Counted from the stretch's first letter, positions 1-64,000 are shown. The stretch: DNA of 64,000 nt from Octopus bimaculoides (GCF_001194135.2 NC_068991.1:22502723-22566722); one strand, 5' to 3'. Notes: generated by a model not told the origin, from the sequence alone. A program made the numbers and translations.

Positions 1-229
1 CATACTAATATATACTTTTGTTATTTACACCACCTGTCCTCGTCTGTTGTTATTTTTTGTATATTCTCCTACACACACATATATATATATATATATATAT
101 TGTGTGCGTGTGTATATAGTCTTTTATATGTTTCAGCCTTGAGGCTGTGGACATACTGGGCTACTGCTAGTGTGTCTGTGTGTACACAAACACACACACA
201 CACAACTGCATGTGGATTGTTGGCAACTT

Positions 230-419
230 TTTTTTTTTTTCTATTTTTCCCCCGTTTTCCTTTTTTCTCGGACTTTCCTCTGTCTCCTGTTTCTGAAGAA
301 GTGCTTTGCTCAAAATGTAAAAACACCCTTTCTTTCCTTCCCTGAGTGTTTTTTAATACTTTGCATGTACCACGTCCTCATGTTAATTTTTTGTTGTGTG
401 TTTTTCTTCGTTTTTTGGG

Positions 420-420
<1 letters not shown>
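230..420 (+). mobile_element. Penelope-like terminal/retrozyme-type repeat relic with decayed hammerhead motif (290-322)
   Basis: TTT-CTGAAGA-A-GTGC-TTT-GCTC-AAAA-TGT-A-AAA. Reverting two CpG transitions gives CTGAAGA...GAAACGTA. Followed directly by (TA)n. Confidence 0.45.
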
Positions 421-498
<78 letters not shown>

Positions 499-512
499 TG
501 TGTGTGTGTGTG
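421..512. repeat. (TA)n then (TG)n microsatellite
   Basis: Directly visible. Confidence 0.98.
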
Positions 513-1557
513 TATACACGTCTATATCTGTTTGTTTACATGTGCTTGCTTATTCAGAAGCTACAAAGTTCAAGTGCTGTTGCTGCTGGCACTTTTGTTT
601 AATAACTTGTCTGCTTGCTTTGTACTATTGAATCTATATGGAATAAGAGATACTTTAATTGAAAAACAAGTATGGGTTAGCATCAGAACATTCAGCTATA
701 AAACAATGCTTCAATGACATATCATCTAATCCATTCTAACATGGGAAAATAGATGTAAAACAAATGTCTGAATGAACAGCATATATCAATATGAAACATA
801 AAAAGCATAGCATAAATCAGCATATAATTAACTGCATAGCACATACCAATGTATAACAGAATAACATATATTACGGAGTTGCCTATATCAACAGACCACA
901 AGATATATCAACCAAAATATAGCAGTACAACACATAACAGCACGAGATATATCAACATATAATAGCAAAAGATATGAACATATATCCTTACATCCACCAT
1001 ATTTGTGTGTATTTGTCTATAACACACATACACGTGTACGCGCGCACACACGGACACACACACGAACATATATGTTGGAAATGTCATGACTAAGAAAACT
1101 GTTTGCTTGCTATGATTCCTAATTTAAAATTGAAATGATCTGTAACACATATATGATCAGCCGTTACATGTAGCCTGTAATTAGAATCTGAATCTGGATC
1201 CATTGACAAATCTGGTGAGGACAGTTGTGGGGAAGGAGTGGTTCAGTACTGAAGTGATGGTGACAGTAATGGTAATTTTGGTTCAGGGAATTGTGTTGGT
1301 AGTGATGATAACGACAGTGGAAAATGATGATGGCAATGAGCCAGTGAAAGAGGCTCTTTGTGATTGCTGGAAGTAGCAGCCAAATCTCACTCAAATTGCT
1401 CCTTGTTGTCTTTAAAAACAAAAACAAAAACAAAATGAAGCACACATTGAATAATATAGTACCAGGATGGTTATAACTGGGTTGCATTTAATCATAGTTC
1501 AGATATAATTTTACATACATTAACTGATAATTGTGAATGTACAGTTGTCAGTTCAAA

Positions 1558-1750
1558 TAATAATCCCCTCTGCAATATGCACAAGGTCTGAAATCTGGGG
1601 GAAAGGGGCTAGTTGATCACATCACCCCTCTGTACTCTATTGGTACTTATTTTATTGACTCCTAAAGGATGAAAGGCAAAGTCAATCTTGGCAGAATTTG
1701 AACTCTGAACGTAGAGACAGATGAAATGCTGCTAAGCATTTTCACCCATG
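1558..1750 (+). mobile_element. ~200-bp (TAA)n-flanked interspersed repeat (core ggtacttattttattgac..aaaggatgaaaggcaaagtcaa..ggcagaatttgaactc)
   Basis: Same core recurs at ~14085-14300(+), 16440-16620(+), 20340-20540(+), 21570-21770(-), 22860-23000(-), 36783-38262(+, six copies), 56570-56690(+) and 63710-63895(-). Confidence 0.8.
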
Positions 1751-1964
1751 TAGCATTTAACATGAAGTGGTAGATTTCATCCATTACCTAAAGACCCAAA
1801 AATGGTGAAACCTGTACTTGTTTGTTTGTAATAAAAGTGAAGAATAATCCAGCCCTTAATTTGTATGTGTGTCTCTCTTTCTCCAATCCAAACTTCAAAG
1901 TGATTGATGATAGGAAACGCATTCGTCTATGAAAGTTTCATCAAAAATACAACATACACATTAT

Positions 1965-2345
1965 ATTTTACCTTTCACATGTTTTAGTCATTGGACTGCA
2001 GCCATGCTGAGGCACCAACTTGGAGGGTTCAGTCAAACAAATCAACCCCAGTACTTGTTTTTTTCTTTTTAAGTCTGGTACTTATTCTAGCACTCTTTTT
2101 GCCAAACTGCTGAGCTATGAGGATGTAAACAAACCAGCACTGGTTGTGAAGCAGTGGTAAGGAACAAAGACACATGCACACACACACATATATAATAGGC
2201 TTTGAGTTTCTGTTAACCAAGTCCATTCTCAAGGCTTTGGTTAACCTTGGGCTATAGTAGAAGACACTTGCTCAACACGGTGGGACTGAACCCAGAATCA
2301 TGTGGTTGGGAAGCAAACATCTTACCACCCAGCTACACTTGCACC
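1965..2345 (-). mobile_element. tRNA-headed CORE-like SINE, family A (OR1/OR2-like)
   Basis: Reverse complement carries the head ggtaagatgtttgcttcccaaccacatgattctgggttcagtcccac, core gcaagtgtcttctactatagccc and tail ..gcagtccaatgactaaaac. Other copies or fragments at ~7470-7745(-), 16675-16955, 24385-24505, 26455-26775, 38370-38780, 45600-45995 and 51722-52115(+). Confidence 0.8.
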
Positions 2346-2635
2346 AGTATTTTTTTATTTATTGCCTGACAAATAGTGACAAATAGTAAGCCCCAGTCAA
2401 CTTATGCCAGTGTGGAGTCAGAAGATAGATAATGGTTGTAAAATGATGATAATGGTTATGATGCTGAGAATAATGAGCAGCACAATACATAGCAACACAT
2501 AAATTGAAAAACAAATCTATCAACATCCATCAACAATATATACTTTCAACATACAACAGTGCAGCATATATCACAAGAACACAACATATATCAACATCCA
2601 TCTTTCTGGAGGCCAACATTCTTCTTATTTCTTAT

Positions 2636-3390
2636 TACTTCTTTCCTTTTCTCCTCTTCTCCCTTCCCCCTCCTTCCTTCCTTCCTCCCTTCCTTCCTTC
2701 CTTCCTTCCTTCCTCCCTTCCTTCCTCTTCATTCATTCCTTCCTTCCTCTTCATTNNNNNNNNNNNNNNNNNNNNNNNNNNNNNNNNNNNNNNNNNNNNN
2801 NNNNNNNNNNNNNNNNNNNNNNNNNNNNNNNNNNNNNNNNNNNNNNNNNNNNNNNNNNNNNNNNNNNNNNNNNNNNNNNNNNNNNNNNNNNNNNNNNNNN
2901 NNNNNNNNNNNNNNNNNNNNNNNNNNNNNNTCCACTTTCTTCTTCCCTTCCTTTCTCCCTCCCTTCCTTCCTTCCTTCCTTCCTTCCTCCCTTCCTTCCT
3001 CCCTTCCTTCCTCTTCATTCATTCCTTCCTTCCTCTTCATTCCTTCCTCTTCCTTCCTTCCTCTTCATTCCTTCCTCTTCATTCCTTCCTCTTCATTCCT
3101 TCCTTCCTCTTCATTCCTTCCTTCCTCTTCATTCCTTCCTTCCTCTTCATTCCTTCCTTCCTCTTCATTCCTTTCCCCTTCCTCTTCTTCCTTCCTCCAC
3201 TTCCTCCTTCCCCCACTTTCTCCTTTTTTCTTTCCTTCTTCCTCTTTCGTCCTCTTCCTTCTTCCTCTTTCGTCCTTTTTCCTTCCTCTTTCGTCCTCTT
3301 CCTTCCTCTTCCTTCTTCCTTCTTCCTCTTCCTCCTTTTTCCTTCTTCCTCCTTTCTACCTCCCCCTACTCCTTATTTCTTCTTCTCTCC
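2636..3390. repeat. (TTCC)n/(TTCCTCTTCA)-type pyrimidine low-complexity tract containing gap 2756-2930
   Basis: Directly visible. Confidence 0.95.
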
Positions 3391-6300
3391 TAGCAAGCAT
3401 CTTCACCATCAGCTACATGGCAGATCTTTCTTTCATCCAATATTCATTACATGTCCATCAAAATATATAATCCTCTTTCTGCATGCATTCTTTTCTCAAG
3501 TTTCTCGCTTGCATTTCCTCAACTTCCTCTAACTTGACGTTGCATATTCAGCTGAACACACACAAATCATTCCATTCCAAATGCTATAGATCTAAAATGT
3601 GGATAAATCTGTGTGTATGTGTGTATACATCAAGTTTTTATGTAGAGATAGAAGCATATGTGTATGCATATACATCTTTGTTTTATTGTCATCCATTCTC
3701 TTTACAAACTTAGTGTATTTTAGGCTGCATTATCATGCCCTTCCCCTTTTAAGACTAGAGTATAATATAAGAAATATTTAGCTGCTATTGCTAATGTGTT
3801 GAATGACTAAGGGACTCTCTAGAAACTTTGTTATTTTTGTTTATCCTTAAGCTACGATGACTTACAAAGATCTTTGATCAAAGACATTTTAATGATGATC
3901 ATCCCAATGTTTTTATGGGTATCTAGTTCTACGTTACCCAATGTGACCTTCCCTTTTTCCTTTTTGAATGGTAGAGTGTGGAGGAAAAGAACTTTGGTTG
4001 TTATTTCTGGAGGGTTAAATGACTGTGAGGGCTTTTTCATTGATTTTTAAGACACTCTTTATTTATCACCAGAGGTATTTTTTCCAAAACTTCTTTCACT
4101 ATTACTTGACCCTAATCTTTGTACTTTTAATAGTTCTATCTCTCCATTACAAATTGTATCACCTGAAGTAGTAAGCAAATTTTTGAATTACATCCGATCT
4201 TATAAAGAGAGGGACGCCTTAAATAATCTAGTTTTAGATGCACAATACTCAAGATGAGATGGTCATAGTTGGAACATTTTAATCTTAGGTCTGCTCATGG
4301 CTAGCTAAAACTTAAACAACAGCTAGCCTTCTCTATTGTTATGGTCCACTCAATTGTGCATGTATTAACAGGTACACATGCTTATACGTGCCTACACATT
4401 AAATGGACAAACATCTACACATGCACAAATACATTAAATGAATATAGACAAACATCTACATATGCACCTACATATATGTGCACACACACACACACACACA
4501 CAAAATAGATGTTCATGCATACACTTGTATTTCTGGATGTATATTTATATCCTTATGCACATATGCATGCAATACATGCAAGCATACAGATGTACGTGTC
4601 AGTAATCATATACATTCATGCAGTCATAAATATGCACATGCATACACATGTACTTAAACACAGATACACTGATATGTGTGTGTTCATCTACATATTTATG
4701 CATTGAAGCATGCCATGTGCATAAACATGTCTACACATATATTGATATGCATATTTTCACATGCATATACACGTGCACATACTTACACATTCTCATCTGC
4801 ACACCTGTATACATAATTGTGCAATTTTAATGTATTTATACAGTGTGCAAAGTAGCAGCTGTCAGCCATGGAGGAGGCTCGATTGTTGTGATGGTCAGCT
4901 AGCAATTGTATTTATTTTTAGTCTGAACAACTGGATTCCAACTGAAATGTCAAAGTTAATAACTGATCATTTGTGGAATGGCAGAGCGACTGGCAATTTA
5001 ATATAGCAAACAGTAAATGTCTCCCAATAAGGAAGAGGAATAGGAGTTTTGTAAAGGCTAGTTGTAAGCTTTGGAGATGGATGAAATGTTGTTGTTGGTT
5101 AGTCACAGGTCATTCTTGATTGAGCTGGCCTATAATCAATGACATTCCAGATGTGGCTATCCTATCTGTTAGTTATGTAGAACTACATATGTCCTTCCTA
5201 TTTTAAGATGGCTTTGTGTGATTCAAGGGAGGTTTAACTGTTGTTACTAGCATTTGTATGGAGGCTTTTTTCTTAGTTTGAGTTTTGAGAGTTTTCTGGT
5301 ATCACAGAGTGACTAAGAGATAAATAATTTTTCTCCACCGGGAAGGGTGCTATTTGCTAACTCAGGACTTCTTAATCCTTTCAACAACCCACAAGTGGCT
5401 GCCAACACTGGATTTGAACTTAAGGTGCATGAGCTGAAACCTTCATATTAAACACTGGATTTGAACTTAAGGTGCATGAGCTGAAGCATATTAATGACTT
5501 GCTATTTATAGTTTTAGATAGTTGGCAAGGAAAGGTCAGATATTATCTTTACTTCTGTTACATTTTCTTTCACTTTTTATCTGTAGAAATCTGTTTTTCT
5601 GTATCTTGACAGAATATGGTTTTGTATTGTCTGAATTCAGTTAGTTTATATTAGATTTGAAGAGAAGTTTTTATGGCTGTGTTAATGGATTTTGTCCCGA
5701 GTCTAGAAGCCTGTGGATTAGCTTGTCTGTATGGGTACTTTGAAATTAATGCTGATATGTTACATAAAGGCAATGTCAGTTTTCAAGGAATTAGTGTAAT
5801 CAATTGAATCAACCCGAGTGTAATGTCTGGTTGTGACTTTTATCAACCACAGGGGTTTGGAAGATAGTCTGGTTGAAATTTGAACTTAAAAACATAACTG
5901 TAGATATGATTAAATTGTCATTAAATATCCTGATGAAATGGTAAATATTTTCACTGTTCTTGTGGTTTCCCTTATTTATGTTCAGTGTTACAATTGAGTT
6001 GAAGCGACAAAATGGCTGCAACTTGAGTACACTAGAGATTTGAGTCTCAGGCTCAGGATTGGTAGACCAATTTGCATTTCATTCAGAATATAGTTTCACA
6101 TTGAAGCTGCTACTCTATTGGAACCAACAGTAAATGTTTGAACTTGGTACAAGGGTTTATTTCATTAAGATGGGTCATATATCTGTAATTAATCACATTG
6201 AATTGATGGGACAACCCCTTTTTGTTACATAGAACAGTAGTCTGTTTGTTATAAGCAACATTGCCAAAAGCTCTTTCCTTTAACACCAGCCTGAAGCACT

Positions 6301-6847
6301 TGATGTGAGGTCTTGGATAATTTGAGCATTCTATGTTAAAAAAAGCACAAATTTCTAAGACTGGTAGCAGATTTGATCATCTATGAAATTGATTGCCTTG
6401 CTAATAATAACAGTCAAATCTTCTTCAAATCACACTGCCATCTTCAAAAGTCACAACTAGGATATATTGAATAATGTAATCCACTTAGATACACAATGTC
6501 AGGGGGAAAAAAACAAAACAAAACATTGGAATCCTGGTTGGGACATCTTTCAGGGCTGAATTGGGGCTAAACAACATCCCTAAGTGATGTCCAGGGAATG
6601 GGGAGAAAATGACAACTAGGTGAATATATAACTCTTGTTTCTGTTTTTCACCATACACACACATGCATGCATGCACACAAACACAAGTACATTTGCATGC
6701 ATGCATGCACATTCTCATACACATTTGCAGACACAGTGATGCATGCACACATATACAAACATTCAGTCATACATGTACACATATGCTCACATTCATGCTG
6801 GCACACACTTATTCACATGTGCACATATTCACGCAAACTCAAATTCA

Positions 6848-6884
6848 CACGCACACACACACACGCACACGCACACGCACACGC

Positions 6885-6946
<62 letters not shown>
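6848..6946. repeat. (CACACG)n/(CA)n microsatellite
   Basis: Directly visible. Confidence 0.97.
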
Positions 6947-6951
<5 letters not shown>

Positions 6952-9900
6952 TGTCTTTTTTTCCTCATTTTCTTTTTCCTAGAGAAGCTCTAAGCACTTT
7001 TTCCTTGTCTCTAAATATAGAAATATTGTTGTTTAGTGAGCTGCATCTTAATTTTTTCCTCCTTTTCCTCTTTTCTTCTTTCAAACCAAATAATACAGTT
7101 AAAAATAGTATTTGTATTTTATTGTTTTGCTTTCATCCATCTGTTAAAATGTATTAACAAGCCAATGAAAAACAACCTAACATGGTCATGAGGTCTGCCA
7201 GAAGCAGCAGCCAAATCTTTCTCAATCACAAAAGGATAATGCAGTTTTCTATTATTCTAAGATGGCAAAAAACAAAACAAAAAAACAAAACCAGAAAAAG
7301 GTCTGAACTAGAAAACTTTTGGTTATAGATCAAATAAGGCACAAAACAAGATGCTTGTAAGCCAACAAACGAATGTCCTTATCATTGCTTTATTGTCACT
7401 TTTCCTTCCATGCTCACATGGGTCAAACAGAATGAAGCACATTTTCTACAGTTGCCAACCCTCACCTGTCTCCAAATAAGGTGATGTTTTCCTACGACCA
7501 GACATGTTTACAACTATCACACAGTCAATATCAAGGCAAGGAAACTAGTTCACAAGCACACACACACACACACATACACACACTCATATGATGGAGCTTC
7601 TTTCAGTTTCCATCTACCAAATCTACTCACAAGTCTTTGGTAAGCCTGAGGCTATAGTTGAAGCTACTCGCTCAAGGTGCAATGCAGTGGGACTGAACCC
7701 AGGACCATATAGTCAGGAAGCAAACTTACCACACACCTTCAGCTGTGCCTCTATGTCTGCTTGGTTGTTTGCTCTGCCTGAAATAGTTGCCATAATCTCT
7801 CTCAAATTGCACCTTGCCACCTACAGAAATGAAGTTATCTTCAAGGTGTGTAATGCTTGAAAAGAAAAGAGATGGCATTATCAAGGTTGGGAAGCCTCTG
7901 ATACGAGGTCTGTTCTATCTAGGCTGACATAGAGCTAAACAGCAACTACAACAACAATGTGTGGATGGGTGACAAAAGCTGTTTATCAAGTAACTGATAT
8001 CCTGGATACATTAACCTCTACAACTGTTGTCAAGGGCAGTGTGGCTTATAAAGACATCACAGCTTGAAATAGTGATGGACAGATATAGATTCTCTTGCTG
8101 TTCAATTCTTTCTTGTTGCAGTTTGAACAGCTTCCATTGTGCTTTGTGAATGTGTGTGCATGTGTGTGTGTGTTGTCTACATTGAGTGTAGATGTAAATG
8201 TGGGTGAGTAAATGTTTGTGTGTGTGGACATGGGCTGCATGTGTATGTAAGTGCATGGATATGTATATGGATGCATTATATGTGGTTGTGTATGAGTGTA
8301 TGTCAATATGTGGTTGTGGATGTCATGCATGTGTATATGTGGGTGCACATATATATATGCAGATGCGATAAAAGGTTATCATACTGACAGAACATTGGTG
8401 ATGGTATATGAAGCAATATGGCATTTATAATACAGATTGAGTGAACAAACAATTTGTAGCTTTTTATAATCAAATCTACCACTGGTCACTTTATTCTACA
8501 TGCCCCAGTTTAGCTTAGTGCTGAAAATAAGTATCAGATTACCAATAAATCTTGTCTGCAATAGATTTGGTCTTCCTTTCTAGTTGGAAATGTATCCCAC
8601 TTCATGCTGTGAAACACAAGCTAAGTGCGAAGACTTCCAGAATTTAGACTTCCACATTTTTATTGATATATGCATTCTCTGAATGTAGATTTTTATTGAT
8701 ATATACTCTCTGAAATTCATATATGTGCTCACTCTCATATGTGAGTGTGCGCACACACACATACACTGTCTTATAGACGTACACCTATGATTATTGCTTA
8801 TTGAGGTACAAGTATTGTTGCAAAGGAGGAGTATAGACAACCAAATCAACTTTAATAACACACAAAACAAGACTAATAATTATGTAAAAGCAACTGTAGA
8901 TGTTTATGGACGTTTCTTACTATGAGTCTGTCGTTGTATCCCAAGCAGTTTGACTTACTAGAATTGTGTCTTCTGCCTTCTCCAGGTAAGCAAGAGCCCT
9001 ATGGTTTTTAGGGCTAGAGGAAAGCAACATGTAGAACTAGGGAGAGATTGAGATGCTTGAACCTTTACTTTGAGTATTTATCTGTTTAAAGTAAAATAGC
9101 TACAAACAGAAACCAAAACCTTTTAACTCCATGTGCATATGAAAAAAAACCTCTATGCATTCACTTGACCAGCTAGAAGCAACAGTCAAATCTCTCTTCA
9201 AATCACACCTTACCACCTTCAAAAAAGCAAAAATGTTGGATAATACAATCATAAATACACTATGCCTTGGAGTAATACAAGATGGTCACAGTTCAAATGT
9301 CTGTTAGATCAGTGAAACCTCTCTGCAGTTGCCTAGACTAGTTAGCACAGTCTGAGCTCAGAATCTCTGCTCAAATCACTCTCTGCTGTCTTACAAAAAT
9401 AAATAAAACAAAACAAAAGTTATATTTCTATATTTTGGAGTTATAATCCCTTCTTCAGGACATTTGGAAAAGTGAGGGATGGAAAAGTAGTTGCTTAAAT
9501 ATATAAATAACTAAAATACAAGGTATGCTGTATTCCTAGGTAGTCACAGACTAAAAAAAAATTATGATCATGTGTTTGATATGTTTTGGTCACAGCTCTG
9601 CTTGATCAAGTCTGACAAGGGCTAAGCAATAATTTTTAGCTACACACACACACACCACACACACACACATACGCACACATACACCTACGCACATTTGCAT
9701 GCATTATATACGGGTAGTGACGAGGATATTTTAAAAATATAATGTTTGACTTAGGGTGGGGGTGGAGAAAGGGGCACAAAATTCTTTTCATACTTTTGTT
9801 TTACATTTTTTTGCCAAAATTTTAAATTTACATTTCTTTCCTCTATTTTCACTCCCAATTTAAATAGTTATCTGATGCTTAGTATATTTTGATATACTAC

Positions 9901-9965
9901 TAGCAAATTCATCTGTCATATTCTAAATGTTTTGACCCACATTCCTAAAAGAAATATCTTTAGAC

Positions 9966-10006
<41 letters not shown>

Positions 10007-12849
10007 TATGTATAAACATTACACATACTCAAACATGCATGTTCATATACATAGATATATATTCACACTCCTGCACTTACATGCACATCAATAGAGTATA
10101 AGTGTAAAGATATAAGTGTGTGTGTGTGTGTGTGTGTGTCTGTCATTTTTCATCATATATATATAGATAGATAGATAGATAGGTGTGTATTCATATAGAC
10201 AAATGTATACAGACAACTGAAATGTATATGGGAAATGTAATTAATATGGGTAAGAAGGGAAAAGAAAAGTGGAGTTTTATAAATAAATGATCTATTGGAA
10301 GAACAGAAACAAACAAATCAAAAGAGGAAAAAAAGGAAAATGAAAGCAACTACATGTAGAGCTTATTCAATGCTTTCATTGGTCTTTTCTTTTCATTTAC
10401 AGATCTCACTCCTACACCTTCTCCCTCTCTCCCCTCCGTACACAGATGTTCTCCTCCAGGCCATTAAGAAAAATCCTCAGTTGAGCTTCGTCTTATTCAT
10501 TATACTACTGTTACCATTCCATTTCTCTGTTTCTCAGTTAATTTAGCATGCTATTCAGAAAATACCAACTTTATTCCTAGCTACATTGTGTATTTTTTTT
10601 TCCTCTTATTTCTTTGTCCTTGTTTTTGTTGTAGTAGCATGTGTGGTAATGATGATTGTGGTGGTGGTGGCATTAACTGGTAATGTAGCTGGTTTTAGTG
10701 AAGGTAATGGGGACAATGATGGTATCTGTGGCAATAATTGTTGTTGCGGTGATGATAAAGGAGATGATGATGGCAATGTCAGTTGTGTTGATGACTTTTT
10801 AAGCAGAGTAATCATGTTCAAGATTAGATTTAACCCTTTCACTTGTACAGCTAATTGTGCCTCTATATAATGGCTATTATTGTTGCTTAAAACGATTCTA
10901 ATGTCAAGCCAATAATGGCGCATGCATGCAGTATTTCAGCCTGCTAGAAATAGCACCCAACTCTGGCTTGTATTACACTTTAGCATCTAAATGAAGGAAG
11001 CACACGTTTGATTATATAGTCCTAGATCGTCATCATTATCATTGTTTTATGGTCACCTTTCCATGCTGGCAGGAGCTGGATGTGTTTCCTGAGGCAGTGT
11101 TTTATGATTCGATGCCTTTCCTGTTGCCAACTTTTTAGTCGCCTTTTACAACATGCAGAGGTATTCACTGTTTGGGAGAGGAAAGAAAAGATGAAGTTGT
11201 CATGGCTGGAACATTTTTGGTCATAGGTCTGCTAGATTGTGGTTTACCAGGGAGCAAAACGACATCAGCAACTATTCTAATATAAGCTTGAGATGGAACT
11301 CCTAGTTGAGGTAAGTGGAGATGATTAAAAAAAATCATCCACAGTAGTAGAAGAATTAAGTGGGTGAATGTGATATCTGAGAGGGAAATATCTTAACTGT
11401 GTTAGTGATTGATAGCTTAAGAGCCTACAAACAGGTTACTTTGAATATTGCAAGCTATAATGTGCATAGTCTCTCCCAGAAGAGATTTACTTTTTATTCA
11501 GTTTTCCATCAACACAGGTATGACTGTATTAAGTGGTACCAAGTTTGATCCCACTGTAGCACATTGTGCAAGTGTCTTCTACCATACCCTTGAATTGACC
11601 AGTACTTTGTGACCAAACTTGGTTGACTGAAACTGTGGAGTTCTGCCATGTGTGTGTGTTATAAGCTACTAAAATTACAACCATCATTCACAAACAAGTT
11701 TGGCTTGGCAGCATGTGTTAGGTTTTTACTTATTGTTTTAGGTACTCGTGTAGCTGTGAGATGGTATAGATACTCTCTCAATCCTCCCACTCTTGATTGA
11801 GTGGAATATCAAGTAAGTCACAGCTCAAAGGAGAGAATGGTCTGCATCAGCCTAAGGGTGGGCTGGTAGTCATTTTGTAAGCTGAGTGTACTGGAGCAAC
11901 ATGAAATATACAGTGCCTTGTTCAGAGATCATGTAGAGTTACACACACATACACACACTGTTTATGTGTGTGTGTGTGTGTAAATACCTACACACATCTG
12001 CTCATGTACCTACAAAGATATAATCATTGGCAAGAAAACTGAAGAACCAGTGCCTGAATTATAAAATCCCTTAAGGTATTTGTTTTGCATTGAGTCCCAG
12101 TCCATTCTTTTTCAGTCAGAAATGCAGTGAACCAGTGATTGGGCTATTGGAAACCTGTAACCAATGGTCATTTCATTCACAGATTGCAAACTAAAACTAA
12201 GCATCAGTTTTCAAAAGTTCTCCCAAAGCCTAGAAGTCATTTAGAATGCATTTATCTAACTTGTATCTTGTTGAGGCTCAACCCAGTTGAGCAGTCCTTA
12301 CAGTGTGTGTGTGTGTGTGTATGATCGCTATTAAGATCATCAAATATTGTAAAACCTAGCATAGGTGGTGTTGTTTATACCCCTGGTTGAGCAAATTTAT
12401 GATTATAGACATTTTAGTCATACCACCCCTTGTCTCTTCATTTAGGATTGTTAGCATAATTTAATGTTCTTTCTAAGGGGTATAATTTGAGAGATTTGGT
12501 TGCTATTTTATAGTTGTAATTGCAGGAGATATTTGTCACCATAAATTGATGATAAGGTTGTTAAGCTCTGGAAAAACAGAAGAGTTTGAGTGTTAATGCT
12601 TTTACTAAAGAAGAAATAATATTCCTTGTCAGAGAGTCCAGCATAAAATGTCAATACCATTCTTCATCTCATATCATGCCATATATTTCTCATTTGTTTC
12701 TATTTCCTAGTTTAATTCATGCCATCTGCTCATCTATTTACCATCTTTTTTGGCTAATGAGAAAGTCCGTACAAGGTTTCCCATCCTGCCAGAAATAGCA
12801 GCCAAATTTCCAGCTCATCACACCCTCTCTAGTCTGTCTTGAACCTGTT

Positions 12850-13130
12850 GGTTCTCGAGGCCAGAGCTTATCTGGATTTTCAAGGTATTCATTACTGATA
12901 GTGCGAGACACCTCACCTCAAATTGGGATACCAGTCTGTTGCAAGATTATCTCCCCCTCTTCCCATTGGTACCACTGGTACTCATTTCCAGCTGAGAGTA
13001 CTGGAACACCATAAAATGAAGTGCTTTACTCAAGGACAAACTTTACCACCCAATCTGAAAATCAAACCCCTTATCTAAAAATCATGAGGCCAGCCCTCTA
13101 TTCACTAGGCTATGTATTTTCACAAACCAC
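12850..13130 (-). mobile_element. degenerate tRNA-headed CORE-like SINE (distinct tail)
   Basis: ggtactcatttccagctgag..tactggaacaccataaaatgaagtgctttactcaaggaca matches the shared core seen in the other SINE families. Decayed head at the right end. Confidence 0.55.
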
Positions 13131-27745: not shown

Positions 27746-28646
27746 TGTACGTAACTAAAGTAGTTGAGGGAAGTGAAATCTTAGAATTTACCTTGTATGG
27801 ATAAAACTTGATTCTTTTCCTCTTTGTTACTATATCTAGCCTGGTGACACTAATTAGAAAGGAGCAAAACGAAAGAGCCTCTATGTGGTCACTCAGTTAC
27901 CTAGAAATAGTAGCCAAATCTCCTTCAGTCATAGCTTAAAATCTCAAAGAAAATATACATCATATTATGTAGTCCTGCAAAACATTAAAAAGATTGGATG
28001 GTCATAGCTGGAATGCCCTTGGTCATAGATTTGCTCAGTCAGATTGACTTGGTTCAAAGCATTTTCAATGGTGGAAGCAACAAGGGAATATCTGTACAAC
28101 TTTCGTTGTATGCCTCTGTGTGTGTGTATTCATGCATGTTGTCAGAAATACTTGAGAAAGTGAAGTAGTGTTCTGACCTCCTAGTTCTTGTTTAGGGCAA
28201 CCAGAATCTGAATGATCCTCAGGTTTTACATCAAAATATCCTTTTCTTAGATGTTCTAACAAATGTTGAACCCCACCCCCCATAGAGAGGAAGGTGGAGG
28301 GGACAGGGAATTGGTTCTGTCTGAAAAGCAAATGTAGTTCTGTGCATGCTTTATTCACTGTAATCAGTTTCATTCACAGAACCTTCTTGAGGCCTCAAAC
28401 AGATAACTAGCGAACTTCCACCATGTATGTATATGTATGTAGGCATGTGCTTGTATGCATATGTGTGCCTGTGTATATACATGCATATTGTATGTATCTA
28501 TATTTGCTTCTGCAGTCAAAACTTGTAAACAGATTTGCATAGAATATTCAAATATGATTTTCAAAAGAAAAATATCAAATTAAAGGAAGATCTCATAAGT
28601 TGTTTATTATTTTCATTAACACCTTTTCTCTTGCTTTCTTCTACAG

Positions 28647-28734
28647 ACTCTGCAGTTTGACACTAACTAGACTGGTTGTCCAGAAACCATTGGAAAATGA
28701 TCTCACCTCTATAATCATTGCTGTCAAAATGCAG
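28647..28734 (+). CDS. PACS: PACS-family coding exon (88 bp; N-terminal furin/cargo-binding region), (R)LCSLTLTRLVVQKPLENDLTSIIIAVKMQ
   Basis: Pyrimidine tract plus ctacag acceptor (AG 28645-28646) and CAG|gtaaga donor. The phase-2 start translates to a recognisable match to the PACS1/PACS2 RL(C/F)SLTL..L...SV.IAVK(L/M)Q segment. Confidence 0.93.
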
Positions 28735-31314
28735 GTAAGAGATTCTTATTTATTACGCTTTGGATTGAGTCAATGAGGGAGCCTTGACAACAGACCTATT
28801 AGACATAGCAGCTAAGATCTCCCTCAGATCATATGCTACTGTCTTAAAGTTAAAAACAGAGGATCATGGTGGGAATGTCTTTGGCCATATGTTTGCTTAA
28901 TGTGAACTGACCTAGAGCTAAATAGTAGCTTTAGTTGATTGTAAAATGGTGCCGGCTGTCTGTTATTTTGAAGTAAATTGTTCATTTTGAAATCTCCATT
29001 GTTGTGAATTCTGATCATACTGAGAAACTGTATGGCAGTGCAAGGGTTTGATGTCAATCCGGGAACTGATGTGTTCACTGCAACTTGACTGTGTAGTGAC
29101 TGTATGCACATGTGAAGATTGTGTCATGTTTTAGGTATGTGAACCTTACAGATATAGAACATATGACCATGTGGGAACTGTACATGGTTGCCCAGTCTAT
29201 TAGAAATAGCAGCAAAATCTTGTTCAAATCAAAAGGCAAGACTTATTGGGTAATGTAGTTTTTGATGCACTGTTCTGTAAAAATAAGACTGGATAAGTTT
29301 GAATGCCTTTGATTCAAATAGGGTTAAACAATAACAACTGTCTGACAGTACATTAAAGTATATCAAAGGTACAGACATGTGAGGATTGTATAGTGACTGT
29401 GCAGACATGTAAGGATTATATGGGGCAATGTAACTGTGCTGAAGAGATATGATGGTTCTATAGAGATGTGACATAGTGGAGCTACATGACAACAGGTGTA
29501 TATGGAAATATAGCAAATGTCTTGAGATATAAGTGGACAGACTATAGCAATAAGTGGACCTGTACTGCAGTACAGAAATTGTTTTGCAATAGGTGGACTG
29601 TACAGAGATGAGGGTGAGTGCATGGCAACTTGTAAACTGTATGAAGAAAGAGACTTATGGTTAACATGTGAACTGCATTGAGATGTAGAAGAGCAGTGGC
29701 CATTCTGCCTTTTTAATTTCAAGATGTATCTAGGACACCATTATTCAGCATATTATTTTTCATTTTTTTTTTTTCTCTAGGGAAGTTATGGATCTTGTAA
29801 TGTGGTAATTGCATGTGGAGGAGTTTGTCATAAGAAATAAGGGGATGGGTGAGAAATTTAGTGATTATATACTGATGTAGAATGTAAAGTAAAAGGGATG
29901 AGTGTATTACATATAGGATATAGCAATGCAGCGTAGTGATTTAGTGTGCGTGTGTGTAGCAGAATGAGTGTACGGAGGTGTAGAATGTATAACAGTGCAG
30001 TGAGGTATATAGCAATGTAATAAGTGTATAAGATGTAGAAAATATAATAGTAATATACTGAATGTATATAGTGCTGTAGTGAGTGTGTAGAGCAATGAGG
30101 TGAATGTATAGCAATATGGTGAGTATACTGTAGTGAGTACTATCATTGTTGTTTTTAATGTCCCTTTTTCCATAAGCACTGAGGTTGGATGGAGTTTATT
30201 AAGGCCACTTTTTTAACAGCCAGATGCTCTTCCTATTATCAACCCTTACTTGTTTCCAAGCAAGGTAACATTTCTTCAGTTGAAGGGCATGAAATTGTTG
30301 CATGATTAATGGACCCATGGAGCATGGCAGCTGCTGCTGTAGCTTGTACATCACTCTGTGTGTGTAAACCTGCAGAACTTCTGAAGTTTGCAATTGATTT
30401 TCTCCAAACTGGGAACATACATTACTTAAGTTCCAGAGATGGTTTTAGACTCTTAAAATTTTTTCACATAATGAGTAATGGGGCCCCTAGCCAGTTCCTG
30501 TAGTACCATAGGAACAATTTGTTGGAATAAAAACTGTTTGAAACACACTGTTTATTATGAAATATATGCTAACATATGTTAAATTCTGAGCAACTATTCA
30601 ACTATTTTTTTACCTTCGGTATCAGTCTTCCTTCTAAGCATAAACAAAGCCTCTTCAGCTATTGATTACACACCAAAATATTGCATGTACATTAGCCTAC
30701 TAATTTATGGTGTCAAAGGCCCAACCATGTTATAGATCATGTCCTTAATGTGACCTTGTGTGCCCAGATGCTGCATGCAGAATTGTTTTTGTTTGGGAGC
30801 TGAGTTATTCTCAATGGTCACTGTTTATGTGAAGGAGTGCACAGTTAAGCCACGACTATTAATCTCCAACCACATCAGCAACCCAACTATTGATTCCAAA
30901 CTGAAATATTACTTGACAGTGTTGTTTTCAACAATCCACCCCAACTTACCACGTCATTCCTTTCATGTAGATTTCTCTCATGTAGTGCTGTTGAGTGCAC
31001 CCACAGGCTTAATTTATCACATAGATGTAGTTCCTATGTCTGCTGATTGTTCAGCGTGGTAGTGGCAGCGCCAACAGCTGCAAAGGAGAGTATATCCACT
31101 GAGAGCTTTTTGGTGTGTTCAAAAATCACATACCCCCATCCACTTTTCCATGACAAGGTTAGGGCCTGGAATCTTCCAAACAGATACCTGACATGTCACT
31201 TAGTCGAATTAGCCCTTCATTTTCTCCGCAAATGTTTTGTCATCAATGCTGCACTTTCCCGTATCGCATGTTTCAATTCAACTGTACCATATATACAAAC
31301 TGTGCCATTTAAAT

Positions 31315-31343
31315 TTTGAGTAACACCGGGTATGTCTGCTAGT
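31315..31343 (+). mobile_element. possible Helitron-type 3' terminus (decayed GC hairpin then CTAG|T)
   Basis: ttgagtaacaccgggtatgtctgCTAG|t. The hairpin is degenerate and the 5' end was not identified. Confidence 0.35.
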
Positions 31344-31831
31344 ATATATATAAAATGTAAAACACTGTCATTAACTGGAGATGTGGTTTTATTCAAAGGG
31401 TTTTAAAACCCAGTATTTACATACTATTATAACTACATCTGCTTTGAGATCTTCCATCCCCTTGAATGCCCTTTCTAATGCCAACCACTCCACAGAGTGA
31501 ATTGAGTGTTTTTTATGTGGCACCATCACCTGTACTTTTTGCATGGCCCCTGTACCCACACCAACACTTTTTACGTGGCACCTTGGTTTTAAGATTTCAA
31601 TTCTCTTATGGTGGGCAATATGTATGTAGATAAGTAGGTATGGTGATGCAGACAGGAAAAATAGAACTCAAAATATGAGTATGTATAGTTTTGTTAATAT
31701 TTAGCAGAAGCAACAGTGTGACTCAAGAGCCAAGAGTTTTGTGCATTGGCACTTATCAAGCTGGATGTCCCTACAAAGATAAGTGCCAACACACAAAACT
31801 CTCAGCCCTTGAGTCAATCTGTTGCATATGC

Positions 31832-31864
<33 letters not shown>

Positions 31865-34182
31865 CTGAGAGAGAGAATAGTGCAGTAAGTTTATAACAAT
31901 GTGGTGTGTATATTGCAGTGCACAGATGTGGAATGTGTTGCAGTGCAGCGAGTGTATAGCAGTGTAATATAAGATGTGGAATATATAATAGCTATGTATT
32001 GACTATGTAAAGATGTGAAATATGCAGTGGATGTTATATAGTATTGTTGTGAATGTATAACAATGTGTTGACAGGGCAGAGGTTTAGAAAATAAAGTAGT
32101 CACTGTGGAGAGATGTTGAATATTAGTGTGATGTGTGCACATGTGCATGTATGTGAGAATATTGTGGTAAGTGATTTGGTGTAGAATTTATGGTAGTGAT
32201 GTAGTGACTGTGCAGAGATGTGGAAGAATATATGTCAAGTGGACTGCATGGAGCTGTAAGATGTACCTGGCAACAATTCTACTTAGGTTGATGGCAGTAT
32301 GTATACTCTGTGCATGAGGAGAGAGAGAGATTATCAGTTACAAGTGAACATAAAAGTGTAATACTGAAATATGGGGGATTTTGATACCATTGAAAACATT
32401 GGATCTGTGTTGTTCCAACAGCTGGCACCAACGATCTTATTTAGTTATCCTCCACCCTGTCCTTCTATCTTTCTCTCTGGCTAATCACCTATTCTGTTCC
32501 ATTTCTCCTCTTTTCAGTCTGTGTCTCATCTCTCCTTTATCCATTCATCTTTTCACATTCTCTCCCTCTGTATCTTCTCCTTGCTCTACCTTTCCCTTCA
32601 TTAATCTTCCCACTGTTCTTCCCCTTTCACCAAGCATCTCTCCCATCCTCCTCCTTCTCTTCCCCATCTTCATCCTCGTTCACTCACATCATTAATATTC
32701 TTCCAAAAGAAAGACTGACTTACAACAAGATATCAGGCTATGCCATTGATATTTGCCTTAGGCCAGGACAGCTATCTGTTGTCATTATTCCAACAATAAC
32801 AGACATTCTGTCCCAGATGTATCTCATAAAAATACAACGTCAAATGATTTGATTATTTTAATATCAACACACTAAATACATGGAGTTGATGGCCAACAGG
32901 GATTTACAGAGATGGGAAGCGGGGAATTAGGGGGAGAGATTTTGTTGTTGCTGTTTAGTCCTAGGTTAACTCCGGTCAAACAGAAGATGTTCTAGCCATG
33001 ACCATCATGTCATTTCTTTCTTTAACAGATATAGTGTGTCTATTTCTACATAGAAACTCTTGTATTAATTAGACATTTTGCTGTATAACCTCATAGATGG
33101 AAAGCTTTTACTCATAGATTTCAAGCAGAACAGATATGGCCATCCTACCTTTTTTCAAGTATTGTAGCTAGGACTGTACTATTCAATGTCCTTTTTTTTT
33201 TGTTTTTTGAGATATTATTATTTGAGGGAGATAGGCTTCTATTACTAGCAGGTTGACTGACCACAGTGTTTTCTTTTCTATCTCCCTTACTCAGTTTTTT
33301 TTCCCTCTTTCTATCTTCCCTTTCATTACCAGTCTTCATTATTCCTCATCTCTCTTTTTTCTTTGTTTTTGATATCACATTCTTTGCTTGTCTGCCCCTC
33401 TCTCTCTCTCTCTTCCTTTTGTTCTTTTTTCTCTCTCTTTTATTCACTCTCTTCTTTTTGTCTCTTTCTCTTCCTCCTTCCGTCTCTCTCTCTCCCTCTC
33501 ATTTCCCTTTTGTGCTTCCTGCCTTTTCTTGTTATTGACTTTTGTTGACTCTCTCTGTCCCCATCACTTCTATCTCTTTTCTCTGTCTTTCTTAAACTTC
33601 TCCCCATTTTTACTTTACTCCTGTCTCTCTTTAACCCACACCCCTCTTCCGTTTTTTTGACAGAACCAATAATTTATCAGTGTAATCTTTGGAAATATTC
33701 CAGCAGATCAATAATTTGTCCTTGATGATTGGTTTTTATTTTTGTACTGTCGCTCTCTAACAATCATCTTGTTTCCTAACGTTGCATTTCTTTTTATCTT
33801 TCTATATTTAAATACCACTGGCACACATGCTTGCACACATACATTCACAGGTCTTATCCAGTTATACATATGTATGCACAGATATGCTTCTATTCTACAT
33901 CAGTTTTTATGCATACAACATTGTGTCCCAACAACTGTTTCCATCAATTCCTCCAAACACTTGGATTTCTACACTATTGCATCTAACTACCCTAGCTCTT
34001 ATTCCTCTCTGCCTCTTTCTTCTCCAGCTCTGTCCCAACTACCAGAAAATAAATAACAATATTTACTTAGATTTTACTCCTTTGGGGGACTGTTATTTAG
34101 TTTGAAGACAACCTTGTTTGAGCAGACTTATGATCAAAAGCATTCTGTTTTCTGGGTGGTTTTCTAGATATTGAATCTAATG

Positions 34183-34500
34183 CATCATTGTCATTTAACA
34201 TCCGCTTTCCATGCTAGCATGGGTTGGACAATTTGACTGAGGACTGGCTCCAATCTGATTTGGCAGTTTCTACAGCTGGATGCCCTTCCTAACGCCAACC
34301 ACTCCGAGAGTGTAGTGGGTGCTTTTACGTGCCACCCGCACGAAGGCCAGTCAGGCGGTACTGGCAATGGCCACGCTCAAAATGGTGTATTTTATGTGCC
34401 ACCCGCACAAGAGCCAGTCCAGGGGCACTGGCAACGATCTCGCTCGAAAGTCCTTACACATGCCGCGGGCACAAGTGCCAGAAAGGCGATGCTGGGCATT
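34183..34500 (-). mobile_element. RTE-clade LINE 3' UTR fragment with internal tandem units
   Basis: Near-identical to 59993-60193. On the - strand it ends ..ccatgctagcatggaaagcggatgttaaatga, with repeated gccagt..ggcactggcaacgat units. Confidence 0.8.
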
Positions 34501-36782
34501 CCTCTTTTTTTGTTTTTGTAAAAAGATGGTTGTGAAGCAAGGAGATTTGGGTACTATTTCTAGCAGATAAGTGATCACGTAAAGGTTCTCTTGTTGGTTC
34601 TAATGGGTAGATGGCTAGTGTTTTGATGCATTTTCAATGTAACCAAGACTTTGGAAAGCTTTCTGTTAAAAAGAAGTAATAAAGCTGTAATTTTATATAT
34701 TGATACATTATTGTGTTGATGTTGACCAACTGAAATATCATGATGTCATTCAGATTTGATTGAAGTTTTAATTTAAATATGAAGGCTTTGATGTGAGGAG
34801 TAATTATTTAATACCAACTTGCCCAAGCCCATCAACATTAAAGTATAAGCATAGTTTGTGTATTGTTGTTTTGTCTTGAAACTGGCCTGATTGAGAAGAC
34901 ATATGGTCAAAGCAGTCTGTGTTCATCCCATCCCAACAAATATAGTATCTCTAAGATTTTTTATCTGATATGTCCTCTTTTTTCTTCCTTTTCTCTTTTC
35001 TCTTTTTGTAAGACAATAGTATAATATGAGGGAAATTCAACTGCTATTTCTTGCAGGTTGCGCGTTCATGTAAAGGCTCTCTCTTTATCTTGCACACTAC
35101 CTGTCATGTTGCTACTGCTGCTGTTGTTATTGGAGATTTGACTGCTACATCAGCAAGCCAAGCAATCACCAAGACAACTCATTTGGCATTATTTATTAAA
35201 AATACACTGATTGTTGACGAAGAACATTGATATACTAATGTATGCTCAGTCTTCAGTGAATACAAAATGAAGAATAAATAGCAGTTGACACAGAAGCTGT
35301 GTGTATCCATTTATCTGACAGTTTGCAGAAACATAACTTTTTTTTTAAACGCTTTAATGAAAGGAAGGACAGGGACAAAAATTCAATCCGGATCTCTGAG
35401 AAGGATGAAGAAGGATCAAATCACAGCTGGTTTGTTACTAACCACTGCATTGATCCTTATAAGAAACTCAACTGAACGTCAGTAGTTGCAAATAGGGCAG
35501 CCTCTCAAAATGTTTGATACAGGGTCACACTTCTGTCATGTCTGGTAATGGATCTCCGCTTGAAATGCACTTCTGTCCCATTTGACAAAAAAATGTGGTT
35601 GGAAGCGGTACAACATTGATTTAATCTCAGAATGTATTATCATGAATGCGTCTATGAGCCAATCAGTGGTCTTAAATTGGGAAACAAAACAGACCTGTTT
35701 TGTTTTCTAATTAGTGTTATAGCAAGTTGCACTATGGGGAGCGGGGAATTGGCTGGTCAGTGCTGGAGCACCAGGCTGCTTAATCAGCCCTGACCTAGAG
35801 TTTAACAACAACAACAAAGAAATAGTGAAAATCAGAAATGATCTTAGCATTTGAGGAATGCATTAAATTTTTTTTTAATCACAGTCTTCCCTAACTCTGC
35901 AACTATATGTGTAACTACTCTGAATACAGATAAATACATCAATAAAATACAAATGAACCTATACATTGTCATTTTGCATACTGGAAATAGTAGCCAAATA
36001 CTCTCTAAATCATACTACTTTCTTAAAAGGAGACATGCAGTGTTGTAGTTTTGGATGCACCCTGCCTAAGAAAATAGACATCATCTAGAGCATTACTACA
36101 ATATTGATTTAAGTTCATTGTCTCCATCTAATTCACCCAGACACACAAATGTTATGTATATGCCTGAACTACAAATGCATTATTTTCCTCTTCAGAACCA
36201 AAGGTTTGCTGTCTATCTCTAAACAATCTCAAAAGAATCTTATCTATTCTATATAAACAGAATTCACTTTGCTCGTTCAACTCTCTTGTAATCACCATTT
36301 TCAACCTTCAGGTGCACTAAAAGTAAACAAATTGATTGTGAACAGCCACAAATTGTTACCAGTGCATCACATATGAAACATACTTAGCTTGCTACATTGT
36401 GCTCTGCACCACATACCCTTGTTGCTCAATTGCACCTCATAAAATCTAGACAGAAGAATGTTGTCTAAGTGGCTGATCTTTTCATTTCTACCTTTCAATT
36501 CTGAATATAATTAGAGAGGCCAAATTTAATCATTTAATTCTAGACAGACTTCCTTACAAAGTTAACTGGTTGAGTTGGTTGATACTTTTCAGTTGTACTG
36601 TCTTCTTTATAGTTTGGCAAGAAGCAACTCCCAGTTTTAGGTGGCAAACCATCAACTCCTGTTAGAAAAGCTTGCGGGTAATTATCAATATATTTGACAG
36701 GTATGTCAGATAAACAAATCCAAATACCCAATCTTTGTCAATATAAACAGACTTGCTGCTGATGATATAATAATAATTTCAA

Positions 36783-38262
36783 ATTTTAGCACAAGGCCAG
36801 CAATTTCATGGCAGGGGGTGAGTCAATTAATTTGCCAGGGTTTAACTAGTGCTCAATTTATTGACCTTGAAAGGTAAAGTTGACTATGGTGGAATTTGAA
36901 CTCGGAATGTAAAGACGGATGAAATGCTGCTATGTATTTTGCTTGGCATGATAACGATTCTAATAATAATAATAATAATAATCCTTTCTACTAAAGGCAC
37001 AAGGCCTGAAATTTTGGAGGAGGGAGTGTCGATTGCATCGACCCCCAGTGCTCAACTCATATTTTATTAACCATTGAAAGGATTAAAGCCGACCTTGGCA
37101 GAATTTGAACTCAAAATGTAAAAACAGAGGAAATGCTGCTAAGCATTTGACCCAGTGTGCTAATGATTCTACCAGCTCGCTACAATAGTAATAATTGTTT
37201 TCTAACATAGACACAAGGCCATAAGTTTGAGAGTTGAGATGGCTAGTTGATTATATCAATCATACTACTTGACTGGCACTTATTTTATCAACCCTGGAAA
37301 GAGGAAAGGCAAACTTGACCTCAGCAGCATTTGAACTCAGAATGTAAAGCACCAAAACAAATACTTCAAGGCATTTTGTCCAGCACTCTAACAATTCTTT
37401 TCAATGTAACAGTCACTCTAACAATTGTAATATTCTTTTCTTTATTAACCACTAAGGGTTCACGCATAAAAGGTAAGAAACATTAAAAAACAGGGGTTTA
37501 CAGAACATGAGATTAGACTGAGTTGTATAAAAACAGGAAAAAGTTAAGGTTATACAAAGAATAGGTTAAAATTTGGACAAAAGATATAGAATAAGTTAGC
37601 TAAAAATGCGTAATAGTTTCTAATATTGCTTTCAAGTTTCGGCACAATTCCAGCAATTTCAGTGGAGGGATAGGTCAATTAGATTGACTCCAGTTCTTAA
37701 CTGGTACTTATTTTATTGACCTGAAAAGGTGAAAGGCAAAGTCAACCTTGGTGGAATTTGAACTCAGCAGTATTTTCTCTGTCTTTACGTTCTAAGTATT
37801 TTGGCCAGCATGCTAACAATTCTGCCAGCTTTCTGCCTTTGATAGTTTCTGATATTGGCACAGGGTTTGAAATTTTGGAGGACATAGTTAGTTGATTAAA
37901 ATGCAACATTACATGAGTAGTGCTTTATTTTATCAACTATGGGTTGGATTTGAACTCATAACATAATGAACATTAAGTAAATACTGGAAAGTATTTTTGT
38001 CTAACGTTCTTATGAGCCTGCTAGTTCACTGCCTCTAATGAAAATTTGTTCCTAATATGGGAACAAGGGCACACATTTAATGAGTGGTAGTGGAGAGGTT
38101 AGCTGATTAAATGGATCCCAGTATTTGACTGGCGCTTTTATTGACCCCTGAAAGGATGAAAGCCAAAGTTGATCATAGGATTTAAACTGGGAATGTAAAG
38201 AGTCATCACAAATATTGAAAACTATTTTGTCTGATGCTCTAACAGTTTTGCCAACCTGCCAC
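36783..38262 (+). repeat. head-to-tail array of six diverged ~200-bp (TAA)n-flanked elements
   Basis: Units at ~36783, 36983, 37198, 37640, 37848 and 38045, each with cacaagg..tattttatt(g/a)ac..aaagg..gaatttgaactc..aaatgctg/aaatactg..gcattt. Confidence 0.8.
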
Positions 38263-38369
38263 TAATGATTTCTTTTGCCACCACAGCAACTAATAAGGGA
38301 GACAATGAAAAGGAAGATATAGTGTTGGCATTTATGTAGAATGAAATGATTTTCAAAAAAACATATACT

Positions 38370-38518
38370 AGCCACATGGTTCTGGTTTCAGTCCCACTGT
38401 GTGCACCTTGGGCAAGTGTCTTCTACTATAGCCTCAGGCCAACCAAAGCCTTGTGAGTGGATTTGGTAGGTGGAAACTGAGGAATTCTGTTGTTTATATA
38501 TATATATATATGTATGTA

Positions 38519-38567
<49 letters not shown>

Positions 38568-38780
38568 ATATGTTTGTGTGTCTGTGTTTGTCTCTCCACC
38601 ATCGCTTGACAACCGACGTTGGTGTGTTTACGTTCTTGTAACCTAGCAGTTCAGCAAAAGAGATCGATAGAATAAGTACTAGGCTTACAAAGAATAAGTC
38701 CTTGGTTCAATTTCTTTGACTAAAGGCAGTGCTCCAGCATAGCCACAGTCAAAAGACTGAAACAAATAAAAGAATAAAAG
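38370..38780 (+). mobile_element. family A CORE-like SINE with internal (TA)(TG)n
   Basis: ccacatggttctggtttcagtcccactgtgtgcaccttgggcaagtgtcttctactatagcc...gctccagcatagccacagtcaaaagactgaaac. Confidence 0.85.
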
Positions 38781-39007
38781 AATGGTATACAGTAAGAACA
38801 AAAGTAATGAATGCAAGCATACATTGTATACAGTATTAAAAAAGTAATGAAGTACAGTATTCTTAAATGTATAGTAAACTAACAATGTCAAAGTGATGTG
38901 TACGTGTGTGTGTGTTGTGTAAACTATTTGAGCCATAATATAAAATTAAATTGTAAAAAATAGAAAACAACTCAAGGTTCTCAATGTATTTTGCTTTTTG
39001 TTTTCAG

Positions 39008-39097
39008 GGATCAAAACGAGTGCTTCGATCAAATGAAATCCTTGTTCCTCCGTGTGGTTTACTGGAATGTGAACTTGATTTGTCTTTCTCATTACAG
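39008..39097 (+). CDS. PACS: PACS-family coding exon (90 bp), [30 protein letters not shown]
   Basis: ttttgttttcag acceptor and CAG|gtaagt donor, phase 0/0, joins in frame to the 28647-28734 exon. Matches the conserved PACS GSKR.LRSNEI.LP..GL.ETEL.LTFSLQ segment. Confidence 0.95.
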
Positions 39098-39796
39098 GTA
39101 AGTCTTGCACTTATGAATCTCACTTTAACCTTCCTGTACAATTTAGACATATTGTAATTCGGCCATCAGCTCTGTAGTAAGACTGTTAAAACCAACTTAA
39201 GAAGTATTTTAATGGCCACTAACCAGCCTCTCTGACATACTGCATATAATGATTTGAAAAAAAAAAAAAAAAAAAACCAAAACAACAAAACATTTGTGTT
39301 CTAATGGTTCAGTAATGATTAAATTTAGTAATGTACTAATATTCTTAGTTATGTGTTGTAAATAAGTAAAAGTTCAGTCATAAATAGAAAATCATGCTAA
39401 ATAGGCTTGTGAGGTCTGGCTAACTCTTTTGGATGGATAGATGTACAACCTATCCAACAGTAAAATATTGCAAATATATTGATGGTGGGGTATGTATGTA
39501 TGTATGTATGTATGGCACATACGTATGACACATAGAGGTGTGTGTGTGCATCAGCTAATCTTTCTGGTACTTTATCAAAAGGACCACCACCAACTTTGTG
39601 TAGTTCTCTTTCAGTCCTTCTGTAAGCAACAATGACATCATAAGCCACTGACCCTTGTAGATAAAAAGCTTCACCTCCACTGCCCTCTTTGCATCTGACT
39701 CCACACAGCACAAGTTTGACCAGTGTACTCTAAATCTATCCCTTTCCACTTCACCAAGCTCTCCACCTTGCTTCTACAGACATTAAGTGCAAAACT

Positions 39797-40648
39797 ACAT
39801 CNNNNNNNNNNNNNNNNNNNNNNNNNNNNNNNNNNNNNNNNNNNNNNNNNNNNNNNNNNNNNNNNNNNNNNNNNNNNNNNNNNNNNNNNNNNNNNNNNNN
39901 NNNNNNNNNNNNNNNNNNNNNNNNNNNNNNNNNNNNNNNNNNNNNNNNNNNNNNNNNNNNNNNNNNNNNNNNNNNNNNNNNNNNNNNNNNNNNNNNNNNN
40001 NNNNNNNNNNNNNNNNNNNNNNNNNNNNNNNNNNNNNNNNNNNNNNNNNNNNNNNNNNNNNNNNNNNNNNNNNNNNNNNNNNNNNNNNNNNNNNNNNNNN
40101 NNNNNNNNNNNNNNNNNNNNNNNNNNNNNNNNNNNNNNNNNNNNNNNNNNNNNNNNNNNNNNNNNNNNNNNNNNNNNNNNNNNNNNNNNNNNNNNNNNNN
40201 NNNNNNNNNNNNNNNNNNNNNNNNNNNNNNNNNNNNNNNNNNNNNNNNNNNNNNNNNNNNNNNNNNNNNNNNNNNNNNNNNNNNNNNNNNNNNNNNNNNN
40301 NNNNNNNNNNNNNNNNNNNNNNNNNNNNNNNNNNNNNNNNNNNNNNNNNNNNNNNNNNNNNNNNNNNNNNNNNNNNNNNNNNNNNNNNNNNNNNNNNNNN
40401 NNNACGAAAACGGCCACGCTCGAAATGGTGTCTTTTATGTGCCACCCGCACAAGCCAGTCCAGGGGCACTGGCAACGATCTCGCTCGAAAATCCTACAGG
40501 AGCCAGTCAGGCGGTACTGGCAACGGCCACGCTCAAAATGGTGCATCTCATGTGCCACCCGCACAAGAACCAGTCCAGGGGCACTGGCAACGATCTTACT
40601 TGGCTTGCCGGGTCTTCTCACGCACAGCCCATTTTCTATAGGGGTTGG
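39797..40648 (-). mobile_element. RTE-clade LINE 3' end (ORF C-terminus WAVREKTRQAK* plus tandem 3' UTR) spanning gap 39802-40403
   Basis: Reverse complement of 40600-40645 reads tgg gct gtg cgt gag aag acc cgg caa gcc aag taa, followed by the same tandem units as at 34183-34500. Confidence 0.75.
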
Positions 40649-41101
40649 AAGCATAATTCAGCGTTTCCTTCTCAAAGAAAGACAAACCCTCTCACTCAGC
40701 CAACTAACATGCTATTGCTTTCACAAGTAATATTTGCAAGATAATGGAAACAACCGTTAACATTGTTCTCCAAAACATTGAATTTAAATCTCTCCCCTCC
40801 CACCAGTGACCATCATTATGGCTTTCTTTTCCAGAGCCGGATCCACTGGTGATGTTACTTCTCTCATGTCACTTACTAATGGGCCATGTATTTAGAGAAG
40901 TTCAATGAAAATGTTTGTTGCTCTAGATAGCTAGAATATGAATCTCCCAGAAAAAGTTCCTGTCCTCAGGCTCCACCCATCTTTCATCTCTTGAAACTGG
41001 CTTTTATCTCAGATTATACCAGCTGTGGCACATATAACCCCATCCACCTCAATTCTCAATCAACTTTGGTGATCTGATGATTGTTTGACCAACACTCAAA
41101 C

Positions 41102-41143
<42 letters not shown>

Positions 41144-41557
41144 CAATTTATATATGCTTGTATGTTGCTCCTGCAAAGCAAATTAAAATAAAATTTGGGA
41201 TTTGTGGTGGGTCAAAGTTGGTAACAAAAACAGGACAGTGAAGCCATAACAAGGTGAAGTGGTGAATGCTGGAGAAACAAGCTTTGACAGGAGACAGGCA
41301 AAAATGCGTGCTATCCCTGTAGCTGAATGAGAAGAAAGAAAGAAATTCGAGATGGACGCTGGTCACGTGTGAGCATTGAGAGAGTCAAAGAGGAAGAGTG
41401 AGAGAGAAAAAGGGACAGATAGAAAACAGTGAAGGGGGAGGGGAAGAATTAGAGAAAGGACGAGAGAGAAAAAAGGGAGATACAAGGAATATAGAAAGAG
41501 GAAGAGACAGAGAGAGAAAAAGAGATAGTGATATGTATGTATGTATATATGTATTTA

Positions 41558-41606
<49 letters not shown>

Positions 41607-41626
41607 ATATGTGTGTNNNNNNNNNN

Positions 41627-41676
<50 letters not shown>

Positions 41677-42384
41677 ATATGTGTGTATGTATGTATGTAT
41701 ATATATGTATGCTTATTGTATTTACACACACAAACACTTTAATGGTGTGATAAGTAGAGGATTCAGGGAAATTTCTTGGTGGGATGGAAAGAAAAAAGGG
41801 AAAATATTTAAGAATACGAAACTATAAAACTAGTGTTGACCAAAAGTTAGCCAAGAAAAAGTCTACTAGTGAAAGATTAAATTTTATCTGTGGATGAAAG
41901 GGGCTTGTGGGATCTGTGTCTAGTGTCACAGTATAAATTTTCTCTCATGTATATAGGGGTTAATAATCTCCATTTTGGCATTAAAATATAAATCTGATTT
42001 TTATAAGTTCCCAGAAATTATGCACTTTTCTGCTATGCAGAGATTGCATCTCTTGATAGGATTCATTTATTGTTTGGATTGTTTGGCAATCTTCCATGTG
42101 ACGTCAAACAGTCTCCCATTTTCTTTTCTTTGCCAGATGTAGCTTGTGAACTTTGTGGTATTCTGTATATAAATAATTGAAGTAGAAGGAGCCTGTGGAA
42201 AAGAAACCTGTAGGAAGAATTGCTAAAATCTGTCCTTGGGAGCCTGAATGTCATGAAGAAAGTGGCAATAAACTGGAAGAGTATCAAGATATAGTACTGG
42301 ACCAGACTTTATCAGTCGGTGCTGGCATTATTGCATGGATGTAAAATGATAATAATGCTAGGTGGGTGGGATGTATAAATGTAC

Positions 42385-42630
42385 ATTACTGGCACTCTAT
42401 CAGTTATGACGATGAGGGTTGCAGTTGATCTGATCTATGGAACAGCTTGCTTGTGAATTTAATGTGCAAGTGGCTGAGTACTCCACAGACACACGTACCT
42501 TCAACGCAGTTCTCAGGGAGATTCAGTGTTACACAGAATGTGACAAGGCTGGCCCTTGAAATACAGGCATTAGTCATTTTTGCTACCTGAATGGACTGAA
42601 GCAACATGAAATAACGTGCTGCCAGATATC
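42385..42630 (-). mobile_element. CORE-like SINE, family B (5' part decayed)
   Basis: Reverse complement of the 58131-58423 element (gaatctccctgagaact..gtgtctgtggagtactcagccacttgcac..caactg.aaccctcatc). Confidence 0.8.
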
Positions 42631-43826
42631 AAACTCACAACCAAAAACCCTAACTATTAAACCATGCACCTTCACTCTCTCTCTCTCTCTCTCTCTCTTA
42701 TTGCTCCCACATCTGCAACAGTGTTGCTGTACACACAAGCAGCCTAGATGCATCCAGAGAAAGGTCTCCTTGGCTAATTAGCATAAAATCTCTCACCGAC
42801 ATGCTCCAGTCTGTGGTTTGCAATAATGCTTTCTCCTCTCTCTGCCTGTATATTAGCCTTTGTTCATTGGGGCTGTCTGGTCTTGTTCCGCCTCCATTCT
42901 GGAATTCTCAACTCACCCATCTATGTCTTATGTGTTGAACTTTCTCTTTACTTATGTCTTACTTCCAGGTATTAATTTGAAATAGTGTATGCAATATATT
43001 AGTATCAATCTCGCTCATCTCAAAGGGCCTGCAAAGGTCATGAGTACTGCCCTTTCATACAGATTCCACAAAAAAATATATGCAGGTTTGTGTCAAGCAG
43101 GTAACCATCAGCCTTATGCCCATCCAAGAGATATTTTTTAACCTAGTATATTACTTGCTATTATTTACAGCAGTATCCACATCGAGATTCACTATTAAAA
43201 GGATATATTTAATATTTTCATGACTCTTATATATGTCTATAATGTGTGTGTGTGTGTAAGTTTGTATTGTGTTCATTTTTAAGGATGTTTTAGACTAGCT
43301 TTGTGTGGTGGTTCTTAGCCTGGAAAAATCTTTTGAAAGCTCTGTACAATTCTTCAAACACTAAAGTTCCAAAATGTGATGTTTTATACTTATTTATTTA
43401 CTTGTTGTTGTGCGCATAGTATTACATGAAGGATGAAACGGATTTGAAAGCAAGTTTATATTACATAAAAAACTTATATGAAGAAAGTGAACTGAAGTTT
43501 TGTGTGCATGCATGTGTATGAGGTAAACTAATTGGACTATTAAATCAATACTAAAGCTCCATGAAGCTTTTCCAAGTTTGATATTTTTGATACTAAGTGA
43601 ACATGAAATGGTGGCCTTATGAAGATTACAGACAGATATATCTGTTAAAATACTTTATTGATTTTATGTTGTGTGTGTGTATTATTATAGCTTTATACCT
43701 ACTTTTTCATGGTGGCATTGATTGGGCAGGACTTTTTGAGGTGGTTTTACAGACAGGTGCCCTTCCAGTTGCCAGCCTTTTTTTTCTAACTTCTTACACC
43801 AATTCTAAAATTGTAAACACTGTTCA

Positions 43827-43966
43827 CATGTATGTATGTATGTATGTATGTATGTATGTATGTATGTATGTATGTATGTATGTATGTATGTATGTATGTA
43901 TGTATGTATGTATGTATGTATGTATGTATGTATGTATGTATGTATGTATGTATGTATGTATGTATG
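43827..43966. repeat. (ATGT)n tetranucleotide microsatellite
   Basis: Directly visible. Confidence 0.98.
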
Positions 43967-45153
43967 TCTTATTGACGCTTGTGTAGCTGTGTGTGTTGGC
44001 ATGTGTATGAGTGTGTAATTTTCCCCATTTTCAGGGGATGTGGGACTTAAAAACACTCTTTATTTTCCTTTAATCCATATTCAGTTGAAGATCTGATCCT
44101 ATAGCAATCTAATTCCTTCAGCAACTCTCACCTTTTCAAAGAAAGATGCTGCTTCATACTTACACTTATTAACATTAGCACCATCATTTGTCCATCTTAG
44201 TCCATTGAATGACATCCAGTTAGATATCAAAGATCTGCAGGACTGTATCACCTAAACACTGTTTTTTTAAAATTTCTTAGCAGAGAAAAGGGCAGTGTCC
44301 ATGACTCTTTCTAAGGTATCCAATACAGGTAGAAAGCAAGTTGATGATATTCTCAGACCAGAGAGTTTCTCTGATTGCTTGAAATTGAATTCCACTAAAA
44401 GCATCCAAGGAACAGAGGGTAATGTTAAACCAACTGATAGATTAAGTTTACACCAGCCACATAGGTGATGGTAGGATTTGAATTCAGTCCCTAAATAATC
44501 CAATGCTCTAATGGTTTTCCCTATTGCCTGTTTCTTGTTAACAGCACTGCCCTAGTGGCAGATTAGTAAACTAATGACAGCATATTCAAAATGTGCCAAA
44601 CCATGGAGTACCAGATTTAAGAGGTGCAAAATGTTATTATAGTATAATGTAGAAGTAAATATAACAATATGTAAAGTAGTATTCTGTATATCTTACTTAA
44701 CATGGATATAGTTTAGAAAGCTACAAAACTGTGGTATTCATTTTGAGGAAGCATCTTGTATAGTACTAAAAAGCACAAAATCATATTAGTAGCTACTGAT
44801 ATGCTTCTGTGGTTATTAGCACTATATGAAATTCTTTTTTGGGATGAATACCACTACTTTGTGGCTTTCTATATTATATCCATGTCAAGATATATAGAGT
44901 TATATTTTGAATTAATACTGCTTCCATTGCTAATAATAAAATATGTGTGTTTTTAATGTGTAGAATGACCCTACTATGTTGCACGTGTGTGTTTTTGTGA
45001 AATACATTTAGAGGCATTCCCACATCTAAGGCAACATTTAATTTTTTTTAATCTTCAAATTTCTGCCAATGTGATGGGGGGAAAAAAGAATAAACATCAT
45101 ACCTCTGCACAAAAGTATATTAAGTACATATAAAACCAAAAACATACATGCTG

Positions 45154-45179
<26 letters not shown>

Positions 45180-45184
<5 letters not shown>

Positions 45185-45560
45185 AATCTCTGAATGAGAT
45201 ATAAACAGTAGCTGTACGACAATGTGAAGTATATTTGCCACTTAAATGCTGCTAACCACTAGGGGTGAATACTACTGTAGCTTGTAGCCCCAGGAGAACA
45301 TCTCCTCCAGCTGGCTATTGACACACTTTCTGTGCCCTATCAGTATTTGCAAAGGGAAGTCATCCTTCTCATCGTCGACCTGACGTGATATGCACGGACC
45401 CGGGTTTCTGGGTATTTACCCTTCATCAGCGCACGACTGTCACCGATCTTCGATGCAAAGGGGTCCCAATGCAAATACATATATCCTTTTTCCAGTGACG
45501 AAAATTCACTGATCTCGAAAAAGTGTAAACAAGCAATAATAAATCTCTGAACGAGATATA
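45180..45560 (-). mobile_element. retrozyme/Penelope-terminal-like element: 357-nt unit with 24-bp terminal direct repeat and a hammerhead fold
   Basis: taataaatctctgaa(t/c)gagatata at 45180-45203 and 45537-45560, CpG-rich interior, hammerhead at 45392-45434, (TA)n at its 3' end. Confidence 0.65.
45392..45434 (-). ncRNA. minimal type I hammerhead ribozyme fold
   Basis: - strand: GUGCG-CUGAUGA-A-GGGU-AAAU-ACCC-A-GAAA-CCCGGG-UC-CGUGC. Palindromic helix III ACCCGGGU, GUC triplet, helix I 5 bp with two G.U pairs. Confidence 0.7.
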
Positions 45561-47348
45561 TTTTTATATATGTCTGTATGTGTGTGTGTGAATATACATA
45601 AGTGTGGCTATGTGGTAAGAAGTTTGCTTCCCAACCACATGATTCAGTCTCATCGCATGGCACCTTGGGCAAGTGTATTCAATATATAACCTCAGGCTGA
45701 CCAAAGACTTGTGAGCAGATTTAGTGAAAGAAAATTGAAAAAAACTCGTAAACTCCTATGTGTGTGTGTTAGTGTCTCCTTGTCTTAAAATTGTGTGGTA
45801 ATTGTAAATGAGTATCACTGTCATGCAAGCAGTGTCATTAATTCTCAATATTCTGTGAGAACACATCTGGCCATAGGGAAATTATCACCTTGCTTGGAAC
45901 CAGTTACAGGTTGGTGACAGGAAGGGCATGCAGCCATAGAAAATCTGCCTCAGTATAACTCATGCAGGCTTGAAAAAGTGGATGTTAAACAACAATGATT
46001 GCGCATGCACACACACACAAGCATGTCTACTCAGAAAATGTGTAACCAAGTCTCTGTTTTTCTTGCTAAACTTTTGACGCTCACTTTTTCTTAGAGTAAC
46101 CACTAAACAACCTCTTCTGTTCAGATTTCTAGATTCAGTGTCGTCTCTTGTCTGTAGTTTCATATACTTGAAAATGCTTCATTAATTAATAGTGATAATG
46201 TTGCTTTTAACTTGATTAGCTAATTGTGATGTCTTCTACCATATGAAGATAGGTCCTATTCAATGGAAATTCTCCATTGTTAAGAATTTTCTCCAGACAT
46301 AGACATTTTAGTGTTATTATAGTTGTTGTTCTTGTTAGTGTTTGGACTGTCTTCACATGTCTTATTGCTGCTTATATTGCTGTGTGTGTGTCATGTATAT
46401 GTGTGAGTATATATGTGAGTATATGTGTGAGTATAATGTATTTATTTGTGTATATGTATAAATACAGTATAAATATTTGCACATTTGGCATGTGTGTTAT
46501 ATTTGTGTGTCTGTGTGTGTGGAAGTATATATACATACTCATATGCATATACAGACACATGTATGTGCACATGCACACACAGGCACACGGAAACAAGCTT
46601 GGCTAAGTGTTGAAGAAGTTCACGTTGCAATCAATCACATAGCCCTAGATTTGAACCCCTTATATTGATATATGGGGCAAGGCTTTTGTTTTTTTTTACC
46701 ACGGCATCTGATCAGTCTGGGCTTTGAGAATGAACTTGAGTAGAGGGGGTAATTGAAAGCCTAACAGAACAATCGTACCTGTGATTCAAAGGACCAGTCT
46801 TGTTACACTCAGTATTGCCCCGATTCTGCCTGAGAATTCCATTCTGGATATGTCTTGTGTCTATGGAGTACTCAACCATTAACAGTATCATTTATTGGGT
46901 AGGTAGTTTAGTGGACTGAGTTCTTGAAATACCCATCATTGAAACTGACAGGTATCCAATTAATTTACACACTCATGTACATGTGCCTTTATATGCATAT
47001 ATGTTTGTATGTGTCTGCATATATGTCTTTTATGGTGTGTATGTACATAATGTATCAATATTTGTGTTCTAGTGTATGTGTGTGTCTGTATGTATGCATA
47101 TGTATATAATATATGCATTTGTGTGTGTGTGAAATTATATACTCTCCAGCTTGAGTGATTTTTGCTTCTTGTCTCCTAGATACAGATTTTTGTTTTGTTT
47201 GTTTTTTAATTTTCTTTTAAGAAAGTTTGACTTTTTTTATTATTGTTTCTTGATTGAAAATGTCTTGGAGTTTTTCTCTTTTAGACATTATCTGAAAGTT
47301 GCCTAGTAACAACCTTAGTTCTTTGCATTCTTCTACCTTTTAGTCTTT

Positions 47349-47901
47349 TCATTCTGGCAAATCTCTTTGTCTTCCTTTCTTTCCTTCTTCCTTTTCTTTC
47401 TGTTTCTCTTCCTTTTGTTTCCTTTCTTCTTTTTCTTTCTTTCTCTTCATTTTATGTGTCTTTATCCTTTCTTTCTGTCTTTTTCTTTCTCTCATCCTCT
47501 TCTTTCTATTTCTCTTTCTCTTTCTTTCCATTTTCTTTGTCATTTTTCTATTTCTTTCTTTTCCTTTTTACAATATTTTCTTTCCATTTTACCTTTCATT
47601 CTTTCCATCTTTTACTCTGTTCTTTTTCTTTCCATTTACTTTTACTTCTCTTTTTCTGTTTTGTTCTTTTTTCCTCTCTTCTTCCTTTTCTTTCCGTCGT
47701 TCTTCCTTTTCTTTCCTCTCTTCTTCCTTTTCTTTCCTCTCTTCTTCCTTTTCTTTCCGTCGTTCTTCCTTTTCTTTCCGTCGTTCTTCCTTTTCTTTCC
47801 GTCGTTCTTCCTTTTCTTTCCGTCTTTCTTCCTTTTCTTTCCGTCGTTCTTCCTTTTCTTTCCGTCGTTCTTCCTTTTCTTTCCGTCGTTCTTCCTTTTC
47901 T
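47349..47901. repeat. pyrimidine tract ending in 21-bp minisatellite (ttcttccttttctttccgtcg)n, running into gap 47902-48673
   Basis: Directly visible. Confidence 0.95.
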
Positions 47902-48883
47902 NNNNNNNNNNNNNNNNNNNNNNNNNNNNNNNNNNNNNNNNNNNNNNNNNNNNNNNNNNNNNNNNNNNNNNNNNNNNNNNNNNNNNNNNNNNNNNNNNNN
48001 NNNNNNNNNNNNNNNNNNNNNNNNNNNNNNNNNNNNNNNNNNNNNNNNNNNNNNNNNNNNNNNNNNNNNNNNNNNNNNNNNNNNNNNNNNNNNNNNNNNN
48101 NNNNNNNNNNNNNNNNNNNNNNNNNNNNNNNNNNNNNNNNNNNNNNNNNNNNNNNNNNNNNNNNNNNNNNNNNNNNNNNNNNNNNNNNNNNNNNNNNNNN
48201 NNNNNNNNNNNNNNNNNNNNNNNNNNNNNNNNNNNNNNNNNNNNNNNNNNNNNNNNNNNNNNNNNNNNNNNNNNNNNNNNNNNNNNNNNNNNNNNNNNNN
48301 NNNNNNNNNNNNNNNNNNNNNNNNNNNNNNNNNNNNNNNNNNNNNNNNNNNNNNNNNNNNNNNNNNNNNNNNNNNNNNNNNNNNNNNNNNNNNNNNNNNN
48401 NNNNNNNNNNNNNNNNNNNNNNNNNNNNNNNNNNNNNNNNNNNNNNNNNNNNNNNNNNNNNNNNNNNNNNNNNNNNNNNNNNNNNNNNNNNNNNNNNNNN
48501 NNNNNNNNNNNNNNNNNNNNNNNNNNNNNNNNNNNNNNNNNNNNNNNNNNNNNNNNNNNNNNNNNNNNNNNNNNNNNNNNNNNNNNNNNNNNNNNNNNNN
48601 NNNNNNNNNNNNNNNNNNNNNNNNNNNNNNNNNNNNNNNNNNNNNNNNNNNNNNNNNNNNNNNNNNNNNNNNNTTTCCTTTTAGTTTTCTTTGTTTATTT
48701 TTGGTATCCTCTTTTCCCCTTCATTTTAGAAGAATTCTTAAACTATTTCTTTATTGCCCACCTCCTTTTCTTCCACATATATTTTCAATCAGTCCATCTT
48801 TAAACTGAGTCATTTGCAAGCTTCTGATGTATCCTCTCATTATCTCTCTCCTAGTACATCTTGCAAGATTACGTTTGTGTAAT

Positions 48884-48936
<53 letters not shown>

Positions 48937-49160
48937 GTATTTAACTAACAAGAAAACAATGTGTTGTTGCTAAGTGATGTCTGAACTATAATTCTAGTTG
49001 TTCCTTTAACCGCTACTGTAGCAATCACCATTTCTTAGTCTGGCTTTTTTTCTCTAAAGAGAAAGGTGATAGTGGTGAAGGGGTGTTAATGTTGGCAATG
49101 GTACTGGTGGTGGTGGCAGCAATAGTTAGGGCAGGGGGAGCATTGGTCTTGGTATTGTGT

Positions 49161-49620
49161 TCATGGTGGTGATTGCAGTGGTTCTGATAACATTGGTCTT
49201 GAAATTAATGGTTGTGGATTAAACTGTCCCAGTCAATCCTATTCAAATATGGGCCCATCTGGCCTTCATTACTTTTACCTGACACCTAAGAGTTGGGTTC
49301 AGTTTTCAATACTTTTCCTTGTGTATATAGATTACCACTACACTGTTGTTTCCAATCATGTGCATGCATTTTTTATCCAAACTAGTCATGAGTCATGAGG
49401 GGAACTTTTATGCTTTTACTCAGCTTGCTAGCAACAGCAACCAAATTCCCAGAAATCAGATTCTACTCTTAAGAGTGAAAGCACACATCATATTTTCTAG
49501 ATGTATGAAAAGATGGATGACCCAGATAGAATGTTTTTGATATTGATATACTCAAACAGGACTTTCTCAATGTTAATTTCAAGACCAATGTTATCAGAAC
49601 CACTGCAATCACCACCATGA
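49161..49620. repeat. perfect 48-bp inverted repeat (49161-49208 / 49573-49620), 364-bp spacer
   Basis: tcatggtggtgattgcagtggttctgataacattggtcttgaaattaa and its exact reverse complement. Confidence 0.9.
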
Positions 49621-50352
49621 TTTTCACTCAGTTTTTAAAAATTAGTCTTCATCTTTATGATCTCTTTGCAGCCTGTTGATGCTGCAAAGTACACTGTATC
49701 CTGATCATATAATTGATTCTTAAGACTTGTTGTCGAGATGTCAGAGTTACAATATACTAGAAGATTCAACTCATTGCTGAGGGTGCTACAATTATCAGGT
49801 GCTGAGGGTACTAGAATTCATCAGAGTACATAATGTTTTAAAAGGGCAAGTGGTGTTGTTGAGGCTGCTAATCCTGATGAAGGAAAGCTATGATCAAGAG
49901 TGTTTCAGCCATGACCATAACATATCACCACCCCCTACCCTAGGTACCATGTGTCTAGGACTACATTACCAGATGTGCTATTCTAGAATGGGTTGTGATT
50001 CAAGGGAGATCTTGTTGCTATTACTAGTTGGTTTGCCATTACTAGTAGGTTGAGTAACCAACTAGTAATAGCAGAAGTTTAACGTATAACAGACATGTAA
50101 AAGTTTTCTTGTTGGCTAGCCAGGTTGTTACGGCTGCTTGTAGGGTTGTTTCTAAAGCTCTGTTTGTTGTCTTGGTTCATAAGTTTGCATCAGTCATGAA
50201 ATCCCAGGTTCAATTCCAGTGCATTGTTCCTTGAGGAAGTGTCTTCTATTGTAGCCTTGGTTTAACCTGAGCCTTGAGCCTGTCAAGAGGACTTGTATCT
50301 CTAATGTAGTAAATAATATATAATATAATTATAGACTGTATCAGTAATTTAA

Positions 50353-50855
50353 CCCTTTAGGATTCTGTCAAATGTAAGAGTAAAAGGTTAAAACCCCTTC
50401 GGTCACGAATGACCATGGGATTACAGCTAGAAAGTTCCCCTCCAAGGCACCCATCCAGGCAAGGTTGTTTATGGAAAGCCAGCAGTTGCCCATGCATACC
50501 AGCCTCTCCTCTCCACACCACTTATGTTATCCAAGGGAAAGGCAAAGGCTAATACAGCTTGACACCAATGACGTAACTCATTTCTACAGCTGAGTGAACT
50601 GGAGCAACATGAAATAAAGTGTCTTGCTCAAGAACACAACACACAGCCTGGTCTGGGAATCGAACTCACAACCTCATGATTGTGAATCTGATACACTAAT
50701 TGCTGAACTACATGCTTTCACTCTGTTAAATGTAATGCTTATTTATTCACATTGTTAAGAATGATGTGCTTGTTTAGTTTTAGAATGACAATGTAGAGTG
50801 GGTGTTAGAGGCTGGATCAAAATAAACAGGTACAATAAATGTAAATGCTAAAGGG
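50353..50855. mobile_element. piggyBac-type MITE (TTAA|CCCTTTAG...CTAAAGGG|TTAA) interrupted by a SINE
   Basis: TTAA at 50349-50352 and 50856-50859 flank inverted termini ccctttag/ctaaaggg. Confidence 0.8.
50378..50721 (-). mobile_element. tRNA-headed CORE-like SINE, family C, with 14-bp TSD
   Basis: TSD tctgt(c/t)aaatgtaa at 50364-50377 and 50722-50735. B-box-like gagttcgattccc on the - strand. Homologous to 58614-58909. Confidence 0.85.
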
Positions 50856-51074
50856 TTAAGGTACAACTTGGACTTTTAGTGAGTCTTGTTAAGTCTACCA
50901 AAGGATTATGTTAAGGCTGAAAATATGAGGAATACTGAGCCACTTAGATTATAATTCAAAGAGAAGTAGTTCTGATGATCAAATAACTGAAATATCATTA
51001 AAATTAATAGAGAATGTGTTATTTCATTCAGTTATCTAGATGTACGTACTACAAAGTATAAATAGACGTACACA

Positions 51075-51434
51075 ATCATAGTTGTGGCCAATGCCAGCGC
51101 CACCTGATTGGCACTTGTGCCGGTGGCATGTAAAGAGCACCATTCGAGCATGGCTGATGTCATTACCACCTGACTGGCACCCGTGCAGGTGGCACATAAA
51201 AAGCACCATTTGAGCATGGTTGATGCCAGTGCCACCTAACTGGCCCCCATGCTGGTAGCACGTAAAAAGCACCCACTACACTCTCGGAGTTGTTGGCGCT
51301 AGGAAGGGCATCCAGCTGTAGAAATCTTGCCAGATCAGATTGGAGCCTGGTGCAGCCTCCTGGCTTGCTACTCCTCAGTCAAACCGTCCAACCTATGCCA
51401 GCATGGAAAGTGGACATTAAACGATGATGATGAT
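51075..51434 (+). mobile_element. RTE-clade LINE 3' UTR fragment
   Basis: ggtggcacataaaaagcacc tandem units, then cacccactacactctcggagt..ccatgccagcatggaaagtggacattaaacgatgatgatg. Confidence 0.85.
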
Positions 51435-52321
51435 ATACAAATTTGTACTGAAGGGAAATCAGCTATTTCAAGTTTTCCCTTCACTGAAAATGAAGAAAAA
51501 CATTTTTTTAGCCGACATAGGTGAGGTTTTTGTCATTCAAAAACAATAAACAAGAATTTTATTCATTATTTATTTATTTGATTTCTGTCAGTTAAAGGGA
51601 TAACTCCAGAACATTAGTTTTCTCTTCCCGCAGCATACAAACTTATCCAAATTCACTACTAATGTTGCATTGGTTTCTACAAGTTGCCTTGAATTTTAAT
51701 TTTATACATACACAATTGATCAAGCATAGGTGTGTGGTTAAGAAGCATGCTTCCCAACCACATAGTTTGGAGTTCAGTCCTGTTGCACAGCACCTTGTGG
51801 ACAAGTATCTTGTATTATAACCCCCAGGCCAATCAAGGCCTTGTAAATGGATTTGGTAGATGGAAACTGAAAGAAGCCTCCCTGTGTGTTTCCCTGTTTT
51901 GACATTGCCCAATAGTTGTAAATAAGTGTCACTATTGTCCAAATGTTATCACTCATTTCCACTCTTCTACGAAAAATGTCAGGTCATAGGGAAAACATTA
52001 CTTTGTTTTGGAAGCAGGTAAATGTTGGCAGCAGGAAAGGCATCCTGCTATGCAAAATCTGCTTCAATGAATTCCATGTGAACCATGCAAGTATGGAAAA
52101 GTGAAAGTTAAAATGATGCTGATGACACACATAAATATCTGTGTAAAACAGCATGTTAAAAAATAGCCTAACATAAGTTGAAAGAAGTTCAACTACAATT
52201 TTTAAAGGTCACAGTGGAACTTGAAAAACAGATGTGAATACATCCTGTTATTCTCTTTGTTGAGAGAAAAATGGTGAAGATTGTCCTGACATGTTTCACC
52301 CTTTGTCAGAAAACTAAATCT

Positions 52322-53080
52322 CTCTCTCACTCTGTCTCCCTCCCACCACCACTTCCTTCTCCCTCCACTTCCCTCTCTCTCCATTTCCCTCTCTCTCTCA
52401 ACTTCCCTCTCTCTCTCAACTTCCCTCTCTCTCAACTTCCCTCTCTCTCAACTTCCCTCTCTCTCCACTTCCCTCTCACCCCACTTCCCTCTCTCCACTT
52501 CCCTCTCTCTCTCCATTTCCCTCTCTCTCTCCATNNNNNNNNNNNNNNNNNNNNNNNNNNNNNNNNNNNNNNNNNNNNNNNNNNNNNNNNNNNNNNNNNN
52601 NNNNNNNNNNNNNNNNNNNNNNNNNNNNNNNNNNNNNNNNNNNNNNNNNNNNNNNNNNNNNNNNNNNNNNNNNNNNNNNNNNNNNNNNNNNNNNNNNNNN
52701 NNNNNNNNNNNNNNNNNNNNNNNNNNNNNNNNNNNNNNNNNNNNNNNNNNNNNNNNNNNNNNNNNNNNNNNNNNNNNNNNNNNNNNNNNNNNNNNNNNNN
52801 NNNNNNNNNNNNNNNNNNNNNNNNNNNNNNNNNNNNNNNNNNNNNNNNNNNNNNNNNNNNNNNNNNNNNNNNNNNNNNNNNNNNNNNNNNNNNNNNNNNN
52901 NNNNNNNNNNNNNNNNNNNNNNNNNNNNNNNNNNNNNNNNNNNNNNNNNNNNNNNNNNNNNNNNNNNNNNNNNNNNNNNNCTCCACTTCCCTCTCTCTCT
53001 CTCCACTTCCCTCTCTCTCTCTCCACTTCCCTCTCTCTCTCTCCACTTCCCTCTCTCTCTCTCCACTTCCCTCTCTCTCA
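52322..53080. repeat. (ccacttccctctctctctct)-type minisatellite spanning gap 52535-52980
   Basis: Directly visible. Confidence 0.95.
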
Positions 53081-55697
53081 CACATATATACAAGCACATA
53101 CTTCACTGTGATACTGATTATCATCACCACCATCACCATTGTCATCATAGTTTTATGCACACTTTCTATCTTGGTAAGAGTTGAACTGGTCACTGCAGTC
53201 TGAGCTCATTCTTGTTTGGAGTTACTGGTTTTCCAGACAGGTCAGAACACCACAGCTCTCTTGTATGTCCCATTTACATACACATACACACATATGCATT
53301 TCCACATGTACATGCATGCCCACACATTCACACATTTGTACCTGTACACCCCACCTCTATACACACACACACATACACACTCACACAATTTCTATGTTGT
53401 CTGAGTGACAAAAAAATAAAAAAATCACCAGCTTTGTGCATTGTTAATCGATAACTATTTGATTGTTCTTTTCACAAAGATGGATTAACAATATTGATGG
53501 AAATGTCAAAAGCTAAATGTCTGGGCATTGAAGATAATCTAATTAAAGTTTCCTTTGTCTCCTTAATTTTGTAACTATTTAATTGTCTCACATCAATATG
53601 TGCATATATTGGTGCATCCATGAATGTGTGTGCATGCATTATTGAGAGATGTATTGCAAATTCTACTTTCTATTGCACAGTAAACATTAATTTTGAGTCT
53701 ATATATTTAGTCATTAGTTAACCGTGTATGTGTGTGTATTTTTAGTTAGTACTTATTTATTGATTCCAAACTTAATTACCTTCAGATTGCATTACTCTGA
53801 CATTATCTTCATATTTCATTGTATTCTCTCTAGTTAGACAAATCTCTCTCTACTTCTCCTTCACTATATCTTCCTCCCCTCTCTCCTATATACATACTCT
53901 CTCATCTTACTTCAGCAGCTGTATGGATTTTATATCAACATTGTTGAAACTTTCACTACTTGCGTTAATGTTCTTGAAGACTGGTGTTAGTGCAGGATTC
54001 TTCTTCATCCAGTCTAACTCAGTAGAAATCACAGCTGGACAAGAACAAATTATATAAAACAGTAGTGGTGGTGATAGTGGTAATAATTGCTGTTATAACC
54101 AAAGTTCTGGTCAACTGACTCTACAAAAGTAGATTTACGATGTGGGCAGTTAAGAAAATGGATCTCTTTTAGTTTTAATCATGAGTATCCTAGTTGTTTG
54201 ATAACCTGAACTACCTGCTCATTGAATTAATAGTGTAAGTAGTTCAGTATTCCACAGACACTTGTACACTTAATATATTCCTCAGGTAGAACCACCATGT
54301 TGTAGACATGGGCATTTTGGTCAAGTTCCAACAGAAGATTTCTACATGAATCAACAAGGGAGTCTCTACTTGGCTTCTTGATCTACTAGAAACAACAGTC
54401 AAATCTCCCACATTACATCTTACCATCTAAGATAAAGGTAAAATGCATACGATTATGTAGATCAAGATATACACCTTATTTGAAAAAATTGAAATAGTCT
54501 CAGCTGAAAAGTCTTTTATCAGTCAGGGACTATTTAAAGTCTTTTATCAGTCACAGTTAATCTGGGACTATTTAAACAGCAGGAGATGATTTTAAAATTT
54601 TTAACTGGTTTATGTTCTAATTTTCTCATGAAAACATAGACTGAGAGATTTTTTCAAATTTAAACATACGCAAATTGTTATCGCAGTTGTTTTAACTGAA
54701 TATCCTGCTTACTACTAATCACTCAACTGTAAAGAATCAGGATTATGTCTGGAAATTTTGTCATTGGCAAAGTGTCAAAAAGAATTATGTGCTTTGCTTA
54801 TAGATTATAATTCAGCGGGTATAATAATACAGTGAGATTTGAATTCATTACCATGTGGTCAGTAGTTGAGCCTCTTAGCATTACATACTTCAACTGTGTG
54901 TGTGTGTGTGTGTGGATATAATCTTTTGTACATCAGTTCAGGCTGAATTTCATTGATTACATTGTCGTTTTTACTGTCTCATCACATTGTGAATATTTTG
55001 TCTTAAGATTTAGAATTTAAAGATTGAAAAGCAAATTTAAAGAACATGGGCAATTTGTCCAGGGTGATTTGATTGGCCACTGCAGGTCTTGTGATTATGT
55101 AGACACATTTTTTTTTTCACTTACTTGTCTGATATATATTTGGTCCTTGTTGTGTCAGTTGCCACGTTGCCTGTATTTTTATATGTTGAATGATGTGATG
55201 CATGAGCAAAACAAGTACTGAGGGACCCCTGTTCTGTCTACTTCAGTCCACTCTCAGCCTAGTTTTCTAAAATCTGATTTAACTGTATTACACTAAGTTT
55301 GCTAAGTTTTTCTGGTATGCAACTGGTATATCTGTGGTTAGCATACAACAAACACACACAACACATCATCAATAATAAAACTGGATGTGACCACATAAAT
55401 TGTATTCTAGTGCAGAGAAATTGTAAAGCATTTGATGACAATTGTGAGTGTAGTGATCGCTATAATAATGATGGATTGATGGTTGGTGTCAATGGCTGTG
55501 ATGACAATGAATTTGCTGCTAATGATGAAGGTGGTAATGGAAAGTGTTGTTTCATTCCGTCATAGAGCAGCCTGAATTACTTGCTAAGCCAGTAAACACT
55601 AAATTTTTCATAAAAGACTTGTTCGTAACCTTGGTGTGAAATAGTTTTTTTTTCATAGGTTTCTTTTGAGTGCATTCAACATATCTCACCTCCAAAA

Positions 55698-55808
55698 ATT
55701 TGGCTGCTATTTCTAGCTCACCCTACCACCATGTAACACTTATTTATGATAAAGGACATGTAATACCTGTTACATGGTAGCAGGGCGTGCAAGAAATAGC
55801 AGCCAAAT
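55698..55808. repeat. fold-back/MITE-like hairpin: 41-bp arms (5 mismatches), 29-nt loop
   Basis: atttggctgctatttctagctcaccctaccaccatgtaaca versus tgttacatggtagcagggcgtgcaagaaatagcagccaaat. The arm contains the tttggctgctatttctagc motif that recurs many times in the window. Confidence 0.75.
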
Positions 55809-56725
55809 CTTCCCTTTTCTGAGGAAAGGTGCCGTTTACGTGTAATTTCGATGTCACATTCGTTGAAAGCATGCGAAATAACATGGAAAAGAAAAAAAGC
55901 CCCACAGAACAAAACACCGTTGCTGGGAAACTCAGACTTCCCCAGTGACCCAAAGGGTCACGGGTAGTCTAGTAATATAATATAGTTGACTTTGGTGATA
56001 AATAATGTCAGACTATTGGACAAGACTATTAATTACTTACTCTATTATTTTGGCTGTTGTAACCATTCTTTAGTAGTAGTAGTAGTAGTAATATGATGGG
56101 TGAAGACATAATCTGTATAGTTGAGAGCTTGCTTCATAATCACATGATTCTGAGTTTGAACTCAATATGCAACATATTGGCCAAATATCTACAGTAGGTT
56201 TGGGTTGATCAATGCCTTGAATGTGAGAGCAGGTACACAAAATATGGTGCAGTAACCCATTGAATGGACTCTGCCTGTTCCTATGTAGAAACATAAGAGC
56301 AGCTATACCTATCCTTTGCTTAACTCCACCATGTAACCCATAAGTGCTTTTAGTGGAGGGGGAGGGGGTCATACTGTGGTAATCATTTAGACCTGGTCTC
56401 CAGTCCAAGGATATCTTGTGGTTTCATCTTCCCTTGTCTCCAACTTTTCTCAGATGTTTTGGAAATACTCTTAGATCTTGCTCTTCTTCATCTAATTAAG
56501 TAATTAAAGATCTTTAAAAATAATTGTGCAGATGATAATCATTTATTTATTGCATATACAAGGTCAATTTTAGCTAGGGATTGATTCAATCCCAGTATAT
56601 TTCTAGTAGTTAGTTTATTAACCCTGGAGGTTGGAAGGTGAAGTTGACTCTGACTGGAACTGAACTTAGAATGTACACTGATAAAAATAAGCATTATATA
56701 CTTCATAGCACATCACTGTTTAGAC

Positions 56726-56894
56726 CAGTAGTTTGCAACCGTTCCACAGTGGTTCCCAACCCTTTTATTTAAGTGAGTTTTCCCACGGACCCATTTTAAT
56801 ATGCTTATCCTTATGTATGTATATATATGAAATTTTGAATCTAGTTCACGGATCCCCAGTACTACTTTTGCAGACCACTGGTTGGGAACCACTG
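56726..56894. mobile_element. hAT (Charlie-type) MITE
   Basis: TIR cagtggttcccaacc (56747-56761; degenerate outer copy 56726-56740) and ggttgggaaccactg (56880-56894). 8-bp TSD gtttagac/atttagac. Confidence 0.7.
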
Positions 56895-58130
56895 ATTTAG
56901 ACCATGGTTGGGAAACCTTTTACATGCTAGACACAAATTGTAAGTGCGCTAGAACCCTATCATATTCCATGTGTATTGAGAAAAATAATGAATTTTTAAT
57001 TTTGCAAATTCATAACTTTTTACCAAATTAAAATACCATTATGGTCTTAAGGCTTAAAATATTTTTTTTTTTTTACCATATGGGCTTTTAGAGACTACAT
57101 CAGAGAGTGGTTTTAAATTCTAACATGGTTGAGGAATCCCCAGACCTAGTTTGAAACCAGTTCATTCTCTGTACAAATATAGAGGCTATATGACATGACA
57201 TTTCTGCTTTTCCCATAGGTATTAACAACAGAAAGGAGTAGTTATAACTTTCAATTGTTATAAGGTTATGGAAATTGTTATTCAAAAATTGATAAAAATA
57301 ATAATTTCTTTTGGCCATAAAAAGAATGGGCTATAGTTCATTGAAGTGATGCCAGCATATTCTTAATGTATATTGTATTGAACATGAGGCTAGTAAAGAC
57401 GAAGTCACCCACAAAACTGGAAAGGACCAAATTAGCTATCAGCAATGCACCTAATTTCATGTTCTCTTGGTTACACCAACTCCCCTGTTGCTACTGATTG
57501 CCAAAATGTTCATCAAATGAGGATTTAATAATTATCTTAGTATTTTAAAATAGAAACAAAACAAAATGTCATTAACATTGTTTACATCGAGAAAGCTAAT
57601 GAGGTTGTTTTTCCCTTTTTCTTTTTTTTCATTTATTATTGAAGTGCCAAACTGTTACAAAGCAACTATTTTCTTGTTTTGATTTTTGTTGTTGATCTGT
57701 TTATTAGATATAAATTGGGTGGGGAATAAAACAATGAGTTTCTTTTTTTATTCTTCACTTTTTATTTCTCATTATATTATATAACCAGTTAATTATAAAT
57801 AGCATCCTTTCATTTATCATCACTATAACTAATAATCACTTTTTGTTATAATCTGCTTTCACTGCTGATATAGCTTTTCTAGCATTGAAGTCTCAGAGCT
57901 CCTTGCAATATACCTGTCCCCTAACCATTTTGTATGAAGAATCTTAACTTTTTAAGATGTGACATTGGTGCAATACCCTTTTGTTAAAGGGTATTGCTAA
58001 ACACTACCTACTTATTCCTTCAATGGCTTTGACTTATTTTCTCCCTCTCTTACCAACTCTCCCAGTATCTGTTACTCTCTACAGCAAGTTTTTCAACCTG
58101 AGCAATTTCTCTTGCGTACTTCTAGGGTGG

Positions 58131-58423
58131 AGTGAAGGTGCATGGCTTAGTGGTTAGGAGTATTCGGCTCACAATTGTGCATTGTCCTTGAGCAAGACAC
58201 TTTATTTCACATTGCTTCAGTCCTCTCAGCTGGTAAAAATGAGTAGTACCTGTATTTCAGAGGGCCATCCTAATCACATTCTGTCACACTGAATCTCCCT
58301 GAGAACTACGTTAAGGGTCTGCATGTCTGTGGAGTGCTCAGCCACTTGCATGTTAGTTTCATGAACAGGCTGTTGCATTGGTCAAATCAACTGGAACCCT
58401 CATCATCATAACTGACAGTGCCA
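58131..58423 (+). mobile_element. tRNA-headed CORE-like SINE, family B (B-box region deleted)
   Basis: A-box-like tggcttagtggttag, core ccttgagcaagacactttatttcacattgc..ctcagctg, tail ..caactggaaccctcatc. Confidence 0.85.
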
Positions 58424-58613
58424 CCTCTACATTATACAAGAGAAATTACAAGTATATGCAGCGTCTGTAAAAGAACATTGGAATTTTAAAGGCACCATAA
58501 CCAACTACTTTATAATTATGCACTCTCATATTTCACAAATAGTATTTTGTAAAAGATTAACTTTGTCAAATATTTTGTTTGGAAATTTTGACTTGTAACC
58601 TGGATATAAGTAC

Positions 58614-58909
58614 AGACCCCTTTCAGTCATGAATGATCATGGGATTGCACTTAGAAAGTTCCCCTCCAAGGCACAAGTCTGGGCAAGGTTGCTTATGGAA
58701 GACCAGTCTCTCCAGTGATGTTATCCAAGAGAAAGGCAAAGGCCAATACAGCTTGGCACAGTAACATCACAACACATTTCTGCAGCTGAGTGGACTGGAG
58801 CAATGTGAAATAAAGTGTCTTGCTAAAGAACACAACATGCAGCCTGCTCGGGGAATTGAACTCACTACCTCTTGATTGTGAGCCTAAAGCTCTAACCACT
58901 GAGCCATAT
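58614..58909 (-). mobile_element. tRNA-headed CORE-like SINE, family C
   Basis: - strand head atatggctcagtggttagagc..gagttcaattccc. Colinear with 50378-50721. Confidence 0.85.
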
Positions 58910-59109
58910 AACAAATTAGACATTGTCTGTTTTATGGTATCCAACCATGTTATACTATATTTTCCACAAGGGCTTTGCAAGACAACTAGACATGACAAAT
59001 GGGCCCACTGGAAAAAACTTTGAGAACCTCTCTACTTTACAACTTTAATACTCTAACATCAAGATATAACTACAATGCCCTAAAGCCCATTTTTTCCTCT
59101 CTTGTGTGT

Positions 59110-59143
<34 letters not shown>

Positions 59144-59992
59144 CAACAAGCTCAACTCCTAACTTTGTTCAGCATAGTCAGTCTCAGGTAGGTTCTACTT
59201 CTGATACTCTGTGGTTAAATGACTAATCATGAAAGGCCCCTGTATGAAATTTTACAAAAGCTTTCTCCCAATTATAACAGGACAAACAAATGTACTCCCT
59301 GCCCCCGTCTGATGGGAGGGAGGGAGGGAGGGAGGGAGAGATGTGTGTGTAAGATTTCTCAGTAAAATTTAACAAGCTTTAAATGCCAAGGAAGTATATT
59401 AGGAAATCATATGGTTGTAGATATCTTTTGGGTGAGGTAAGACTGACTAATACAATCGTATGAAAGGGGGAACATAACTGGTGCATCACAGAATTTTCCA
59501 CACAATGACAGTCTTGATTTGTCATCAGTAACTGATTTATTGCTCACTTCAATGTCAACTCTAATCGAGCAGACAATGACAGACTTACCATGTAGCCACT
59601 CCAGATCATTTTCTTTTTGGTGTAACTAGTCTACTACATTATCTTATGTATCCTTGCTTATATTTGGTTGTTATTTATACTAGGTCAAGCAGTTGCTTAC
59701 TACTAGGTCAAACAACTGCTTAGATGTGGCTGCTATTTCTGCTAATTGAAGCAACTGCTTGTTTGACTCAGTAACTTCCTTCAAGATTTTCATTATTCAA
59801 CTGGTAAAACCCAGTAAACCGATGTAGTCAGTTGTTGTAGGATTTCCTGATTGTTATTCTTTAGCTTCAGGACAGACCAGTGATTAAAATCTTCATTCCA
59901 GCCCAGATCATCCTGTTTTTTCCTTGCAGATAATGTATGGAAGGATATATATATATATATATAAATATATATAGGGTGTGATGGGTAAATTG

Positions 59993-60937
59993 TCATCATC
60001 ATCATCATCATCATCATCATCGTTTAACGTCCGCTTTCCATGCTAGCATGGGTTGGACGATTTGACTGAGGACTGGTGAAACCGGATGGCAACACCAGGC
60101 TCCAGTCTAATTTGGCAGAGTTTCTACAGCCGGATGCCCTTCCTAACGCCAACCACTCAGAGAGTGTAGTGGGTGCTTTTACGTGTCACCCGCNNNNNNN
60201 NNNNNNNNNNNNNNNNNNNNNNNNNNNNNNNNNNNNNNNNNNNNNNNNNNNNNNNNNNNNNNNNNNNNNNNNNNNNNNNNNNNNNNNNNNNNNNNNNNNN
60301 NNNNNNNNNNNNNNNNNNNNNNNNNNNNNNNNNNNNNNNNNNNNNNNNNNNNNNNNNNNNNNNNNNNNNNNNNNNNNNNNNNNNNNNNNNNNNNNNNNNN
60401 NNNNNNNNNNNNNNNNNNNNNNNNNNNNNNNNNNNNNNNNNNNNNNNNNNNNNNNNNNNNNNNNNNNNNNNNNNNNNNNNNNNNNNNNNNNNNNNNNNNN
60501 NNNNNNNNNNNNNNNNNNNNNNNNNNNNNNNNNNNNNNNNNNNNNNNNNNNNNNNNNNNNNNNNNNNNNNNNNNNNNNNNNNNNNNNNNNNNNNNNNNNN
60601 NNNNNNNNNNNNNNNNNNNNNNNNNNNNNNNNNNNNNNNNNNNNNNNNNNNNNNNNNNNNNCTGATGCTTCTAATGTTTCAGCTTTTCTCTCAAGATACT
60701 TACACTCTGACGGGTATTCACATTGACATTACACATCCAACGGAGCATACTGGCTTCATTCCTTGCAAGCTTATGTATGTCCTCAGCAGTTACAGCCCAT
60801 GTTTCACTGCCATGTAGCATGGCTGTTCGTACGCATGCGTCATACAGTCTGCCTTTTACTCTGAGTGAGAGTCCCTTTGTTGCCAGCAGGGGTAAGAGCT
60901 CTCTAAACTTTGCCCAGGCTATTCTAGCAGCTACACT
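59993..60937 (-). mobile_element. 5'-truncated RTE-clade LINE (RT C-terminal region plus 3' UTR) spanning gap 60194-60661
   Basis: - strand 60937-60670 translates SVAARIAWAKFRELLPLLATKGLSLRVKGRLYDACVRTAMLHGSETWAVTAEDIHKLARNEASMLRWMCNV, a typical RTE post-RT domain. (GAT)n tail at 59993-60020. Confidence 0.88.
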
Positions 60938-61034
60938 TTATATTTTATATTTTTAATTTCACACATGTGCATTGTTTGTTTTTGATTTTGTCAACTACAC
61001 AGTATAGTAGGCACCATCTGAGAAAAACAGCACC

Positions 61035-61792
61035 ATGACACATTTCACTCTGCCAGAAATTTGGAAACACCATGCTCTACTGCTTGGCATTTGCACTGGA
61101 AGCTTCAGTACAAACAGATGGTGAACACACAGTACAACTGTTGGCTTGGTGTGCCCCTAAAGCATGTACTGAGAGTGATAAAAATCAAACATCCAGTCAA
61201 CATCATGATGTTTTGAGTGATCACTAGTGATGGCAACGTTATCCCTCCAGTCATCTTTCCACAAGTCATCAGACTCAACATGGTGGCCTACATCAAGTGT
61301 CTGGAAGAGGTAGTGCTGTCTTGGATCAAGACGGTGGCTGCTAGAAGACCCTATGTCTGGCAACAGGATTCTGCACCATGTCACACATGCAGGAGAACCC
61401 AATCATGGCTGTCAGACAATTTTTGTGACCACATCACCCCCTAACATCTGGCCACCTAACTCCCCAGACTGCAACCCCCTTGGTTATTATGTATGGGGCA
61501 CAGTTGAGCGAGAGCCCCCAACAGAACTCCTTGTAACACCAAAGATGAACTGAAGGCAAGGATTTTGGCTGCATTCACTAACTTAAACAAGGAGACCATC
61601 CAAGAGAATTGCAGGAGATTCCAAAGTCATCTGGAGGCCGTAGTTGAAACCAATGGCAATTTTATTGAATAAATTTACTCTTTAGTATTTCAAGATATTT
61701 TAATGTAATTCTGGTAAATATATCTGTTAAAATGAGATGTCAGTGTTATTTTCATTTTTGCGTAATTTAGAAAACAGTTTATTCACCGCACC

Positions 61793-61795
<3 letters not shown>
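61035..61795 (+). mobile_element. internally deleted, frameshifted maT/DD37D mariner-like transposon with intact 3' TIR
   Basis: Catalytic region ..ITSDGNVIPP..WQQDSAPCH-(37-residue spacing)-SPDCNPLG(D)YY..NGNFIE* (stop 61670-61672). TIR ..ttattcaccgcaccctg|TA at 61795. Confidence 0.88.
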
Positions 61796-61849
<54 letters not shown>

Positions 61850-61852
<3 letters not shown>

Positions 61853-62117
61853 CTATATTTAAGAGATGAGGAATTATGTACATTATTTATATTATTTACA
61901 TTTGATGGATATTTGTCCTCATCTTGTTTGTTGTTAACACAATGTTTCGGCTGATATATCCTCCAGCCTTCATCAGGTGTCATGAGGAAATTTTGAACTT
62001 GGGTTCTCGTTCCTAAGGTATTTTTCGATGTTATTATTATTATTCAGGTCACTGCCTGGAACCGAACTCGGAATCTTTGGGTTAGTAGCCTGCACTCTTA
62101 ACCATTATGCCATATGC
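61850..62117 (-). mobile_element. tRNA-headed SINE whose 3' half carries a hammerhead fold; (TA)n tail at 61796-61849
   Basis: A-box TGGCATAATGG (62112-62102), B-box-like GTTCGGTTCC (62067-62058), (TAA)n linker, then the hammerhead. Confidence 0.75.
61936..61981 (-). ncRNA. minimal type I hammerhead ribozyme fold (helix III mismatch in this copy)
   Basis: - strand: GACAC-CUGAUGA-A-GGCUG-gaggauauau-CAGCC-GAAA-CAUU-GUGUU. Confidence 0.7.
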
Positions 62118-62330
62118 TCTCCTCATCCATACACAGCACATGACCATATCAACACAGATGTCTGTCTTGTACACCACATCTGATACTTCTTATGTCCAAC
62201 ATTTCTCTAAGGGTGCTTACACTGTCATGTATGCACACTGACATTGCACATCCAGTGGATCATATTCGCTTCATTTCTTTCAAGTCTACACATGTCCTCA
62301 ACAGTCATGGCCCATGTTTCACTGCATATA
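62118..62330 (-). mobile_element. degenerate RTE LINE RT C-terminal fragment
   Basis: - strand reads SETWAMTVEDMCRLERNEANMIHWMCNVSVHT, homologous to 60700-60830. Confidence 0.8.
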
Positions 62331-63297
62331 CACATCCCTAATCTTACTCCTTTCTACATCTCTCTCTCTCTGTCTTTCTCTCTCTCTTTCTTTCTCTCTT
62401 TCTCTTTCGTTCTCTCCCCCTCTTCCTCTCTCTCAATTAATGGCTATTTGAATCAAGTAATTACTTTATAGTTTATGAAATTTCAACTTTTTATTGGCCT
62501 AATTTTGGATTGTTTGATTTCCATTTGTTTTACCCACTACTCCCACCAATTTCTATTATTTTTTTTTTTTTTTTTTTTTTTGTTGGGTTGTGTGGATATT
62601 ATACCTAGAGAAGTGAAATAAACTGATGGCAATTATGCAACAATTTTTTTTCCTGTTTCTTGAATATTTCAAACAAACTTGCTTGTTATGAAACTGAAAG
62701 TATTGTCTCTTTTATTTGTCTCTCTTTTCACATGAACATCTTGACTGCTTCTATGGGTGTGGATATAGCAGCAGAAAAACTCAGTGCTCTCTACGTAGAT
62801 GCACTTTATACACTACAAATGCATAAATGTACATACATGCATTTGACAAATATAAATATGTGCATGTACATACATGCACGTATACAGCTATGTACATGCA
62901 TGTACATATGCACACTGCAATGTACATGCACACATGCACGTACATATGTACACATGCAAATATGCACACTGGAACATATTAGAGGGAGAAGGAGGGAGAA
63001 AGAAACACGATGATCAAACCACTGTTACATGCTTTTGGTATGAAAGCATTAGCTTTCTTCAGCTGTTGGACTAATTCACAAACACACACTACAGTAAAAT
63101 TAAACAAATAAAATGGTTCGAAATAAAACAGAATTCTAAAAGCAAGTTGAGTTTCAAACATATTGACCTTGAAAAGAACATGGGGAGAGGGAAAGAGAGA
63201 GAGAGCCAGACGGGTAGACAGACAGAGAAGGAGAAGGGGTTAGTGAACTGTTAAGCAAGCAGGTTGGGTAGTGGAATAGACAGGTGCTGAAGAAAGC

Positions 63298-63329
<32 letters not shown>

Positions 63330-63351
63330 GCCTTCCATTGCACACCTGTCT

Positions 63352-63395
<44 letters not shown>

Positions 63396-63709
63396 GTATG
63401 TGTGTAACCTGTCTGGAAGTACCAAGATTCTTTCTTTGAGCACTTGTTTGTTTGGGATGTTGTTTTAATTTTGTTTCTTTTTTTTCTTTCTCTTTGAAAT
63501 GTTCAGCTGTGAGATGTGCCAAAACTTAGTTCTGAATTGGTGTTATTTAAGTATCATGAAAACATCTTGTATTCTTCTTCTTCCAACCAAAGCACTTGAT
63601 GTACAGAATGTAGAAGGGCAGGTTTGGCTGGTCAATTTGTTGGACAGTGAGGAAGAGGTAGTAGCCTAAAGCTGAATACCTTTCATCATAATCATCATCA
63701 TCATTATTA

Positions 63710-63895
63710 TTACTAAGGTGGCTAGCTGGCAGAAAATGCTTTGCAGCATCTCTTCTGAGTTCAAATTTAGCAAAGGTCAACATTACCCTTCATATTTTTT
63801 TGTGGTAAATAATTTAAAGTACCAGTAAAATACTGGGGTTGATGTAATCAGTATCCCCCACCCAAATTGCTGGTATTGTGCCAAAATTTGAAACT
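63710..63895 (-). mobile_element. (TAA)n-flanked ~200-bp repeat copy
   Basis: Reverse complement of the 1558-1750 family, with (TTA)n on both sides. Confidence 0.7.
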
Positions 63896-64000
63896 GTTAT
63901 TATTATTATTATTGAGTGAGAAAGCAGTGCATGCCATCAAAGTGACTGGGGTACAAATATATGAAACCCAATATACCCATCATGACTACCCGTCTAATAA

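Follow-up and report, generated by a model that had tools for sequence, protein, structure and literature searches.

A probable hammerhead retrozyme copy with a 357-nt unit, next to a (TA)12 tract in Octopus bimaculoides

Layout, composition and surroundings of the 357-nt unit

The stretch of Octopus bimaculoides DNA analysed here, called the window, is 64,000 nucleotides long. On its minus strand a short direct repeat (R, 45560–45536) is followed by 332 nt of unique sequence, a second R (45203–45179) and a (TA)12 microsatellite (45178–45155). The RNA sense of the element is this minus strand. The features of the locus are as follows.

45536–45560, minus strand: upstream copy of R, reading TATATCTCGTTCAGAGATTTATTAT (from repeat search and sequence).
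45204–45535, minus strand: unique body of 332 nt, which together with one R makes 357 nt; CpG-rich and non-coding, with a strongly self-paired RNA.
45385–45444, minus strand: extension of helix I by an asymmetric internal loop CAGUC/AUA and a distal stem GUGA/UCAC (from the minimum free energy (MFE) structure).
45392–45434, minus strand: type-I hammerhead motif (from descriptor, chance rate, custom model and fold energy).
45398–45405, minus strand: self-complementary helix III segment ACCCGGGU, predicted to be able to form an 8-bp intermolecular duplex.
45396/45397, minus strand: predicted site of self-cleavage, following C17 of GUC (derived by numbering the sequence as a hammerhead).
45179–45203, minus strand: downstream copy of R, with CG changed to CA on this strand (from repeat search and sequence).
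45155–45178, no strand assigned: (TA)12 microsatellite adjoining the downstream R, presumed AT-rich insertion target (from the sequence; PMC8557442, PMC11167929).

The two R copies (45179–45203 and 45536–45560) are 25 nt long, are identical at 24 of the 25 positions and have a start-to-start spacing of 357 nt, and the locus comprises 1.07 units of 357 nt. The sole mismatch between them is CG versus CA on the minus strand, that is, a CpG transition. The original prediction had proposed a terminal repeat of 24 nt; the 357-nt spacing and the single CpG mismatch stand, and the length is corrected to 25 nt. The R-unique-R-(TA)n order that it described for the minus strand can be read directly from the sequence. 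R is AT-rich at both ends, and its middle part, CTCGTTCAGAGATT, is not microsatellite-like and contains one CpG. The upstream R holds a 5-bp hairpin (AUCUC/GAGAU), which is a local hairpin in the MFE fold. The upstream flank is AT-rich and reads ATATATAAAAA, and the downstream flank is the (TA)12 tract. Apart from the R pair, the 64-kb window contains no direct repeat of 20 nt or longer at a spacing of 150–1000 nt, microsatellites excluded.

The composition of the unit differs strongly from that of the window. The unit contains 13 CpG, whereas 357 nt of the window hold 2.3 on average, and its CpG observed/expected ratio is 0.81, against 0.22 for the window; the GC contents are 44% and 34.7%, respectively. 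At least 13 CpG were found in only 7 of 1146 sliding windows, and 4 of these 7 are the unit itself. Because of this CpG excess and because the R mismatch falls at a CpG, the insertion appears to be recent. The kept CpG and the CpG transition between the R copies indicate that the copy is young, in agreement with the earlier claim of a CpG-rich interior. Other CpG-dense spots, with up to 15 CpG per 357 nt, lie at 34100–34650, 40430–40605 and 51040–51380. They consist of a repeat with units of about 60–67 nt (TTTTAYGTGCCACCCGCACAAG..CCAGTC..GGCACTGGCAAC...), and this family is apparently young or unmethylated.

The minus-strand RNA of the unit is predicted to be highly structured. Its MFE is -112.3 kcal/mol (z = -3.35), and none of 100 shuffled sequences was equally stable. 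The plus-strand RNA is less stable (z = -1.86). In a circular fold of the unit RNA 63% of the nucleotides are paired, and the MFE structure places the ribozyme at the end of a long arm. A six-frame pseudo-protein of the unit gave no relatives at E<=1 among 5.8 billion predicted proteins. ARAGORN found no tRNA-like head in the unit, and the repeat search gave no long terminal repeats, only the 25-nt R. The element is most likely a non-coding, non-autonomous small retroelement.

The original prediction had proposed a BLASTN search for tandem arrays, and no array or second copy was found within the 64-kb window: blastn at word size 7 matched only (TA)n, and so did nhmmer on the masked window. The unit also showed no similarity to the SINE, LINE or mariner repeats of the window. 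Two contigs carrying homologues of the window's transposase and reverse transcriptase (RT) remnants contained no copy of the unit; these contigs belong to other genomes, which have no SINE in common with the window and a different CpG depletion. Among the window ORFs no Penelope-like RT or GIY-YIG domain was found, 64 kb being a small sample.

The window as a whole is CpG-depleted, microsatellite-rich and full of interspersed repeats. A tRNA-derived SINE, with head GTGGCTATGTGGTAAGAAGTTTGCTTCCCAACCACATG and body GGCACCTTGGGCAAGTGT, is present in many copies and was recognised solely by recurring translated motifs; it presumably resembles a common, abundant octopus SINE. One copy (about 45597–45800, plus strand) abuts the element with only a (TG/TA)-rich stretch between them, and others lie near 7550–7860, 23720–24460, 26500–26800, 38390–38710 and 51640–51990. 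Decayed remnants of two Tc1/mariner-type (DDE_3-like) transposases, both belonging to one family, are located at 19751–20182 (minus strand) and 61217–61792 (plus strand). Their homologues are found in arthropods and in Octopus vulgaris and carry PF13358, and one of them is named tcb2 transposase. C-terminal tails of LINE RTs (...RLYDACVRTAMLHGSETWAV...MLRWMCNV...) occur at 60674–60937 and about 62120–62300, both on the minus strand. The best named relatives of these tails are two Octopus bimaculoides uncharacterised proteins (70% and 88% identity), and ORFs beside a homologue of the LINE tail match RVT_1. Since Pfam called no family at E<=0.01 on ten ORFs of the window, the transposase and RT readings rest on these homologues. 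An inverted repeat of 104 nt without spacer (44689–44896, 75% complementary) lies within AT-rich DNA about 260 nt from the element, and a compound (TA/TG/CA)n microsatellite of nearly 1 kb spans 16950–17900. Runs of N occur at 2756, 17587, 23792, 27337, 39802, 41617, 47902, 52535 and 60194, most of them inside simple repeats.

The hammerhead motif

The motif reads GUGCG-CUGAUGA-A-GGGU(AAAU)ACCC-A-GAAA-CCCGGG-UC on the minus strand and is followed by CGUGC. Its parts are located at 45434–45430 (GUGCG), 45429–45423 (CUGAUGA), 45408–45405 (GAAA), 45399–45397 (GUC) and 45396–45392 (CGUGC). Helix I is formed by GUGCG/CGUGC and has 5 bp, of which two are G-U. Helix II has 4 bp (GGGU/ACCC) with the loop AAAU, and helix III consists of an A-U and a C-G pair closing the palindromic loop CCGG. 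Loops close helices II and III, and helix I is open, which gives the type I layout. The string is exactly the one given in the original prediction, including the predicted cut between 45397 and 45396.

Helix II is flanked on both sides by an additional A (45422 and 45409). The pair G10.1-C11.1 therefore does not directly adjoin A9 and G12, one A being inserted on each side. The A before GAAA (45409) had been pointed out earlier as the extra residue; it is there, but it is accompanied by the A at 45422. By analogy with known ribozymes, the A after CUGAUGA probably corresponds to the nucleotide that Penelope-associated hammerheads typically leave unpaired between positions 9 and 10.1. Its counterpart between C11.1 and G12 is out of the ordinary: the literature on retrozyme and Penelope-like element (PLE) hammerheads that was compared does not describe it, and it may inactivate the ribozyme. 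If the two A residues are taken together, helix II has an A.A mismatch at its base, comparable with the U.U in HHR_Amex2, and with such a mismatch a dimer is predicted to be more active than a monomer, whose activity would be poor. Both residues probably belong to the family and not to this copy alone, since private changes at the helix II base are unlikely in a copy so young.

The chance rate of the motif was estimated with a descriptor that comprises the core and the three helices and allows one unpaired base at either end of helix II. Applied to both strands of the 64-kb window, it gave a single match, which is this motif. At the observed stringency there was no match in 300 dinucleotide shuffles and one match in 120 Mb of first-order Markov sequence, or about 0.001 per window. 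The probability that a random motif falls inside the R-bounded unit is about 0.006, giving a joint chance of about 7e-6 per window. In a single window this is significant, yet dozens of such motifs would be expected by chance in a genome of several Gb. In a metagenome scan, the pattern CTGATGA-N14-GAAACCCGGGTC matched 11 loci on GC-rich prokaryote-like contigs, which are chance matches. In these controls helix II has at most 2 bp and helix I at most 1 bp, compared with 4 bp and 5 bp here.

Covariance models gave a mixed answer to the check that had been proposed. With Rfam release 15 no hammerhead family reached the gathering score on the window, and none was called at E<=10 on the 551 nt or the 76 nt around the motif; the Rfam runs covered the window and these two stretches of it. 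A custom covariance model, R1, was built from coral, mussel Mg353 and axolotl Ax353 hammerheads (PMC7229834 supplement), all of them cleavage-validated; the motif under study and Ax330 were left out of it. With filters off, the motif was the top match of R1 in the window (14.4 bits, E ~0.08). On control DNA, the model gave up to 12.8 bits for unrelated background and 8.5–11.8 bits for matches to a core lacking helices. Because 14.4 bits barely exceeds the 12.8-bit background, this evidence is marginal: R1 ranks the motif first, Rfam is silent, and the score stays near background. The case is thus carried by the descriptor statistics together with the genomic context, with marginal model support.

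The energy of the hammerhead fold is -4.0 kcal/mol here, compared with -5.7, -4.3 and -9.9 kcal/mol in the three validated ribozymes. In none of the four is the hammerhead fold the nearest-neighbour MFE structure. The ACCCGGGU homoduplex reaches -14.9 kcal/mol, against -10.3 to -13.4 kcal/mol in the validated retrozymes, and is the strongest of the four. In the MFE structure of a two-strand cofold, the helix III duplex ACCCGGGU and both helix II hairpins form.

A second hammerhead-like core is located at 61936–61976 on the minus strand and reads CUGAUGA-A-GGCUGG(8-nt loop)UCAGCC-GAAA-C-AUUGU-GUU. Its helix II has 6 bp and its A9 is followed by an unpaired A, as in PLE hammerheads, but helix I does not pair; the core is the second-best match of R1 (10 bits, E ~1.8). 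In its context (61790–62300), it lies downstream of a frame resembling a LINE RT tail and of a tRNA-like stretch (62030–62110), and a long (TA)n tract (61796–61862) lies about 75 nt downstream of it. This core could be a chance match or a decayed PLE-type min-hammerhead.

Relation to known hammerhead elements and alternative explanations

Hammerhead satellites have been known since 1987, and satellite 2 of newts and salamanders (~330 bp) and Sm-alpha of Schistosoma are the classical type-I hammerhead repeats. The element shares with them a unit of about 330–350 nt with one type-I hammerhead, whose weak, palindromic-loop helix III would call for dimers if cleavage is to be efficient. In contrast, satellite 2 and Sm-alpha are very high-copy tandem or SINE-like repeats in which G10.1-C11.1 is canonical and the loop1-loop2 contacts are conserved; Rfam Hammerhead_1 recognises them but not the motif here.

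The closest likeness is to the metazoan non-LTR retrozymes, which were described in 2020 by Cervera & de la Pena (PMC7229834). These animal elements are 170–400 nt long, have GC below 50%, are without LTR, PBS and PPT, and give highly self-paired circRNAs; in the mussel Mytilus galloprovincialis the repeats are 350–390 bp, e.g. Mg353 (PMC7229834). The unit of 357 nt lies inside this published size range, as had been proposed. The canonical metazoan type-I hammerhead has a helix I of about 6 bp, a helix II of 4 bp and a helix III of 1–2 bp with a palindromic loop of 2–4 nt, and such ribozymes are poor as monomers and good as dimers (PMC4209133). The core of Mg353 contains GAAA-CGCGCG-UC, and that of Ax353 reads CUGAUGA-U-GCC..GGC-U-GAAA-CACGUG-UA with a U.U at the helix II base (PMC7229834). 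As a monomer, Ax353 (HHR_Amex2, of the axolotl retrozyme Rtz_353) reaches 22% cleavage in one hour, and it is far better as a dimer (PMC7229834). The element resembles Mg353 and Ax353 in its type-I core (CUGAUGA/GAAAC/GUC), the non-coding unit, GC below 50% and the self-paired RNA. A 6-nt palindrome stands between A15.1 and U16.1 in all three (CGCGCG in mussel, CACGUG in axolotl, CCCGGG here), and the helix II base is non-Watson-Crick in Amex2 (U.U) and here (A.A). The palindromic helix III had been described in the original prediction as suited to dimeric cleavage, which agrees with these cleavage-validated animal retrozymes.

There are also differences. Outside the core the unit has no homology to the retrozymes published from coral, mussel and axolotl, it carries an extra residue 3' of helix II, and its helix I has 5 bp with two G-U pairs; published units are reported to be species-specific (PMC7229834). 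Mussel and axolotl retrozymes have dispersed monomeric copies beside arrays, a form that the copy here resembles; what differs is that 1.07 units and no array are found in the 64 kb. Cleavage and circRNAs have been shown for the mussel and axolotl elements, while the element here is known from its sequence.

Penelope-like elements prefer microsatellites, with (TA)n among the targets, and form partial tandems, often with a short extension at one end (PMC8557442). A Penelope-like RNP nicks AT-rich DNA in vitro and starts reverse transcription inside the template (PMC11167929). Animal retrozymes are regarded as non-autonomous derivatives of Penelope pseudo-LTRs, and dispersed monomers are common among them (bioRxiv 10.64898/2026.07.22.740005). 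The locus shows the signature of a Penelope-type insertion, with an AT-rich or (TA)n target and a partial tandem with short terminal repeats. The TA-rich ends of R, which meet TA-rich flanks next to (TA)12, fit such an insertion. The palindromic 15.2–16.2 and loop 3 are shared with the hammerheads of Penelope pseudo-LTRs, implying dimeric action. Compared with PLE min-hammerheads, helix II has 4 bp instead of 6–8 bp, and a helix III stem-loop is present. An autonomous PLE has RT and GIY-YIG coding capacity and a period of about 3 kb, whereas the unit has no such ORF and a period of 357 nt, which excludes a truncated autonomous Penelope-like element. An autonomous PLE or its pseudo-LTR was rejected for this period and for the lack of an RT/GIY-YIG ORF with relatives. 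Plant LTR retrozymes (Cervera et al. 2016, PMC4918200) are likewise non-autonomous and spread via hammerhead-processed circular RNAs. However, they have type-III hammerheads in LTRs of about 350 bp, with PBS, PPT and 4-bp TSDs, as well as circles of 600–1000 nt and Gypsy-type mobilisation (PMC4918200), all of which are absent here, and a plant-type LTR retrozyme was rejected on structure. A tRNA-derived SINE was rejected because ARAGORN found no tRNA-like head and the unit does not match the SINE copies of the window.

The locus is therefore read as a young monomeric copy of a metazoan non-LTR hammerhead retrozyme, mobilised by a Penelope-like element (probability about 0.7). According to the mechanism proposed for it, tandem master copies elsewhere in the genome would be transcribed into multimers, in which pairs of ribozymes would join through the 8-bp ACCCGGGU duplex into active dimeric hammerheads and cut after GUC. 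Dimer cleavage would free 357-nt monomers, and the host tRNA ligase would circularise them. A Penelope-like RT/GIY-YIG protein would nick AT-rich DNA at the (TA)n tract, and the RT would go once round a circular (or multimeric) 357-nt template and 25 nt beyond, leaving R-unit-R. This product would be a miniature of the partial tandems (pseudo-LTRs) of Penelope-like elements.

The structure of the repeats allows two other histories. R may be a 25-bp target-site duplication made when a 332-nt hammerhead-bearing monomer was inserted, rather than the overlap left by 1.07 turns of a 357-nt circle. The AT-rich ends of R and the AT-rich flanks on both sides agree with this, as do the target-site duplications of animal retrozymes, which are longer than 4 bp when present (PMC7229834), and the 30–40-bp extensions that Penelope-like insertions can bear at one end (PMC8557442). 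However, partial tandems are the normal Penelope-type product (PMC8557442, PMC11167929), and the middle of R, CTCGTTCAGAGATT, is non-repetitive and holds a CpG; because the CpG observed/expected ratio is so much higher in the unit than in the window, an origin of R from the element is by our own estimate about four times likelier. A target-site duplication is thus a serious but unlikely explanation. The other history is that the true locus is a tandem array of 357-nt units, which a short-read draft assembly merged into one unit plus the overlap. The nine N runs of the window mark the assembly as a gapped draft, in which tandem structures may be under-represented; PLE-type tandems trouble short-read assemblies (PMC8557442), and retrozymes are typically tandem. 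Against a collapse, the R copies differ at one base and join unique flanks without gaps on both sides, and the dispersed monomers noted above are common for retrozymes (bioRxiv 10.64898/2026.07.22.740005), which makes it very unlikely.

The remaining doubts concern the ribozyme itself. An unrelated short transposon or SINE-like insert (357 or 332 nt) with a 25-bp target-site duplication could carry a fortuitous hammerhead without catalysis. This would agree with the silence of Rfam, the marginal score of the custom model, the two extra A residues beside helix II and a window crowded with interspersed repeats, and at about 0.001 motifs per 64 kb dozens are expected in a genome of a few Gb. But the one short unit of the window that is bounded by R contains the motif (the joint chance of ~7e-6), the size, GC, z of -3.35, non-coding nature, (TA)n tract and palindromic helix III are independent hallmarks of retrozymes, and the insert has neither a tRNA-like head nor similarity to the SINE, LINE and mariner repeats around it. 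Such a coincidence has little probability. It is easier to accept, but still rather improbable, that the element is a true retrozyme relic with a dead ribozyme, in which the extra A between C11.1 and G12 and/or that after A9 is a private, core-disrupting mutation. The low model scores are consistent with this, and hammerheads show strong conservation of a G10.1-C11.1 immediately next to G12 (PMC4209133). In contrast, an unpaired nucleotide after A9 is normal in PLE hammerheads (PMC4209133), HHR_Amex2 tolerates a mismatch at the base of helix II (the 22% monomer cleavage in 1 h), and a copy so young would hardly be expected to have gained a private insertion at precisely this position.

Standing of the locus and implications

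As a retrozyme copy, the locus carries one ribozyme. Its transcript would therefore be cut once at most and would release neither a 357-nt RNA nor a circRNA, and a dimeric ribozyme could not form in cis. The insertion appears to be a dead-end daughter, a product and not a source, and any circRNA would stem from master arrays elsewhere.

A further, tentative proposal, more doubtful than the reading of the locus itself, is that the copy belongs to an undescribed cephalopod family with active tandem masters. In such a family the A on both sides of helix II would be natural, either as an A.A at 10.1/11.1 or as a 9a bulge with an insertion between 11.1 and 12. Cleavage would occur only in dimers through the exceptionally strong ACCCGGGU, and 357-nt circRNAs would be abundant in tissues of the octopus. 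Remnants of Naiad, a PLE, have been reported in cephalopods (PMC8557442), and no report of a hammerhead retrozyme in cephalopods was found in the searchable literature.

Since the class, the ribozyme architecture, the dimeric action and the link to Penelope have all been published, the locus opens no new question. It illustrates Penelope-type insertion, with an AT-rich microsatellite as target and a copy of one turn plus 25 nt. If confirmed, the motif would be a natural hammerhead with a residue between C11.1 and G12 and, as a dimer, a probe of how much the core tolerates. Confirmation would also let cephalopods join the animals that carry hammerhead retrozymes, and a cephalopod family, if true, would mean that ribozyme-made circRNAs also occur in cephalopods and that the hammerhead core tolerates a further variant.
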